From: an uncultured delta proteobacterium
Lineage (GTDB): Bacteria > Desulfobacterota > Syntrophorhabdia > Syntrophorhabdales > WCHB1-27
DNA length: 64,000 nucleotides
Reading direction: 5' to 3'
Assembly: GCA_963810935.1 (NCBI GenBank)
Contig: CAWEPK010000010.1
Span: 64,001-128,000 of the forward strand
This document shows, one piece after another, positions 1-64,000 of the stretch. A program made the position numbers and the translations under genes. Position 1 is the stretch's first letter. Every line of letters begins with the position of its first letter. The notes beneath the pieces are model-generated. The model was not told the DNA's origin and did not search any database. It saw nothing but the letters and a program-made list of their open reading frames with translations.

Positions 1-22
1 ACATGTTATGCCTCCTTAAACC

Positions 23-1338
23 TCAGGCGTCCGCGCCTCGAAGGGAATTGGCGTACCCTTTTACGATCTCCACTTCTGTCAGCTTGCCCTTCATGCTACC
101 CGGACCGCGGAAATTTACGATGCGGTTCGTCCTCGTCCTGCCGGTAAGCTCTTCCCGTGAGTTTTTGCTGAACCGCTCCACCAGCACCTCTACCTTCTCG
201 CCTTCCATTCCCTCGAATATCTCACGGGTGATCCCCTTCTGCACCGCCTGCAACTCCCGCAGCCTGCCACGCGCCACTTCCTCCGGCACCCTGTCCGGCA
301 GCGCCGACGCCGTGGTGCCTTTGCGCGGTGAAAAGCAGAAAGAAAATATACCATCAAAACGGGTCCGTTCCACAAGCTCCATCGTCGACCTGAAGTCCCC
401 TTCGTCCTCCCCGGGGAAGCCGACGATGCAATCGGTCGTTATCGCGATGTCAGGGCGCCTTCTTTTCAGCTTCGATATCTTTTCTTCGTATTCGTCCCTG
501 GTATAGCCCCTGTTCATGGAGCGCAGCACCTTGTCCGATCCCGACTGGACGGGCAGGTGGATGTTCTCACAGAGTTTCCGGAGCCGGCCGAAGCAGCCTA
601 TCAGCTCGTCGGAAAGGTCCTTGGGGTGGGAGGTGACGAAGCGTATCCTCTCGACCCCCGCCATGCCGTCTATCCGCTCCAAAAGCTCGCTGAAAGACAG
701 GTCTTTCGTCCCTTTGTTGTACGAGTTGACGTTCTGGCCGAGGAGCACCACTTCCCTCGTCCCCACAGCCGTCAGCTCTTCTATCTCCTCTAGTATGTCA
801 GCACTTTTCCTGCTCGCCTCCCGGCCCCGCACGTAAGGGACCACGCAATAGGCGCAGAAATTGTCGCAGCCTTTCATGATGGTAACGTAAGCCTTTACCT
901 TAGCTTGCGCGTTCCCCGGCCTTACATAAAGGGAAGACAGACAGCCGTTTTCGGAGAAGTCGAGAAAGCGCTCCCTTTTCAGACCTGCGTTGACGGCCTC
1001 GCACACGAGATGGACGCTCGCGGGCCCCAAGGAGAAATCGACGAAAGGAAGGCGCTCGACGATCGCCTCCTTCTCCATCTGGGCGATACAGCCCGTCACG
1101 CCCAGGAGAAGGGGCTGCCTTTCTTTCAGCTCCTTGAGCCTCCCCATCATGCTGTAAAACTTCTGCTCGGCCTTCTGACGGATGCAGCAGGTGTTGACGA
1201 TCACGACGCCGGCCGCCTCCGGGCGGGGCGCGGCTTCGAAGCCCGCCGCCCGGAGAAGGCCGGCCATCTTCTCAACGTCGTGCTCGTTCATCTGGCACCC
1301 GAAATTCTCTATATAGTATTTCGGTCCGACCTTTTCAC
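23..1338 (-). CDS. miaB: tRNA-2-methylthio-N6-dimethylallyladenosine synthase MiaB (apparent frameshift at the extreme N-terminus)
   Basis: Radical SAM motif CDNFCAYC and C-terminal TRAM domain. The conserved YYIENFGCQMN lies upstream of the ORF-track start with no in-frame start codon; adding one A to the AAAA run at ~1332-1335 joins it to a GTG overlapping the fbp stop. Confidence 0.93.
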
Positions 1339-2432
1339 CTCACCGCGAATTTTGGCGCAAGCCTGTCCATCTTCTTTACGATGCCGCCGTACTCCAGCTC
1401 GGAATACGGAAGCATTGCGGAGCCGGAAAAGCCCTGCCGCCGCAGCTCCGTCGCCTTCCTCGACACCTGCATACGCACGTAGTCCCAGTACGGATGGGCA
1501 AAGGCGTCGGCCGGCTCGGTAAGTATGCCGTTGTGCACGCAGAAGGCAAGGGCACAAACGACCGGAGGACCGTCGAAGAAAGACGTACCCGAATTCATCG
1601 GGACGGGCATAAGGGGACCGGTATGGCTGCCCCTCATGAACCCGGCCACGTAATGGCCGATGTTGAAGGGCGATAAGACCTCGCCCGTCGCCGGGAACGG
1701 TCCCTGGCACCTGACGAGCATGACAGGGTCGTCTTTTCCCGTGTATTTGCCGGCGATATTATGGAGCCTTGTCGTGCTGACGGAGGCGGCTATCTCGCCC
1801 GTCTCCCTGGAGAAGATCGCCTCGACCACGAACCTCTCATTGTCACGCAGCAGCGCCGCGATGTCGTAGAGGTCCTCGGGAGCGTTAAGCTCTATTACGC
1901 TGTCGCCTTCCGTATGCTCCACGTCCATTATGACGAATTTAAAGCCCTTCGACATGCCGGGCGCAAGGATCAGGCCCGAGTTGTACATGGGGTCGGCAAA
2001 AGCCAGATAAAGGGGCAAATTGTAGGCGCCGGGGTCGGTCTTGTCCGCGGCAAAAAACAGGAACGGCTCGTTCGGCCTCTCCTCGATCTCCATCTCGGCG
2101 ACTGCGGGCCCCATGCCCTTGACGTTGCCCGAAAAAGAGTCCTTCAGCAAGTCCTGGCCCGCCCCGTAGAGGCCCTGCTCCCTGGCGCATTCGGTGCCTG
2201 CCACGAAGGCGTCCCACGCCAGCTTGTGCACCTCTTCGTTTTCCACGCCCTTGTTGTGCGTGGCCAGTATGGCTATATCGTCCCCTGTATGTGAAACAAA
2301 ACAATCGCGCAAGAGATTGCCGCGACTTTCCTCAACAAACCCTTCCACACGTTGCAGCAATTGCCTGCTAGGGCAAAGATGCCCGCCAACGCTGCCAATG
2401 TCTGCTTTGAGGATCGATACCGTCGTCTTCAT
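1335..2432 (-). CDS. fbp: Bifunctional fructose-1,6-bisphosphate aldolase/phosphatase (FBPase class V)
   Basis: N-terminal KADIGSVGGH, HTGDDI, GLYGAGQDLLKDSFSGNVKGMGP, and GKYTGKDDP retaining the Tyr/Lys/Asp aldolase residues. Confidence 0.93.
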   Translation of the reverse strand: MKTTVSILKADIGSVGGHLCPSRQLLQRVEGFVEESRGNLLRDCFVSHTGDDIAILATHNKGVENEEVHKLAWDAFVAGTECAREQGLYGAGQDLLKDSFSGNVKGMGPAVAEMEIEERPNEPFLFFAADKTDPGAYNLPLYLAFADPMYNSGLILAPGMSKGFKFVIMDVEHTEGDSVIELNAPEDLYDIAALLRDNERFVVEAIFSRETGEIAASVSTTRLHNIAGKYTGKDDPVMLVRCQGPFPATGEVLSPFNIGHYVAGFMRGSHTGPLMPVPMNSGTSFFDGPPVVCALAFCVHNGILTEPADAFAHPYWDYVRMQVSRKATELRRQGFSGSAMLPYSELEYGGIVKKMDRLAPKFAVR

Positions 2433-3181
2433 GTGCCGTCCTCCTGGAATAGTTTTTTGTACGCGCTCATGGTTACATAACTCGTCAAATCCCAGTGAAG
2501 AGGGGTGAGAGAAAGAAACCCCTTATCGACTGCCTGGAGGTCGGTGCCTTCGATGGCCTCGAACCGCTCGCCATCGCCGCCGATCCAGTAGTACGTTCCG
2601 CCCCTTGGGTCTATTCTCTCAATAATATTACCATTATAAATCCTTTTTCCAAGGCCTGTCACCTTAAAACCTCGTAAGGAATCGTAAGGGATATTCGGTA
2701 TATTCACGTTCAGGAGCGTACGGGGAGGCAGCTCGGCCGAGCGCAGCCTTTCCACTATATCGAGGACGGACCGGCAGGCGTCGTGGAAGAGAAAGTCGCT
2801 CCTGGCGTTGAGGGAAACGGCCATCGAGGTAATCCCCGTGAAGGCGCCTTCCTTCGCCGCTGCGACGGTCCCCGAATAGCTCACGTCCTGGCCCATGTTC
2901 GGCCCCTTGTTGATGCCTGCGATCACCATGTCCGGTTTCCGGGGAAGGATGACCCGCAGCGCCAGGAGGACGGAGTCGGCCGGAGTGCCGTTCGTGGAGA
3001 AGACGCGCTCCCCCAGGTCCTTGATGCGCAGCGGCTTATGCAGCGTTATCGCGTGGGCGATGCAGGTGCGCTCCGAATCCGGGCCGACAACCCATACCTC
3101 ATTGCCGGGCGCCAAAGCGTCCCTCAGCGCAAGAATGCCGTGAGAGTCAACACCGTCGTCATTTGATAGGAGGATAAGCAA
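2429..3181 (-). CDS. surE: 5'/3'-nucleotidase SurE
   Basis: ILLSNDDG, GTPAD, GINKGPNMG, YSGTVAAA motifs. Confidence 0.95.
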   Translation of the reverse strand: MLILLSNDDGVDSHGILALRDALAPGNEVWVVGPDSERTCIAHAITLHKPLRIKDLGERVFSTNGTPADSVLLALRVILPRKPDMVIAGINKGPNMGQDVSYSGTVAAAKEGAFTGITSMAVSLNARSDFLFHDACRSVLDIVERLRSAELPPRTLLNVNIPNIPYDSLRGFKVTGLGKRIYNGNIIERIDPRGGTYYWIGGDGERFEAIEGTDLQAVDKGFLSLTPLHWDLTSYVTMSAYKKLFQEDGT

Positions 3182-3208
3182 GAGGTGTCACCAGGTACGA
3201 AAAAGCAA

Positions 3209-3283
3209 TCGGGGCGACTGGATTTGAACCAGCGGCCACCAGCACCCCATACTGGTGCGCTAACCAAGCTGCGCTACGCCCCG
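3209..3283 (-). tRNA. tRNA-Pro(GGG)
   Basis: Reverse complement CGGGGCGTAGCGCAGCTTGGTTAGCGCACCAGT-ATGGGGT-GCTGG...GGTTCAAATCC...GCCCCGA; cloverleaf, anticodon GGG, CCA not encoded. Confidence 0.95.
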
Positions 3284-3424
3284 ATAGTTAGTTTCCTATT
3301 ATATGTCATTTCTCCAAATTCCTCAACCTTTACTGTTAAGGGGCCGGCGAAAACAGCCAGGCCGGCGCCACAGTACATATATTTGTAGAAAAGGGGGGTA
3401 AATTCTGCTATTAATATTCATCGC

Positions 3425-3497
3425 GGTCCCATCGTCTAGGGGTCTAGGACGTCGGCCTCTCACGCCGAAAACCGGAGTTCGAATCTCCGTGGGACCA
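3425..3497 (+). tRNA. tRNA-Glu(CTC)
   Basis: GGTCCCA/TGGGACC acceptor stem, anticodon arm TCGGC-CTCTCAC-GCCGA, T loop GTTCGAATC. Confidence 0.95.
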
Positions 3498-3571
3498 TTT
3501 TTCTTAAAACACGGGCCACCGCATTATCTTTTAATTGTAATTAAAAACCTGATTTCAGGGAGGATTTCCCT

Positions 3572-4111
3572 ATGATGGCCGTTGCCCCTTTGATGATAGA
3601 GCACAGGCTGATCGAGCGCATGATAAAGGTAATGAAGGCCGAAGCCGCCTCCATCGGCAAGACAGGCACGGTGAGGCCCGAGTTCATCGACGAGGCGGTT
3701 GACTTCATAAGGGTCTATGCGGACCGATGCCATCACGGCAAAGAAGAGGACATCCTGTTCAAGCAGCTTGCCGAAAAAGAGATGTCGGGAGCATACCGGG
3801 AGACTATGGAGGAGCTGGTGCAGGAGCACGCCAGGTCGCGCCGGATGACGGGGCAGCTCCTTGCAGCCAAAGACCGCTACGTCAGGGGCGACCGGGACGC
3901 GCTTGCCGAGATACTCTCCATTATGGAGACGCTCGCCGCCTTCTATCCCGTGCACATCGAGAAAGAAGATAAGCACTTCTTCATCCCCTGCATGGCCTAC
4001 TTCAGCACCCACGAGCAGGACATCATGCTCGAGGCGTTCGCGGAGTTCGACAGGAGGCTCATCCACGAAAAGTACAGGTCGGTGATCGAAAAATTCGAAG
4101 GTAAAGTATAG
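3572..4111 (+). CDS. Hemerythrin domain-containing protein
   Basis: EH...HHGKEEDILF...EH...HIEKED hemerythrin metal-ligand pattern; RBS GGAGG. Confidence 0.85.
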   Translation: MMAVAPLMIEHRLIERMIKVMKAEAASIGKTGTVRPEFIDEAVDFIRVYADRCHHGKEEDILFKQLAEKEMSGAYRETMEELVQEHARSRRMTGQLLAAKDRYVRGDRDALAEILSIMETLAAFYPVHIEKEDKHFFIPCMAYFSTHEQDIMLEAFAEFDRRLIHEKYRSVIEKFEGKV

Positions 4112-4118
4112 CGCGCCG

Positions 4119-6128
4119 CTACTTCATCGAATCGAGCAGCCTGGCCAACAATTGCGCCGATGCGTCGGGGCCACCGTCCGGATAGGCTTCCCGGGCACAG
4201 TTGTCCCGATAGGGCACAGACAGGTCCGTAAGATCGAGGCAGGCCATGACGTTCTCCGGCTCGATGAAGCGGGAGAGGCGGTTGAATGTGTGTATGCCAT
4301 TGTCGCGCCCCTCGTGGTGGACCAGTATGGTCAAGGTCTCCCTGGCCCTCGTGACGGCTACGTAAAGCAGGCGCTGCTCCTCTTCGAGCGCCTCTGCGTC
4401 GCGCGTCGTATAGCTCGACGGCAGCACGCCGTCTACTGCGCCGATCAGGAAGACGTTCCGCCATTCGAGTCCCTTTGCCGAATGGATGGTGGACATGATG
4501 AGCGGGCGCTCCCAAACGGTGTCGTGGAAGTCCCTGACTCCGCGCTGCGGCGGCTCGATGGCGAGGTCCACCAGGATGTCGCGCAGCGACTCATACCGCT
4601 CGGCGATCTGGGCGAGCGCCTCCAGGTCGTTCTTCCGGAGCTTCCAGTCGAGGTCGAAGCGTTCCCTTAGCAGGGGCGAATAGTACTCTACGACTGCCGC
4701 GCACTGCTCGCCCGGCCCCGTCATCCTCGCTGCCGCGCCCATGACGGCTGCAAGCCGCCGCAGACCCTCCCGGCTGCCCTGCCTTTCGTCCATGTAAGCC
4801 AGCATCGCTTCGAGGTCTTCGAGGCCGGCAATCTCGTCGATCAGCCTTTCGGCAGTTTTCGGCCCTATGCCTTCCACCAGAAGCAGCACGCGGCTCCAGG
4901 AGAGCACATCGTGCGGGTTGACGAGTATCTTCATATGGGCGAGCACGTCCTTGACGTGCGCCGCCTCATAGAACTTGAGGCCGCCCCATACCGCAAAAGG
5001 GATGTTCCGCTTCGTCAGCTCCGCCTGCATCGGAAGGGTGATATAGGCGGACCGGAAGAGGATGCACTGATGGGAAAGCTCCATGCCTTCATCGTACAGC
5101 TCCTTGATGCGGTCGGCGACCCAGGCGGCCTCCTCGTACGCGTCCTTCAGGAATACTAGGCGCGGCTTGGTCCCGCGCCCTTTGGCGGCCGCGTGCAGGC
5201 ATTTCTCGTACCGTCCCGGCATGTCGTCGAGGACTGCGTTGGCAAGGTCCAGGATCGCCTGCGTGCTCCTGTAGTTATCCTCCAGCTTGACGATTTTGCA
5301 TCCATGAAACAGCTCCGGGAACCGCATGATGTTCCGGTGGTCCGCTCCCCTGAAGGAATAGATAGACTGGGCGTCGTCTCCGACCACGAGGACGTTCCTG
5401 TGTCTCTCGGCAAGGCGAAATGCGATCTGCCCCTGCACCGCGTTCGTGTCCTGGAACTCGTCGATCATGATGTATCGGTATCGCTTCGATAACTGTCCGG
5501 CTACCCCTTCGTCCTGGAGCAGCAGCTTCATATATATGAGCAGGTCGTCATAGTCGAGGCATTTGGAGCGCACTTTATACTCCGTATAGGCCTCCCTGAC
5601 TGCCTTTATCTCATCAAGGAATTCCATGAACGGCGCATAATACTTCTCCAGGACCGAGGCGATGGGCACCTCTTTATTGGCGGCCATGCTGATTATCTTC
5701 CTCAGCATCTCTTTCCTCGGCCGCCTCCCCTTCTTGCTGAAAAGCCCTAGCTTTGCCGCGCACCGCTGCACGGCCTCCTCTGCGTCCGCCTCGTCGTAAA
5801 TCGTAAAGCCCGGGGGCAATCCGAAGAAGCTACAGTACTTCCGCAGCACCCTGTTCGCAAAGGAATGGAACGTGCCGCCTTCTACCCCCCTGCACCTGGT
5901 GTCGAGGGCCGCCGCCCGCGATATCATCTCTGCCGCGCTCCGGCGTGTGAACGTGAGAAGGAGAATCGACGCCGGGTCGATGCCCGCCTCGACCAGATGC
6001 AGCACGCGGAACTCGATCACCCTGGTCTTCCCGCTGCCCGCACCGGCAATGACGAGCACCGGCCCTTCCATGGCCGTCACCGCCTCGTACTGCCGGTCAT
6101 TGAGCTGCTCCCTGATAGCCTGATCCAT
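4119..6128 (-). CDS. UvrD/PcrA/Rep-family SF1 DNA helicase
   Basis: AGAGSGKT, DEFQD, VGDDAQSIY, NYRS, STIHSAKGLEW, LLYVAVTRA motifs. Confidence 0.92.
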   Translation of the reverse strand: MDQAIREQLNDRQYEAVTAMEGPVLVIAGAGSGKTRVIEFRVLHLVEAGIDPASILLLTFTRRSAAEMISRAAALDTRCRGVEGGTFHSFANRVLRKYCSFFGLPPGFTIYDEADAEEAVQRCAAKLGLFSKKGRRPRKEMLRKIISMAANKEVPIASVLEKYYAPFMEFLDEIKAVREAYTEYKVRSKCLDYDDLLIYMKLLLQDEGVAGQLSKRYRYIMIDEFQDTNAVQGQIAFRLAERHRNVLVVGDDAQSIYSFRGADHRNIMRFPELFHGCKIVKLEDNYRSTQAILDLANAVLDDMPGRYEKCLHAAAKGRGTKPRLVFLKDAYEEAAWVADRIKELYDEGMELSHQCILFRSAYITLPMQAELTKRNIPFAVWGGLKFYEAAHVKDVLAHMKILVNPHDVLSWSRVLLLVEGIGPKTAERLIDEIAGLEDLEAMLAYMDERQGSREGLRRLAAVMGAAARMTGPGEQCAAVVEYYSPLLRERFDLDWKLRKNDLEALAQIAERYESLRDILVDLAIEPPQRGVRDFHDTVWERPLIMSTIHSAKGLEWRNVFLIGAVDGVLPSSYTTRDAEALEEEQRLLYVAVTRARETLTILVHHEGRDNGIHTFNRLSRFIEPENVMACLDLTDLSVPYRDNCAREAYPDGGPDASAQLLARLLDSMK

Positions 6129-6181
6129 ACCGGCGATAGTATAAAATAGTTGTTACAAGGTTGTATAGGTGGTTTACGGCC

Positions 6182-7720
6182 CTATCTCAGGTGGTAGGCT
6201 TTTTGGGTGAACAAGCAGATGCAAGCATCGACCACTTCCGCATCATACAGGATCCCTTTGTTGCTCTGCACTTCGAGGAGCGCTACTTCTATGCCCTGCG
6301 CGGGCCTGTAGGGACGATGGGAGGCAATCGCCTCTATGACGTCTGCAACGGTGATGATCCTGGCCTCCAGCAGCACCTCGTCCCCTTTGAGCCCCTGGGG
6401 ATAGCCTGACCCGTCAAGCTTCTCGTGGTGCTGGAGGATGATCTGGGCAATGGGCCAGGGGAACTCGACATCTTTCAGGACATCGTGCCCGGTCTGCGGA
6501 TGGTCCTTGATAAGCTCGAATTCCTTCGCCGACAGCTTTCCCGGCTTGCTGAGGATCTCGGCGGGCACGGATATCTTCCCGATGTCGTGGATGACCCCCG
6601 CCATGCGTATGCCCTCTATTGTGTTGGATGGAAGCTCCATCTCTTCCGCTATGGCGGTGGCAAGGTGCGCCACGCGGTGCTGATGGCCGGCCGTGTAAGG
6701 GTCCCTGGTCTCGACCACGTGCATTATCGCCTCTATCGTACCCCCCATGGCCTTTCTCAGGTTGGCAAGCGTCGCCTCCAGCTTCTCTTCGGCCTGTTTA
6801 CGGTCGGTTACGTCGCGCACCATCGATTGGATGAAGACCTCTTTGCCTACCTCTACGCGGTTGAGGCTCATCTCCGCGTCGAAGGACGTGCCGTCAAGCC
6901 TAGTCAGGCGCCATTCGCAGAACTGCGGGGTACCCGAAAGGGCAAGTCGACCGTCCTGCCTGAACCTCTCCTTCGACGGCGCGCCGTCCGGCTGGACGGG
7001 AGGGCAGAAATCGAGGGGCGACTTCCCGATAATCCATTCCCGCGTACAGCCGAGCATTTCCAGGCCCCTGGTATTGCAATCGACCAACGCGCCTTCCTTA
7101 ATGAGAAATATGGCGTCGTTTGCGTTTTCGAAGAGCATCTTGTATTTCGATTCACTCTCCGCCAGCGCCTCCGTGATGCGCTTCCTCGACAAAGCGAAGG
7201 CAAAAATCTCGCCGACTATCTTGATGAGTGACAGGACGTTCTCCGACCACTTGTTGGCGGACTTGTAGTTTTCGAAGCCGATGAACCCCATCACGGAATA
7301 GCCCGATACAATCGGCATGGCAACGCAGGAGCGGATTCCCGCCGACCGGAGATAGACTTTTTCGTTCTCCGCTTCGGGGGGCATCGCCTCGACGTCCGGT
7401 ATACAGACAACTTCGCAGCCCTTGATCCTCTCATAGAACCACGGCTGCATCTCGGCCGATAGCCGGTTTACTTGGCCGCCCTGCCCGTTTGCGCGCCATT
7501 CATGCGTCTTGTCGAGCACGCCCCCGCTGCCGTCGAATTGAAAAACGCAGCTCCTGTCGACGCCCCCGAACATGCCCACCGCCTTAAGCACGTCGTTGAT
7601 GCCGTCATCGACGTCTTCCGGCGGAAGGCTGATGAAGTTCGTGGATAGCCCGAAAATCATCTTTAACAGGCTTTCCGCGTCTCTGTACTGCTCTGCCGGT
7701 CTGATATCGGCCTCCTTCAA
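6182..7720 (-). CDS. GAF-PAS-HD-GYP cyclic dinucleotide phosphodiesterase
   Basis: RDPYTAGHQHRV, HDIGK, HHEKLDGSGYP motifs; upstream GAF-like and PAS (FENANDAIF) segments. Confidence 0.88.
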   Translation of the reverse strand: MKEADIRPAEQYRDAESLLKMIFGLSTNFISLPPEDVDDGINDVLKAVGMFGGVDRSCVFQFDGSGGVLDKTHEWRANGQGGQVNRLSAEMQPWFYERIKGCEVVCIPDVEAMPPEAENEKVYLRSAGIRSCVAMPIVSGYSVMGFIGFENYKSANKWSENVLSLIKIVGEIFAFALSRKRITEALAESESKYKMLFENANDAIFLIKEGALVDCNTRGLEMLGCTREWIIGKSPLDFCPPVQPDGAPSKERFRQDGRLALSGTPQFCEWRLTRLDGTSFDAEMSLNRVEVGKEVFIQSMVRDVTDRKQAEEKLEATLANLRKAMGGTIEAIMHVVETRDPYTAGHQHRVAHLATAIAEEMELPSNTIEGIRMAGVIHDIGKISVPAEILSKPGKLSAKEFELIKDHPQTGHDVLKDVEFPWPIAQIILQHHEKLDGSGYPQGLKGDEVLLEARIITVADVIEAIASHRPYRPAQGIEVALLEVQSNKGILYDAEVVDACICLFTQKAYHLR

Positions 7721-7923
7721 CGCAAAGGGGCACGAGCCGCCTGACTTCCCCCTTATGCCGTGCCGCTTCCTTCGTAGAGATTATCGGCAGAAAATGCGAA
7801 TATTTAAGGCTGCGTGAACTTTTCTGCACATTCTCGGTTAAGTTTCGTTCGAGCATGTTTGACATAGCCCACTCTGCTGGGGTAGTCTTCCAACGCGAGA
7901 AAGGAAATAAAAAGGTAAGTAAC

Positions 7924-8340
7924 ATGGATACACTATCGGCAATACTTCTCGCCGCGCTCAACATTCCCGTTTTTCTCTTGTTTTGCCGGCTTTTCCAGAA
8001 GGTCCTCTTCAGGAAGCACCCCGACTTCTGGCGCTCGCTCCTTGCCTGGAGCTTCGACCCCCACGCCTTCTTCGATAAGGATTCGCGCCACAACCACCTG
8101 GCGGTGCTTTTTCTGTCGCTTTCGGCTGCCTGCTGCGTGCTTCTCGTGCTCGCCGAATACGAGCTTGCTTACAGGTTCGTCGATAGCCTGCGGACCAACA
8201 GACTCCTTCCAGGCGTTGATGAACCTGTAAATGGCTCGACAGGCGGAATAGGCCGCCGGCCGCTTATGAGGGCAGGGGCGGGCTGTACCCGCTCCTCAAC
8301 CGGTGCTATAATATTGCAAATTATCGGCTCTTCTCTTTAG
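7924..8340 (+). CDS. Hypothetical membrane protein
   Basis: ORF with two hydrophobic segments; ATG at 7924 preceded by AAGG; no recognisable family. Confidence 0.45.
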   Translation: MDTLSAILLAALNIPVFLLFCRLFQKVLFRKHPDFWRSLLAWSFDPHAFFDKDSRHNHLAVLFLSLSAACCVLLVLAEYELAYRFVDSLRTNRLLPGVDEPVNGSTGGIGRRPLMRAGAGCTRSSTGAIILQIIGSSL

Positions 8341-8380
8341 TCTTCACAATTTACACGAGACGAGCGAAAAAGGGGGAGAC

Positions 8381-9368
8381 ATGGGATTTCCCGAATACAG
8401 GCCGAGGCGCCTTCGGAAAAGCGGGAAGCTCCGGGGGCTGATACAGGAAAACGACCTGACGGCGCGTCATTTAGTCTATCCCCTCTTTGTAAAAGAGGGC
8501 GGCCAGGCGCGCACGCCTATTCCGTCCATGCCCGGCATCTGCCAGCTAACTATTGAGGCTGCGCTTCCGGAGATAGAGGAAGCTGCAAGCCTTTCCGTCC
8601 CGGCCGTGCTGCTTTTCGGCATCCCGGACCGCAAGGACGAGATGGGCAGCGGCGCATACGACGAGAACGGCGTGATCCAGAAAGCCGTCAGAGAGATCAA
8701 GGAAAGGTTCGGCGACGATGTGGTCGTCATAACGGACCTTTGCCTGTGCGAATATACCAGCCACGGCCATTGCGGCCCAGTTAAGGACGGCGATGTGGAC
8801 AACGACGAGACGCTGAAGCTCCTCGCCAGGGCAGGAATTGCCCAGGCGGCGGCCGGGGCGGACATCGTCGCTCCGTCCGATATGATGGACGGCAGAGTAA
8901 AGGCGGTAAGAAGCGCCCTCGACGCCTCCGGTTTCTCCCGCGTCCCCATCATGAGCTATGCGGCCAAATACGCCTCCGCCTTCTACGGCCCTTTCCGGGA
9001 CGCGGCCGAATCGACGCCGCAGTTCGGCGACCGCAGGAGCTATCAGATGGACCCGCCGAACCAGCGGGAGGCCTTGCGGGAAATGGAGCTCGACGTTGAA
9101 GAGGGGGCCGACATCATCATGGTAAAGCCCGCCCTCCTATATCTCGACATCCTCGCCCTTGCCAGGCAGCGCATCAACAGGCCGCTCGCCGCCTATTCCG
9201 TGAGCGGGGAATACACGATGATGCAGTGCGCGGCGGCTCAAGGGTTCCTCGACTACAAAAGATCGGTCGTCGAGTCTGAATACGGGCATCAAAAGGGCCG
9301 GCGCGGACATCATTATCACCTATTTTGCCAAGGACCTTGCGCGATGGATGAAAGAAGCTCCCCTCTGA
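8381..9368 (+). CDS. hemB: Porphobilinogen synthase (frameshift near 9278)
   Basis: DLCLCEYTSHGHCG Zn site, SDMMDGR, YAAKYASAFYGPFRDAA, MVKP. The normal C-terminus TGIKRAGADIIITYFAKDLA continues in the +1 frame to TGA at 9366-9368. Confidence 0.93.
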
Positions 9369-10375
9369 GAATGGTTGCATGGGAGCTGACGAGGAGCTGC
9401 AACCTCAACTGCATCCACTGCAGGGCGAGGGCAAGCGCAGGGCCTCACGAAGGCGAGCTTTCCCTGGCCGAATGCAGGCGCATCATCGACGACATTGCCT
9501 CGTTTGCATCGCCGACCCTGATTCTTACAGGCGGCGAGCCGCTCCTTCGACCTGATATTTACGACATCGCCGATTATGCGGCATCGAAAGGCATCCGGGC
9601 GGTGATGGCGGTCAACGGCACGCTCGTCGACGACGAGGCGGCGGCACGGCTCAAGAAAGCGGGTATCCTCAGGGTAAGCATGAGCATCGACGGCAAGGAT
9701 GCCGGGGAGCATGACAGGTTCCGCGGCGTCCCGGGTGCATACGATGACGTCATGCGGGCGGCAGAATGCCTGCGAAAGGCGGGCCTGCCTTTCCAGATCA
9801 ACACGACGATCGCCCGCCTCAACGCGAACGACCTGTGGGCCATCTACGACCTGGTGCGGGCGATGGGGGCCGTAGCCTGGCACGTTTTTCTGCTCGTCCC
9901 GGTCGGCAGGGGCGAGGGTTTGAAAGGCGAGGAGCTGAGCGCCGCCATGTATGAAGAGGTGCTGGGCAGGCTGTACGGGCTGGAAGAAGAAGGGCTCATC
10001 GAGATGAAGGTGACGTGCGCGCCGCACTATTACAGGATAGTTAAAGAAAGGGGCGGAACGCCGAAGAGCGCGGGCTGCCTCGCAGGCAAGAGCTTCCTTT
10101 TTATATCGCATAAGGGCATCGCCCAGCCGTGCGGCTACCTGGAGCTCGACTGCGGCAACGTGCGCGCCGACGGGGTAAGGAAGGTCTGGGAGGGCTCGCG
10201 TGAGCTTGCCTCTATCCGCGACCTCAGGCTCTATAAAGGCAAATGCGGGCAGTGCCGGTACCTGCGCATCTGCGGGGGGTGCAGGGCCAGGGCCGCAGAG
10301 CTGAAGGGAGATTTCCTCGAGGCCGAGCCTTACTGCACCTACATCGAGGGAGCGAAAGGAAGGGACAGCGCATGA
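9344..10375 (+). CDS. ahbD: Radical SAM/SPASM protein of alternative heme biosynthesis (AhbD-like heme b synthase)
   Basis: LRMVAWELTRSCNLNCIHCRA, VTCAPHYYR, GCLAG, and SPASM CGQCRYLRICGGCRARA; adjacent to hemB. Confidence 0.8.
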   Translation: MDERSSPLRMVAWELTRSCNLNCIHCRARASAGPHEGELSLAECRRIIDDIASFASPTLILTGGEPLLRPDIYDIADYAASKGIRAVMAVNGTLVDDEAAARLKKAGILRVSMSIDGKDAGEHDRFRGVPGAYDDVMRAAECLRKAGLPFQINTTIARLNANDLWAIYDLVRAMGAVAWHVFLLVPVGRGEGLKGEELSAAMYEEVLGRLYGLEEEGLIEMKVTCAPHYYRIVKERGGTPKSAGCLAGKSFLFISHKGIAQPCGYLELDCGNVRADGVRKVWEGSRELASIRDLRLYKGKCGQCRYLRICGGCRARAAELKGDFLEAEPYCTYIEGAKGRDSA

Positions 10376-12891
10376 GCCGGATTTTCCTCGTTGACGGCAA
10401 TTCATACGTATACAGGGCCTTTTTCGCAACGCCCTACCTCTCCAACTCCAAAGGGATGCCGACTAACGCTATCTATGCCTTCATCAACATGATGAAGAAG
10501 CTCGTTAACGATCAGAAGCCCGATTACATGATGGTCGTCTGGGACTCGAGGGGGCCATCCTTCCGCGCACAGATATCGGCGGAGTACAAGGCGACAAGGC
10601 CGCCCATGCCGGGGAACCTGAGCCTCCAGTTCCCGTACGTTAAGGCAATAGTCGAAAAAATGGGCATCCCGACGATAGAGAAGGAGGGTTTCGAGGCAGA
10701 CGACGTGATCGCCACGCTGGTGCGGCGCCTCTCGACAGGCGAAGATGCCGAGGTCTACGTAGTGACGAGCGACAAGGACCTTATGCAGCTCGTCGGCGAT
10801 AACGTGACGATAGTCGATACGATGAAGAACGCAGTCATGAAAAGGGCCGAGGTGGCGGAAAAATTCGGCATCGAGCCCTCCTTCATCTCCGATTTCCTGG
10901 CCCTTTCCGGCGACACCTCCGACAATATACCGGGCGTCCCCGGCATAGGCGATAAGACGGCGCGGGAGCTTATCTGCGCCTTCGGGAACATTGACGCCAT
11001 CTATGCGAACCTGGACGAGATAAAGAAACCTTCCGTCCGGCAGAAGCTTTCAGAAAACCGCGACAGGGCGGAGATGAGCAGGCAGCTTGCGACGCTGCGC
11101 TTCGACGCGCCGGTCGACGCCGGACTGGAAGAGATGCGCATGCGGGAGCCGGACCTTGCCGAGCTGCGCCAGTTGTTCAGGGAGCTCGAATTCACGTCGC
11201 TCGCAAAAGAAATCAAGGTTGACGACGAGGCACAGCCGCTCGTACAGGCAGCATCGCTCGGGGACGTGATGGGTGATACACTCTCGCTCGTCGCCCGCAT
11301 CGATGGCCGCTGTCCTTATGACATGAACCTGCAAAACATGGCCGTATCGGACGGCCACAGCGTTTTCTCGTCGCAGCGAACGGAAGACCTTTTTGCAGCG
11401 GTGAACGGGGCAAAACACGTAACCATCCATAACCTTAAGCCCCTCTTCCTCGCTGCAACCCGGGCCGGAATAGACCTTGCCCCCTCGTTTTTCGACACCA
11501 TGCTCGCCGTCTACCTCATAAGCCCGGGCAGGAAGGACTTTGCCATCGACAGCATCCTGAACGAGTTCCTGGGCAGGGAGACGGGCAACGGCGACACCAT
11601 GGCCCGGTCTGCCCTCTACCTCGGTCACCTGAAGGACGCCCTGGTGGAGCAGCTCGATGCCCTGGGGCTGCGCCGCCTGTTCGATGAAATAGAGATGCCC
11701 CTCGTCGAGGTGCTCGCGCGGATGGAATGCTTGGGCGTGCGGGTAGACCGCTCGGCCTTCGCCGCACTCTCCCGCGATTTCGACTCGAGGATCAACACCA
11801 TCGTGAGCCGCATATACGAAGAGGCAGGGGAAACGTTCAACATCAACTCGCCGCAGCAGCTCGTGCGGATCCTTTTCGAAAAGCTCAACCTGCCGGCGCT
11901 CAAGAAGACAAAGAAGTCCCTCTCGACCGACAACGAGGTGCTCCAGGCCCTCTCCAACCTCCATCCGCTGCCTGCGCAAATACTGGAATACCGGTCGCTC
12001 GCAAAACTGAAGGGCACGTATATTGACAGCCTGCCCGGCCTCATCCACGCGTCCACCGGGCGTATCCACGCCTCCTTCAACCAGATGGTCGTGGCAACGG
12101 GCCGCCTGTCTTCGAGCGACCCCAACCTCCAGAACATACCGATAAAGGGGGTGGAGGGCAAAAAGATACGCGAGGCCTTCGTGCCGGAAGACGGGTTTAC
12201 GATCGTCTCGTCCGACTATTCGCAGATCGAGCTGCGTGTCCTTGCGCACGTATCCGGGGACGAGCTGCTGGTCGATGCCTTCAGGAACGACCAGGACATC
12301 CACAGCAGGGTCGCCCAGGAGGTCTTCCAGGTAGGTGCAGAGAACGTCACCGCCTCCATGCGCCGGACTGCGAAGGTGATAAACTTCGGCATCGTTTACG
12401 GCATAAGCGGCTACGGGCTGTCGAAGGAGCTGGGCGTAGGCCCCAGGGAGGCGCAAGCGTATATCGACGCGTATTTCGAGCGCCACCGGGGCATTAAGGC
12501 GTATATCGAGTCTACCCTGGAGGAAGCGCGGGCCACCGGCCTCGTGCGCACGCTATTCGGCAGGATCAGGTATATCCCGGAGCTTTCGAACGCAGATGCG
12601 AACGTCAGGCAGTTCGGGGAAAGGACGGCGGCCAACACGCCGATCCAGGGGACGGCCGCAGATATCATCAAGATGGCGATGGTCTCCATCTATCGGAAAA
12701 TGAAAGATAAAAAACTCCGCTCGCGCCTCATCATGCAGATCCACGACGAGCTTGTCTTCGAAGTCGCCTCCGGCGAGGAAGAAGAGATGGAGGCGCTCAT
12801 CAGGCGCGGGATGGAACACGCGTGCGAGCTTTCAGTGCCGCTTAAGGTGACGGTAGGGAAGGGGCGGAACTGGGCTGAGGCTCACGATTAG
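10372..12891 (+). CDS. polA: DNA polymerase I
   Basis: LVDGNSYVYRAFFA 5'-3' exonuclease, TGRLSSSDPNLQNIP, DYSQIELR, AKVINFGIVYG, QIHDEL; ATGA overlap with the ahbD stop. Confidence 0.97.
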   Translation: MSRIFLVDGNSYVYRAFFATPYLSNSKGMPTNAIYAFINMMKKLVNDQKPDYMMVVWDSRGPSFRAQISAEYKATRPPMPGNLSLQFPYVKAIVEKMGIPTIEKEGFEADDVIATLVRRLSTGEDAEVYVVTSDKDLMQLVGDNVTIVDTMKNAVMKRAEVAEKFGIEPSFISDFLALSGDTSDNIPGVPGIGDKTARELICAFGNIDAIYANLDEIKKPSVRQKLSENRDRAEMSRQLATLRFDAPVDAGLEEMRMREPDLAELRQLFRELEFTSLAKEIKVDDEAQPLVQAASLGDVMGDTLSLVARIDGRCPYDMNLQNMAVSDGHSVFSSQRTEDLFAAVNGAKHVTIHNLKPLFLAATRAGIDLAPSFFDTMLAVYLISPGRKDFAIDSILNEFLGRETGNGDTMARSALYLGHLKDALVEQLDALGLRRLFDEIEMPLVEVLARMECLGVRVDRSAFAALSRDFDSRINTIVSRIYEEAGETFNINSPQQLVRILFEKLNLPALKKTKKSLSTDNEVLQALSNLHPLPAQILEYRSLAKLKGTYIDSLPGLIHASTGRIHASFNQMVVATGRLSSSDPNLQNIPIKGVEGKKIREAFVPEDGFTIVSSDYSQIELRVLAHVSGDELLVDAFRNDQDIHSRVAQEVFQVGAENVTASMRRTAKVINFGIVYGISGYGLSKELGVGPREAQAYIDAYFERHRGIKAYIESTLEEARATGLVRTLFGRIRYIPELSNADANVRQFGERTAANTPIQGTAADIIKMAMVSIYRKMKDKKLRSRLIMQIHDELVFEVASGEEEEMEALIRRGMEHACELSVPLKVTVGKGRNWAEAHD

Positions 12892-13729
12892 TCCGCTGGA
12901 GCAGGACCGACTGGAGATCGGCGCAGACTATGAAAACGAATACCGAATAGTAGAGCCAGAATAAAAAAGCGATGAACATCCCGTAGGCCCCGAAAACCGC
13001 GGTAAGCTTCACCAGCCGCAGCGCATAGAACTTGAAAAGGTTCTTGCCGGCCCCCCAGAGGAGCGTGGCGAGAAGGGTGGTCGAGAGCATCAGCATCGAC
13101 CGCTTCTTCAGCGGCGTCAGCACATAATACAATAGATAGAACATGGCAAAGATGCATGCCCCGTCTATCGCCATGAACAGATAGGCGAAGAAAGTCCCTT
13201 CCATCGGGTGATGCCTGGCCGAGATCGTTCCAACCACCTTCGTAGCCGTTACGAACATAATTACGGTGACGAAGAAGATAACTGCCTGAAGCAGCGCGAA
13301 GAGCATCGTGAACAAGAACTCTTTCCCCTTTTTCCTGAAGAACCCCTCGACCTTCTTGCCAAAGATGACCTGGAACGACGGAATCAGCATCGAGAAAAGC
13401 TTCGACGTGAAAAAGAAGAGGAAATAGAGCCCCAGAGGTCCGGAAAAGCGCTTCCATATTTCCAGGACGCGTATGTTTTTCGCCATCAGGGCCGTCACCG
13501 TGTCGTTGAAGGGCTCCGGTATCACGTTCGCCGTATAAGAGATAAGGTGCGCGTCGAGGTCCGACAGGTCGACCAGATAGCCCAGTATGGCAATGGAGAG
13601 AAGGGTGAACGGTATGAAGGTAAGGAGGATATAAAAAGCGATGGCCGCAACCATCATCGGCGCGTTGTCGCTTTGATACTTGCGGAAAAGCTCCTTGATT
13701 GTGGTCCAGACCAGCCTGATCCCGTCCAA
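12842..13729 (-). CDS. YihY/BrkB-family inner membrane protein
   Basis: AAIAFY...PF start, multiple transmembrane segments, FGAYG...LFWLYYS motif. Confidence 0.8.
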   Translation of the reverse strand: MDGIRLVWTTIKELFRKYQSDNAPMMVAAIAFYILLTFIPFTLLSIAILGYLVDLSDLDAHLISYTANVIPEPFNDTVTALMAKNIRVLEIWKRFSGPLGLYFLFFFTSKLFSMLIPSFQVIFGKKVEGFFRKKGKEFLFTMLFALLQAVIFFVTVIMFVTATKVVGTISARHHPMEGTFFAYLFMAIDGACIFAMFYLLYYVLTPLKKRSMLMLSTTLLATLLWGAGKNLFKFYALRLVKLTAVFGAYGMFIAFLFWLYYSVFVFIVCADLQSVLLQRTNREPQPSSAPSLPSP

Positions 13730-13851
13730 GTCTTTATCATAGTGCGTTGCTGACCTGTTTTCAATGCGTTAGCAACGACTCGAGGTTGAAACCCGTTAAA
13801 TTAACCCGGCCCGTATAGAAATGAATAGCCCGCTATGGTAGAATATAAGCC

Positions 13852-16459
13852 ATGATAGGCGATTTCTTAAAGAAAATTGTAGGTACGAAGAACGAGCGCG
13901 AGATAAAGCGCATAGGCCCTGTTATCGACCAGATCAACACGTTCGAAGAACGGATGCGGTCCCTTTCCGACGACGAGCTTAAAGCGGTCACACCCGCCTT
14001 CAAAAAGCGCATTGCCGACGGGGAAACGCTCGACGCCCTCCTCCCGGAGGCCTTTGCCGCGGTAAGGGAGGCGGCGAGGCGGACGGTCAACATGCGCCAC
14101 TTCGACGTCCAGCTCATCGGAGGCGTGGTGCTCCACGAGGGCAAGATCGCGGAAATGGCCACGGGCGAGGGCAAAACCCTTGTGGCCACCCTTCCCGTCT
14201 ACCTCAACGCGCTTTCCGGAGACGGCGTCCACGTCGTAACGGTGAACGACTACCTGGCAAAGCGCGACTCGGAGTGGATGGGGCCGATCTATGCCTTCCT
14301 CGGCATTTCCGTAGGCGTCGTCGTTCACGGCCTCGAGGACGAGGACCGCAAAGAGATGTACGGACGGGACGTCACTTACGGCACGAACAACGAGTTCGGC
14401 TTCGACTATCTCCGGGACAACATGAAATACTCCGTGGAAGAATTCGTCCAGCGCGGGTTCAACTACGCGATAGTCGACGAGGTTGACAGCATACTGATCG
14501 ACGAGGCCAGGACTCCGCTGATTATATCGGGTCCCGCCGAGGAATCGACCGACAAGTACTACAAGATCAACAGGCTCATCTATCAACTGAAGAAAGAGGT
14601 CGACTTTAAGGTCGATGAGAAGGCAAAGAGCGCATACCTGACGGAAGAGGGCGTCGCGAAGATCGAGAAGCTGCTGAAGGTCGATAACCTTTATGACCCG
14701 AAATACGTCGAGTTCCTCCATCACATCAACCAGGCCCTGAAGGCGCACCAGCTCTTCGCGAGGGACGTCGACTACATCGTGAAAGACGGCCAGGTCATCA
14801 TCGTAGACGAGTTCACCGGCAGGCTCATGCCCGGCAGGCGGTTCAGCGACGGCCTCCACCAGGCCTTGGAGGCGAGGGAGAACGTCAAGATCGAGCGCGA
14901 GAACCAGACCCTCGCAACGGTCACGTTCCAGAACTATTTCCGCATGTACAAGAAGCTCGCCGGCATGACGGGCACGGCCGATACCGAGGCGATGGAGTTC
15001 AGGAAGATCTATAACCTGGACGTCATCGTCATCCCCACGAACCGGTCCCTCATAAGGACGAACTACCCGGACGTCGTCTACAGGACGGAGAAGGAGAAGT
15101 TCAAGGCCGTTGTGGGCGAGATCGAAGAGCTCGTATAAGAGAGGAAAGCCCGTGCTCGTCGGCACCTTCTCCATCGACAAATCGGAGAAGCTCGCCGAGA
15201 TGCTTAAGCGCAAGGGCATACCCCATCACGTGCTGAACGCAAAGATTCACGAGCGGGAGGCGGAGATCGTGGCCCAGGCGGGCAGGTACAAGGCCGTCAC
15301 GATATCGACGAACATGGCCGGGAGAGGCACCGATATTCTTCTGGGGGGCAACCCTAATTTTCTGGCGCGCGTGCTTGCGAAAGGCAAGGACGACGAGGAG
15401 TCCAGGCAGGCCGCGCTTGATGAAGCGAAGCGCATCTGCGAAAAAGAAAAAGAACAGGTCATCGCGGAGGGAGGGCTGCACATCCTGGGCACGGAGCGGC
15501 ACGAATCACGCAGGATCGACAACCAGCTCCGCGGCCGCTCCGGCAGGCAGGGCGACCCCGGCTCGTCGCGATTCTATGTCTCCCTCGAAGACGAGATCAT
15601 GCGCATCTTCGGCTCTGACCGGATCTCTCCGATCCTCGGAAAGATGGGGATGGAAGAGGACATGCCCATAGAGCACCGCCTTATCTCGAAGGCCATCGAG
15701 AACGCCCAGACAAGGGTAGAGGCGCACAACTTCGACATCAGGAAGTACCTCCTCGAATATGACAACGTGATGAACAAGCAGCGCGAGACCATCTACGGGA
15801 TGCGCAAGGAGATCATTGAAGACGGCGACATGCGGGAACGCACGGTCGAGCTGGTCGACGAGATCGTCGAAGCCTTCGTGGACGAGTACGCGCCCGAAAA
15901 AGTCTATCCTGAGGAATGGGACATCGAGTCCCTGAAAAACCGCATCTACGAGACGTTTTTCTTCCGCATCGACCTCGGCGCGATAGATTTCAAGTCGATA
16001 ACGAAGGCGGGGCTTCTCGACAAGGTCAAGGCCGCCGTTATGGCCGTGTACGAGGCTAAGGAGAAGGAATTCGGCGAGACGATGCGCAACATCGAGCAGT
16101 ATATCGCCTTAAGCTCGCTTGACGCGCATTGGAAAGAGCACCTCCTTTCCCTCGACCACCTGCGGGAGGGCATCGGCCTGCGCGGTTACGGGCAGAAAGA
16201 CCCCTTGCGGGAGTATCAGAGGGAGAGCTTCGATCTTTTCCTCGATATGCTCGACAGGGTCAACACGGACACGGTGCAGAAGGTCTTCGCCATCCAGCCG
16301 GCGCGGAATGAGGAAGAGATGAAGATGGAAGGACCGGCAATCTTCTTCAACAGGGGCGAAGAGGAAACGCCCATACAGTCGGGGGGCAAGATAGGCAGGA
16401 ACGACCCCTGCCCGTGCGGAAGCGGTAAAAAATACAAAAGGTGCTGCGGCAAGGGGTAA
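13852..16459 (+). CDS. secA: Preprotein translocase SecA (frameshift near 15132)
   Basis: [59 protein letters not shown]-terminal [19 protein letters not shown]; the two ORFs join by removing one base at ~15132. Confidence 0.96.
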
Positions 16460-16462
16460 ACC

Positions 16463-17635
16463 GTGATAAAGGGCGTCCAATTCGCAGGCATCGCTTCGGG
16501 TATCAAGGCAGAAGGGCTCGATTTGGGCCTGGTCCGCTTCAGCGCCCCGGTGCCGGTCGCCGCCATCTACACGCGCAACAAGGTCAAGGCCGCGCATATC
16601 CTTTACAACAAAAGTAAGGCCGCCCCTAAAGTCCGGGCGCTCCTTGTGAACAGCGGGTGCGCCAACGCCTGCACCGGCGCGGAAGGGATTAAGGACCTTG
16701 CCTCAATCGCGGCCCGCCTCGCAGACCTTCTGGACATCAAAAAGGAAGAGATACTTTTCGCATCGACGGGCGTCATCGGCAAGCGGCTTCCTGTCGAAAC
16801 GATCAAAACCGCGCTGCCCGGTCTTGTCGCAGGCCTGGGAGAGAAGAACCTCGATACCTTTGCCCGCGCGATAATGACGACCGACACATACCCTAAGATT
16901 GTGGAGGAAATACTGCCGGGCGGCACGCACCAGGTGGCGGGCGTAGCGAAAGGCGCAGGCATGATGAACCCTTTATTTGCCACCATGCTCGCCTTCGTAT
17001 TCACCGATTACCCCATCGAACGCATGCAGCTCAAGCGCATGCTCCCCGGTCTCGGAAAACAGAGCTTCGAGCGCATCAGCGTAGACGGCGACACGAGCAC
17101 GAACGACACGGTCCTGCTCTTCTCGACAGGCGGCACGAACGATGCGGGCAAAAGCCCGGTCACTGCAGGGGGCCGCAAGGCAACGGTTGTGGAGGCCGCG
17201 ATCGGCCGCGTAATGAAGGCCCTCGCCCTACTTGTCGTCAAAGACGGCGAAGGCGCCACGAAGGTCGTCCACCTGACGGTGAAAGGGGCAGGCACCGCTG
17301 CCCTCGCGGAGCGGATCGCAAGGAGGATCGCCGCCTCACCCCTCGTCAAGACTGCGTTTTTCGGGTGCGACCCTAACTGGGGACGCATCATCGCAGCCGC
17401 TGGCGATGCGGGGGTGCCGCTCGACCCCGATAAAGTCGAGATCGCGATCCAGAATGAGGTGCTGGCGCGGCGGGGAGTAGAAGTACCTTTTTCGGAAGAA
17501 AAGATGAAAAAACTGATGGGCGGCCGTGAGATCGAGCTCGTCGTCAACCTGCACAACGGCAGGGCCGCATACGATCTGTACACCTGCGACCTGACCTACG
17601 ACTACATCAAGATAAACGCCTCTTACCGCTCGTAG
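16463..17635 (+). CDS. argJ: Bifunctional ornithine acetyltransferase/N-acetylglutamate synthase
   Basis: NSGCANACTG, STGVIG, IMTTDT, KGAGMMNP-ATML, DGDTSTND, DGEGATK, DPNWGRI, INASYRS. Confidence 0.96.
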   Translation: MIKGVQFAGIASGIKAEGLDLGLVRFSAPVPVAAIYTRNKVKAAHILYNKSKAAPKVRALLVNSGCANACTGAEGIKDLASIAARLADLLDIKKEEILFASTGVIGKRLPVETIKTALPGLVAGLGEKNLDTFARAIMTTDTYPKIVEEILPGGTHQVAGVAKGAGMMNPLFATMLAFVFTDYPIERMQLKRMLPGLGKQSFERISVDGDTSTNDTVLLFSTGGTNDAGKSPVTAGGRKATVVEAAIGRVMKALALLVVKDGEGATKVVHLTVKGAGTAALAERIARRIAASPLVKTAFFGCDPNWGRIIAAAGDAGVPLDPDKVEIAIQNEVLARRGVEVPFSEEKMKKLMGGREIELVVNLHNGRAAYDLYTCDLTYDYIKINASYRS

Positions 17636-18354
17636 CGCGCCCGCTGGCGCACCGCCTCGTATGCCGATGCGGCAAAAGCAGAGGCTACGTTGAGTGACGG
17701 GAACGCCTTCGAGGCAGGTATCTTCAGAAGCAAATCGCACCGCTCGGCCGTCAGCCTCCTGAGACCCTCTTCGCCGCCCAAAACGAGGCACAGGGGGACT
17801 GTCAGGTCAGCTTCGTAAATCTCCATTTCCGCCCTCTCGTCGAGACCGAAGCAGAAAACGTTCCTTTTCTTCATCTCCTCGATGTGGCGCGCCATGTTCG
17901 CCACACGGCTTATCCTGACGTGCTCCGTCCCTCCCCTGGAGACGTTTATCACCGTATCGGTTACCCCGCACGCCTTGTCGCGGGGGATGAAGATACCGTC
18001 GAGGCCGAAGCAGGCGGCCGTCCTGACCGCGTTCCCGAGGTTCTGCGGGTCGTAGACTGCGTCGAAGGCCACAAATAAGGGCGTCTTCAAGGCGGCTATC
18101 TCTGCGAGCACGCTGTCCGCATCGGCGTAAGCGAACTCTTCGACCTCCAGGCAGATATGCGACCTTATGTCCTTGAACCGCCGCGCCATCTGCTCTGCAG
18201 GGACAACGCGCACGGAGACGCCGGCACGCCTCGCCTCTTCGATGATATCTGCGGACACCCGCTCGCGGCCCGCCTCTACCCACAGCCTTGCGGCCTTGTC
18301 CGGGTGGGCCCGCAGGTGCTCGATGATGCTGTTTCTATTTGCCAGCCAGGGCAT
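17623..18354 (-). CDS. rlmB: TrmH/SpoU-family rRNA methyltransferase (RlmB-like)
   Basis: DPQNLGNAVRTA, LVLGGEEGL, SLNVASA SPOUT motifs. Confidence 0.8.
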   Translation of the reverse strand: MPWLANRNSIIEHLRAHPDKAARLWVEAGRERVSADIIEEARRAGVSVRVVPAEQMARRFKDIRSHICLEVEEFAYADADSVLAEIAALKTPLFVAFDAVYDPQNLGNAVRTAACFGLDGIFIPRDKACGVTDTVINVSRGGTEHVRISRVANMARHIEEMKKRNVFCFGLDERAEMEIYEADLTVPLCLVLGGEEGLRRLTAERCDLLLKIPASKAFPSLNVASAFAASAYEAVRQRARYER

Positions 18355-19069
18355 CGGTTATCTGCTCCTCTACGAGGGCAAGCGTAGCCATCGGGTCGGC
18401 CGCAGCCGTGACCGTGCGGCCGAGCACGAGATAGGTCGCCCCTTTTCGGATGGCATCGGCCGGCCCGGCTGTCCTTTTCTGGTCGTCCTTTGTCTCGGTG
18501 ACCCTGACGCCCGGCGTCACGATTACGAAATCCTTCCCGCAAGACTCGCGGATCAGCTCGAGCTCCTGTCCCGACGCGACCACGCCGTCCAGCCCCGCCT
18601 CCTTCGTCAGCACGGCGAGGCGCTTCGTCAGCTCCCTGGGCGACATCCCTATGCCCATCCTCGCAAGCTCCGCGTCGTCGATGCTCGTAAGCACGGTGAC
18701 GGCGATGATGGTGGGCCGGGTTATACCTTCTTTCCGGGCCGCCTCATCCACCGCCTCCCTGGTCGCAGCCATCATTGTGCAGCCGCCCGAGGCGTGGACG
18801 TTGAACATATCGACGCCGAGGCGCGCAGCCTCCACCCCGGCCTTCGAGACCGTATTGGGTATATCGTGATACTTCAGGTCAAGGAAGACCTTCGCGCCCC
18901 GCTCCTTCAGGAAGCTGACTATCTTCGGGCCGCATTTGGTGAAAAGCTGCTTGCCCACCTTGAACATCCCCACGCGCCCGACGAACTTCCCGGCCAGCGC
19001 GGCGGCCTCGTCGAAGCTCTCTACGTCGAGGGCGAGGATCATCCTTTCCTTCGCGTCCATACATTCCAC
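18335..19069 (-). CDS. pyrF: Orotidine-5'-phosphate decarboxylase
   Basis: ILALDV, FKVG, FLDLKYHDIPNTV, VTVLTS, VTPGVR, DDQKR. Confidence 0.97.
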   Translation of the reverse strand: MECMDAKERMILALDVESFDEAAALAGKFVGRVGMFKVGKQLFTKCGPKIVSFLKERGAKVFLDLKYHDIPNTVSKAGVEAARLGVDMFNVHASGGCTMMAATREAVDEAARKEGITRPTIIAVTVLTSIDDAELARMGIGMSPRELTKRLAVLTKEAGLDGVVASGQELELIRESCGKDFVIVTPGVRVTETKDDQKRTAGPADAIRKGATYLVLGRTVTAAADPMATLALVEEQITDALAGK

Positions 19070-19199
19070 CTCAAGTCTGGTTTTGGTTTCTTCGACCTTT
19101 ATCTGTTTTACTTCTTTTTGGTTCCCTTGTAAAGAAACCTCCGCGCCCGTTATGGAATTCGCTTCGCGGATGTTGTATTTTCTTGGGCGGATCTAAAGA

Positions 19200-20600
19200 A
19201 TGCAAAAAACAACGGCATTTGGGAAAGACCTGACCGAGGGGAGCATACCCAGGCACCTGCTCCTTTTTTCCATACCCATGCTCGCGGGCAACGCGATGCA
19301 GATAGGATACAGCCTCATAAATACCATATGGGTGGGGCACCTCGTCGGAGAAAACGCAGTCGGCGCCGTCGGCGTCAGCCTGCCGGTCTTATACGTGCTC
19401 TTCGGGGTCGCCATGGGCATGTCGGTGGCGACTACCATAGTCATTTCACAGTATTATGGAGCGAAGGACTATGCCGGCGTGGAAAGGGCGGTCGGATGCG
19501 CGTTTTCCCTGTCCCTGATCATTGCTTTGGTGCTGACCGTGGGCGGGTTGCTTTCGAGCGACCATCTCCTGCGGCTTGTGGCGACGCCGCCCGAAATCTT
19601 CGCGATGGCCTCTTCATACCTGCGAATAACACTGGCCGGGTTCACCCTGTTCTATTTCGGGATGCTCATAAACTTCATGCTGCGGGGCATAGGCGACACG
19701 ATCACGCCCCTGGTTTTTATGTCCGTGGCGCTCGGTCTCAATGCCGTCCTTGACCCGTTTTTCATCGGTGGCTTCGGACCGTTCCCCCGCCTGGGCCTCA
19801 ACGGGGCCGCTTATGCCACACTGGTCTCGCAGGCCACGGCAATAGCGGTAAACGTTATTTACCTCAACCGCAAAAGGCATTTCATAGCCTTCAACCCCCG
19901 TAAGCTTATCCTGGACAGGCGCCTTACCCTGCTTCTCTTCAAGATAGGGCTCCCCTCCATCGTGCAGCAATCGCTCGTCTCCATCGGCAGCCTCTTCATA
20001 TCGGCCTTCGTCAACGGGTTCGGCGCCCCGGCGGCCAACGCCTTTGGGGCGGCAGGCAGGGTGGACATGGTCGCCTTCATGCCTGCCCTGTCTATGAGCA
20101 TGGCCGTCTCTGCGCTTACCGGCCAGAATATCGGCGCCAGGAAAACGGCGAGGGTGAGGGAGGTATTCCGGTGGGGCATACTGATGACCTCGTCGATCAC
20201 CATCGTCATATCGCTTGTCGTCGTCTTCTTTTCAAGGCTGATACTCACGATGTTCGGCCTCGGGGACGACCCGAAGGTAATGGAGATAGGAATGGGCTAC
20301 ATGCGGATCGTCGGCGCCTCTTACCTGTTTTTCGGCATTATGTTCATATCTAACGGGGTTATAAACGGCGCAGGCCATACGATGATCACGATGATATTTA
20401 CGCTGCTCTCGCAATGGCTGGTGAGGGTGCCCGGCTCATGGCTGCTGTCCAGGACCGGCCTAGGGCTGTCCGGTATATGGATCGCCGTAGCGCTGAGCTT
20501 CGTTGTTACCATGACCATCAGCCTCCTTTATTATTTTTCTGGGAAGTGGAAAACATCGGCCGTCATCAGGGCGCCCGCCCTTCTCCCACTTATCGAATAA
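19200..20600 (+). CDS. MATE-family efflux transporter
   Basis: DLTEGSI start, LRGIGDT-TP, NAVLDP, GLNGAAYAT, GQNIGA; about 12 transmembrane segments. Confidence 0.92.
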   Translation: MQKTTAFGKDLTEGSIPRHLLLFSIPMLAGNAMQIGYSLINTIWVGHLVGENAVGAVGVSLPVLYVLFGVAMGMSVATTIVISQYYGAKDYAGVERAVGCAFSLSLIIALVLTVGGLLSSDHLLRLVATPPEIFAMASSYLRITLAGFTLFYFGMLINFMLRGIGDTITPLVFMSVALGLNAVLDPFFIGGFGPFPRLGLNGAAYATLVSQATAIAVNVIYLNRKRHFIAFNPRKLILDRRLTLLLFKIGLPSIVQQSLVSIGSLFISAFVNGFGAPAANAFGAAGRVDMVAFMPALSMSMAVSALTGQNIGARKTARVREVFRWGILMTSSITIVISLVVVFFSRLILTMFGLGDDPKVMEIGMGYMRIVGASYLFFGIMFISNGVINGAGHTMITMIFTLLSQWLVRVPGSWLLSRTGLGLSGIWIAVALSFVVTMTISLLYYFSGKWKTSAVIRAPALLPLIE

Positions 20601-20605
20601 AAATG

Positions 20606-20630
20606 GGGCCGCAACGCGGCCCTTCCCTTT
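20606..20630 (+). terminator. Possible intrinsic terminator after the MATE gene
   Basis: GGGCCGC-AAC-GCGGCCC hairpin 5 nt after the stop, followed by TTCCCTTT. Confidence 0.45.
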
Positions 20631-20696
20631 CTCATCGCCTTGTCGTACCATATAGTTAGTCCGCGCCCGGCTGGACACAAACCTAAGGAGGTTGTC

Positions 20697-21785
20697 ATGA
20701 CAGGATCGGGCCTTATCTCCTCTCTTGCCTTTGTGTTGCTCCTCGGCATGGCAGTCTCGGCCGGCGCTGCGGACAACGTCCGCCCTTTCCCCGACCGCCG
20801 CGAAGGGGTTTTTATTGCCCGCGATTTCAAGTTCCAGACCGGGGAGGTATTGCCCGAGCTTAAGCTGGGCTACACGACGCTCGGCTTGCCCCGGCGTGAC
20901 GCCTCCGGCGCGATTACGAACGCGGTGCTTCTCCTTCACGGGACAACGGGCACGGGCGGCAACTGGCTTGCGCCGTCCCTTGCAGAGGCCCTTTTCAGGG
21001 AAGGCCAGGCCCTCGATGCAGGCAAGTATTACCTGATCCTGGCAGACAGCATCGGACTGGGCCGCTCATCGAAACCGAGCGACGGCCTGAAGATCGCCTT
21101 TCCCCGATACGGGTACAAGGACATGGTCGAGGCACAGTATCGCCTGGTCACGGAGGGCCTGGGCGTCAAACACCTCCACCTGGTACTGGGGACATCGATG
21201 GGCGGGATGCAGACGTGGCTCTGGGCCGAAAGGCACCCCTATATGATGGACGGCGCAGTCGCCCTGACGAGCACGCCCGCGCAGATCTCCGGCCGCAATT
21301 TCATCTGGCGGCAGGTAATCGTGGAAGCGATCCGCAACGACCCGGACTGGAACGGGGGCAACTATACAATCCCGAAACCCACCCGGTTCATTTATGCAGT
21401 CCCGGTCTTCGCGGCAATGACCGATAGCGCGACCCACCTGCAGGAAATCGCCCCCACGCGCGAGGCGTCCGTTGCATATTACTACAAGCTCGTCATGGGC
21501 GCGAAAGGGCTCGACGCGAACGACTATCTCTATCGCTGGGAGGCATCGGCCGACTACGACCCGTGGCCGGACCTCGATAAGATCAAGACCAGGTTCCTCG
21601 CCATCAATTTTGCCGACGACCTCCTCAACCCGGCCGAGCTTAAGGTGGTGGAAAACTCCATGGAGAAGATCAAAAGCGGCAAATCGGTGCTGATCTCGCC
21701 GGCGAAGTCGATCGGTCACCAGAACCAGTCCCGGGGGGACGTATGGGGACCCTATCTGGCCGAGTTCATGAAGGGGCTGCCGTGA
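20697..21785 (+). CDS. Exported alpha/beta hydrolase, homoserine O-acetyltransferase (MetX)-like family
   Basis: AAGGAGG RBS, signal-peptide-like N-terminus, LLHGTTG, GTSMGG nucleophile elbow, DAND, D and GH catalytic positions. Confidence 0.75.
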   Translation: MTGSGLISSLAFVLLLGMAVSAGAADNVRPFPDRREGVFIARDFKFQTGEVLPELKLGYTTLGLPRRDASGAITNAVLLLHGTTGTGGNWLAPSLAEALFREGQALDAGKYYLILADSIGLGRSSKPSDGLKIAFPRYGYKDMVEAQYRLVTEGLGVKHLHLVLGTSMGGMQTWLWAERHPYMMDGAVALTSTPAQISGRNFIWRQVIVEAIRNDPDWNGGNYTIPKPTRFIYAVPVFAAMTDSATHLQEIAPTREASVAYYYKLVMGAKGLDANDYLYRWEASADYDPWPDLDKIKTRFLAINFADDLLNPAELKVVENSMEKIKSGKSVLISPAKSIGHQNQSRGDVWGPYLAEFMKGLP

Positions 21786-21828
21786 CAAAAACTGTCCGGT
21801 ATAAGCCCGAGCCGCAGGGGGTTGAACT

Positions 21829-22713
21829 ATGAGGATAGGCTGCTTTACTCTGAACGATCCCGTACCGGAGCTTAACGAGCCCTACGTAATGGCGTGCCTC
21901 CGTCCATGGATAGACGTCAACAGCGTAGGGAGCCTCGTGATAGGCGAGTTGGAGACACGGCTGGGCGCCACGGAGATGGGGGCACTGACCAGGCCCGGCC
22001 GGTTCTATGATTTCACGCGGTACCGCCCGATCATCCACCTCGAGGACGGCATCCGCGATTTCTCCATCCCCAACACACCGGTCCACTACGCAAAAAGAGA
22101 GGGGCTCAACGATGTCGTCCTGCTTCGACTCCTTGAGCCGCATGCCGAGTCAGAGCTATACATTGAGTCCATCCTGAAGCTCTTCAAAGCCATAGGGGCA
22201 AAGAAATACATACTTCTGGGAAGCATGCACGACATGGTGCCGCACACGAGGCCCCTGCTGGTCAGCGGGTACGGCATGGGGAAGGACGCGCGCAAGGACG
22301 TGAAAAAAGCGGGCGCCCTGCCGGTCATCCATCACGGCCCGTCGACCATCGTCAACCTCGTGACGCAAAAGGCAGCGCAGGTAGGCATAGAGACGGTTTC
22401 GTTCATCGTCTCCCTGCCCCAGTATGTCGCGCTTGAAGAAGACTACGTGGGAAAAGTAAGACTCATGGAAGTGCTCAATTTTCTATATGATATTCCCGTC
22501 GACAGGGAGGACTTCGAAAAAGCACTTGAGCAGCGAAGGCTCGTCAGTCAAAGGGTCGATGACACCCCGGCGGTAAAGGCCCTCCTGCCCGAGCTGGAAA
22601 AAGCCTACGACCTGCGCGTCAAAACAGCCGGTACGGCCGGGACCTCCCAGATGACGTCCGAAATGGAAGAAATCTTCTGGAGTATCTTGGGGAAAGACAT
22701 AGGCAAAGCATAG
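21829..22713 (+). CDS. PAC2 (proteasome assembly chaperone) family protein
   Basis: PWIDVNSVG, FYDFTRYRP, LEPH, VPHTRP, LPQY motifs. Confidence 0.75.
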   Translation: MRIGCFTLNDPVPELNEPYVMACLRPWIDVNSVGSLVIGELETRLGATEMGALTRPGRFYDFTRYRPIIHLEDGIRDFSIPNTPVHYAKREGLNDVVLLRLLEPHAESELYIESILKLFKAIGAKKYILLGSMHDMVPHTRPLLVSGYGMGKDARKDVKKAGALPVIHHGPSTIVNLVTQKAAQVGIETVSFIVSLPQYVALEEDYVGKVRLMEVLNFLYDIPVDREDFEKALEQRRLVSQRVDDTPAVKALLPELEKAYDLRVKTAGTAGTSQMTSEMEEIFWSILGKDIGKA

Positions 22714-22990
22714 CCGGCATCACCCTATCATCTGCCTGCCCAGATCGAACGCCCGCAGGTTCACCTCGGCCTTCTCCGCTCAATGTGTTTTTCGAACAGC
22801 CGGTCCCGCTGGCCGGCTTGCGGCGGGAAGGGCCGGCACCGAGTACTCTTCGGCCGGACGGTCTTTCAGGAGAGCCGTTTTCTGTTGAAATGGCACACCG
22901 GCCGTGATAATGAATGTAAGACGGAGCTGCTTGAGGTGCGTTCAGGCCGGGCGGCCAGGGGGCAATTCCAGGGATGCAAGAGGAGGCGTT

Positions 22991-24826
22991 ATGAAACGAA
23001 GAGCGATTTGTTTGTTTGTAAGCATAGTCATGCTCGGTTTTTTCATCGGTACCTTTCACATCCGCGCTGCACTCGCGGAAGTAACCATCGAGGTCCTCAA
23101 TCCGAGGGGCGAAGTAGATCCGGCCCCCATTATTGCCCCATCCGCCAGGGTCCCCGACCTCGTGGGAAAGAAAGTGGGCGTTTACTGGAACAACAAAGCA
23201 GGGGGAGAGCATTTCTGGGATGTAATCGAGGCAGAGCTGAAAGTTAAGATGCCGGCCTTGAAGATCGTCCGCTACAACGGCGGCTTCGAGCCAAGCGACG
23301 CGCAGATTGCAGCTATGACAAAGGAGGTGGACGCCTTTTTCTACGGCGTCGGCGATTGAGGCTCCTGCACTTGGGCCGGCGTGTCCGGATCCGTGAGGAT
23401 CGATAAAACAGGAAAACCCGTAATATACGTAGTTACCGACAATTTCATCCACGATGCCAAATCGGCCGCCGAGGATACGGGGATGCCCCGCTTGCGGATG
23501 ATCACCGTCCCGGCGGATGAATACTATAAGAGGCGTTACAGCCTGGAGGATATCAAACCGGTCGCACTGGCCGCGATTAACGGATTGATAGACGGCCTCA
23601 CGCGGCCTTTGACCGCCGAAGAGGCGAGCACGAAGCCGAAACAGGCGCAAGCTGCGGGCACGATAAAATTTACGGCCGCGACATATGCGGAAGCCCTCGA
23701 GAAATTCAACCAGGAATTCCTCGATAACCACTGGGGCAGCGGCCTTCCGCTCGTGCCTCCGACGGCCGAGCGCGTAAAATGGATGCTCGCGGGGACTACG
23801 CGCTCCCCGAACGAAGTCATCGGGACCGTCGAGCCGAAGAGAGGTAAGGCGACGATAGAGAAGATCGCGATCAATGCAGTCATGGCCGGGGCAAAACCTG
23901 AGTACCTGCCCGTGATCATCGCCGCGATGGAGGGATTGACCGACAAGAATTACGACCTGCTCCACGTCATGGCATCGACCGGCTCGTTCACGCTCCAGGT
24001 CGTCGTCGATGGGCCGATCGCGGAAGAGATAGGCATGAACTCCGGGATCGGCCTTCTCGGGTATGGCTTCCGGGCGAACAATGCGATAGGCTACGCCTTG
24101 CGGCTCTGTCTTATTAATACGGGTCTGCTTTGGCCCGCAGTGAACGACATGGCCCTCGTCGGAAGGCCTTCCTCCCATACGTTCTACGTCTTCGCGGAGA
24201 ACCAGCGGAACAATCCATGGGGGCCCTATCACGTTTCGGAAGGCTATAAAAAGGAAGAGAGCTGCGTGACCGTAATGACGGTAGGCAGCTACAGCGCCTC
24301 GTCTGCCGGGCTGGTCGCCTTCGGCGGCGGAGCGGTCTTTCCGTGGACCCCGCAGCAGCTACTCGACAACATGGTGAAAACCATTATGGTAGGGCGCAAC
24401 ATGGACACCGTCTGGAAGCTGGGCACGGCCATACCTGCCCCCCAGAAGCACTTCCTCGTGCTCCACCCCGAATTCGTCATGGAGCTTGACCGCCTCGGCT
24501 ATACACGGAAGAAGATGCAGCAATACCTTTACGGCCGGAGCCGCGTGCCTTATGAAGAGCTGAGCGCCAAGGAGGTGGCGGCCTTCAAACGCAGGCTTGC
24601 CGATAAGGAGATACCGGCCGACCGGGTGGCCGTCTTTGAGGAGTCGCTCAAGGCGGGAGGAAAAGTGCCCATGCTCCTCAGGCCGGAGGATTGCGTTATC
24701 TTCGTGGCGGGCGGCATACCGGGTTACTCCTTCGGTGATTCCTATTTCTCGATACCGCCGCACGGAACTGCCGCGTTTATGACCAGAACGATCCACGGCG
24801 CGGCCCTGACAAAGGCAGGCAAATAA
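22991..24826 (+). CDS. UGSC-motif selenoprotein with signal peptide, fused to its GLPxVPPT partner domain (611 aa, Sec123 at TGA 23357-23359)
   Basis: AGGAGG RBS; ORFs 22904-23359 and 23381-24826 are in the same frame, reading GVGD-TGA-GSCTW; downstream HWGSGLPLVPPTAERV...EKIAINAVMAG domain; hairpin 3' of the UGA. Confidence 0.85.
23373..23392 (+). promoter_or_regulatory. Putative bacterial SECIS hairpin (UGSC gene)
   Basis: GGG-CCGG-(CGTGT)-CCGG-A-TCC, starting 13 nt after the UGA, G in the second loop position. Confidence 0.55.
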
Positions 24827-24837
24827 AGCACCGGAGG

Positions 24838-25323
24838 GTGATATTGGGACCCGCAGGCGGCCGCGGAAAACTTCTTTGGCCGACGGCCGCGCTTTTCCTC
24901 TTTTCCTTGCTCTTGTTGCCGGCCCTTCGCGCATCGACCGAAGGGGCGCCCGGCTACACCGGCTGGAAAAAATGTGAGGCATGCCATTCGAAAATAGCCG
25001 CGGAATGGAAAACAACGAGACATGCGGACGCATTCGAGCACCTGAAGAAAACGGGGCAGGAGGAGTTGCCGAATTGCGTCCGCTGCCACAGTACGGGATA
25101 TGACCGGGCGGGCGGTTTTATCGACGCCGAGATTACGCCGGGACTTGCAGGGGTCCAGTGCGAGGCATGCCATGGACCGGGCAGGCAGCACGCGGTTGCT
25201 CCGGCTAAAGAGAGCATCGCCGGCGCACCGGGAATAGAGACGTGCAGGCGGTGCCACACTCCGGGTCAGGACCCGGGGTTTGACTACGGGCGGAAAGTGA
25301 AGGGAGTCCATCGGGTGCGGTAG
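24838..25323 (+). CDS. Periplasmic tetraheme cytochrome c (c554-like)
   Basis: Four CxxCH motifs (CEACH, CVRCH, CEACH, CRRCH), W-x-x-T-x-H-A, GVQCEACHGPG; hydrophobic signal segment. Confidence 0.88.
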   Translation: MILGPAGGRGKLLWPTAALFLFSLLLLPALRASTEGAPGYTGWKKCEACHSKIAAEWKTTRHADAFEHLKKTGQEELPNCVRCHSTGYDRAGGFIDAEITPGLAGVQCEACHGPGRQHAVAPAKESIAGAPGIETCRRCHTPGQDPGFDYGRKVKGVHRVR

Positions 25324-25376
25324 CGGCCCTCGGTCCAAAACCGGCTCCGAGCAATTAACAAAGGAGGACGCATCGA

Positions 25377-26132
25377 ATGATGCAGGGCAAAAAACGCATA
25401 ATGATGCTTCCGGTCGTATCGCTCCTCGCCCTCCTTGCGGCAACCGCATTTATAGCGGCGGATGCGGCAGGGGCGGCGGGCATCAGGGTCACGCCGGACC
25501 GGACCGACGCCGGCACGGTAGACGAAGGGGTAATGTTAAACACCGCCTTTACTGTCGAGAATACGGGTAATGTGCCCCTGACGATTACGAACGTTCGCAC
25601 TAACTGAGCCTGCACAACCGGTGTGCTTGGCAAGCACACGCTAAAGCCGGGAGAAAAAACCGCGCTCAAGGTCGTATTCGACACGGCGGGCAACCCCGGG
25701 CCTTTCCGCAAGACGGCGACACTCACGACGGACGTCCCCGGACAGGAGGAGGTGGAAGTCGCCGTGACCGGGATGGTCAGGGAGGCGCCGGCCGCGAAGA
25801 TACGGGTAGAGCCGCGAAGGATAAGGCCGGTCCCGGCGGGGTCTCAAGGCGGGATGAAAGGGGAATTTACAATATTCAATAATGGGAGCCTGCCCCTCGT
25901 CATAGGGCGGGTTCATTCCAAAGAAAGCGCCAGGGTCTATTTCGACAGTAAAAAGGAAGGCAGCATTGTCGTCGAGCCGGGAGGCGCGAGAAAAATAGAG
26001 ATAGTTCTGGGCGAGGACAAACAGGCGGACCGGGCCGGGCAGGAGCTTGTCGCTATCGAGTCGAACGCGAGGAACGCGCCGCAAACCGGTTATGTTATAA
26101 TTATCGAGCATGGCGATCCTTCTAAGAAATAG
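25377..26132 (+). CDS. Exported DUF1573/Ig-like protein, putative selenoprotein (251 aa, Sec77 at TGA 25605-25607)
   Basis: AAGGAGG RBS; ORFs 25377-25607 and 25623-26132 are in frame, reading FTVENTGNVPLTITNVRTN-TGA-ACTTG...LKPGEK, matching the DUF1573 N-G--PL-I--V--SCGCT...I-PG pattern with U in place of the first Cys. Confidence 0.8.
25621..25639 (+). promoter_or_regulatory. Putative bacterial SECIS hairpin (DUF1573 gene)
   Basis: Perfect 8-bp stem GTGTGCTT-(GGC)-AAGCACAC starting 13 nt after the UGA, G-first loop. Confidence 0.65.
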
Positions 26133-26148
26133 GGCAAGGAGGAAAAAA

Positions 26149-26562
26149 ATGGTCAAGACCGCATCCCTGCTTTCCGTCATTATGGTGCTTGCGCTGCTCT
26201 ACGGTGTCACGGGCCGGGCGGCGGCCCAGGAAGAGGTCCCGCGCATCACCATCGAGGAACTGAAAGGCATAATGGACCGAAAAACGGATGTGGTGATCCT
26301 CGATACCCAGCCGAAGGCCCTCTATGACAAAGAGCATATCAAGGGGGCCATATCCTTCCCGTGGAAGCGGAAAATTGCGGCGCAGGACGTACAAAGCCTG
26401 CCCCGCGACAAGCTCATTGTCACGTATTGCGACTGCGGGCCGGGGGAATCAGACTCGGCCGGTGTCGCCTCCCAGTTGCTATCCTTCGGTTTCAGCGACG
26501 TAAAGGTGCTGAAAGACCCGTCGATACGGGGATGGAAAAAGGCCGGCTATCCTGTGGAGTAG
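26149..26562 (+). CDS. Exported rhodanese-like domain protein with YCDC motif
   Basis: AAGGAGG RBS, signal peptide, VPRITIEELK, HIKGAISFP, IVTYCDCG, GWKKAGYPVE. Confidence 0.85.
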   Translation: MVKTASLLSVIMVLALLYGVTGRAAAQEEVPRITIEELKGIMDRKTDVVILDTQPKALYDKEHIKGAISFPWKRKIAAQDVQSLPRDKLIVTYCDCGPGESDSAGVASQLLSFGFSDVKVLKDPSIRGWKKAGYPVE

Positions 26563-26592
26563 CCCCCCCGAGCCGGTCGCTTGCGGCTTTTA

Positions 26593-26620
26593 TTGACAGG
26601 ACCTCGAAGAACGATGTAAT
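26593..26620 (+). promoter_or_regulatory. Putative sigma70 promoter for purL
   Basis: TTGACA (26593-26598), 16 nt spacer, TGTAAT. Confidence 0.5.
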
Positions 26621-26805
26621 CTTGATACTACCACTGCTTGCCAGTGACCATGCACATACATCGGATTGGCTATATTCCCTTTTCAAGCGAAACAACCGAC
26701 TGCAAAATTATGCCGACAGCCGGCCGGGTGCGCCGCCGCAAGCAGGCCCACGCCTGTGACGGAGGAACCGACCCCGCGACAAAACAGTGAAAGGTTGAGG
26801 AACCA

Positions 26806-29800
26806 ATGCTACACTTTTTCCTGCAAAAAGATAAAAGCCTGGAATACTGCTTCAACGTCGAGACTTCGGGCGAGCTGGATGCGAACGAGCTTTCCATCCT
26901 GCAACACCTGCTGGCCGACGGTTTCGTAGCCCGGACCATATCGACGCGGCCCGAAGGCGGCGATGGCGGCAAAGTTGTCGAGCTAGGCCCGCGAATGAAC
27001 TTCGCCACCGCCTACTCGACAAATATCGTCGCCATATGCCAGACCATCGGGCTCGAAAAGGTCTCCCGCATAGAACGCTCAAGGAGATACGCGGTCGCCG
27101 CCGGTGCTGACGCGGAAGAGTTCGTCCGGGAACACTATGACCGGATGACCGAGTGCCCATATAACGAGCCGCTGCAAACGTTCGAGACCGGGGCAAAGCC
27201 GGAGCCCGTCTTCAATGTCCCTTTGACGGTGAAAGGCGTCAGCGCCTTCCTCGACGTGCCGGGCCTTGCCATGGACGACTGGGACAAGAACCTCTATTAC
27301 AACTACTTCGTAAAGGAAGAAGGCCGGGACCCGACCATAGTTGAGATAAGGGACCTGGACAACGCCAACAGCGAGCACTCAAGGCACGGCTACTTCAGGG
27401 GAAAACAGGTGATCGACGGCGCCCCCATGCCCGAAACGCTCATGGAGATAGTCAAATCGACTCTGAAGGCCAACCCGTCGAACAGCATCATAGCCTTCAA
27501 AGACAACTCGAGCGGGATCATGGGATACGACTGCTGGACGATCCTGCCCGAGCAGCCGGGCAAACCCGCGCCTTTCGGGAAAAAGAAGGTTACGTACCAT
27601 ATTATTTTTACGGCCGAGACGCACAACTTCCCGACGGGTGTCGCACCCTTCCCCGGCGCGGAAACGGGCACGGGCGGGAGGATCCGCGACGTCCAGGCAA
27701 CGGGTAAAGGCGGGCTGGTCCTGGCCGGCACTGCCGGCTATTGCACGGGCAACCTGCTCATCCCCGGATACGAGCTTCCCTGGGAAGACCCCGGCCTCGC
27801 CTATCCCTCGAACCTCGCCCCTTCCCTGGATATGGAGATAGAGGCAAGCAACGGCGCGAGCGATTACGGGAACAAGTTCGGCGAGCCGGTCGTGGCGGGC
27901 TTCACCCGGTCTTTCGACCAGAAGCTCCCCGGCGGAGAACGGTGGGGATGGGTCAAAAAAGTCATGTTCACTGGCGGCCTGGGCCAGATCGATGGCAGGC
28001 ACGTCGAGAAGGATGAAGCCGAGAAAGGGATGCTCATCGTACAGATAGGCGGTCCCGCGTACGGAATAGGCGTCGGCGGAGGCTCGGCCTCAAGCAAGCT
28101 CCAGGGCGAGAACGAGGCGGAGCTTGATTTTAACGCAGTGCAACGCGGCGACGCGGAGATGGAACAGAAGATGAACCGCGTCATTCGGGCCTGCATCGAG
28201 ATGGGTGATAATAACCCGATCGTGAGCATCCACGACCAGGGGGCGGGCGGCCCTGCCAACGTCCTCAAGGAGCTCGTCGAGAAATCGGGCGGCAAAATCG
28301 AGCTGCGGCGGATCAAGCTGGGGGACCCTACTCTCCCCGTACTCAAGATATGGATAGCGGAATACCAGGAGCGTTGCGGCGTTCTCATCACCCCCGAGCG
28401 GATCGAAGATTTCAAAAACATATGCGACAGGGAAAAGGTGACGTGCGAGTTACTGGGGGAAGTCACGGGCGACGGCCGCTTCGTGGTACACGACGAGAGC
28501 GACAACAGCACGCCTGTTAACCTCAACCTGGGCAAGGTCCTGGGCGACATGCCTCAGAAGACATTCAACGACCGCAGACTCCCTTCCTCGCTCGAGCCCG
28601 TGCAGCTTCCGGACAAGCTGTCCGTAGACCAGGCCCTTTCCCGCGTGCTCCGCGACCTCGCGGTCGGCTCCAAGCGGTTCCTCACCAACAAAGTGGACCG
28701 CAGCGTTACAGGCCTGATCGCGCGGCAGCAGTGCTGCGGTCCGCTCCAATTAGCAGTCGCCGACGTCGCCGTTTTGGCCCAGAGCCATTTCGGCCTTACG
28801 GGGGCGGCAACGTCTATCGGCGAGCAGCCGATCAAAATGCTGGTAGACGCGAAAGCCGGCGCGCGGATGGCGGTCGGCGAGGCGCTTACGAATATCGTGT
28901 GGGCCGGGATCGACGGCCTGTCCTCCGTCAAGTGCTCCGCCAACTGGATGTGGGCGCCCAAGCTGCCCGGAGAAGGGGCAGCCTTTTACGACGCAGCGTG
29001 CGCCATGCGCGATTTGATGGTCAACCTCGGCATCGCGGTCGACGGAGGCAAAGACAGCCTTTCAATGGCAACCATGGTAGGGGAAGAAGTAGTGAAGTCG
29101 CCGCGCCAGTTAGTCGTCTCCGCCTATGCGACCGTACCCGACATCACGAAAGTCGTAACACCGGACATAAAGGAAGCCGGAAAAAGCAAGCTGATCTTCA
29201 TCGATATGTCCGTGGGCAAGTGCCGGCTCGGTGCATCCGCGCTCGCGCAGGTTTACGGTCAGATGGGGGACGAATGTCCGGACGTTGACGACCCCGGCAG
29301 CCTCAAGTCCGCGTTCGACGCAATTCAGAATTTGATCTCGAAAAACCTGCTCCTTGCGGGGCACGACGTAAGCGACGGCGGCCTCATAACTACGCTTCTG
29401 GAGATGGCCTTTGCCGGGAACTGCGGCTTGAGCATAACGATGGACGGGCCGTGGACCGCACTCGAAAGGCTCTTCGCGGAAGAATTGGGGGCGGTCATCG
29501 AGTGCAGGGCCGGTGATTTCCCAGCCGTAACGGAAGCACTCGCCGCGGCCGGCGCCAAGGCATCGGTCATAGGGGAGACCGCGCAGGAGAAGAGGATCAC
29601 CGTCAGGTACAACGGCCGGGCTGTCCTCCAATCCGACATGCCTGTTCTCAGGCAGTTGTGGGAAGATACGTCCTACCAACTGGAGCGACTCCAAGTTAAC
29701 ACCGCCTGCGCCGAGATGGAAAGACGAAATATTTTCGACCGCAAGGGGCCGGACTATAAAGTCACGTTCAAGCCGGAGCCGACACCGGCCCGTCTGATGG

Positions 29801-30627
29801 AGCTTAAAGAAAAACCGAAGGTCGCCATCCTCAGGGAAGAGGGGAGCAACGGCGACCGCGAGATGACGTCGGCCTTCTTCCAGGCGGGGTTTGAGCCGTG
29901 GGACGTTTCGATGACCGACATGATCGCAGGGCGGGTCAGTCTGGAGGGTTTCAGAGGGCTGGTTGCAGTAGGCGGCTTCTCGTATGCCGACGTCCCGGAG
30001 AGCGCCAAGGGCTGGGCCGCGACTATTCGATATAACGAAAAGCTCAGGAAGATGTTCGAAGATTTTTACAAAAGGCCGGATACCTTCTCCTTGGGCGTCT
30101 GCAACGGCTGCCAGCTTTTCGGGCTCCTCGGATTGGTGCCCTGGCTTGGCATCCCCGACGACAGGCAGCCGCGCTTTATCCGGAATGTGTCGGGACGTTT
30201 CGAGTCACGCTGGGTGACCGTCAGGATCACGGAGAGCCCGGCTATCATGTTCAGGGAAATGGCAGGCTCGGACTTGGGCGTCTGGGTGGCCCACGGCGAA
30301 GGCAAGCTGCTGTTCCCGGACAAATCCCTTCTGGACGAGGTCGTCCGCAAGAAGCTCGTCTCCGTTGTCTTTATCGACGATGAAGGCAAGGTGGACGGCA
30401 GTGAGGTTTCACAAAGCTACCCGTTCAACCCGAACGGCTCACCTTACGGCATTACCGGACTTTGCACGGAAGACGGGCGCCACCTGGCGATGATGCCTCA
30501 CCCGGAGCGGACGTTCCTCAAGTGGCAATGGGCGTGGATGCCCGGCGACATGGAGCGCTCGCTGGAGGCGTCGCCGTGGATCAGGATGTTCCAGAACGCA
30601 AGGGCCTGGTGCGACGAGGTCAAGTAA
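26806..30627 (+). CDS. purL: Phosphoribosylformylglycinamidine synthase, large single-chain form
   Basis: NSEHSRH, AETHNFPT, GAETGTGGRIRD, HDQGAGG, DGGKDSLSM, glutaminase GVCNGCQ and MMPHPER. Confidence 0.96.
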   Translation: MLHFFLQKDKSLEYCFNVETSGELDANELSILQHLLADGFVARTISTRPEGGDGGKVVELGPRMNFATAYSTNIVAICQTIGLEKVSRIERSRRYAVAAGADAEEFVREHYDRMTECPYNEPLQTFETGAKPEPVFNVPLTVKGVSAFLDVPGLAMDDWDKNLYYNYFVKEEGRDPTIVEIRDLDNANSEHSRHGYFRGKQVIDGAPMPETLMEIVKSTLKANPSNSIIAFKDNSSGIMGYDCWTILPEQPGKPAPFGKKKVTYHIIFTAETHNFPTGVAPFPGAETGTGGRIRDVQATGKGGLVLAGTAGYCTGNLLIPGYELPWEDPGLAYPSNLAPSLDMEIEASNGASDYGNKFGEPVVAGFTRSFDQKLPGGERWGWVKKVMFTGGLGQIDGRHVEKDEAEKGMLIVQIGGPAYGIGVGGGSASSKLQGENEAELDFNAVQRGDAEMEQKMNRVIRACIEMGDNNPIVSIHDQGAGGPANVLKELVEKSGGKIELRRIKLGDPTLPVLKIWIAEYQERCGVLITPERIEDFKNICDREKVTCELLGEVTGDGRFVVHDESDNSTPVNLNLGKVLGDMPQKTFNDRRLPSSLEPVQLPDKLSVDQALSRVLRDLAVGSKRFLTNKVDRSVTGLIARQQCCGPLQLAVADVAVLAQSHFGLTGAATSIGEQPIKMLVDAKAGARMAVGEALTNIVWAGIDGLSSVKCSANWMWAPKLPGEGAAFYDAACAMRDLMVNLGIAVDGGKDSLSMATMVGEEVVKSPRQLVVSAYATVPDITKVVTPDIKEAGKSKLIFIDMSVGKCRLGASALAQVYGQMGDECPDVDDPGSLKSAFDAIQNLISKNLLLAGHDVSDGGLITTLLEMAFAGNCGLSITMDGPWTALERLFAEELGAVIECRAGDFPAVTEALAAAGAKASVIGETAQEKRITVRYNGRAVLQSDMPVLRQLWEDTSYQLERLQVNTACAEMERRNIFDRKGPDYKVTFKPEPTPARLMELKEKPKVAILREEGSNGDREMTSAFFQAGFEPWDVSMTDMIAGRVSLEGFRGLVAVGGFSYADVPESAKGWAATIRYNEKLRKMFEDFYKRPDTFSLGVCNGCQLFGLLGLVPWLGIPDDRQPRFIRNVSGRFESRWVTVRITESPAIMFREMAGSDLGVWVAHGEGKLLFPDKSLLDEVVRKKLVSVVFIDDEGKVDGSEVSQSYPFNPNGSPYGITGLCTEDGRHLAMMPHPERTFLKWQWAWMPGDMERSLEASPWIRMFQNARAWCDEVK

Positions 30628-30660
30628 GGCTTAAGCGCGGCGCGAGACGCGCGGCGCGTG

Positions 30661-31551
30661 TCATCTTATGCTTGGGGCGAAGCCGTATTTATCGATTTGC
30701 CATCCTTCGTCCGGCATTTGCACGCCGTCGATGTATACCGTCCGGCCGTCCAGGGCGACCCTGCCTTTGCCTATCAGGTCGTGCACTGCGAAAGGATATA
30801 TCCGCCAGTCCCCTTCTTCCCGTAAGGCCATCTGGATAAGCGTGCATACGTCTTTGAGCGACTCGTAAAGATTGCCGCCCTCTCTTTGCGCGGCCGTCCG
30901 GAATTCTTCGAGGGTCCGGGCGCCGGAGCGCTCGATGAGCTTCCTTATATTGCGCAGTTCGCTGTCCCACCTCGAAAACTGCAACGATTCCGACTGGACC
31001 AATATCGGCCCTCCATCATCGCTTGCATCGACGAAGAAGACGGTAGATTTTACGCTTCTTTCGCCTGCCAGGAGCGCCTTGGCCGTGGGTATCCACCCCA
31101 GGCCCGCGTACTTCCTTGCATCCCCCGGATGGACGTTCAGGATTTTGGGGAAGTATTTGCCCGGCATCCAATCGCCTATCCACAGGTCGTAACCGGCCAG
31201 GCATATCACGTCCGGCGGACCGGAAAGGGTCTGCTCTACAAGCGTCATGATCGCCATATCGTACGCGTTTCTCTCTACGCCGTACCTCGGGACTTTCTGG
31301 AGCCCCCACATCTGCCGGAAGTAGATAGCAGAATCGAGCGCCGCCACCGGGGCGCCGTTCTTCCTTGCCTTCCCGGCGCCGGAGCAGCCGGGTGCGTTGG
31401 TGAAGACGACATGGTGTATTCCCGGGTCTCTCTCGTATATCCTTTCGTAGTTGGTGCCGGAGCCCGATACTCCACAGGCGTACACCATCGGTTTTGATGC
31501 CGGATCGTAAATCAACGTTGCCGCCATTGTTCGCACCTGCCTCGGAAACAT
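30661..31551 (-). CDS. PurN-like folate-dependent formyltransferase
   Basis: SGSGTN, CLAGY, ILNVHPGD, D-GPIL motifs; convergent with purL. Confidence 0.75.
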   Translation of the reverse strand: MFPRQVRTMAATLIYDPASKPMVYACGVSGSGTNYERIYERDPGIHHVVFTNAPGCSGAGKARKNGAPVAALDSAIYFRQMWGLQKVPRYGVERNAYDMAIMTLVEQTLSGPPDVICLAGYDLWIGDWMPGKYFPKILNVHPGDARKYAGLGWIPTAKALLAGERSVKSTVFFVDASDDGGPILVQSESLQFSRWDSELRNIRKLIERSGARTLEEFRTAAQREGGNLYESLKDVCTLIQMALREEGDWRIYPFAVHDLIGKGRVALDGRTVYIDGVQMPDEGWQIDKYGFAPSIR

Positions 31552-31657
31552 TATGCCGCGTGTGCCTATTTGATAACAAAAAGGGCGCTGTCTGTCAAGG
31601 CGGAAGGCCGAGGAGATAATGCCTTTGAAGTAAATCCGCCTGCTAACGGCGGTATCG

Positions 31658-31686
31658 TTGACACGTGGCCGGAACGCGGCTAAAAT
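31658..31686 (+). promoter_or_regulatory. sigma70 promoter of tRNA-Leu
   Basis: TTGACA, 17 nt spacer, TAAAAT, ending 7 nt before the tRNA. Confidence 0.75.
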
Positions 31687-31693
31687 AAGGCAG

Positions 31694-31782
31694 GCCGAAG
31701 TGGTGGAACAGGCAGACGCGCCGGACTCAAAATCCGGTGGGGCTTACACCCCGTGCGGGTTCGATTCCCGTCTTCGGCACCA
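31694..31782 (+). tRNA. tRNA-Leu(CAA), island integration site
   Basis: GCCGAAG/CTTCGGC acceptor stem plus ACCA, anticodon arm CCGGA-CTCAAAA-TCCGG, long variable arm. Confidence 0.97.
31726..31780 (+). repeat. attL core (55 bp)
   Basis: CTCAAAATCCGGTGGGGCTTACACCCCGTGCGGGTTCGATTCCCGTCTTCGGCAC; matches 40623-40677 with one mismatch. Confidence 0.95.
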
Positions 31783-31817
31783 GTGATTTAGAGGACTTAC
31801 CGCTCATCCTTTTCTGC

Positions 31818-32908
31818 TTATCTGCGACTATTAATTGAAATTGTGCCCGGAATTGTGCCCACCTGCGCCTGTTCGGTAGTTTCTCGACTCTCTTCATGAA
31901 GAGCCGCAACTCGCTCACAGGCCCGCTTGAGGTCTTCCTCGTTGGTGATGTTGTACCTATCAAATACGGCCCGCGTCTTATGGCCGCTGATCTTCATGGC
32001 AACCTTTTCTGTTACCCCTGCCCTTACCATATTTCTGATCGCTGTTCTTCTAAGATCGTGGAAGAGTCTCCCTGGTATTCTCGCCCGATCACATGCATTC
32101 TCCCAGGCTTCACGCATGTCTCTTATCCGCTTTCCCTTACGAAAGAATACATATTCGCAGAGAGGATACTGGGAATCTCTTATCGTCTGCTGTCTCAGCA
32201 TCGTTTCGTATAGCTCCCCGCCCATGTAGACTATCCGTGCCTCGTCGTTCTTCGTCGTCCCTGCATCCAGGGTTACCTTCTTCTCGAAGATGTTCATCTG
32301 GTCCCACTTGAGCGATAATATCTCCTCTTTCCGCATGCCAGTGAAATACCCCATTACAAGAACGGGCCGGAGATATTCTGGCAGTTGCTCCTTCAGCTTT
32401 TCAAAATCCGCATACTCGAAATAGCCGGTTCTCACGTTGTTCTCTTTCAGCCTAGGAATATGGGGAACCTGTCCAACCTTGGCCGGGGTAGTTTGCGCCC
32501 CAAGCGTAAACATCCTCTTTAATGCTGCCAACTCTCGGTTGATAGTACCGTTTGCCGCGCCCGCCTCTTGCCTTTCAACAATGTAGTTCTTTATGCGGAA
32601 CGTGGTGATTTCGGCAACCCGGTTGCCTTTGAATTTCTTTTCAAGGTGAGCCTTCAGTTCCTCTGCCCTCTGAAGGGATTTTCGACCGTTCATCTTATAA
32701 TCGGTTATGAAATCAGCCGCGATCTCGTCGAACTTGATGCGCTCGATTTGCAGCCCCTTGAATCGCCCCTCGACTATTTCCCCTTCCCTTTCTTCAATAC
32801 TGCCTTGGCATCGGTTTCTTTCCGCGAATGACTGCTTTCCCTGTAGGGCTTGCCGTGCCGGTAATACTTAATCCAGTATGTTTTACCTCTGAGATAAATC
32901 ATTCCCAT
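31818..32908 (-). CDS. Tyrosine recombinase/integrase (frameshift near 32820)
   Basis: Catalytic R (TGMRKEE), K, HDLRR, GHKT, Y (DRYNI). The N-terminal arm-binding-like [25 protein letters not shown] (GGAGG RBS, ATG 32908) joins by adding one A at ~32820. Confidence 0.93.
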
Positions 32909-33155
32909 GGCCCTTTACCTCCTTTCTCGTTTTCGTTTCCTTCACTCCCTTCTCGGCATTCATTGCCTCAATACCCGCAAGGGCAAGACCCAGGAAAGAT
33001 GGAATCTCTCTTGTCCCGGTCTCCCAGCGAGCTACCGTCACTCTGGACACTCTCAAAGCAGCCGCAAGTTTCATTTGACTATACTTGTTCACCTCCCTCC
33101 ATAGTTTTAGGTCTTCCGGCGTCATGAATAGTAGCCAACGGCGAAGTGTTTCCAT
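32883..33155 (-). CDS. XRE-family helix-turn-helix regulator
   Basis: LKLWREVNKYSQMKLAAALRVSRVTVARWETG. Confidence 0.85.
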   Translation of the reverse strand: METLRRWLLFMTPEDLKLWREVNKYSQMKLAAALRVSRVTVARWETGTREIPSFLGLALAGIEAMNAEKGVKETKTRKEVKGHGNDLSQR

Positions 33156-33215
33156 ATCCTATCTCCTTCCTCAATATTGTAACCAGTGGCTACACTGTTG
33201 TCAACAAGAATTCTT

Positions 33216-33455
33216 TCAGAAGGTAAAGCTGGTTTTGTTCCGCTCAATATAGTCATCCATGTCTTTTACGTCGAGAAGCACACGGCGGCCGTCTCTGACT
33301 GTGATGATCTTCCCATCCCATATGATCTGCCACAAGGCGTTTACTGTCCGCCCTAAGTAATAGGCGGCTTCATGGACAGTATAGAGCCTCTTGACCGGTC
33401 CTTTCGGATTCTTCCGATCTACTTTGTACTTGTTTAGCCGCTCGGTCTTAGTCAT
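33216..33455 (-). CDS. Excisionase-like winged-HTH protein
   Basis: RLYTVHEAAYYLG...VRDGRRVLLDVKDMDDYIE; small, basic, upstream of int. Confidence 0.8.
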   Translation of the reverse strand: MTKTERLNKYKVDRKNPKGPVKRLYTVHEAAYYLGRTVNALWQIIWDGKIITVRDGRRVLLDVKDMDDYIERNKTSFTF

Positions 33456-34325
33456 TTGCCCCTTACTGCTGTCGCCCCGCGCCGGATTCCTTATGCGATG
33501 CGGCCTTGAATAGCCTTGTCTTTCATTGCTTTCTGCCTGTCTGTGCCCGCCCCTGTGCCACTGCCAAAGCCCGGTTACCGCTTACTTTATCCCTTTTGTA
33601 TGGCAGGATTATCAGCAATATCAGGCATCATCACCCCTATTTAACCCTTATGTACGGGGTGTTTATTGTATACCCCCGTATTGTACGTACTTTAGTACAT
33701 CAAGTACGGCTAGTAATTGTATACAATATATTGTACTTATTTATATACATTAGACTAAAACTTCATTCCCGCTTTCGCCCTTGTTGTGGCCTATCTTTGG
33801 AGAACCACAAAAAAAGGGATACCGAATTAGACGCAGACTTCTTCATATAACGCTCCTATACACGGGATTTTGTATCAAATCGCGGTTCTTAAATCTGTTC
33901 GCTCTTACGGTTCGGCAAGAGCGATGGAGACTGTCGCGAAGACGATTTCCGAGGACGAAATACAAAAAAGGGTTTAAGAACTAATAAGCTCCTAAACCCT
34001 TTCATGGTTCTTATTTCTCGTCGCTTTTCGGGCCGGGAAGAACTGTCTCTGTCTTTTTCCCTTACCCAGTGACTTAACTAAAATAATCCGGCTTATGGCG
34101 ACTTGTCAAGATTGGGGGTCTGTTTTTCTCAACTACCCTGCGTTATCAGTCGATTACAAGAACGAAACCGATCATTGGCCTTTGGTCTCCTGAATTGTAA
34201 AAACCAAAACCCGTAATTACGGACGTTGGAAGAGAAAGCCGGAGTGCGTATCTATAACGAAGCGCGTAATAGGCAGATGTCGCGAGTTGAAGATTGCCAC
34301 AAATAAGCTCAAATATGGAATCAGG

Positions 34326-34622
34326 TTAGGTAAAGTCTTTTGGGTACGGTTTCCATTTATGCTCACAGGCTTGGCACACCATTTCAATCTTCTTTCTTCC
34401 GAGCATTACGACCAGCAGTCCCACAGGTCCCAACAAGAGCTCACCGACGGCAGCCTTGCCGAGGCCAAACCCCTTTTGGCCCGTCGCAATGTTCATGGAA
34501 CTACACTTTGGACATCGAATGTGGAGACCAGGAGCTTCCTCTCCACAGTGAGGACACGCGGGAGCACTTTTAGACACTTCTCTGCCGCATGTTTTGCATT
34601 TCACTAGTTCTGGCATTCGCAT
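34326..34622 (-). CDS. Zinc-ribbon protein with Gly-rich hydrophobic hairpin
   Basis: CKTC, CPHC, CPKC, CQAC motifs flanking KGFGLGKAAVGELLLGPVGLL; GGGAGG RBS. Confidence 0.75.
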   Translation of the reverse strand: MRMPELVKCKTCGREVSKSAPACPHCGEEAPGLHIRCPKCSSMNIATGQKGFGLGKAAVGELLLGPVGLLVVMLGRKKIEMVCQACEHKWKPYPKDFT

Positions 34623-35522
34623 TTCCTCCCTAATACGCGGACGAGGCGACGTAATTGCGAAAGACAAAGAGGACAGCTACATTTTCGATCGGTGCTCGCC
34701 TTCTTCGCCCCACCAACCCATGCGTAATCATAGCCACCAGTAGCTTTGTATTGCAAAAGAAACTTTCATGGGCGCATTTTCGGGAAGAAATTTTTGGATG
34801 ACTTGGCACTTGTATGATAGGTGATGTTCCGACTTCTACTCCCGAATAAAGGCAAGCGCGGTATTACCTAAAGATGTTATGAAACGGTATTAAATGAGAA
34901 GATAAACCCCGCTTTCACCCAGAATAATTGTCAAATAGCGGGGTTCCGCTTTATTACACGGCCACTATTGTTCTCTCAGCAAAACACTGGCTTCCTTGAA
35001 TTGCCTTGCAATCGTTGGGTTTTGCTTATGCTGAAATCAATTATATATGCCTAAACCACCTCTCTCTTGCTCCAAAAAGACTCGATAAAATATTTGTGCA
35101 GATGCTTCGCGGTTTTCAGTATTTACTAGTAATGGGAGGAAGGGAGTTTTTTAAGCTATGCCGCCCTGTCGCATCGACTCCGGTTTTTCGATAAAGATAT
35201 TAAGGTAATAAATGCCTTTGAGCGTCCAGTTGGCAGGCATCGATTCAAACAGCTCATGGGCTTCACATAAATATATAGGATAGGCCATGCTGTAAGGCAT
35301 AGCCGCAAAGAGCCACGAACAAATCAGATAATCTCTCTCTTGTTCAAGTGCAAAGCATTGGCAGGTTAACCCGAATCGCTAACGCAGGGCCGGCTCGTCG
35401 GGTGAAGCACAATAGCGCCTGAGTCCCTCAGGTGTCTGGGCGGAGCTATACCCAAAATTAGCAGGCAACTTTTCGACCTCATTGAAACAGGAACACAGCG
35501 AAAATAAATAGGAGTAAAAACA

Positions 35523-36032
35523 ATGAACCAAACACTTAAGAGGACATGGACAGAATTGATGTCAAGGAATTCATTCGAGTGGTTTGCATCCCTCACATTT
35601 AGAGATCAGGTCTCTTCTTCTTATGCACGTAAGACTTATATCGATTGGATACGAAATCTCTGCGTTCAAGAGCACATGCAAGTCGCCTCAATGACTGTAT
35701 ATAATCCGTCTCCTCACCCACATTTGCACTCGGTCATTTTAGGAACTAACAAGGGCGGACGCGCACTGAATGATGTTTCTTGCCCCGAGTGGGAGAGAAA
35801 ATGGAATAGGAATCCGAAAGCAGCAAGAATCGAACTCATACGCGAGCTGAACGATGTCGCTGCTTATCTGGCATTCAAGAATCTTGATGTAAATTCCATT
35901 GATCCAGAAAATTGGTTTTCCTACAATCAGAAGCTTCTCATCAAAAAGCAAAATCCGAGAATAGACCTTCGGTATAATGACACGTACGGAGGGTCTGAAC
36001 GGGCATCCTCGGCCGTTGACAGTACATTATGA
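35523..36032 (+). CDS. Small HUH-superfamily endonuclease (rolling-circle Rep-like)
   Basis: Motif I WFASLTF, motif II PHLHSVI (HUH), motif III AAYLAFK in the Rep order; AGGAG RBS. Confidence 0.65.
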   Translation: MNQTLKRTWTELMSRNSFEWFASLTFRDQVSSSYARKTYIDWIRNLCVQEHMQVASMTVYNPSPHPHLHSVILGTNKGGRALNDVSCPEWERKWNRNPKAARIELIRELNDVAAYLAFKNLDVNSIDPENWFSYNQKLLIKKQNPRIDLRYNDTYGGSERASSAVDSTL

Positions 36033-36316
36033 CCGGGCTCGATGTTTAACGCCATTCCACCATTACCTTAACGGAAGTCAATCGGATTGTTTACGGTCAG
36101 GGCAGAGGGGGTCAATTATATCTGGTTGGTTGAGGACTTCACCTACAATCAGCGTCTTGTCGAGGACATCAGAGACCGAAGATTACCGATGAAAAGCGGG
36201 AACCAGAAACGCATGTCCGACGACCTACCGTTGGTATACCTGTCGAGGGAGTATGAGGTGCCTATGCACATGTGAACTACCGGGAGTGTTCAGGGGAAGA
36301 CTTCTTGTTGAATTTC

Positions 36317-37489
36317 TCAGCCTGCGTTCCACTTGCCATTCTCGTCAAACCAGCTTGACCGCTCATAACCACATGCGTTCCAAACTATATCAAACATGGG
36401 CTTCAAAAGTCGTTGCATATCCTCCTCGTATGTCTCGATTAGGGACTCAGGCAGTGATAGGATGTCCCTATCAATTGGATAACCAGAATCGAATTGATAT
36501 ATAGACCCTGGCTGAATTTGCCAACCCTTGACGCCGATAAACGTCAGAGAAACAAGGAATGGTGGCCTGATACTCAGGTCCTTTAATGCTCTAACATAAC
36601 TATCCACCGCCTGTGGCAATTCTTTCTCATAGCCAAGGCTTGGAAGAATCCGGCCTTCTCGATCCGCTCTCAGCCAAAACCCTTCAACCGCTTCGATGAT
36701 TCCGTTTCGATGCAGTTGCATATAGGATGTAGTGTTTCCTCCCGTTAGGAAATAAATTAGCAAGCCTTCCAAATTGATTCTGGGGTTAATAGCGCCAACC
36801 ATTCTGGAATTGACCGGCCACAAATTCTGTTTTTGACCCATACTTGATTTAATGTCGATAACAGTCTCCAAGTCAAAAGCCTCTAATGGTATTAGATGCA
36901 GTACGATCTTTCCACCGTGAATGAACGGTACTGGGGTATCATCCGAGACCAATTTCGCAATTCTTTCAGTCTTGAAGTCCCTAATCCGTTTAGATTGGGT
37001 TTCAGACAGATTAAACGCTGCTCTCAACTGCACTGTATCCAAAGGATATTTACCGGCGGAATTTCTGGCATAAAATTTGTCATGCCCCTTGAAGACAACC
37101 CTGTGGGGACCGATCCAACTTCTCTTAATTCGCAGGACAAGGGCTATCTTGCTTTGGCTCACCTTCACCGGATGAATTGTCACTTGAATCCGAGGTTCAA
37201 TTCCATCCTGAATAAGGCTATCGTACCTTCTTTTCTCTTCGTCGATGTTCTGGGCAGTCACGCCCACAATCTCAACGGGTATGCCGTCTTTTTCCTTAAC
37301 TCCATAGATCAGGTCTCCACCGGATGTGTTGGCAAAAGACGATACGTCTGACAGAAACTCCTTTCGGTCGGAGTCAGTTTTCCCCGGCAATTCAAGCTTA
37401 TACTCTATAGATTTGCCTTCCATTACGCTGTTGTCAACGAGGTGCTGCAAGTCGGTTTGGTTAATTTCCTCCAAAGGTTTGTTCAACAT
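36317..37489 (-). CDS. Schlafen/AlbA_2-domain protein
   Basis: EGKSIEYK (ExxxxExK) and SSFANTSGGDLIYGV, PH...FYARN; uncharacterised C-terminal domain. Confidence 0.85.
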   Translation of the reverse strand: MLNKPLEEINQTDLQHLVDNSVMEGKSIEYKLELPGKTDSDRKEFLSDVSSFANTSGGDLIYGVKEKDGIPVEIVGVTAQNIDEEKRRYDSLIQDGIEPRIQVTIHPVKVSQSKIALVLRIKRSWIGPHRVVFKGHDKFYARNSAGKYPLDTVQLRAAFNLSETQSKRIRDFKTERIAKLVSDDTPVPFIHGGKIVLHLIPLEAFDLETVIDIKSSMGQKQNLWPVNSRMVGAINPRINLEGLLIYFLTGGNTTSYMQLHRNGIIEAVEGFWLRADREGRILPSLGYEKELPQAVDSYVRALKDLSIRPPFLVSLTFIGVKGWQIQPGSIYQFDSGYPIDRDILSLPESLIETYEEDMQRLLKPMFDIVWNACGYERSSWFDENGKWNAG

Positions 37490-37669
37490 ATTACCCCCAT
37501 TGAATGCGCGGCTTATCTTGATCTGGCACTTTTTGCTATTCTCATATTTTGTCGATACCCCGTCAAAGAAGACCCCAGCCGTAGCACTATCGCAGGTCAG
37601 AAAGACAGTACGAAGCACCGCTCTTGTCAAAACCTCCCTTTCAGGAAGTTCGTCTCTATCGGCACCATC

Positions 37670-39028
37670 TCATGCCGATTGCCCTCCCCTCCGAGCGGAA
37701 GGTGAAACCCCGTAGTACTCGCGGAGCAACTTCTGTTGATATTTTCTTATCTTCTCGGTTTCTCCAGCTTCAGAATACTCTATGAGACGCTGAACATTTT
37801 GGTTTTTTAAAGGAAGGCTATTCAGTTCGTGCTTCGTGACCAATTCGTGCCAAATGCTTAAAGGCTTACTTTGAGCCAGCTTATCAAGTATTCTTACATC
37901 GCCCGGTAAGCACTGATTCAAATAGTACTGCCATTGTTCGCGGCTGAAACGGTCAAGAATTGCGGAAGCAATTGGTGTAGCGTTGTAGCTCTGCCCGTAA
38001 AAGTTTCCAAGTCTTACAGCCAGAATCGCCGAGGCGCACATCGAAAATGCGGCTGTAGGAATCCTGGAGCCGAGTTTTGAGAGCACTCTCATAGGAGCTG
38101 CCTCATTGAAGAAGTTGTTCATTCCCTCGTGGGCCTTTATAACGTCCTGTGCAGCTCTTATGTATGAATCCGATCGAAGAGTCTCTGGGACGTAATCGAA
38201 TCCACCCACCTTCAGTAAAGCCACTTTCAACCCGGCCATTGCAGTGCTTTGGCCAGCGGCGTGAACCTCCGCGTAAGCGTGACCGGTCTGCCACCGCTCT
38301 GTATCTCTCAACGTCGGCCAAAGTAACGGAATGATGACGTTAAAATTAGCAAGGGCATTCTCTAACTGTGCGCCCGCCTTCTTTCTTATGGTCGATAATA
38401 GCACACTGATTGTAAGTTTCTTAAAAAAATATGGCGAAGACAGCAAAGAGGATACGCGCTGATCTTCCGCCGACAACGTTTCCGATTCGACGGCATTACG
38501 AAATTCAACAAACTTCGTAGCAACTTCTACACGCGGCTGCCCCAGAATATTCCTTACGCACGCCTTTATTATCTGGCTCGCTTCATTCTGCTCCATCTCA
38601 ATTTCTTCGCTCTCGATCATTTCCGGATCAAGCTTTGAGAAGTGAACAACTGTTTCATGAGCGTGTTTGAGGCGCATCGCCTCTGTTCGAGAAACAATAC
38701 CTAACTCTTCGGCAAGCTGGATCGCTTCCTTATCGGTTACTACGTCAGCCACATTGTCATATTCGGTCAAGTCTGGTTTATTGATCATCTCGCCCAAAAG
38801 ACGCATGCCTAGACTTTCCAATTCTCTTTTGAGGCTTGCCATGGCTTTGGACCAAACAAAACTGGACACCATCTCGTAACTTCCCGCCTGAAACGCCTGG
38901 GAGATTTGTCGCTTATCACGTTGGGTCAACTGGCCTGCATATCCCAAGACATCAGGAAGGGCGTTGACGTTGGAAGGTAAAACTGCGACGCCGTCTGGTT
39001 GCCATAGGGCCATAGAGTTATCTGTCAA
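37670..39028 (-). CDS. Hypothetical helical protein with HEPN-like N-terminal region
   Basis: 452 aa ORF, AGGAGG RBS, TTG start overlapping the upstream stop; AFQAGSYEM...W and ELGIVS...RLKHAHETVVHF resemble HEPN-like helices. Confidence 0.65.
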   Translation of the reverse strand: MTDNSMALWQPDGVAVLPSNVNALPDVLGYAGQLTQRDKRQISQAFQAGSYEMVSSFVWSKAMASLKRELESLGMRLLGEMINKPDLTEYDNVADVVTDKEAIQLAEELGIVSRTEAMRLKHAHETVVHFSKLDPEMIESEEIEMEQNEASQIIKACVRNILGQPRVEVATKFVEFRNAVESETLSAEDQRVSSLLSSPYFFKKLTISVLLSTIRKKAGAQLENALANFNVIIPLLWPTLRDTERWQTGHAYAEVHAAGQSTAMAGLKVALLKVGGFDYVPETLRSDSYIRAAQDVIKAHEGMNNFFNEAAPMRVLSKLGSRIPTAAFSMCASAILAVRLGNFYGQSYNATPIASAILDRFSREQWQYYLNQCLPGDVRILDKLAQSKPLSIWHELVTKHELNSLPLKNQNVQRLIEYSEAGETEKIRKYQQKLLREYYGVSPSARRGGQSA

Positions 39029-40044
39029 GATACCCTCCTAAAATCCGTCCATCCGTCTTGAGACCTAATGAATACGGCGCTGACCCCTTTTCCGAGCCTT
39101 GCCGTCAACGTATCGAATGCTCGCCTTCGTCCTCCTCCCGCTGCCCGCCCCGCCTTGTTCGAGTATTTTATGAAACATCCATAAGCCAACAGTCGGGCAT
39201 CTCGGGTGAAAACAACTATACCGTCCGAACCAATCATTCCGGTCAACAACGCGGATGCGGACAAAAGAGAATAAGGCATAATTCTAGTCTTCTGCGCTTG
39301 CCGAACTTTTGCGAGGAAATCAATCGGAGCTTCAAGAATCACGCCGTCAGTAAGCAATTTAGGAACTGTATGGGCCGGACAAACTGCTATAAGAGTGCCA
39401 TGACATTCAGCCAAAGCCCGGCTAAGGCACCTACTTAAATAGGTCATCACCGGCTCTCTTTCGCCCACGGGGCACCTTTCACAGATGATCTGAACCAGGT
39501 TTTGGGCAAATTCGGTTGGCGGCAATTCACTTTCTTTCTTGTGGGATAGAAAAACGTTGTACGTTTCGCCTATATGATTCCTTATTTCCACACAGTCTTC
39601 CGCGATTTGATAGGCCCGCACGAGCTTTATACTCCCGTCGCCTGACGATAACAGTGTTTCGGCAATCGGCACCGAAAGAGGGCTTCCGCTATCGCGAAAG
39701 ACGCCAAATCTAATGTTTTCCCCCTTGCCTTCGACAAAAATGCACCATCCGTCGATAGCAAGTGTCGCGCATCTCTTGAGAACCTTTCCGATGAAGTCTT
39801 CGCTTAACGTTGTATTACCGATATAGACAATCTCATGTTCGGGAATAAGGTGGAGAACCTGCTCAACGTCAGTACACAGATAGATCTCTGGAGTTAACCT
39901 AGCCCCCTCTTCCTTATATCGGGCAAGGGTCACGATTAGCTCAGCCAGGGTGTTCGGCCGAACCAGCGGCTGCATACCTGATGCTTCGCAGAAGTCATTC
40001 ACGCTGCCCGCTAGATGCGTTCTAAACGTGATGTTTCGCGGCAT
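39025..40044 (-). CDS. Divergent diadenylate-cyclase (DAC/DisA_N)-fold protein with N-terminal extra domain
   Basis: GGAGG RBS before ATG 40044; HGTLIAV, SDGIVVF (DGA-like), GGGRRRA (RHR-like), RSQDG in DAC order; N-terminal EEG-containing domain. Confidence 0.7.
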   Translation of the reverse strand: MPRNITFRTHLAGSVNDFCEASGMQPLVRPNTLAELIVTLARYKEEGARLTPEIYLCTDVEQVLHLIPEHEIVYIGNTTLSEDFIGKVLKRCATLAIDGWCIFVEGKGENIRFGVFRDSGSPLSVPIAETLLSSGDGSIKLVRAYQIAEDCVEIRNHIGETYNVFLSHKKESELPPTEFAQNLVQIICERCPVGEREPVMTYLSRCLSRALAECHGTLIAVCPAHTVPKLLTDGVILEAPIDFLAKVRQAQKTRIMPYSLLSASALLTGMIGSDGIVVFTRDARLLAYGCFIKYSNKAGRAAGGGRRRAFDTLTARLGKGVSAVFIRSQDGWTDFRRVS

Positions 40045-40622
40045 TAGACCTCCAATTGCCTTGCAGGAACAGAATGGCGGGCAAGGGGACGGCTTCACTT
40101 TTTTGCTCGCCCCCTGTGCCTTCCCGTCCATTTATTGATTACCACTCACATTCGGTTTATGCAAGAGAAACTTGAACATTATCTATTTCGGGAAGGAGGT
40201 CTTGTACGATCGCGCACTTCAGGTAGACTCATGAATTCCATGGAAGAAAAGGGGGTAGCACCACCGAGGACGCTACCTCCAATGTGTGTGAAGTAACTAT
40301 GAGTTTAACCGTCCATTATCGTGATGTCCACCCCCGCCAACCTTATTACAGTTCTCAGTTTTCGTCGAAACGGCCCATCAAGGTGAATCGTCATGCGGCA
40401 ACGAACAACCCTTGTAAATAGACTGGCAGTCATAAGGCCTGGGGTTCGGTCCCCTTAAGTTAAAGGTGTCCATGTGCCCATTTTTGTGCCCGCCACTGGG
40501 AGTCAAGAGCTGATTTTGGATGACTCCAGGTGACACACCGTAAAATAGTAAGGCGCTATAGTCGCTGGAATTATTAGGAAAGAGAGGAGATTACGGTAAG
40601 TCCGCTATTTGGCCGCCGTGTT

Positions 40623-40677
40623 CTCAAAATCCGGTGGGGCTTACACCCCGTACGGGTTCGATTCCCGTCTTCGGCAC
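40623..40677 (+). repeat. attR core, displaced 3' half of tRNA-Leu
   Basis: 55-bp copy of 31726-31780 with G>A at 40652; no tRNA 5' half. Confidence 0.95.
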
Positions 40678-40708
40678 TAGTTTCTGAGCCATCAGCGTTT
40701 CTCCGCTT

Positions 40709-40872
40709 TCACCGAACGTAACACTTTTGTAACACTCGGTGTTTTCCAGATAATTCATCGAGCGCCCGCATGGCAGGTGTGGTGCTCTCCAGGGCGTGGT
40801 GCGCATAACGCAGCGTCATCTGCGGCCCCTTGTGGCCGAGGATCTTCCGGACCCGATAGAGATCGACCCCGT
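40709..40872 (-). pseudogene. C-terminal remnant of a second tyrosine integrase
   Basis: GVDLYRVRKILGHKGPQMTLRYAH (LGH...T..Y box II) with no upstream integrase sequence. Confidence 0.8.
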
Positions 40873-41273
40873 ACTTCTGAGGAGAAACGGCTCGTCGTCG
40901 ATGACGAGGATGCGCCACTTCTCTTTGGCAATCGGCTGTGGTTTCTGCATTGCCTTCACATCCTCGTATTTACTTTATACCTTGCGGTCTCGTCTGTCTG
41001 TAACCTGCTTGCCAATTTGACAAAGATGGAACCGGCAGCATGTAGCCGGTTTAACGGAAGCCAAGATGCGACTGCCGTACGATCTATCGAAAAGAGGGCG
41101 GCTTTCACCGCGCAAGAGGAACGGGCCATGTACTTATTTCGCAGAATCGTACAGGCATGGATCGATAGTTCTTTCTTCGTTGAGCTCATCGGCCGCCACC
41201 GCTGTAGACCGGCGCGAAGGGCGTGCACATAATACAAGTATAAGGCCTATTCTGTGCTTCAGGGAGGTAAACC

Positions 41274-42560
41274 ATCACCCGGCTGGCTGTCGCCAACCAG
41301 TTCTTCACTATCTTAACCGTCAATAGCGGCTCCTCCAGCGTGAAATTCTCCCTCTTCAGGATGAGCGGCTCCGAAGAACAGAGGAGGGTCCGGGGCGCCG
41401 TCGAACGAGTCGGTCTGAGGTCCGGCATCTTCAGGGCGGAAAACGCCCGGGGTGAAACGCTCGTAGAGAGGCATGAGGACGTGCAGGACCATGACAAGGC
41501 CTTTGACGTCCTTTTCGCATGGCTGTGCGGCTCGTCAGCCGCTCCGGATGCGGTGGGCCACAGGATCGTCCACGGCGGCGACGCTTTTGTGGAACCTCAT
41601 ACGGTAACGGAAGAACTGGTCAGGATGCTGCTGCGTCTTACGCCCCTTGCACCCGACCACCTGCCCCATGAGATAAGGGCTATAAGAGCCGTTAAGCGTT
41701 CCTACCCGGCCCTCCCTCAGGTCGCCTGCTTCGACACGGCCTTTCATCGACACATGCCCCGGCTGGCGCGCATGTATCCTCTGCCCCGGTTTCTTGAAAG
41801 GGAGGGGGTGCGGCGCTATGGCTTTCACGGACTATCCTGCGAGTACATAATGGCGGAGCTTGAAAAGGAAGCGGGCAAGGAAGCGGCGGGACGCCGTATC
41901 ATCATCGCCCATCTCGGAAACGGGGCGAGCATGACGGCGGTCAGGAACGGCAAGTCGATGGATACTACCATGGGGTTCACTCCCGCCGGGGGTCTCATGA
42001 TGGGTACCCGTCCGGGCGACCTCGATCCGGGAGTCATGCTCTATCTTCTGGAAGAAAAGGGGCTGCGGCCTTCGACGGTCAGCGACATGGTGAACCAGCA
42101 TGCGGGTCTCCTGGCCGTCTCTGCAAGGACGTCCGACATGGAGGAACTTCTTTCCGCCGAGACGACCGACCCTCACGCGGCGGAGGCGGTCATGCTCTTC
42201 TGCTACCAGGCCAGTAAGTTCGTCGGTGCCCTGGCAGCCGTGCTCGGCGGCCTCGATACCCTGGTTTTTACCGGCGGCATAGGTGAGAATGCACCGGCCG
42301 TCAGGGCGGCGATTTGCTCCGGCCTCGAATTTCTGGGTATAGAGATCGATCCGGCCGCAAATAGAGCGAATATGCCTATCATTTCTGCCGGGGGCAGCCG
42401 GGTGTCCGTCCGCGTGATGAAAACGGACGAAGAGCTGATGACGGCGCGCCATACGTTCAATCTTTTACAAAGAGAACGGGGGAGGTGCAAGTCCGTCGTG
42501 ACCCTTCCGTACCTTTCGGAAAGCACCGGAGGGACCGGGCCAAAGACAAGGAGCAGATGA
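41274..42560 (+). CDS. ackA: Acetate/propionate kinase
   Basis: ILTVNSGSSSVK, GHRIVHGG, FDTAFH, RRYGFHGLS, HLGNGAS, DTTMGFTP, FTGGIGEN, TDEE; start codon non-canonical (see findings). Confidence 0.92.
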   Translation: MTRLAVANQFFTILTVNSGSSSVKFSLFRMSGSEEQRRVRGAVERVGLRSGIFRAENARGETLVERHEDVQDHDKAFDVLFAWLCGSSAAPDAVGHRIVHGGDAFVEPHTVTEELVRMLLRLTPLAPDHLPHEIRAIRAVKRSYPALPQVACFDTAFHRHMPRLARMYPLPRFLEREGVRRYGFHGLSCEYIMAELEKEAGKEAAGRRIIIAHLGNGASMTAVRNGKSMDTTMGFTPAGGLMMGTRPGDLDPGVMLYLLEEKGLRPSTVSDMVNQHAGLLAVSARTSDMEELLSAETTDPHAAEAVMLFCYQASKFVGALAAVLGGLDTLVFTGGIGENAPAVRAAICSGLEFLGIEIDPAANRANMPIISAGGSRVSVRVMKTDEELMTARHTFNLLQRERGRCKSVVTLPYLSESTGGTGPKTRSR

Positions 42561-45082
42561 ACCGCGACAATGAAAACAACCAGACATCGTCGGCAAAGGA
42601 CATAAACCAGCCCCTGGAAACCCTTTTGCGCAGCCTGAACGCTTCCACGGACGGCCTTACCGGCGACGAAGCGGAGAAGCGTCTCGGGCAGTACGGCCTG
42701 AATGTCATTGGAGAAACAAAGGTAAATCCCCTCCTCAAGTTCCTTTCCTACTTCTGGGGCCCTATCCCGTGGATGATCGAAGCGGCGGCAATTCTTTCCG
42801 CGATAGTCCGACACGTAGCCGATCTGATAATCATTCTTGTGCTCCTTATCTTCAACGCGGTGGTCGGCTTCTGGCAGGAGTACAAGGCAGCCAACGCCGT
42901 GGAGGCGCTAAAGAAACAGCTTGCGTTGAAAGCCCGCGTCCGGCGTGACGGCGAATGGATGGAGGTCGATGCCGCCCGCCTCGTACCCGGCGACGTCGTG
43001 CGGGTGAGGGCTGGAGACATCATCCCTGCGGATCTCAAGCTTTCCGAAGGGGATTATTTGAGCGTAGATCAATCGGCCTTAACGGGCGAGTCCCTCCCCG
43101 TTGATAAGAGACAGGGGGACGTCGCCTATTCGGGATCCATAGCAAAGCAGGGGGAGATGGCCGCCCTCGTCGTTAACACGGGTGATGCCACCTACTTTGG
43201 GAAGACCGCCCGTATGGTGGCGACTGCAAAACCTATCTCCCATTTCCAGAAGGCGGTCCTCCAGATAGGCGACTACCTCATCTATCTCAGCCTGGGGCTC
43301 GTGGCGGTGCTTATCCTCGCCATGCTTTCACGCGGCACGCCGTTGCTCACGCTGGTGCAGTTCGCCCTCATCCTGGTCGTCGCGGCTATCCCGGTGGCCA
43401 TGCCTGCGGTACTCTCCGTTACGATGGCCATAGGCGCCATGGCCCTTGCGAGGCTGAAAGCGATAGTGACCCGCCTGGAGTCGATCGAGGAGATGGCGGG
43501 AGTCGATATCCTCTGCGCAGACAAAACGGGTACCCTCACGCAGAATAAGCTCACCCTCGGAAAGGCGGCAATCTTTGCCGGTGCTTCCATTCAGGCGGTG
43601 GTCCTCGCCGCCGCCCTGGCCTCCAAGGAAGAAGACCGGGACGCCATCGACATGGCTGTGATCGAGGGGCTGGAAGACCCCTCGGCCCTGAACGAGTACA
43701 AGCAGGAGGCCTTTGTCCCTTTCGACCCTGCCCGCAAGCGGACGGAAGCCGTGATTATAGATAAGGAAAAGAAGCGTTTCAAGGTTGCCAAGGGGGCGCC
43801 CCAGGTAATCCTCGATCTTTGCAATCCCTCTCCCGTCCTCGCGCAAAAAGTCAACGGGAAGGTGGAGGAGTTGGCTGGGCACGGGTACCGGACCCTCGGC
43901 GTGGCCCGGCAGGACAACGAGGGCTGGCAATTTCTCGGACTCCTCCCGCTCTTCGACCCTCCCAGGGAAGATGCGGCCGAGACCATCAAAAGAGCCCAGG
44001 ACTACGGCATCGAGGTCAAGATGGTGACGGGAGACAACCTCGCCATCGCGAAGCAGATCGCTTCAGTCCTCAAGCTAGGGACGAACATCAGGCCGGCGGA
44101 GGAGTTCTTTGCCGGATTGACGGGAAAGGAAGAGCGCATACCGGAAGAGACTGCGAAAGAAGTGGAAGAGGCGGACGGCTTTGCCCAGGTCTTCCCCGAG
44201 CATAAGTTCACCATCGTCAAGGCATTGCAGCAGCGGGGGCACATAGCCGGCATGACGGGGGACGGGGTGAACGACGCGCCGGCCCTCGGCCAGGCAAACG
44301 CGGGGATAGCGGTGAGCGGAGCGACCGACGCCGCCCGCGCCGCGGCGGCCCTCGTGCTCACGGCGCCCGGCATCTCCGTCATTGTCAGGGCCGTGGAAGA
44401 GGCGCGGAAGATATTCGAGAGGATGACGAGCTACGCCATCTACCGCATCACCGAGACTATCAGGATCATGTTCTTCGTCGTCCTGACGATGGTTGTCTTT
44501 AATTTCTATCCCATCACCACCGTCATGATAATCCTCCTTGCGCTGCTGAACGACCTGCCCATCATGACGATCGCCTACGACAATACCCTGCTCGAGCAAA
44601 AGCCCGTGCGCTGGGCGATGCGCCGGGTCCTCACCGTTGCGACAACCCTTGGCCTGATAGGGGTCGCCGAGACCTTCGGGCTCCTTTTAATCGCGAGACT
44701 GCTCCTCGACCTCACCGTTCCGCAGATCCAATCGTTGATCTATCTGAAGCTCGCCGTCGCGGGCCACCTCACCCTGTTTGTCGCCAGGACGAAGCGTCCT
44801 TTCTTCACAAGGCCTTATCCCGCCCCCGTCCTTCTGATCGCGGTTGTCGCGACGCAGACCATCGCTGCTCTCATTGTGGGTTTCGGCTTCCTCGTCGTCG
44901 CTATCCCGTGGAAATACGTCGGCTTGGTCTGGGCCTACTGCCTTGCATGGATATTCATCGAGGACCGGGTGAAGCTCCACGTCTACCGCCACCTTCTTCT
45001 CGAACACAAAGGACACAAGACCTTTTTGGACTTAGTGAAGAAAAACCTGCATCCCTATACCGGGGGTCAGGGTCGGGGATGA
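42557..45082 (+). CDS. Plasma-membrane-type proton-efflux P-type ATPase (P3A)
   Basis: FWGPIPWMIE, LTGES, IPVAMPAV, DKTGTLT, KGAPQ, DPPR, TGDGVNDAPAL, LLND-PIMTIAYD; ATGA overlap with ackA. Confidence 0.92.
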   Translation: MNRDNENNQTSSAKDINQPLETLLRSLNASTDGLTGDEAEKRLGQYGLNVIGETKVNPLLKFLSYFWGPIPWMIEAAAILSAIVRHVADLIIILVLLIFNAVVGFWQEYKAANAVEALKKQLALKARVRRDGEWMEVDAARLVPGDVVRVRAGDIIPADLKLSEGDYLSVDQSALTGESLPVDKRQGDVAYSGSIAKQGEMAALVVNTGDATYFGKTARMVATAKPISHFQKAVLQIGDYLIYLSLGLVAVLILAMLSRGTPLLTLVQFALILVVAAIPVAMPAVLSVTMAIGAMALARLKAIVTRLESIEEMAGVDILCADKTGTLTQNKLTLGKAAIFAGASIQAVVLAAALASKEEDRDAIDMAVIEGLEDPSALNEYKQEAFVPFDPARKRTEAVIIDKEKKRFKVAKGAPQVILDLCNPSPVLAQKVNGKVEELAGHGYRTLGVARQDNEGWQFLGLLPLFDPPREDAAETIKRAQDYGIEVKMVTGDNLAIAKQIASVLKLGTNIRPAEEFFAGLTGKEERIPEETAKEVEEADGFAQVFPEHKFTIVKALQQRGHIAGMTGDGVNDAPALGQANAGIAVSGATDAARAAAALVLTAPGISVIVRAVEEARKIFERMTSYAIYRITETIRIMFFVVLTMVVFNFYPITTVMIILLALLNDLPIMTIAYDNTLLEQKPVRWAMRRVLTVATTLGLIGVAETFGLLLIARLLLDLTVPQIQSLIYLKLAVAGHLTLFVARTKRPFFTRPYPAPVLLIAVVATQTIAALIVGFGFLVVAIPWKYVGLVWAYCLAWIFIEDRVKLHVYRHLLLEHKGHKTFLDLVKKNLHPYTGGQGRG

Positions 45083-45149
45083 GGCGCCCCGGAATGAAGT
45101 ACCCGTTCCATCCGGTACGGGGATGCGGTGACCGTAAGGAGGCATAGCG

Positions 45150-47502
45150 ATGACGGCGCTTTCCCGTGAAGAGCTGAAAAAGATAGACGCTTATTGGCGG
45201 GCATCTCTTTATCTCTGCGTAGGCATGCTTTATCTCGACGATAACCCGCTCCTCAGAGAGCCCCTGAAGATCGAGCACGTGAAGAAAAGGCTCCTGGGGC
45301 ACTGGGGGACGGACCCTGGCCAGTCCTTCGTCTGGGTGCACCTCAACCGCCTTATCAAAAAGTATGACCTGAACATGATCTATATCTCGGGCCCCGGTCA
45401 CGGCGCCCCTGCCACGCTGGCCAACGCCTACCTCGAAGGGACTTACTCGGAGGTCTACCCGGACAAAGCCCAGGACGAGGGAGGGATGAAGAAGTTCTTC
45501 AGGCAGTTCTCCTTTCCGGGCGGGATAGGAAGCCATTGCACCCCGGAGACGCCCGGCTCGATGCACGAAGGGGGCGAGCTCGGCTACAGCCTTTCCCACG
45601 CTTACGGCGCAGCCTTCGACAACCCCGGTCTGATAGTTGCCGTGGTCATCGGCGATGGCGAAGCGGAAACCGGCCCCCTCGCTACGTCCTGGCACTCGAA
45701 CAAGTTCCTCAACCCGGCCCGCGACGGGGCGGTCCTACCCATACTCCACCTCAACGGCTACAAGATAGCGAACCCCACTATCTTCGGCCGCATGGGAAGG
45801 GACGAGCTGGAAAGCCTCTTCTGCGGATACGGATACAGTCCGTTTTTCGTCGAAGGCTCGGACCCCATGGCGATGCACGAGCTTATGGCGGAAACCCTGG
45901 AAACCGTGCTCTCGGAGATAAGGGGGGATGGGGCATACTATGCCAGGCGACCAATGATTGTCCTGCGCACCCCGAAAGGGTGGACAGGCCCCAAAGAAGT
46001 GGACGGCCACAAAATAGAAGGCTTCTGGCGTGCCCACCAGGTGCCCTTCGACGTGCACGGCAACCCCTCCCATTTAAGGGTACTTGAAGAGTGGATGCGC
46101 AGCTACAGGCCGGAAGAGCTCTTCGACGCGCAAGGGCGCCTGAGGCAGGATTTACGCGAGCTGGCGCCGTCGGGGACGCGCCGCATGAGCGCTAACCCCG
46201 TCGCGAACGGAGGCTCTATCCGCAAGGCGCCCAAACTCCCCAATTTCAGGAACTATGCGGTCGGGATAGCGGCGCCCGGCGCCTCTACTGCGGAAAACAC
46301 CCGTGTGCTGGCCACGTTCCTGAGGGACGTGATGCGTGATAACCCAGGTATATTCCGTGTATTCGGACCGGACGAAACGGCGTCCAACCGGCTGAGCGCG
46401 ATCTATGAGGCGAGTCCGAAGACCTGGATGCTTCCTGTCCTGCCTGAGGATGCGGACGGCGGGTTCCTCGCGCCGGACGGCCGGGTCATGGAGATGCTGA
46501 GCGAGCACACTCTGGAGGGCTGGCTGGAGGGCTACGTCCTTACCGGCCGCAACGGTGTCTTCGCGTCCTACGAAGCATTCATCCATGTCATCGATTCCAT
46601 GTTCAATCAGCACGCCAAGTGGCTTGAAAAGTGCCTCGATGTACCCTGGCGCGCGCCCCTTCCCTCCCTCAACATACTCCTCAGCCTCTACGGTATGGCG
46701 GCAGGATCACAACGGCTTCAGCCACCAGGACCCCGGCTTTCTGGACCTTGTAGTGAATAAGAGCGCGAGGGTCACGAGGATATACCTGCCCCCCGATGCG
46801 AACTGCCTGCTGTCCATCGCGGACCACTGCCTCCGTAGCACGAATTACGTGAACGTCATCGTCGCGGACAAGCAGATGCACCTTCAGTACCTGACGATGG
46901 ACGAGGCAATAGAACATTGCGCCAAGGGTATCGGCATATGGGATTGGGCGAGCAGCGACGAGGGCCACGAGCCCGACGTGGTGATGGCGTGCGCCGGGGA
47001 CGTGACCACGATGGAGGCCCTTGCCGCAACGGCCATCCTGCGTGAGCACCTCCCCGACCTCAAGGTGCGCTTCATAAACGTCGTGGACCTCTTCAAGCTG
47101 GAGCCCCATACAGAGCACGAGCACGGTCTCACCGACCGGGATTTCGACAGTCTCTTCACAACTGATAAGCCGGTCATCTTCAATTTTCACGGATATCCGT
47201 GGCTGGTCCACAGGCTCGCCTACCGCCGGACCAACCACCGGAACATACATGTGCGGGGCTACAAGGAGCACGGCAACGTCAACACGCCGCTGGAGCTCGC
47301 CATGCGCAACCAGATCGACCGCTTCAACCTGGCCATCGATGTCATCGACAGAGTGCCCCGCCTGGCGGTCACGGCCGCCCACCTCAAGGAACGGCTCAGG
47401 AACCGGATTATCGATAATATGAATTACGCTTATGAGAACGGCACGGACAGGCCGGAGGAGTCGGATTGGAAATGGCCTTTCGCCGAAAAGGCAAAGGAAT
47501 GA
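45150..47502 (+). CDS. xfp: Phosphoketolase (frameshift near 46686)
   Basis: [46 protein letters not shown] continues in the next frame after removing one C. Confidence 0.94.
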
Positions 47503-47563
47503 TTGTTTGGCTCATCGCGGCGGCGCTGTCCGGGGCTCAGGAGGCATGAATAGTGTCGGGCAT

Positions 47564-48028
47564 TTATTTCCTGTGGCGGTTACGGATTTGCTTTGTCAGT
47601 GCTTCAAGATCGCGGTCGAGCCCCTTTACATCCTTCTCCAGCGTCTCCACTTCTGCCTCGATCCCGCTCGGACGGCGTTTCTTCGCCTTTCCGGCCCGGA
47701 GCGCGGTCTTGCACTCAGGGATCTTCCAGTCGAGATCGTATCTCTCGAATATGATGCTCCACCTGCGCGGGAAAGCCCGCTTTACGGCCGCGGCGCAGTC
47801 TTCCTGGCTGCCCGCCTCCCTTATAGCCTGCGCCAACTTGTAAAGGTCCGTATCCTCGACCGACGTTGTCTTTCCGGTCCTCTTTTTCGCGGCGGCAAGG
47901 GAATACGTCAGCGCGGAGGCAACCTTTCCTCTTTCTTGCACGTCTTCAGGGCCTGCCCTCGTTGCGGTCATAATGAAGTCGATCTCTTTTGTATATTCCC
48001 GCATGACGTGTGTCACATCATAACCCAT
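47564..48028 (-). CDS. Hypothetical protein with C-terminal coiled coil
   Basis: 154 aa ORF with host-like codon usage; no family recognised. Confidence 0.5.
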   Translation of the reverse strand: MGYDVTHVMREYTKEIDFIMTATRAGPEDVQERGKVASALTYSLAAAKKRTGKTTSVEDTDLYKLAQAIREAGSQEDCAAAVKRAFPRRWSIIFERYDLDWKIPECKTALRAGKAKKRRPSGIEAEVETLEKDVKGLDRDLEALTKQIRNRHRK

Positions 48029-48217
48029 GGAGAGTTCCTCTGCGCACCGGCTCCCGGTGCTCCTTTGAACACCGGGAAAGGAGCGTCCGATAATCTTAAA
48101 TATTGTATTCCGCTATGCGCCTGTCAACGCGACCGGGCGGCCCAGGGGCGTTTGAGGGAGACTTAGGGATCTGCGAGAGGAGGGGACCGGCCGGCGGCCA
48201 GGAGCGGTTTTGGCGTC

Positions 48218-48733
48218 TTACGAGATTTTATCCCAATCTATGGTCGTATCGTCCGAGGGCAGCGGGATGATAAAAACCGGTTTTCGGGTTCGCTCAAGCA
48301 CCGAGCCGGCCACCTTTCCGAGGAAGGTGTGCCTTAAAACTCCCTTTCCATGAGTACCGAGGACGATCACGTCGCACCCTTCATCATCCGCCGCCTTCAA
48401 TATCTCCTCTACTGGATGACCGATGGGAACGAGGATATTAGATACTAACTGAACACAGGCGTTGCCGTAACTATTTTCCACTTTTTCACAGAACCCGCTC
48501 ACCCTCTTTTTGATTTCCTCTACATATTCCTCCTGTTTCTCCTTTTCGACTTCCGCCATCTTGTCCAGCGTATCCGATTCTACCACGGTAATGTGGCGAG
48601 TGGGGTCAACGGAATGGAGAATAACGATTTGGGCGTTATGCGCCTTCGCCATATCGACTGCATAGAAAAAAGCATAAGCCGAGTTTTTACTCAGATCAGT
48701 CGCGTATAGGATTTTCGTGATGCCTGGAATCAT
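48218..48733 (-). CDS. Universal stress protein
   Basis: KILYATDLS, GHPVEEIL, DVIVLGTHG, FLGKVA...PVFIIP. Confidence 0.9.
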   Translation of the reverse strand: MIPGITKILYATDLSKNSAYAFFYAVDMAKAHNAQIVILHSVDPTRHITVVESDTLDKMAEVEKEKQEEYVEEIKKRVSGFCEKVENSYGNACVQLVSNILVPIGHPVEEILKAADDEGCDVIVLGTHGKGVLRHTFLGKVAGSVLERTRKPVFIIPLPSDDTTIDWDKIS

Positions 48734-49228
48734 GTCTCACCCCCCCACTTTAAAGACCCATCGAAGGTTTTGGTCGCAGCGGTGCGGATATTCGCTTCAA
48801 CCCTCCATTTTATCTGCCGCATTAGGTGCAATGTCAAGAAAAAAGGATCTGCGCGTTGGGATAGAGTTGCCGTTAAGGCAGTTTGGCGGAAATGTAATCT
48901 TCAGTAATAGGCCCTTGCTACAGGCCGACAGCCTGCTTCCTGGAAGCCCGACTTACGATCTAATCGGGACGCTCGGTTACTGCGAGTGGTACTCGTGATG
49001 CGGACCAAGCGGGGGGGCGTGCGAAGTATTCTTGTAACAGCCGGCTTCCGGGATATATAATCTTTCAGCGCAAACAGCCTGCTTTATCTCGCAAGGATAC
49101 GCAGATTATTAGAAATGACGCCGCAGGAAAGCAATTAACGGAAAGAACCAGGTAATGAATAGACTTTCATAGAGATTTGCAAGGCAGGCGAAAAGCTGAA
49201 GGATAAATAACCCCCATAGGAGGCAGGA

Positions 49229-50255
49229 ATGGGTTTCAGGGTGGCAAACATCTGGCCGTTGCCAGGCGAAGATTACAATGAAGAGAAGCTCGCCCCTTAC
49301 AATGTTTCGCTGGTAAGAGGCCTCTGGATGACTGAGGAGGAAATACTGGCCAATGCCTCCGATGCGGATGCGATAATAGGTTGTGTCTCGGTTCACCCCT
49401 TCACGCGAAGGCTCTTGGAGAAACTTAAAAACTGCCGGATTATCGCTGGCGTGGGCATAGGCTACGACGCCACGGACGTTGAAGCGGCCACTCGATTGGG
49501 GATAGCGGTGACCAATGTCCCGGATTACTGCCTCGACGAGGTGTCAGGCCTCGCTCTCACTTTTATGCTCTCTCTCGGCCACAAGATACGCACAATCGAC
49601 CTGGCCGTTAGAAAGAAACATGTCCTCTTTACCGTGGACCGCCAGGCCCTTGTGGATACGGCCTATCCCATTTTCCGGATGAGGGACCAGACCCTCGGCA
49701 TCATAGGTCTCGGCAAGGTGGGGACGACTCTCGCACTCAAGGTGCGGGGTCTCGGAATGAAAGTAATTGCATACGATCCCTACGTGCTCGGACCCGTCAT
49801 GGAAAGCCGGGGTGTCATTCCGGTGGATCTCGACACCCTCCTCGCCGAATCTGACTTCATCAGCCTCCACACGCCGCTCAACGCAGAAACCAGGGGTCTT
49901 ATGACATACGATTGCTACAGGAAGATGAAGAAGACCTGCTACTTCATTAATACTTCGAGGGGGGGCTGCGTCGATCAACCCGGTCTGATAAGGGCCCTCC
50001 AGGAAGGTCTCATAGCGGGGGCGGGGATCGACGTGACAATCGATGAGCCCATCTCGGAAGAAAATCCTCTCCTCGGAATGCCCAATGTTATCCTTACCGG
50101 TCACAGCGCCTGGTACTCGGTCACCGCACAGAAAGAGGCTCTATGCGAAGCCGGTCACCCAGGTAATCCAGGCCCTGAAAGGCGAATGGCCGCTCTACGC
50201 GGTTAACCCGGAGATTAAGCCCGCTTGGCTGTCTAAGTGGGGTGTCAAACGATAG
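49229..50255 (+). CDS. D-2-hydroxyacid dehydrogenase (SerA/CtBP-like; frameshift near 50138)
   Basis: NVPDYC, GIIGLGKVG, YDPY, INTSRG, AGIDV-EP, GHSAWYS; the C-terminus LYAKPVTQVIQALKGEWPLYAVNPE lies in the next frame. Confidence 0.88.
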
Positions 50256-50334
50256 CCCTCGATAATCACCGGCCAGGCTACCTAGCTGTGGGAAAAACCG
50301 GATAGGATCCGGAACGTTCCGGTTGTCTGAAAGT

Positions 50335-51576
50335 CTATATACCCGCCCTGTCGGCCCATTCATCGATCCTGTCGAAGGCGCGATTGATCTCCGTTTCAGT
50401 CGCGCCAAAGGAAAGGCGGATGTGCCCCTCCCCCGTCGGACCGAACCCGCTTCCCGGAATAGTTATGACCTTCGCCTCGTAAAGCAGGCGGAGAGCAAGA
50501 TCAATCGATTTTACGCCTTGCGGCACGATGCGTGGAAAGACATAATAGGCGCCTCCCGGTGTTTCGTAGGAAAAGAGGTCCGATAAACGGTCAAGGCGGG
50601 CGCAGGCCGCCTTTCTCCTCGCATCCAGGGCGGCGACCAGGGCGGCTATAAACTTGTCCCCCTCGCCGTCCCTGCCGTTTGTGGCCTTAAGCGCGGCGAG
50701 GGCGGCGTACTGTGAAATGGTGGGAGCACATATGGCAAAGGCATCGTGCACTTTCAGCACCTGGTCGATGATGCGCGGCGGCGCGTAGAGGTAGCCGACC
50801 CGCCAACCGGTCATGCAGTACATCTTGGAAAAGCTGAAAGCCGCGATCAGCCGGTCCTTCAAATCGGGCATGGCAGCAAAACTGGCATGAGAACGGGGGC
50901 TGTAAACGAGGAAATCATAGGCCTCGTCGGCTATGACGAACAGGTCCTTCTCAATGGCCAGGTCTGCGATTGCTCTTATATCTTCAGACGAAAAGACGGC
51001 CCCGGTCGGGTTCATGGGATTGCAGATAAGGACCGCCTTCGTTCTCGGCGTAACGGCCTGTCTGAACCGTTCCACGTCGAGTTTCCATCCTTCTTTTTCT
51101 ATCATCGGGACAAAGACGGGTACCCCCTCTGCGAAGAGTATCTGTTCGATGTGAGAGGCATAGTTCGGAGAGGGAACAAGCACTTCTTCGCCAGGGTCTA
51201 TCACGGTGCAAATAGCCCCGGCAAGAGCCTCCATAGAGCCGCAGCTTATGAAGACCTCTCTTTCGGCGTCCACCGCGACACCCCGTGTCCTGTGCAAATG
51301 CTTCCCGATCTCCTCTTTAAGCTCCGGCATGCCCGGCTGGAGGGAGTATTTACCGATCCTGTCATCTTCTCTGAGGGCCCGGATGACAGCCTCCGTCACG
51401 AAGGGAGGTGTGGCGAACGAGGGAATGCCCTGGCCCAGCGAGAGGGCGTCTGGTACTTTATGCGCGAGAACGGGCATCTGCTTGATGGCGGAAACAGTTA
51501 TCCGCGCGACCCGTGAGGATATACGGCGCAGGTCTTCCTGTCTGCCCGCGCTTTTGTATACAGATCTATCTTCCAT
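50335..51576 (-). CDS. PLP-dependent aminotransferase class I/II
   Basis: LGQGIP, NPMNPTG, ADEAY, SFSKMYCMTGWRVGY, PGSGFG...IRLSF. Confidence 0.92.
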   Translation of the reverse strand: MEDRSVYKSAGRQEDLRRISSRVARITVSAIKQMPVLAHKVPDALSLGQGIPSFATPPFVTEAVIRALREDDRIGKYSLQPGMPELKEEIGKHLHRTRGVAVDAEREVFISCGSMEALAGAICTVIDPGEEVLVPSPNYASHIEQILFAEGVPVFVPMIEKEGWKLDVERFRQAVTPRTKAVLICNPMNPTGAVFSSEDIRAIADLAIEKDLFVIADEAYDFLVYSPRSHASFAAMPDLKDRLIAAFSFSKMYCMTGWRVGYLYAPPRIIDQVLKVHDAFAICAPTISQYAALAALKATNGRDGEGDKFIAALVAALDARRKAACARLDRLSDLFSYETPGGAYYVFPRIVPQGVKSIDLALRLLYEAKVITIPGSGFGPTGEGHIRLSFGATETEINRAFDRIDEWADRAGI

Positions 51577-51593
51577 GGACCCGCCTGGCATGC

Positions 51594-52736
51594 TTATTCT
51601 GTGGGCCGCTGTATTCGACCCTTCTCCTCAAAGAAGTCGATCGATTGCTTTCCATATCCCATCCACTCGTCCATCCCCACCATAAGCCGCGTAAGGATGT
51701 TCCTCTCGGCCATCATCCGGACGCCGCGATGAAACCATGTTTTCGGCTTATTCCAAGGGCAAACGCGGATGCAGACAGAACAGTGAGAGCCGTTCTTGAC
51801 CCACCAGTCGAGGCATTTCATGGCGTGAACGGGCCATTTCAGCATACCCCGGCTGTTCGATTCGTCCCATGGTTTCTCGGTACGTTCGCCCGACTTGATC
51901 GCGCCGCTCGGGCAATGCTGAGAACATCTCTCGCACTTTTCACAGAAGGCCTGGACGCCGATGTCTATCGGCCTGTCGATTTCGAGTGGGAGGTTGGTAA
52001 AGACCTTACCTATCCGGCACCGCGGTCCGAACTCGCGGGTCATCAGAAGGCCCATGCGCCCCATCTCTCCGAGCCCAGCGTCTACCGCGAAGGCCACGTC
52101 TATGCCCAGCTCGTTCACGGACGGGATTGCCCGGTAGCCGATCTCCGTAATATACGTGGCAAGGGAACAGGCGGTAAAACCTGTCGTGGCGTAGACAAGG
52201 TCGGTATCGGCCTCAATGGCGGGCGAGCGTTTTACCATCTCGTAGCCCATACCCCTGACCAGCACTATCACGTACTGAAAATCTTCCGGGATATCGATCG
52301 GATCGCCCGCTTGGGCAGCCCCTGTGTAGTGGGCATTTTGGTCCCCCCAGCGGCTGTATATCCACGACCGGTTCAACCTGGCGATGCCGACAAGATCGGC
52401 GCCCAGCCACCGCGCGACCCGCTTTATGATTGCGGTCAGCTCCGCCGGCGACGAGCCTTGCGGTTTAAATTCGCGGTTGAACTGTACGCCCGTCTCTCTC
52501 CCATATTGGTTCCGGCGCATGACGTAATCTACCGTCCGTCCGGCCACCCAGAGACCATGGTCGAACACCGTCTTCCCCCGGATACCTTTCCTGATATTCT
52601 CGACGCTCTTCTCGTGCATCCTGTCGTATTTTGCGCCTTCGATCCTGCCGCGGCTGAATGCGGTGAGCCGGTCGTCGAATCTTTCGATTGACCCGGTGAC
52701 ATGTCTGGCGTAAGTCGGCTCGTCAACTCTCTTCAT
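51594..52736 (-). CDS. Reductive dehalogenase homologue (RdhA-like, no Tat signal)
   Basis: GADLVGIA, AGLGEMGRMGLLMTREFGPRCRIGKVFTNLPL, FCEKCERCSQHCPSGAI, C...CSVCIRVCPWNK (two 4Fe-4S clusters). Confidence 0.8.
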   Translation of the reverse strand: MKRVDEPTYARHVTGSIERFDDRLTAFSRGRIEGAKYDRMHEKSVENIRKGIRGKTVFDHGLWVAGRTVDYVMRRNQYGRETGVQFNREFKPQGSSPAELTAIIKRVARWLGADLVGIARLNRSWIYSRWGDQNAHYTGAAQAGDPIDIPEDFQYVIVLVRGMGYEMVKRSPAIEADTDLVYATTGFTACSLATYITEIGYRAIPSVNELGIDVAFAVDAGLGEMGRMGLLMTREFGPRCRIGKVFTNLPLEIDRPIDIGVQAFCEKCERCSQHCPSGAIKSGERTEKPWDESNSRGMLKWPVHAMKCLDWWVKNGSHCSVCIRVCPWNKPKTWFHRGVRMMAERNILTRLMVGMDEWMGYGKQSIDFFEEKGRIQRPTE

Positions 52737-52753
52737 ATCCTCTGAACTCCCTT

Positions 52754-53458
52754 CTAGATGCCCAAATAGGCCCTTTTAAGATGCTCGTCCTTGAGAAGCT
52801 CGGGACCCGGACCCGACAATACGATCCTGCCGTTCTCGATCACATACGCACGGTGCGCCATGTTGAGGGCGCTGAATACGTTCTGCTCCGCAAGGAGCAC
52901 GGCCACCCCTTCATCGTTAATCTTCCGGAGGATCTGGAAGCTTCTTTCTACGAGCATCGGAGCAAGCCCGAGGGAGGGCTCGTCCACCGTAAGGAGTGCC
53001 GGTCCTGCCATAAGGCCCCTGCCTATGGCAAGCATCTGCTGTTCCCCACCGCTTAAGGATCCGGCGAGCTGGTTGCGGTGATCGTAAAGCTCCGGAAAGA
53101 GGTCGTAGATGTCGTTTATGGACTTTCTGAGGTCGATCTTCGACCTGCGGACATAGGCCCCGACCTCGAGGTTTTCTTCCACGGTGAGAAGCGGGAAGAT
53201 TCGCCGCCCCTCGGGGATGTGGACGATCCCGCTCGCGACGACATCGTAGGGCGGCTTCCCTATGAGTTGCTTCCCGCGAAACTCTATCGACCCCGAAGTC
53301 TTTTTCAAAAGCCCGGAAATCGCCCGCAGCAGGGTACTCTTCCCAGCGGCGTTTGCCCCGACGACAGATACGAACTCGCCCTCCTCCATATGCAGGTCTA
53401 TGTCGAAGAGCACGTGCACGTCACCGTAAAAGACGTTCAATCCCCTAGCCTTGAGCAA
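52754..53458 (-). CDS. Branched-chain amino acid-type ABC transporter ATPase (LivF-like)
   Basis: GANAAGKST, PEGRRIF, LSGGEQQMLAIGR, DEPSLGLAP. Confidence 0.92.
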   Translation of the reverse strand: MLKARGLNVFYGDVHVLFDIDLHMEEGEFVSVVGANAAGKSTLLRAISGLLKKTSGSIEFRGKQLIGKPPYDVVASGIVHIPEGRRIFPLLTVEENLEVGAYVRRSKIDLRKSINDIYDLFPELYDHRNQLAGSLSGGEQQMLAIGRGLMAGPALLTVDEPSLGLAPMLVERSFQILRKINDEGVAVLLAEQNVFSALNMAHRAYVIENGRIVLSGPGPELLKDEHLKRAYLGI

Positions 53459-54185
53459 TCAGGTACTCCTCTCCGAGGTAAGCCTTGATGACCTCTTTGT
53501 TCGCCGCAACCTCCGCAGGCTCTCCCTCGGCGATCATGACTCCGTTATTGAGCACTATCACCCTGTGGGATAGCCTCATAATGACCGCCATTATGTGTTC
53601 TATCACGAGGAGAGCTATGCCTGATTCCACAAGGTGTTTCACTATCCGGATCATCTCCTGGAGCTCCACCGGGTTGAGTCCGGCCATTACCTCATCCAAA
53701 AGGAAAAGCTTTGGCGAAGTCGCCAGACCACGGGCGATCTCCAGCCGCTTGCGGTCTGCGATCGTCAGATTCCTCCCGAGGAGATTCCTGCGCTCGTAAA
53801 GGCCGACGAAATCAAGCACCTCGTCGGCCCTCCTCTCTGCCCTTTTGAGGGTTTTTTCTCTGGCAAGGGCCCCGATCATTACGTTCTTGAGGACTGAGAT
53901 GTTGCTGAAGGGCTTGGTGACCTGAAAGGTACGGCAGAGGCCGAGACTGCAGACCGCCTCCGGGGTAAGTCTTGTAATATCGGCATCGTTAAACCGCATA
54001 AAGCCTGTCTGTGTCCTGTAGAACCCGGAAACAACGTTAAAAAGCGTCGTCTTTCCTGCCCCGTTGGGCCCGATAAGACCCACCACTTCGCCCGGGCGCA
54101 CCTTAAAGCTGACGTTTCTGAGGACTGCATTGCCCCCGAACCACTTACTGATATCGCTTACTTCGAGCATCCTGTCTTTTCCCAC
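53445..54185 (-). CDS. Branched-chain amino acid-type ABC transporter ATPase (LivG-like)
   Basis: GPNGAGKTT, RTFQ, LLDEVMAGL, IEH, AYLG. Confidence 0.92.
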   Translation of the reverse strand: MGKDRMLEVSDISKWFGGNAVLRNVSFKVRPGEVVGLIGPNGAGKTTLFNVVSGFYRTQTGFMRFNDADITRLTPEAVCSLGLCRTFQVTKPFSNISVLKNVMIGALAREKTLKRAERRADEVLDFVGLYERRNLLGRNLTIADRKRLEIARGLATSPKLFLLDEVMAGLNPVELQEMIRIVKHLVESGIALLVIEHIMAVIMRLSHRVIVLNNGVMIAEGEPAEVAANKEVIKAYLGEEYLIAQG

Positions 54186-55171
54186 GTCTTCTTTAGCAAC
54201 GTTATTCTCTCCCTGAGTTTGGCAAAAATTCCCTGAGGCATGAAAAGGAGAACGAGCACCAATATAACCCCGTAGACGATCATGTGCAGGCCCGGCAGAG
54301 CAGTACCCATTTTGGCCCGGAGCAACATGGTCATAGGTACGAAAATGGCGGCGCCGATAGCCGGCCCCAAGGCCGTGCCTATGCCTCCGACGATGGCAAA
54401 AAGGGCCACCTGAACTGCAATCTGTATGCGTATAACACTCGTGGGGTCTATGAAAACCGCATACTGGGCATAGAACGAACCCATAAGCGCGGCAAGAAAG
54501 GCACTAAGAACCATGGCGGCCAGCCTCACCCTGCCCGTCTTCACGCCGAGGGAGCGGGCCGCGTCCTCGTTTTCGCGAAAGGCCATCAGGAAATAGCCGA
54601 GCCTGGAATGCTCTATCGCGTAAGAGACACCTATCACCAGTAAAAAGAAAAAAAGGCCGATGTAAACATAGGGAAGCTTGCCCGCAAAAGAGAACAGGCG
54701 AAAGCTTGACTGTATGGGGAGGGCAAGGCCTTCAGATCCGCCGGTTAGGGAGCGCAGGTTTACGGCAACGATGTAAGCGACTTCGCCGAAGGCCAGAGTC
54801 GCCAGCGCGAAATAATGGCTCCTTAGACGGAAGCACACAAGACCCAGGACAAGCCCGATGGCCGACGCAAAGAACCCGCCGACAATCATTCCTATCCATG
54901 GGGTTAAACCGAAATGGAGGAGCAAAAGGGTCGACGTGTAAGCTCCGATCCCGAAGAAAGCATTGTGTCCCAAAGACATCATGCCCGCATAGCCGGCCAG
55001 GATATTCCAGGCCCCGGCGAAGGCGCCCCACAGGAAAATCAGGATCAGGCCGTCGAGATAGAAGTCGTTCTTGATCACGAGAGGAAGGAGGCACAAGGCG
55101 GCTATGGCCGTGCCCGCTGCGGCGATCTTCGGCAGCCTGCGCCCTCTGATTCGGTTAATCAATGCTTTCAA
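54158..55171 (-). CDS. ABC transporter permease (LivM-like)
   Basis: WNILAGYAG-SLGH-AFFGIGAY, YFALATLAF, TGGSEG, RENEDAA. Confidence 0.9.
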   Translation of the reverse strand: MKALINRIRGRRLPKIAAAGTAIAALCLLPLVIKNDFYLDGLILIFLWGAFAGAWNILAGYAGMMSLGHNAFFGIGAYTSTLLLLHFGLTPWIGMIVGGFFASAIGLVLGLVCFRLRSHYFALATLAFGEVAYIVAVNLRSLTGGSEGLALPIQSSFRLFSFAGKLPYVYIGLFFFLLVIGVSYAIEHSRLGYFLMAFRENEDAARSLGVKTGRVRLAAMVLSAFLAALMGSFYAQYAVFIDPTSVIRIQIAVQVALFAIVGGIGTALGPAIGAAIFVPMTMLLRAKMGTALPGLHMIVYGVILVLVLLFMPQGIFAKLRERITLLKKTWEKTGCSK

Positions 55172-56081
55172 TACGCTCCAATTCCTCCTCTTCTTTGAGG
55201 CCGAAAAGACCCGAAGGCCGTATGACCAACACCGCGATGAAGACGAGAAAATAGATTGCCTGCTTGTTTTCCTGTCCTATCCAGTAGCTGGAGAAAACTT
55301 CAACTACGCCGATGATAAATCCTGAGATCATCGCCCCTACCACGCTTCCCATACCCCCCAGCACTACGACGACGAACATGATCAGGACCAAGTCGAACCC
55401 CACGAAGGGGTGGACTGTGTAGACCGGGAGGACAAGGCCTCCCGCCAGGCCTACGAGCACAATGCCGATGGCGAAGGTGAGCCGGTATATCCTGTCTATG
55501 TTGATGCCCATGAGAAGGGCTGCCGAACGGTCCTGGGAGGTGGCCCTTATAATCTTGCCCGTATACGAGAGCTTCAGGAACAGATAAAAGGCAAAGGTGA
55601 GTAAGATAGCCAGGGCGAAAGCTATGAGGCGCGCGGGATTGATCATGATCTCGCCTATGCCGAGGGCCTGCAACGGACCTATCACGAAGGCGTCGGTCGC
55701 GTAGCTCAGGGAAATACTCCTAAAATCGGCCGACCAGAGCAGAAGCGCCGTATTCTGAATGATAGTGGAGAGACCGACGGTTATGAAGATCTGGGCTAGA
55801 ACTGAAGACCCGATGGTTGGTCGTATAAAGAGATAGTAAGTGACGATCCCGAGCAGGAAGACCACGGGTACGCAGATGAGGGTTCCGAGGTAAGGGTCGA
55901 TGTGGAAGTAATGGAAAAGCCAGTAGGTTAGGTACATTGCGATCATGAAGAACTCGCCGTGAGCGAAATTGACAATCTTCATGACGCCGAACACCAGGGT
56001 CAGGCCGATGCTTGCCAGGGCATATATGCCGCCCAGGAGGACCCCCGAGATCAATAATTGAATAAAAAACGTTAAATCCAA
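55155..56081 (-). CDS. ABC transporter permease (LivH-like)
   Basis: GGIYAL-SIGLTLVFGVMKIVNFAHG, VVLGGMGS, RPSGLFG. Confidence 0.92.
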   Translation of the reverse strand: MDLTFFIQLLISGVLLGGIYALASIGLTLVFGVMKIVNFAHGEFFMIAMYLTYWLFHYFHIDPYLGTLICVPVVFLLGIVTYYLFIRPTIGSSVLAQIFITVGLSTIIQNTALLLWSADFRSISLSYATDAFVIGPLQALGIGEIMINPARLIAFALAILLTFAFYLFLKLSYTGKIIRATSQDRSAALLMGINIDRIYRLTFAIGIVLVGLAGGLVLPVYTVHPFVGFDLVLIMFVVVVLGGMGSVVGAMISGFIIGVVEVFSSYWIGQENKQAIYFLVFIAVLVIRPSGLFGLKEEEELERIESID

Positions 56082-56085
56082 GCTA

Positions 56086-57330
56086 TTATTTCACGTACTT
56101 CAGCGATGACGACGCGACCTCTGTCGGATAGATCAGCTTGAGGCTTCCGTCTTGCCATTGGTTGATCCCGGCCGACGCGTAAACGTTCTGCCCCGCATTG
56201 CTCTCTCCCGGTTTTGCGAACTTTATACCCCAGTTGAGCACGCCCTTGCCACGGGGCACGTCGAGCGCGAGCGCTGCCTGGCGCAATTTCTCGGGATCGA
56301 GGCTGCCGGCCTTCGTGAGTATGTGCTTGTAGAAGATCCACGCGCCGGCAAATCCGACGAAAGACGTAGGGTTCGGATACTCCCCGTTGTGGGCGGCCTT
56401 GTAGCGCCTCACGAATTCATAGGCGTCTTTCTTTTGCTGCGCCGTCAGGCCCTCAACCGAAATTTCGGAAGGAATTCCGCCTGCCATAACGCCGTTGGCG
56501 TCCTTTCCAAGGGCCTGGAGAAAATCGGGGTTGCCCTGACCGGCCGTAGTTCCGATGACTATGGGATGAAATTTCATCTCTCTGCATTGGCGGTGAAACA
56601 GGATGGAATCGTTGATGTACTGGGCGGCAAGGACGATATCAGGCTTCGCCTGTCTAAGCTTCATAACCATCCCCGACAGATCGACCGATTTCGCGCTGTA
56701 GACCTCCATTACAACGACATGCAGGCCGAGTGCTTTCGCCCTGTCCGTCAATCCCTTTCCTGTGGAGGTACCGAACCCGCCGTCCTCCTGTATAATGGCC
56801 AGACGGAGGTCTTTCGCTTTCCTTCCTATTTTGGGTGCTATGACCTCTGCCGCGTAATCGACCATCTGGTACGCCATCATGTCGCTGTCGAAGGTCGTAC
56901 GGAAGGTATATTTAAATCCCCGCCCGGTGATACCGCTCGATATGCCTTCGTTTTCCAGGTAGAACACCTTTGCCTTTTCTGCAACGACCGTTGCGGCCAT
57001 GGAAAGGCTGCTAGCCTGCGTCCCGATAATTGCGGTAATCTTTTCGTTCGTGATGAGTCTGTTCGCCTCGCTCGCCGCCGCCTGGGGATCAGGCGCGTCC
57101 GCGCTGACGAGAACGACCTTCCTGCCGAGAACCCCGCCCTCGTCATTGATCATTTCGGTAGCGATCTTCACCCCGTCGAAGTTCTTTATGCCGTTCTTGG
57201 CGAGAGAGCCCGTCAGAGGCAGTATCGTGCCGATGCGCCATGCGTTGGCCTGTCCGTGGGCGGGTCCGCAAGTCAGGAACAGGCCGGCCACAAAAAGGAC
57301 GACTGACGCAAAAACATAGCCTTTCTTCAT
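56086..57330 (-). CDS. ABC transporter substrate-binding protein (LivK-like)
   Basis: Signal peptide, IGTILPLTG, INDEGGVLGRK, RGFKYTFRT. Confidence 0.9.
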   Translation of the reverse strand: MKKGYVFASVVLFVAGLFLTCGPAHGQANAWRIGTILPLTGSLAKNGIKNFDGVKIATEMINDEGGVLGRKVVLVSADAPDPQAAASEANRLITNEKITAIIGTQASSLSMAATVVAEKAKVFYLENEGISSGITGRGFKYTFRTTFDSDMMAYQMVDYAAEVIAPKIGRKAKDLRLAIIQEDGGFGTSTGKGLTDRAKALGLHVVVMEVYSAKSVDLSGMVMKLRQAKPDIVLAAQYINDSILFHRQCREMKFHPIVIGTTAGQGNPDFLQALGKDANGVMAGGIPSEISVEGLTAQQKKDAYEFVRRYKAAHNGEYPNPTSFVGFAGAWIFYKHILTKAGSLDPEKLRQAALALDVPRGKGVLNWGIKFAKPGESNAGQNVYASAGINQWQDGSLKLIYPTEVASSSLKYVK

Positions 57331-57656
57331 CTGGGTTCTCCTTCTGTTAAGTTGCACGCCTGGCAAATAAGCGTGATCGAATGGCTAATGGTATATGAAT
57401 TTTCACCCATGAAATCAATAGCAAAGAGTGGAACGACGGCCTCGGTCAGACAGCACCTCAGGGGGGGAACCTGACGCCGAATGTCGACGCGAAATAAGGA
57501 ACGCAACGGGTGATGGATGGTTTGACCCAATCGACGGTTTGCATGTGGTGGCATAAGAAAACGGGTCGTTGTAATCAATCAACGCAAAACTGTTCCAGCA
57601 CACAGTCGATGAAATGGCTGGGCGATCGTGAGGCGATCCATTGTCGTTTTAAGGAA

Positions 57657-57950
57657 TTACCTCACTATTCCGATTTCGTATCCCAGTTTTGCCTCTTGCT
57701 CCCTCAGTTTTGCTATCGCCGTTCGGAAGCGTATGTACCTTCTTCCTGCTTCTGCTATTAAAAGAGCCCCCAGAACAATGAAACAAGCGCCCGCGCAAAA
57801 ATAGAAGAGGCCGACCAGAAACTTCATGATCGCTATGCCGACTGAGCAGAAGGCGAGACCCGTCTGCATGTAAGAGTGCATGGTCCTCTCCCTTGACAGA
57901 AGGGTCTGTTCCTCAGAGAGGAGGATTGCTATGTCGTTGTTCTTATCCAT
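57657..57950 (-). CDS. DUF202/YidH-like small membrane protein
   Basis: TLLSRERT-SYMQTGLA followed by two transmembrane segments. Confidence 0.7.
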   Translation of the reverse strand: MDKNNDIAILLSEEQTLLSRERTMHSYMQTGLAFCSVGIAIMKFLVGLFYFCAGACFIVLGALLIAEAGRRYIRFRTAIAKLREQEAKLGYEIGIVR

Positions 57951-58181
57951 ATGAACCTCCGTTCAAGGAAGTCTACGAGATAAGGGTCTTTCTAGTCAAC
58001 AAAGGCATATCAGAGTCTAAGAAAAGCATTTACAGTCGGACAGGGTGAAAACCGTCCGGAACGGCCGGAGCAACCGACAGCAGGCTTTGTTACGTACACC
58101 TTCCTGAAAGCGCCGCTGCATCCACGCTTCTGCACCCGTGTACCTTTAACGCGGCAATCGCGGCCCCCGCTTGCCTGAAGC

Positions 58182-60239
58182 TCACCCCGCTTTCCTGATA
58201 CTGCACAGCAGCCCCTTCCACTGGGGATACCCCATGATAGGCTCCCTGGCCTGGCAATCGGTCAGGAGGTTGCAGTTGGCATCTTTCGGCCAGCCGTGGG
58301 GGACGAGGACAACGCCTTCCATGATCCTCTCGTCAACGTGCGCCTTCATCTTTACCTGTCCCCGGTCGGTCTCGACTATGACGTCGTCGCCGTGGGTTAT
58401 GCCGTACTTCGAGGCGGTATCCGGCCCTATCTCCGCTTTGGGGAAGGGGGACCATTTCTGGAGGGACTTGATGTTGTGGAGCATAGTGCCGTTGAAGAAG
58501 AAGTCGCGCGTGCCCGTTGAAAGGACTAGGGGGTATTTCTCCCCAAGCTCGGCCCAGCGCACCCCTTGCGGGCTTTTGTCAGGCTCCCGGTAAGTGGGCA
58601 TGGGGTCCCAGCCTGCCTGCTCGAATGCCTCGCTGTATATCTCTATCTTCCTGGTGGGCGTAGCGAAGGAGCGCGGGTCGAGTGCATAATCCTTCGGCTG
58701 GTAATGGATGCCTTCGGGTGCGTCGAGGAGGGTCTGGAAGTCTATGCCTGAAGATTCAAGCTCCAGGGCAACCACCTCTTCGTCCGATTTCCAGGGGAAC
58801 TTGTCGCCGAAGCCGCAGCGGTTCGCAAGCTCGGTATATACCTCCCGGATCGACTTGCACTCGTGGTACTGCGGAAGGAGGGGTTTCCTGAGCATGAGGT
58901 ACGGCAGGCAGTGGCAGACGTTGTAGTTGTAGGCAAGCCCCCAGAACTCGAACTGGTTCGACGCAGGCAGGACATAGTGGGCGAACTCGGCGGTCTCCGT
59001 CATGAACTGCTCGTAGACGACAACGAGGTCGAGCTTACTGAACGCATCGCGGAGCGCATTCGAATCGGGCATCGTGACAAGGGGGTTGCCCCCGGCTACG
59101 ATAAAGGCGCGTATCTTGTCGGGCACGCTCTCCGGCACCATGTTCATGACTGCATAAGGGCTCGTCCTTCCCCAGAGTGTATAGAAGAGGGGATACTCCT
59201 CGGCTCCCAGCGGCTTGCCGGGGAAAGGCAGGCTTACGTCGGTAAGGCGCAATCTCGGGCTGATGACCCACCCGCCGGGCACGTTGATGTTGCCTGTGAG
59301 TACCTGGAGGATGGCCATCGCCCGGTCCGTCTGGCTCCCGTTTGCGCACTGGTCCTGCGTGCAGGTGCCGTGGAAGATGGATGCCCCTTTGGTGGTGGCG
59401 AAGCGGCGGGCAAGGATGCGGATGTCGGAGGCCTTCACGGAGGTGATCTTTTCCGCCCACTCCGGCGTGTACTGCTGCACGTGGGGGACCAGCTTATCGA
59501 AGCCGTAGGTCCATTTCTCGACGAACTCCTTGTCGTAGAGGTTCTCGTTTATCATGACGTTCATCAGGGCAAGGGCGAGCGCCCCGTCCGTCCCCGGCCT
59601 TATGGCGAGGTACATCTCCGCGCGGTCGGCTATGGCGAGCCTCCTCGGGTCGATGACGATCACCCTCGCCCCCTTCTTGATATTCTCTTCCATAGCCAGG
59701 GCAAGGGGGAAGTCGGACGCGGAGGGGTTATGGCCCCAGAGTAGATAGAGGTTGGAGTCCATCTCTTCGACCGGGTATTTCCCGAAGGTGATCTGACGCG
59801 CCCTGATGCGCATACGGTAGCAGATGCTCTCGACCGAGAAGAAGTTGGGCGACCCGAGGGCTGCCTTGAACCTGTGGGTGAGTGAGATCATCTCCAGGTT
59901 CTCAACGCCGATGGAGCCGCAGAAGAACGCGACAACGGAGGGGCCGTACTTTTCTTTCAGCGCGTTCAGCTTTTCTGCGATCTCCGAGAACGCCTGCTCC
60001 CAGGAGATGCGTATCCAGTCGCTGCCCTCTTTCTTGAGCGGGTATTTGAGCCTGTCGGGGTGGTAGAGGTGCTCGATTGCGGCCTGTCCCTTCGCACAGA
60101 GCCTCCCCTTGTTGAGGGGGTGCGATTCCTGGCCGCGCACTGCTATGGCCTTCCCGTCCTTGACAGTGACTTCCATGCCGCAGCTATGGTAGCAGAGCGC
60201 GCATCCTGTGAAGCCCGTTATCGTGTCGCTATCGGTCAT
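58182..60239 (-). CDS. Molybdopterin (DMSO reductase family) oxidoreductase catalytic subunit, cytoplasmic
   Basis: CALCYHSCG...LCAKG 4Fe-4S site, HPDRLKYPL, IRPGTDGALAL, MTETAEFAHYVLP; no Tat motif. Confidence 0.88.
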   Translation of the reverse strand: MTDSDTITGFTGCALCYHSCGMEVTVKDGKAIAVRGQESHPLNKGRLCAKGQAAIEHLYHPDRLKYPLKKEGSDWIRISWEQAFSEIAEKLNALKEKYGPSVVAFFCGSIGVENLEMISLTHRFKAALGSPNFFSVESICYRMRIRARQITFGKYPVEEMDSNLYLLWGHNPSASDFPLALAMEENIKKGARVIVIDPRRLAIADRAEMYLAIRPGTDGALALALMNVMINENLYDKEFVEKWTYGFDKLVPHVQQYTPEWAEKITSVKASDIRILARRFATTKGASIFHGTCTQDQCANGSQTDRAMAILQVLTGNINVPGGWVISPRLRLTDVSLPFPGKPLGAEEYPLFYTLWGRTSPYAVMNMVPESVPDKIRAFIVAGGNPLVTMPDSNALRDAFSKLDLVVVYEQFMTETAEFAHYVLPASNQFEFWGLAYNYNVCHCLPYLMLRKPLLPQYHECKSIREVYTELANRCGFGDKFPWKSDEEVVALELESSGIDFQTLLDAPEGIHYQPKDYALDPRSFATPTRKIEIYSEAFEQAGWDPMPTYREPDKSPQGVRWAELGEKYPLVLSTGTRDFFFNGTMLHNIKSLQKWSPFPKAEIGPDTASKYGITHGDDVIVETDRGQVKMKAHVDERIMEGVVLVPHGWPKDANCNLLTDCQAREPIMGYPQWKGLLCSIRKAG

Positions 60240-60271
60240 GATGAAGCCTCCTGAACCGGGTTTGCGCGCTG

Positions 60272-61123
60272 CTACTTATAGTCGTAGAACCCTTTGCCGA
60301 CCTTCCGCCCGAGCCAGCCGGCCGTCACCATCTTTCTCAGGAGGACAGGCGGGGCGTACTTGGCCTCTTTCGTCTCCTCGAAGAGGCTTTCCGCTATGGA
60401 AAGCTCCGTGTCGAGGCCTATAAAGTCTATGACTTCGAGGGGCCCCATCGGATGGTTTACGGCAAGCTTCATCGATATGTCGATTTCGTCTCTTGTCGCG
60501 ATGCCTGCCTCCAGCATCCTTATGGCGCCCAGCAGAAATGGCGTAAAGAGCCGGGTAACGATAAATCCGCCCACATCAGGGGCCACGACCATGGTCTTTC
60601 CTATGGTGGCCGCCCATTTCCGGACCGCTTCTATGGTCTCTTGGCCCGTCATGATCGTTTTCACTACTTCGAGAAGCTGCATGACGGGGGCGGGGTTGTG
60701 GAAATGCATGCCGATTACCTTGTCCGCCCTTTTCGTTGCGACGGCCATGTCGGTTATGGAGAGGCCGGAGGTGTTGGAGCCGAATATCGTCTCCGGCTTG
60801 CAGACGGCGTCCAGCGCAACAAAGGTCTTCTTTTTCAGCTCCAGGTCTTCCGGAATCGCTTCCTCGATGAGGTCGCAGTCTTTCAGGTCCTCTATCCGGG
60901 TGCTAGTCCTGATTTTTGCCATCATCCCGTTTTTGTCCGCCTCGGACAGTTTGCCCTTCTCAACGCGTCCCATAAGACGCTTGTCGATGCCCTTCAGGCC
61001 TTTCGCGAGCATCGCCCCGCTGGAATCGACGGCCACGACATCATAACCCGCCTGGGCAAAGACCTGGCCGATTCCCGCGCCCATCTGACCGAACCCGATG
61101 ATCCCCAGCTTTTTGATGTCCAT
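60272..61123 (-). CDS. hbd: 3-hydroxybutyryl-CoA/3-hydroxyacyl-CoA dehydrogenase
   Basis: GFGQMGAGI, EAIPE, SNTS, GMHFHNP, HPMGPL, GRKVGKGFYDY. Confidence 0.85.
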   Translation of the reverse strand: MDIKKLGIIGFGQMGAGIGQVFAQAGYDVVAVDSSGAMLAKGLKGIDKRLMGRVEKGKLSEADKNGMMAKIRTSTRIEDLKDCDLIEEAIPEDLELKKKTFVALDAVCKPETIFGSNTSGLSITDMAVATKRADKVIGMHFHNPAPVMQLLEVVKTIMTGQETIEAVRKWAATIGKTMVVAPDVGGFIVTRLFTPFLLGAIRMLEAGIATRDEIDISMKLAVNHPMGPLEVIDFIGLDTELSIAESLFEETKEAKYAPPVLLRKMVTAGWLGRKVGKGFYDYK

Positions 61124-61185
61124 AAGTCCTCCTTGTGGTAGGGCTAGACCAAAACCGGCCGGCGAAATATTCTCTTTTGACCAGT

Positions 61186-61588
61186 CTAGTCCAGCACCGC
61201 AAGAAACTCTATTTCAATCAGCCAGTCCGGACGCAAGAGGCTGTGAACGACTACACCCGTTGCCGCCGGATAATTCCCCTCTTTGAAATATTGCCGCCTT
61301 ATCTCGCCCGTTTTGGCGTACTCGGCAACCGCCTGAGGGCGTGATGTAATCCGTGGTTTTGATCACGTCATCCATACTCGCGCCCATCTTTTCCAACAGG
61401 TTTTTCACGCTCTCGTAGATATAGCGCATCTGCGCTTCAAGGTCTCCTTTGTGAAGGGTACGGTGATTTTCGTCGGTCGCCACGGTTCCCGATATTGCGA
61501 TGACCCTGCCTTTTTTTACTCCGTCGCTCCATGTGAAGCTCTTGCGCTTGTACATTTCATCAAAAACATTGTAACACGCCTTAGCCAT
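61186..61588 (-). CDS. RidA/YjgF-family protein (frameshift near 61338)
   Basis: ISGTVA, GDLEAQ, DDVIKTT; removing one C restores the C-terminus RRQYFKEGNYPAATGVVVHSLLRPDWLIEIEFLAVLD. Confidence 0.85.
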
Positions 61589-61637
61589 CGCCGTTCCTCC
61601 TGATATTCGGGTTTATGCCTTCATCGTCAAATGGGGG

Positions 61638-64000
61638 CTACCCCCTATTTTTGTCCTTCCTTGGAAAGAGACCGCACTGAAAGCATCGGTCGGCTTCCGC
61701 CTGCGCCGCCAGCTCCGTAAAACCGAGCTCGACTTCGGCAAAACAGCCTGTTCTGCTTTCTGCCGGCAGGCTAAGCATATTCTGGCGCTCACGCTTCCTG
61801 AACCTCTCTGTCTCTACGTCTTCAATCGGTATGGCAGCCGGTGAGGGATCATCGTAATCGAGCGGTTCGCCTCGCAAAAACCTGTCTACTCCGATTGCGG
61901 CCTTCTGCCCTGCCGCCACTGCCTCTATTACCGTCGCCGGCCCCGTTACGACGTCGCCGCACGCGAATATTCCGGCGACATTGGTGACCTTCGAACACTT
62001 ATGGGTGACGAGGCAGCCATTCGCGTCCGTCACAAACTTCCCTCCGCCGAGTGAAGAGACGTCGGGCGCCTCTCCGATGGCGATTATCAACGCATCGGCA
62101 GGGATTTCAAACTCCGAGCCTTGTACCGGCACCGGCCTTCTCCTCCCGCTTCCATCCTCTTCGCCAAGCTCCGTTCTGACGCACCGAAGCCCGGTCAATT
62201 TTTCGCCGTTTCCGATTGCCTTAACCGGCGCAGCAAGATAGACGATCTCTATCCCTTCCGCTTGAGCCGCCTCTATCTCTTCAGGATATGCCGGCATTTC
62301 GTCTCTCGATCTCCGATATAAAATCTTGATTTCCTTTGCCCCCAGCCGCCAGGCAGACCTTGCGGCATCGATAGCAGCGTTTCCGCCTCCCACGACAACC
62401 ACCCTCTCCCCTACGCGCGGGGAAGCACCTAAATTGACATCCTTCAGGAACGGGACGGCATGGAGAACGCCCACCAGGTCTTCGCCATCGATTCCGAGAC
62501 CGACGCTCTTGTTCGTGCCCGTTGCAAGGACTATTGCCTTGTAGCCTTCATCCCAAAGACTGTCCAGATCGGAACTGTTGCTGCCGATAGGCTTGTTCAA
62601 CCGTATCTCGACCCCGTATTTCCTGATATTGTCGATCTCAGCCCTGACGATGCCCTTTGGAAGGCGGTATTCGGGAATACCCATCATCAGCATGCCGCCG
62701 GGCACGGCAGATGCCTCAAATACGGTAACTCCGTAGCCCAGCCTGGCAAGGTAAAAACCTGCCGATAGGCCCGCCGGCCCGGACCCCACAACCGCCACCC
62801 TTTCTTCCCGCGTTCGGGGAAAGGCTGCAATCTCGCTCCTCGGTCTTCTCAAGTCAACCCTGTCGGCCACAAAACGCTTCAAGCCGTTTATGGCGACCGC
62901 CTTATCAAAAGCAGCCCGGTTGCATGAACCTTCGCATGGCCGGGGACAGACCCGGCCTACAGATGCAGGCAAGGGGACCTTGTCCTCGATCACGGCCAGG
63001 GCCTTCTCGTACTGCCCCTGGGCGGCGTAATCGATGTAGCTCCTGATGTCGATTCCCGCCGGACATGCGGCTCTGCACGGCGGTGTCAGAAGCCACGGCT
63101 CGGGCGCGTTCAACGCCCCTTTCGGCCATTCTATGCATACTACTGTCTCGTACCTCTCATCCGATTCGCTGCAGTAGCCGCATGCCGCACATTTAACGAT
63201 CTCGTCGTCCCGTCCTTCTCTTGCTTTTACGGGCCAGTCGGGATCGGCGAAGAGCGTCCTCGCCATGCCAACAATATCCGCTCTTCCCTGCCCGACGATT
63301 TCTTCCGCAAGGTCCGGCATCCTGATTTTGCCCGCGCAGACGACAGGTACGTCGTATCCTTCTTCTCTTATGGCCTCTCGCACGCCTTGCGCCAGGTAAA
63401 CCTGCACGCCGTCCCTGTTCCACCAGCGAGGGCTCATTCTGTAGCCGCTGTAACCCGTGCCTGCAAAGGGCGGGAAATTAGGCGGAGGAGGATCGGCGTC
63501 CTCGACCCTCTCACCCGCCGAGATGCTCATATAGTCTATGCCGAGCGCGGCCATGCGTCTGGCGATGCGCGCGCTCTGCAGCAGGGTATTCCCCTCTTTG
63601 GTAAACTCTTCGCCGAGCATCCTCATGCCGACCGTATAGTCCGGTCCGACGGCTTTTTTCGTTGCCATCACCACTTCGGTGGGCAGTTTGACTCGTCCCT
63701 CGAAGTCCCCCCCGTATTCATCCTGCCTCTTGTTAACTAGGGAGAGAAAAGACGCCAGGGTCGTAAAATGGGCCATGTGGAGCTCGACAAAGTCAAAGCC
63801 GGCCGACCTGGCTCGCACGGCCGCCTCGGCGAACTGTGCCGGTATGATCCCTATCTCTTCAGGCTTCAGGTCCTCCACCTTCTGCCGCCAGCCGCTTCTC
63901 GCTACTTTCAGAAAATGGATGAGCTGAAGGCCGATCTTCGTATCCCCGTTTACCTTCCTGATCTCCCTGACGAACGCCCGGATCTCTTCAATGAACTCGT
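61638..64000 (-). CDS. Old-yellow-enzyme-type NADH:flavin oxidoreductase fused to a GltD-like Fe-S/FAD/NAD(P) module (5' end outside the window)
   Basis: AGFDFVELHMAH, RQDEYGG, ADPDW, CAACGYC; then CRAACPAG, GRVCPRPCE-C, GSGPAG, GIPEYRLP, GGGNAAID, YRR, RCFQCG; frame open to the window edge. Confidence 0.88.
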   Translation of the reverse strand, partial: EFIEEIRAFVREIRKVNGDTKIGLQLIHFLKVARSGWRQKVEDLKPEEIGIIPAQFAEAAVRARSAGFDFVELHMAHFTTLASFLSLVNKRQDEYGGDFEGRVKLPTEVVMATKKAVGPDYTVGMRMLGEEFTKEGNTLLQSARIARRMAALGIDYMSISAGERVEDADPPPPNFPPFAGTGYSGYRMSPRWWNRDGVQVYLAQGVREAIREEGYDVPVVCAGKIRMPDLAEEIVGQGRADIVGMARTLFADPDWPVKAREGRDDEIVKCAACGYCSESDERYETVVCIEWPKGALNAPEPWLLTPPCRAACPAGIDIRSYIDYAAQGQYEKALAVIEDKVPLPASVGRVCPRPCEGSCNRAAFDKAVAINGLKRFVADRVDLRRPRSEIAAFPRTREERVAVVGSGPAGLSAGFYLARLGYGVTVFEASAVPGGMLMMGIPEYRLPKGIVRAEIDNIRKYGVEIRLNKPIGSNSSDLDSLWDEGYKAIVLATGTNKSVGLGIDGEDLVGVLHAVPFLKDVNLGASPRVGERVVVVGGGNAAIDAARSAWRLGAKEIKILYRRSRDEMPAYPEEIEAAQAEGIEIVYLAAPVKAIGNGEKLTGLRCVRTELGEEDGSGRRRPVPVQGSEFEIPADALIIAIGEAPDVSSLGGGKFVTDANGCLVTHKCSKVTNVAGIFACGDVVTGPATVIEAVAAGQKAAIGVDRFLRGEPLDYDDPSPAAIPIEDVETERFRKRERQNMLSLPAESRTGCFAEVELGFTELAAQAEADRCFQCGLFPRKDKNRG

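Follow-up and report, generated by a model that had tools for sequence, protein, structure and literature searches.

A four-gene exported module that probably relays electrons to a GrdB-like selenoenzyme

Four consecutive genes in a 64,000-nt window (the whole stretch of DNA analysed) from an uncultured delta proteobacterium probably encode a previously undescribed relay of electrons. It would power an extracytoplasmic selenium enzyme that is common yet uncharacterised. Judged by its recurrence in sequenced genomes, the four-gene combination is a real module in unrelated anaerobic bacteria. Our preferred reading, to which we assign a probability of about 0.5, is an exported GrdB-like selenoenzyme with its own reductant relay, in which a cytochrome and a selenocysteine (Sec)-bearing Ig-fold protein would deliver the electrons.

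All four genes lie on the forward strand. Gene 1 (22991-24826) encodes an exported 611-aa UGSC-family selenoprotein, gene 2 (24838-25323) an exported c554-type tetraheme cytochrome c with four CxxCH motifs, gene 3 (25377-26132) an exported 251-aa DUF1573/OS_HP2-type selenoprotein, and gene 4 (26149-26562) an exported single-domain rhodanese-fold protein. The gaps of 11, 53 and 16 nt and the two in-frame TGA codons described in the initial annotation were confirmed, one TGA at 23357..23359 in gene 1 (Sec123, motif G-D-U-G-S-C) and the other at 25605..25607 in gene 3 (Sec77, motif U-A-C). The anticipated breakage into six fragments also held, with table 11 calling yielding six ORFs across the four genes, and the protein databases contain mostly 3′ fragments of the split selenoproteins. 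Annotation hides the module in this way, since both selenoproteins are split by gene callers.

The expectation that the genes would co-occur elsewhere was borne out. Nineteen loci have the full set, arranged in four different orders and distributed over Desulfobacterota and Nitrospirota; a cytochrome-less form occurs in one Acidobacteriota genome. Rhodanese matches lie beside UGSC in 13/13 cases in 96 genomes (7/7 non-query). Of the close DUF1573 orthologues, ten non-query ones are flanked by at least 3 kb each way; rhodanese and UGSC accompany all ten, and the cytochrome six. Seven loci retain rhodanese, DUF1573 and UGSC but have no cytochrome. DUF1573 appears in only 4 of 20 UGSC-first loci, and close DUF1573 orthologues are also found without these partners (L100, L104, L105, L107, L111-L113, L115 and L117, mostly short contigs). 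Distant cytochrome-DUF1573 pairs occur in arylsulfotransferase loci that lack UGSC, and other UGSC loci have other redox partners, namely MauE, or a UshA-like CxU selenoprotein to which the same tetraheme is fused. Identity to the window is 40-72% for the trio of genes 2 to 4 and 22-87% for the UGSC partner; the trio is thus steadier than its partner, which fits a general accessory. Between the four genes, pairwise identities are correlated (rho 0.27-0.66), a result set aside as evidence of co-evolution because kinship alone could produce it.

Gene 1 comprises a signal peptide, a flavodoxin-like alpha/beta domain with U123-G-S-C126, and a C-terminal domain of ~400 aa for which no Pfam or NCBIfam family was found. 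It matches PF24696 at 90.2 bits (cut-off 25), with the U-G-S-C motif in place, and NF041046 at 69.3 bits, below the cut-off of 125. When compared with the GrdB/PrdB profile, the UGSC domain matches, with Sec in the alignment, at a probability of 96.75 (E 3e-10, score 69; controls 10-18), the likeness being limited to 60-85 columns that cover U-x-x-C and the following helix and strand. No direct PF07355 match was found among 86 members or in the genome. The profile-level homology relates the UGSC domain distantly to GrdB/PrdB; it is not a thioredoxin-fold protein, and the thioredoxin fold is absent from its top fold matches. Gene 1 differs from GrdB/PrdB in being exported and in its other fused domain, and its operon contains neither Grd/Prd partner genes nor a thioredoxin. 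UGSC and DUF1573 are listed selenoprotein families, and in 2008 a fusion of UGSC with an 'Unknown_1' domain was noted (PMC1976440, PMC2398784). The available text of these sources calls the UGSC family 'likely Trx-like' and describes no partner genes, whereas the gene-1 model is flavodoxin/Rossmann-like and the protein is an exported 611-aa fusion.

Fold searches with the whole gene-1 model are dominated by the N-terminal domain and return generic flavodoxin/Rossmann matches (Z at most 10). No PDB sequence matched at E up to 10, and the best hit of a second search had an E of 0.05. The best Foldseek match, class I fumarate hydratase (E 2e-4, TM 0.17), is a weak lead, and an atlas search with the C-terminal domain gave unnamed clusters with a low recognition score. 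A GrdE/PrdA-like pyruvoyl proprotein as the identity of this domain found no support (PF09338 in 1/86 members, E 0.07), and no GrdE/PrdA pyruvoyl partner was seen among the scanned neighbour proteins.

Gene 2 scores above the PF13435 cut-off, with four CxxCH, and below that of NF043010. Its family conserves three distal His, one fewer than the four hemes, which probably leaves one heme open; by analogy, heme 2 is the candidate. Compared with cytochrome c554 (PDB 1BVB) and the C-terminal domain of the UshA-like NF041198, gene 2 is shorter (~120 aa), has no HAO context and is paired with DUF1573. Gene 3 matches PF07610 at 89.7 (cut-off 26.1) and NF041425 (OS_HP2) at 73.8 bits, below the cut-off of 100. 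Its predicted structure has two PapD/ASH-like Ig domains (VesB, Z 13.0, rmsd 1.9 over 102 residues; HYDIN, Z 12.1), with U77-A-C79 on an exposed turn between two strands. Sec in U-x-C is common to gene 3 and the DUF1573/OS_HP2 family; the family is listed with the motif UGC, while gene-3 orthologues mostly have U-A-C and two Ig domains, and score below the NF041425 cut-off.

The pairing of these two proteins speaks for a relay. The cytochrome lies directly upstream of DUF1573 in all 19 four-gene loci and is fused to it in eight, and 0/9 fused DUF1573 domains have a signal peptide of their own. No DUF1573 pairing or fusion with a tetraheme was found in our literature searches. A model of the fusion has a pTM of 0.58 and a low-confidence cytochrome part, which leaves docking of U-x-C on a heme putative.

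Gene 4 scores above the PF00581 cut-off, with Cys at the loop start. Its loop is acidic (C-D-C-G-P-G-E-S-D-S, with Y-C-D-C in the sequence). At 72.8 bits against NF041203, below the cut-off of 115, and with C-D-C in place of C-x-U, it is by sequence a Cys relative of that CxU rhodanese family. Thiosulfate sulfurtransferases carry a basic residue, Arg, in the active-site loop, where it has an established role with the anionic substrate. Arg is missing from this loop in 30/30 orthologues, and sulfur transfer by the rhodanese is therefore doubtful. The initial annotation had proposed an extracytoplasmic sulfur- and electron-transfer module; Sec read-through, export, fragmentation and co-occurrence are supported, and sulfur transfer is in question.

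From the computed features (Sec codons, export signals, co-occurrence, fusion, homology and folds) we infer an electron path and its direction, together with the physical contacts, open heme and substrate that it would involve. Gene 1 would be the enzyme, its Sec123 (U-x-x-C) attacking and reductively cleaving a substrate held with the C-terminal domain, and would end oxidised. Genes 2 and 3 would act as one unit, a heme-to-selenol adaptor. Electrons would enter the tetraheme from a respiratory or periplasmic pool and leave it, probably at the open heme 2, for the U-x-C loop of the Ig-fold protein; this protein would then re-reduce the gene-1 enzyme. The most constant neighbour of that enzyme is the CxC rhodanese-fold protein, which may shuttle electrons or a sulfur/selenium atom. 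Such a relay would stand in for the NADPH-thioredoxin supply of cytoplasmic Grd systems. Weighing against it, no gene for a membrane electron donor is present in the operon, and the NapC/NirT family was not found in the genome. A sharper version, a periplasmic 'thioredoxin system' in which the tetraheme and Sec-Ig transducer, its open heme carrying C79 or U77, couple respiration to exported GrdB-like selenoenzymes, is tentative. Sulfur chemistry is hinted at as a substrate theme, and a sulfur compound as the actual substrate is a guess that we hold loosely.

If the periplasmic 'thioredoxin system' is real, anaerobes would respire an unrecognised class of sulfur or organic compounds, or cleave them outside the cell, with a large exported GrdB-like selenoenzyme family whose C-terminal domain is uncatalogued. 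The locus provides links to a heme protein as well as to GrdB/PrdB chemistry, and the natural cytochrome-DUF1573 fusion and Cys forms make electron transfer amenable to a defined assay in vitro.

MccSep (PMC13510729), shown in 2026, is a precedent for exported heme-plus-Sec catalysis in which an Ig-like domain carries the Sec, and the present locus suggests that catalysis of this kind has arisen more than once. MccSep/ExtKL (NF040886), a Geobacter polysulfide reductase, likewise combines a periplasmic multiheme with an Ig-like Sec domain in similar phyla. The system described here differs in having four hemes rather than five, often on two genes rather than in one five-heme chain, U-x-C instead of a lone Sec, and additional UGSC and rhodanese genes; no sequence match to NF040886 was found. 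SAO/Tso operons also place several uncharacterised selenoprotein genes in a conserved neighbourhood, TsoB having a rhodanese domain, although the families differ and the four-gene set is not named in the section on operons of the review (PMC13188914). The initial annotation did not recognise the combination as a described system, and no published account of it was found in the literature that we searched; each protein does belong to a catalogued family (UGSC PF24696, DUF1573/OS_HP2, c554-type PF13435 and rhodanese PF00581).

The MccSep precedent also frames an alternative that we consider rather unlikely, in which the cytochrome and DUF1573 are themselves the enzyme, a split and convergent MccSep-like polysulfide or selenite reductase. 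Here C79 would ligate the open heme and U77 attack the substrate, the rhodanese would be a Sud-like polysulfide carrier and UGSC would act upstream or in parallel. MccSep pairs a multiheme domain with an Ig-like domain that delivers Sec to a His/Cys heme (PMC13510729), the present cytochrome has three distal His for its four hemes, relatives have sulfur-linked neighbours (YeeE/YedE, arylsulfotransferase, PF03601 and a SoxB-related UshA-like protein), and Sud offers a precedent (PMC2885270). Against this stand the 7 loci in which DUF1573 accompanies rhodanese and UGSC without a cytochrome, the lack of an NF040886 match, and the acidic, Arg-free rhodanese loop, a poor fit for an anionic substrate.

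A role in maturation or repair is less probable still. Gene 3, with its PapD-like fold, would then combine chaperone and oxidoreductase functions and make, isomerise or repair the Se-S/S-S bonds of client enzymes that are exported; the cytochrome would be the electron sink. DsbL/DsbI, which serve arylsulfate sulfotransferase, are an analogue; the PapD/ASH-like folds of gene 3 and the presence of the pair with different clients (UGSC and arylsulfotransferase loci) agree with such a role. The PapD-like fold is common, however, and does not indicate function, and the alignment of the UGSC U-x-x-C with a catalytic motif speaks for turnover and not for a structural bond. Another reading, which we regard as improbable, is a module that binds and reduces metals or metalloids (Hg, As, Cu, Se) outside the cytoplasm, the CxC and UxC loops providing the ligands. 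The acidic C-x-C loop of gene 4 and the exposed U-x-C turn are suitable, and a review places one selenoprotein neighbourhood in organometallic chemistry (PMC13188914), but the 101 flanking proteins scanned show no recurring metal transporter, metal regulator or resistance gene.

The relay reading involves Sec at both TGAs, and read-through is supported by codon conservation, a covarying hairpin and the decoding genes. The gene-3 codon is TGA in 54/56 loci and TGT (Cys) in 2/56; the gene-1 codon is TGA in most loci and Cys in L037. Both positions are also TGA in other species, and both are TGA, not TGC, TGT or TGG, in short-read contigs from two runs (one study, possibly the source of the assembly and so not independent), which rules out sequencing errors. 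SECIS elements are recognised by hairpin spacing after the UGA and a loop-G rule, and these criteria were applied here. The gene-3 hairpin (25621..25639, forward strand) has a 7-pair stem and the loop UGGCA (NGGNA), with two-sided changes at 4/7 pairs (0/500 shuffles); 1/60 synonymous recodings fold equally well, and the hairpin is lost in both natural Cys forms (L096, L137). The candidate in gene 1 (23373..23392, forward strand, loop CGUGU) keeps its register in 7 close orthologues without two-sided changes, and 32/60 recodings fold equally well, so that the proposed 3′ SECIS is strong for gene 3 and weak for gene 1. Taken whole, stretches of 60 and 80 nt show no unusual stability (z -1.1 to +0.3).

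Of the Sec machinery named in the initial annotation, selA, a Sec-type selD and three tRNA-Sec genes (selC) are present in the genome, and selB is frameshifted, with three single-base indels when compared with a genome of the same genus. Indel errors in the assembly are evident from 3/29 conserved test genes that change frame (selB among them) and from the split secA in the window; in 5/5 carriers selB matches above cut-off without stops, one only partially. True stops, with Sec decoding lost and the locus decaying or yielding fragments, would accord with the selB indels and the unremarkable gene-1 hairpin, but are very improbable given the remaining machinery, the assembly errors, the stop-free selB of carriers and the loss of the hairpin in Cys forms.

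The signal-peptide-like N-termini, and with them an extracytoplasmic location, are likewise upheld by sequence. By a KD hydropathy heuristic (threshold at least 2.0; not SignalP), all four proteins have a hydrophobic N-terminal stretch with a best 11-residue KD of 2.6-3.2, compared with 0.9-1.5 in the cytoplasmic controls (four proteins); none of the four module proteins has a TM segment further along. The threshold is reached by 30/32 UGSC, 19/19 cytochrome, 32/32 unfused DUF1573 and 28/29 rhodanese orthologues, and by 408/1432 long ORFs in the genome background.

A promoter/terminator scan was uninformative (3 and 8 sites versus 1.7 and 5.2 expected), and Rfam gave 0 matches. No RNA data set was listed as containing the locus, a result that does not bear on its expression. 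Flanking genes were ruled out as module members, because the flanking ORFs (101 of 129 picked ORFs scanned) vary freely across loci: the upstream hydrolase and PAC2 genes are absent beside the module in the loci tested, and purL lies 3′ of it only in the same-genus genome. Gene 2 may alternatively start at a TTG at 24844, 6 nt after GGAGG.

The four genes (window 22991..26562) encode a UGSC-family protein, a c554-type tetraheme cytochrome, a DUF1573 protein and a rhodanese, and their gaps of 11, 53 and 16 nt and in-frame TGA codons at 23357 and 25605 are as described in the initial annotation. The expected mis-calling is reproduced by translation table 11, under which the operon falls into six ORFs; in public protein sets, the two selenoproteins are mostly represented by 3′ fragments (about 475 and 165 aa). 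All four proteins keep the signal-like hydrophobic N-terminal stretch attributed to them, with no membrane segment further along; the same heuristic finds a signal-like N-terminus in 30/32, 19/19, 32/32 and 28/29 of the respective orthologues versus 408/1432 control ORFs. Upstream of the operon, but not conserved beside it, lies an alpha/beta hydrolase gene (NF005071, MetX-like; window 20697-21785) whose product also has a signal-like N-terminus. At window 31818-33455, an integrase-like ORF and small helix-turn-helix-like ORFs adjoin a tRNA-Leu gene, and the sequence past them is unusual; this resembles the boundary of an integrated element.

The predicted co-occurrence in other genomes is borne out: all four parts are found together in 19 loci, window included (17 from one locus set and 2 from another), in four gene orders and with freely varying flanking genes. 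By titles and names, the carriers are delta-proteobacterial/Syntrophaceae/Syntrophorhabdaceae and Nitrospiraceae genomes, and a cytochrome-less form occurs in one Acidobacteriota genome. The cytochrome lies directly upstream of DUF1573 in 19/19 loci and is fused to it in eight. Identity to the window is 40-72% for the three small genes and 22 to 87% for the UGSC partner. Starting from DUF1573 (the 15 of 46 close orthologues flanked by at least 3 kb on each side, after prior removal of 9 duplicate or near-duplicate loci and 6 repeats from other locus sets), rhodanese and UGSC are present in 15/15 and the cytochrome in 11/15; without the five query rows, these counts are 10/10, 10/10 and 6/10. 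Starting from the rhodanese in 96 genomes, 13/13 matches adjoin UGSC and 8/13 have all four genes, six of the 13 being query rows. On sequence grounds, we take the four genes to be a real, conserved, exported selenoprotein module. The coupling is not strict: DUF1573 is present in only 4/20 loci found from UGSC, the cytochrome is absent from 7 loci, one DUF1573 group adjoins YeeE/YedE, and distant cytochrome–DUF1573 pairs occur in arylsulfotransferase loci. At other UGSC loci, the partner is MauE or a UshA-like CxU selenoprotein that carries the same tetraheme as a fusion. This incomplete coupling and these alternatives show a core of UGSC and rhodanese, with cytochrome–DUF1573 as one of several exchangeable redox partners.

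Both TGAs very probably encode selenocysteine (U123 in U-G-S-C of gene 1; U77 in U-A-C of gene 3), and both codons are unchanged in contigs of two short-read runs from one study, possibly the source of the window. The gene 3 codon is TGA in 54 and TGT in 2 of 56 loci, which include a few near-duplicates, and the hairpin downstream of it is lost in both Cys forms. This hairpin covaries (96% of cells paired, two-sided changes in 4/7 pairs), in a test inflated by the relatedness of the sequences; 0/500 shuffles are as good, slid controls give 14-52%, and only 1/60 synonymous recodings folds equally well. The gene 1 hairpin is weaker: 7 close orthologues keep it and show no two-sided changes, and 32/60 recodings match it. 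Sec, often with the second Cys, is lost in the full-length UGSC fusions P0008, P0012, P0043 and P0084 and at loci L027, L028 and L033, where the protein is kept.

The Sec machinery anticipated for the genome (G000) is there in part: selA, two selD (one with a TGA) and three nearly identical tRNA-Sec genes (C4:30323-30418, C6:4921-5016 and C11:126660-126755; a number possibly inflated, with two near contig ends and a bin contamination of 7%) are found, but selB is frameshifted in the assembly. Relative to a same-genus genome, selB (C5:224288-226169) carries three single-base indels. From sequence comparison, we read these as probable assembly errors because frame changes affect 3/29 conserved test genes, selB included, a frame change near 15110-15138 breaks secA (window 13852-16459) in two, and selB matches above the cut-off contain no stop in 5/5 carrier genomes (one match partial); the assembly seems indel-prone. 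Further TGA-containing genes are found among FlpD/MvhD matches (2/10). The genome also has genes for heme c maturation and one gene of the DsbD/CcdA family, and no NapC/NirT family member was found in it. At C1:10496-12950, one 13-heme and one 4-heme cytochrome, which are possible electron donors, adjoin a cytochrome c assembly gene.

Gene 1 fuses PF24696 (UGSC family, residues 34-175) to about 400 residues that match no Pfam or NCBIfam family and contain no conserved Cys or His. Its structure is predicted confidently (pLDDT 93.7, pTM 0.92), and the modelled N-domain is flavodoxin/Rossmann-like instead of the thioredoxin fold suggested for UGSC in 2008. The UGSC-domain profile matches GrdB/PrdB (probability 96.75, E 3e-10, score 69) with Sec aligned on Sec, and reversed, shuffled and unrelated controls score 10-18. 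At six loci (L032:3570-4895, L078, L079, L080, L121 and L125), the full UGSC gene is followed by a second exported gene consisting of the C-terminal domain alone, which suggests that the two proteins form a heteromer. UGSC-fusion matches number up to 8 in one genome (G014) and at least 3 per locus in the metagenome contigs L101, L102 and L106.

Gene 3 is of DUF1573/OS_HP2 type, with two predicted PapD/ASH-like Ig domains and U-A-C in a turn. Gene 4 has a rhodanese fold and is related to the CxU family NF041203; its C-x-C loop is acidic, and Arg is absent from this active-site loop in 30/30 orthologues. Reductive cleavage by GrdB and PrdB relies on Sec, and both need other proteins for their re-reduction (review PMC13188914, excerpt). 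For an exported relative, NADPH-thioredoxin would be out of reach as reductant. Instead, the U-x-C loop of the Ig protein would be supplied with electrons by the tetraheme, and the Ig protein would in turn re-reduce the gene 1 enzyme, directly or via the CxC rhodanese. We give this relay a probability of about one half, and it is testable. A model of the natural cytochrome–DUF1573 fusion (pTM 0.58, low confidence in the cytochrome part) does not settle heme contact. The neighbours of relatives give only a hint of sulfur-linked substrate chemistry.

The nearest tested precedent is the periplasmic polysulfide reductase MccSep, which has five hemes and an Ig-like domain that places Sec at a His/Cys heme (PMC13510729, excerpt). 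MccSep backs an alternative in which cytochrome and DUF1573 are themselves a split reductase and the rhodanese is a carrier like Sud (PMC2885270, excerpt), which we consider unlikely. A maturation or repair role is improbable, and metal handling more doubtful still. Decay of the locus is very improbable.

The same review counts UGSC, DUF1573, CxU rhodanese and UshA-like proteins among the selenoprotein families, for the most part without a known function; the operons given in its operon section are Grd, Prd, Frh/Hdr, SAO and Tso, and the four-gene combination is not one of them (PMC13188914, excerpt). Excerpts of the literature searched, including PMC1976440, PMC2398784 and bioRxiv 10.1101/641308, hold no description of the combination, and a term search of PMC13326102 gave no matches. 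Within that scope, the view of the initial annotation that this is not a described system stands; the combination may have been noted elsewhere. The module is a selenoprotein operon type assembled from known but functionally blank families.

Relatives of the module parts occur in several other settings. The gene after UGSC at L030:4439-5776 and L031:5789-7102 encodes a SoxB-related, UshA-like P-C-G-U selenoprotein with the same tetraheme domain as fusion partner, and at L191:6653-8204 and L192:6905-8558 a rhodanese and a short UGSC protein (U-G-H-C) accompany a MauE membrane protein. Genes of a U-G-C subgroup of DUF1573 immediately follow a YeeE/YedE (PF04143) transporter gene at L105, L107, L112, L115 and L117. 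Distant cytochrome and DUF1573 pairs with an arylsulfotransferase-like gene are found at L134:44-8269, L135:47-7785, L136:264-7505 and L137:5489-9810. The first three of these additionally encode HHH proteins ending in Cys and an exported 980-1000-aa protein without a Pfam match, L135 and L136 also with a PF03601 transporter match, and the surroundings at L134-L136 form a second conserved neighbourhood, which is apparently undescribed.

Follow-up and report, generated by a model that had tools for sequence, protein, structure and literature searches.

We found that an exported DUF1573 selenoprotein with a Sec-Ala-Cys motif is encoded side by side with, and in some of its homologues fused in frame to, a c554-like tetraheme cytochrome c, and adjacency and fusion together make it very likely that the two proteins form a working partnership. 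Both genes lie in a 64,000-nucleotide stretch of DNA from an uncultured delta proteobacterium, hereafter called the window. By analogy with a known heme-selenocysteine enzyme, the two may constitute a single heme-selenium redox enzyme that, outside the inner membrane, would cleave S-S (or S-Se) bonds. The novelty resides in the cytochrome link, which lies outside the coordinates flagged in an earlier note on this DNA (25377-26132), and not in the Sec assignment. Selenoproteins with a DUF1573 domain entered the lists in 2007 and have lacked a functional clue; an adjacent or fused partner provides a testable handle on them.

The DUF1573 gene (25377-26132, + strand) is preceded by a GGAGG ribosome-binding site (25363-25367, +) and codes for an exported protein of 251 residues, consisting of a signal peptide, a first Ig-like domain that harbours U77-A78-C79, and a second Ig-like domain. 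Translation of the frame confirmed what had been reported in the earlier note, namely that a TGA codon (25605-25607, +) is followed by 174 further residues in frame; 76 residues precede it, and the frame ends with TAG. The TGA lies in the context R-T-N-[TGA]-A-C-T, corresponding to the motif N-U-A-C-T, with Cys79 (25611-25613, +) as the second residue of the U-x-C dyad. The signal peptide was recognized by eye from the hydrophobic N-terminus and coincides with a predicted helix at residues 12-28. The read-through product matches the PF07610 profile with 89.7 bits (cut-off 26.1) over residues 38-134, which correspond to positions 3-98 of the 98-position model. We infer that the TGA at 25605 is almost certainly read through as selenocysteine. 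Contigs from all four public runs cover this codon, with no alternative letter; as these runs come from a single study and may include the source sample, they serve to exclude an assembly slip more than to add independent support.

To appreciate the distribution of Sec and Cys at this site, we collected 109 loci from relatives, from genome and metagenome collections and from a phylum sample. The 73 loci that aligned over the site with at least 85 bits were considered close, and the other 36, which scored <85 bits or lacked the site, were not. Among the close loci, 64 have TGA at the position of Sec77 and nine have TGC or TGT, and TAA or TAG was found in none. Record titles of the homologues include Nitrospiraceae, Syntrophaceae and delta proteobacterium. 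The motif is U-A-C in 61 of the 64 TGA loci, U-S-C in two and U-A-S in one (L079); Cys79 is thus present in 63 of them and replaced by Ser in the last, and is not strictly invariant. The replacement of Sec by Cys (nine of the 73 loci) is found in at least two separate lineages of the tree. A search of protein representatives added only three full-length Cys homologues, the best 150 matches being mostly long, repeat-rich Ig proteins.

In the 36 distant DUF1573 loci, the column of U77 is occupied by the first Cys of a C-x-C motif in 26 cases and by TGA in one, four loci are misaligned or have a different motif, and five have no alignment over the site. This placement of U77 on the conserved Cys column was read from alignments to family members rather than from the columns of the PF07610 model. 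Together with the presence of TGA in many genomes, it supports the proposal of the earlier note that the protein is a U-x-C selenoprotein of the DUF1573 family. Three distant loci (L121, L125 and L126) place Sec in yet another, third manner, P-C-[TGA]-G, with Cys and Sec adjacent.

Thirteen nucleotides after the TGA lies a perfect 8-bp hairpin (25621-25639, +), as had been noted before, with the loop GGC beginning 21 nt after the TGA and a predicted energy of -9.1 kcal/mol. As summarised in PMC13188914, the bacterial SECIS model calls for a loop of 3-9 nt, a stem of 4-16 bp, a G in the first two loop positions, a distance of 16-37 nt from the UGA and an energy of -7.5 or lower. The hairpin agrees with this published model on every term (3 nt, 8 bp, G-G, 21 nt and -9.1 kcal/mol, respectively). 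In the window, four of 1746 TGA triplets, including that at 25605, are followed by such a hairpin at SECIS distance. By single-sequence folding, the energy alone is unremarkable (z scores of -0.04, -0.84 and -1.02 in three fold windows).

Comparison of 57 distinct TGA sequences showed that the pairing is kept in 91.4% of the 456 cells, with double changes in six of the eight pairs, one of which goes from G-C to A-U in 15 sequences. None of 500 shuffles reached the covariation score and all slid registers scored lower, with the caveat, issued by the tool itself, that relatedness among sequences can inflate such scores. The same sequences have a mean of 7.14 Watson-Crick pairs out of 8, versus 3.94 after synonymous recoding (200 rounds, maximum 4.30 pairs), and the hairpin is therefore not explained by the protein sequence. 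It decays in Cys homologues, with a mean energy of -2.6 kcal/mol in eight of them versus -8.8 kcal/mol in the TGA sequences. Elsewhere in the window, TGAs at 41018 and 62925 (+) also lie between open stretches and have hairpins of at least 7 bp downstream; no Cys/Sec motif is evident around them, and they probably belong to shadow frames.

The genome harbours selA and two selD genes, one of the latter with a TGA, with selA and selD scoring over cut-off, as well as a tRNA-Sec and two fdhA genes with TGA. In the assembly, selB (G000:C5:224279-226178, L013) is split by three frameshifts due to single-base indels. Frame-restoring indels are present at the three places in contigs of three, four and four of the four runs, respectively, the fourth run being uncovered at the first place, and selB scores over cut-off in all five relatives that have the DUF1573 gene. 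We therefore took the breaks as assembly errors, although it is solely the read contigs that contradict them, and rejected the possibility that Sec decoding has been lost. A triplication of the tRNA-Sec gene was also rejected: the three copies are located at the ends of contigs C4, C6 and C11 of G000, which are 96-98% identical and represent gap-rich overlapping copies of one locus.

The earlier note had left open whether this family is absent from selenoprotein lists. It is not, since it has been catalogued already (PMC9312934, PMC13188914, NF041425). A 'DUF1573 domain-containing protein, UGC' appears in the lists of 2022 and 2026 (PMC9312934, PMC13188914), where it is credited to PMC1976440, and OS_HP2 is found with two genes in Table 2 of that paper (Zhang and Gladyshev 2007). 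The name DUF1573 does not occur in the main text of PMC1976440; that OS_HP2 is DUF1573 rests on how the NCBIfam model (NF041425) is named. OS_HP2/DUF1573 has thus stood in selenoprotein catalogues since 2007 as a family without known function (PMC1976440, PMC9312934). The protein of the window scores 73.8 bits against NF041425 and nine relatives score 45.4-64.3 bits, all below the cut-off of 100. OS_HP2 and the proteins described here share the PF07610 domain and a Sec residue at the first position of C-x-C, but the motif is U-G-C in the best NF041425 loci with a stop, whereas U-A-C predominates here (61/64). The cytochrome was not found within 1.5 kb of any of the 25 best NF041425 loci. As judged from these sequence comparisons, the exported U-A-C branch with two Ig domains is a new subfamily of a known selenoprotein family. 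Its link with the cytochrome was not reported in the literature searched, including the available text of PMC13326102, PMC12013277 and PMC13188914; published surveys of selenoprotein neighbourhoods may hold it.

A structural model of the DUF1573 protein (pLDDT 82) comprises two Ig-like domains and places U-A-C in the loop that separates strand 68-75 from strand 80-84. Fold searches identified ASH/PapD-like proteins, with the Ig domain of VesB (Z 12.7, rmsd 1.8, 97 residues) and a Porphyromonas protein (2QSV; Z 10.6, rmsd 14.7, 204 residues) among the matches. With 10-23% identity, this likeness is restricted to the predicted fold and does not indicate a function, and fold searches together with the ESM Atlas returned generic ASH/PapD-like and DUF1573 clusters only. 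In a sequence search of solved structures, matches to dihydropyrimidinases were discarded as spurious, and 2QSV was retrieved with an E-value of only 0.034.

The DUF1573 gene is the third of four genes on the same strand separated by short gaps, which code for a UGSC selenoprotein, the tetraheme cytochrome, the DUF1573 selenoprotein and a rhodanese. All four proteins have signal-peptide-like N-termini and Cys/Sec motifs. The UGSC protein (22991-24826, +; PF24696, 90.1 bits) is exported and has an in-frame TGA (23357-23359, +) in a D-U-G-S-C context, hence a U-x-x-C motif, with its own hairpin at approximately 23373-23392. It is fused to a large partner domain of ~450 residues without Pfam match, and four other module loci (L015, L023, L024 and L025) harbour a second, separate gene that resembles this domain. 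The rhodanese (26149-26562, +; PF00581, 46.5 bits) is an exported, single-domain protein with a Y-C-D-C active-site loop (26425). It scores 72.8 bits against NF041203, under the cut-off of 115, and Y-C-D-C-G-P-G is present in 29 of 35 rhodanese matches. A hairpin followed by a T run (26575-26595, +) after the rhodanese gene resembles a terminator, a weak prediction given that the region has eight such sites versus 5.2 expected. A promoter scan gave three sites versus 1.7 expected, none of which was retained. Further downstream, a tRNA-Leu, a phage-type integrase gene (31818-32693, -) and small helix-turn-helix-like genes mark the edge of an integrated element (31694-33455).

We then analysed the genetic environments of the homologues. 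The module is patchy, being present in six of 61 relatives. When TGA loci flanked on each side by at least 1300 nt are considered, the cytochrome is found near the DUF1573 gene in 34 of 36 cases, the rhodanese in 24, UGSC in 22 and all three neighbours in 21, in varying order. The flanks of these 36 loci differ in length, which bears on the 12 loci in which no rhodanese and the 14 in which no UGSC was seen. The cytochrome is absent from two of them (L037 and L042) and from one Cys locus (L059), and none was found within the 1053 nt upstream of another locus, L095. In the whole set of 73 loci, cytochrome and DUF1573 are fused in frame in 14, encoded by separate genes in 45 and without cytochrome in 14, mostly on short contigs. 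The fusion proteins are ~380 residues long, with four CxxCH motifs and one Sec, the cytochrome part preceding the DUF1573 part. One locus of the separate type (L071) proved to be a fusion of the kind seen in L067 whose linker is frameshifted, which leaves 44 of the 45 truly separate. On a tree of 67 rows (six of the 73 loci were left out as too short or interrupted), the fused state requires three changes, at least two of which are forced by well-supported branches.

The association extends to the phylum sample. When 401 genomes of the phylum were ranked by their matches to the cytochrome, the top five (172-195 bits, versus 133.6 for the next) were also the five with the highest-scoring DUF1573 matches (154.6-326 bits, versus 118.9 for the next), and the two genes lie side by side in them. 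In the family, the same five of 22 genomes have both genes. The search profiles were built partly from these kin, and related genomes do not count as independent, but the four phylum matches had no part in the DUF1573 profile. The tie to a tetraheme cytochrome adds support to the idea, raised in the earlier note, that the CxC/UxC dyad would be redox-active rather than structural. Two groups of loci have other surroundings. In the most distant branch (L137-L140), the pair is near arylsulfotransferase genes (Pfam match in L139 and L140, the two scanned), and three of these four loci have, next to the pair, genes for a PF03601-like membrane protein and for a ~970-codon product without Pfam match (one copy of each scanned). 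In one clade of metagenome contigs (L043, L048, L049, L054, L060, L061 and L068), only the cytochrome and DUF1573(U) are present, and CheX-like and response-regulator genes come next.

The cytochrome gene of the window (24844-25323, +, from a TTG start, with an alternative GTG start at 24838) codes for an exported protein with four CxxCH heme motifs (24973, 25075, 25159 and 25243, +). It matches PF13435 with 68 bits (cut-off 20.8) and NF043010 with 55.5 bits, below the cut-off of 400. Its closest characterized matches are cytochrome c554 of Nitrosomonas (1BVB/1FT5, E-value 3.9e-18) and hemes 1-4 of OcwA (6I5B, E-value 1e-27), four-heme units in which heme 2 is described as the active site. Cytochrome c554 has 211 residues versus a ~120-residue core here, and no selenoprotein partner is mentioned for c554 or OcwA in the descriptions available to us. 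We aligned 48 cytochrome cores, chosen by their four-CxxCH pattern. All have the four motifs and three further His residues, and no conserved Met or free Cys was found across them. Four hemes sharing seven invariant His would leave one heme lacking a His as sixth ligand and hence likely open; the His count and the alignment to c554 and OcwA fit heme 2 as the one concerned. An invariant Lys and a near-invariant Tyr are candidate alternative ligands.

This arrangement recalls MccSep, a periplasmic five-heme enzyme in which a Sec residue from an Ig-like domain reaches heme 2, ligated by His and Cys, and reduces polysulfide (PMC13510729). As described there, the U325C substitution cripples the enzyme (PMC13510729). 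Like MccSep/ExtKL, as far as these are described, the proteins studied here are periplasmic, and would combine a multiheme c part, followed by a Sec-bearing part with a predicted Ig-like fold, with a heme 2 that probably has no His as sixth ligand; the order in the fusions is that of MccSep. ExtH, a rhodanese-like protein, belongs to the ExtKL operon. MccSep/ExtKL is linked to ExtH, and a rhodanese is often beside the module here. There are also differences: MccSep has five hemes versus four here, its Sec motif is G-U-P and not U-A-C, its Cys ligand comes from the heme part whereas our cytochromes have no conserved free Cys, two genes are usual here, and the Ig parts are not alignable. Cys versions exist in the DUF1573 branch (9/73), whereas the U-to-C change cripples MccSep. 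The NF040886 profile (MccSep/ExtKL) did not match the window proteins, two fusions, or the genome at an E-value of 1e-10. Profile comparison with MccSep gave a probability of 96.3% for the heme part and of 0.2% for the Sec domain, and homology of the Sec domains was accordingly not found.

We propose that the pair could act as an exported, split heme-Sec reductase, similar to MccSep in its action but not homologous to it in the Sec domain, a proposal to which we give slightly less than even chances. The Sec-Ala-Cys loop of the DUF1573 protein would dock on the neighbouring four-heme cytochrome, whose heme 2, like that of c554 and OcwA, would have no His as sixth ligand, leaving a site that the loop would fill or face. 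Cys79 would be near the iron, and Sec77 would be the nucleophile that attacks the S-S bond; for this geometry, drawn by analogy, the chances appear evenly balanced. The heme chain might then re-reduce the Se-S intermediate, and, given the MccSep analogy and the rhodanese neighbour, the substrate might be polysulfide or a persulfide bound to a protein, a part of the scheme that we put forward more tentatively. When the complex of a natural pair of the Cys type (L039) was predicted with four hemes, the score was 0.43, versus 0.00 for the best of three controls, which lends weak support without giving an interface. At least 89% of the contacts were shared between runs, with a partner pLDDT of at least 85. 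Passing scores of at most 0.60 were obtained for 18 of 157 solved complexes and for both of the mismatched pairs that passed (2 of 215), counts that apply here only roughly. An AlphaFold2 model of a fusion protein was uninformative on docking (cytochrome part pLDDT <50, pTM 0.47).

Other roles can be envisaged for the pair. The cytochrome might reduce U-A-C as part of an electron relay, the DUF1573 protein shuttling electrons in the manner of a dithiol so that, outside the membrane, the UGSC selenoenzyme or the rhodanese stays reduced. The co-occurrence of four exported-like proteins with Cys/Sec motifs in 21 of the 36 well-flanked loci, in varied order, would fit this role, as would the U-x-x-C motif and dedicated hairpin of UGSC. 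We nevertheless consider it unlikely, since the cytochrome and DUF1573 occur with neither UGSC nor rhodanese in view at 11 of the 36 loci, including four genomes with longer flanks, and the DUF1573 fold is Ig-like, not thioredoxin-like.

Rather improbable as well is a metal site, in which U-A-C would bind Cu(I) or another soft metal, either to form a heme-copper site at heme 2, of which MccA is an example, or to deliver the metal. Sec and Cys two residues apart on an exposed loop suit two-coordinate soft-metal binding, and there is a weak PCuAC match (E-value 0.017, under cut-off). The Cu(I) chaperone 3ZK0 also matches domain 2 (Z 8.6, rmsd 3.8, 105 residues), but this match ranks 45, amid generic Ig folds, and concerns the domain that lacks U-A-C. 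No copper-related gene stood out when the ORF lists of the neighbourhoods were inspected by eye (12 proteins scanned).

The strict pairing with one cytochrome might also denote a dedicated maturation factor, whose U-A-C domain would reduce the disulfides of the CxxCH motifs in its own apocytochrome or scaffold the cytochrome without a role in turnover, and ASH/PapD-like folds are often binding modules. A permanent in-frame fusion, as in 14 loci, would be odd for a transient helper, in 27 of 27 loci the closely related cytochrome domains of UshA-like proteins do without a DUF1573 match within 1.5 kb, and the genome has two general cytochrome c assembly genes, all of which makes this role quite improbable.

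Finally, the view that the protein is not a selenoprotein, the TGA being a nonsense mutation, a sequencing error or the boundary between two genes, is already largely refuted and retains next to no likelihood: gene callers do yield a product of 169 residues downstream (P0003) as well as fragments like it, indel errors are present in the assembly, where selB is frameshifted, and the hairpin energy alone is not exceptional, but TGA is found at 64 loci and TAA or TAG never, the SECIS stem has undergone compensatory changes, termination at this codon would split an Ig domain, five of the 64 loci have GCG or GTA in place of the supposed internal start, the internal GTG of the window has no ribosome-binding site, contrary to the two-gene arrangement that the earlier note had considered, and the read contigs keep the TGA while restoring the selB frame at three places.

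Returning to the split heme-Sec reductase, its broadest formulation is that of a second, independently assembled class of heme-selenocysteine enzymes, in which heme 2 of a c554-like tetraheme cytochrome would be completed in trans or in a fusion by the U-A-C loop of DUF1573, and which would reduce polysulfide or a rhodanese-bound persulfide. We regard this formulation as speculative and on balance doubtful. If the pair works as proposed, heme-Sec catalysis arose more than once, and such enzymes are hidden in genomes because gene callers cut their genes at TGA. Otherwise, what is left is an annotation that can be corrected, and a new subfamily of selenoproteins that has no model of its own.

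The next-closest cytochrome domains are mostly found at the C-terminus of UshA-like selenoproteins (NF041198). The cytochrome of the window matches this profile with 127.7 bits (cut-off 275) over model positions 399-518, thus the last 120 of its 519 positions. UshA-like proteins also have a Cys/Sec pair two residues apart, but the Sec belongs to the N-terminal UshA-like domain, the order is C-x-U, and they have no DUF1573 domain; no DUF1573 match was found within 1.5 kb of their cytochrome domains (0/27 loci). An in-frame C-x-TGA is present upstream of the cytochrome domain in 20 of the 27 loci, and this type of cytochrome domain is thus coupled to two unrelated Cys/Sec domains, each with the two residues two apart. 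The heme-Sec idea may extend to UshA-like selenoproteins. If so, given the C-x-U coupling, Cys/Sec dyads in general would draw their electrons from this cytochrome domain, and a mechanism would become available for two orphan families of selenoproteins together. In the UshA-like selenoproteins of our set (L190-L214, L184 and L185), the C-terminus is such a c554-like tetraheme domain, and most of them share its His pattern.
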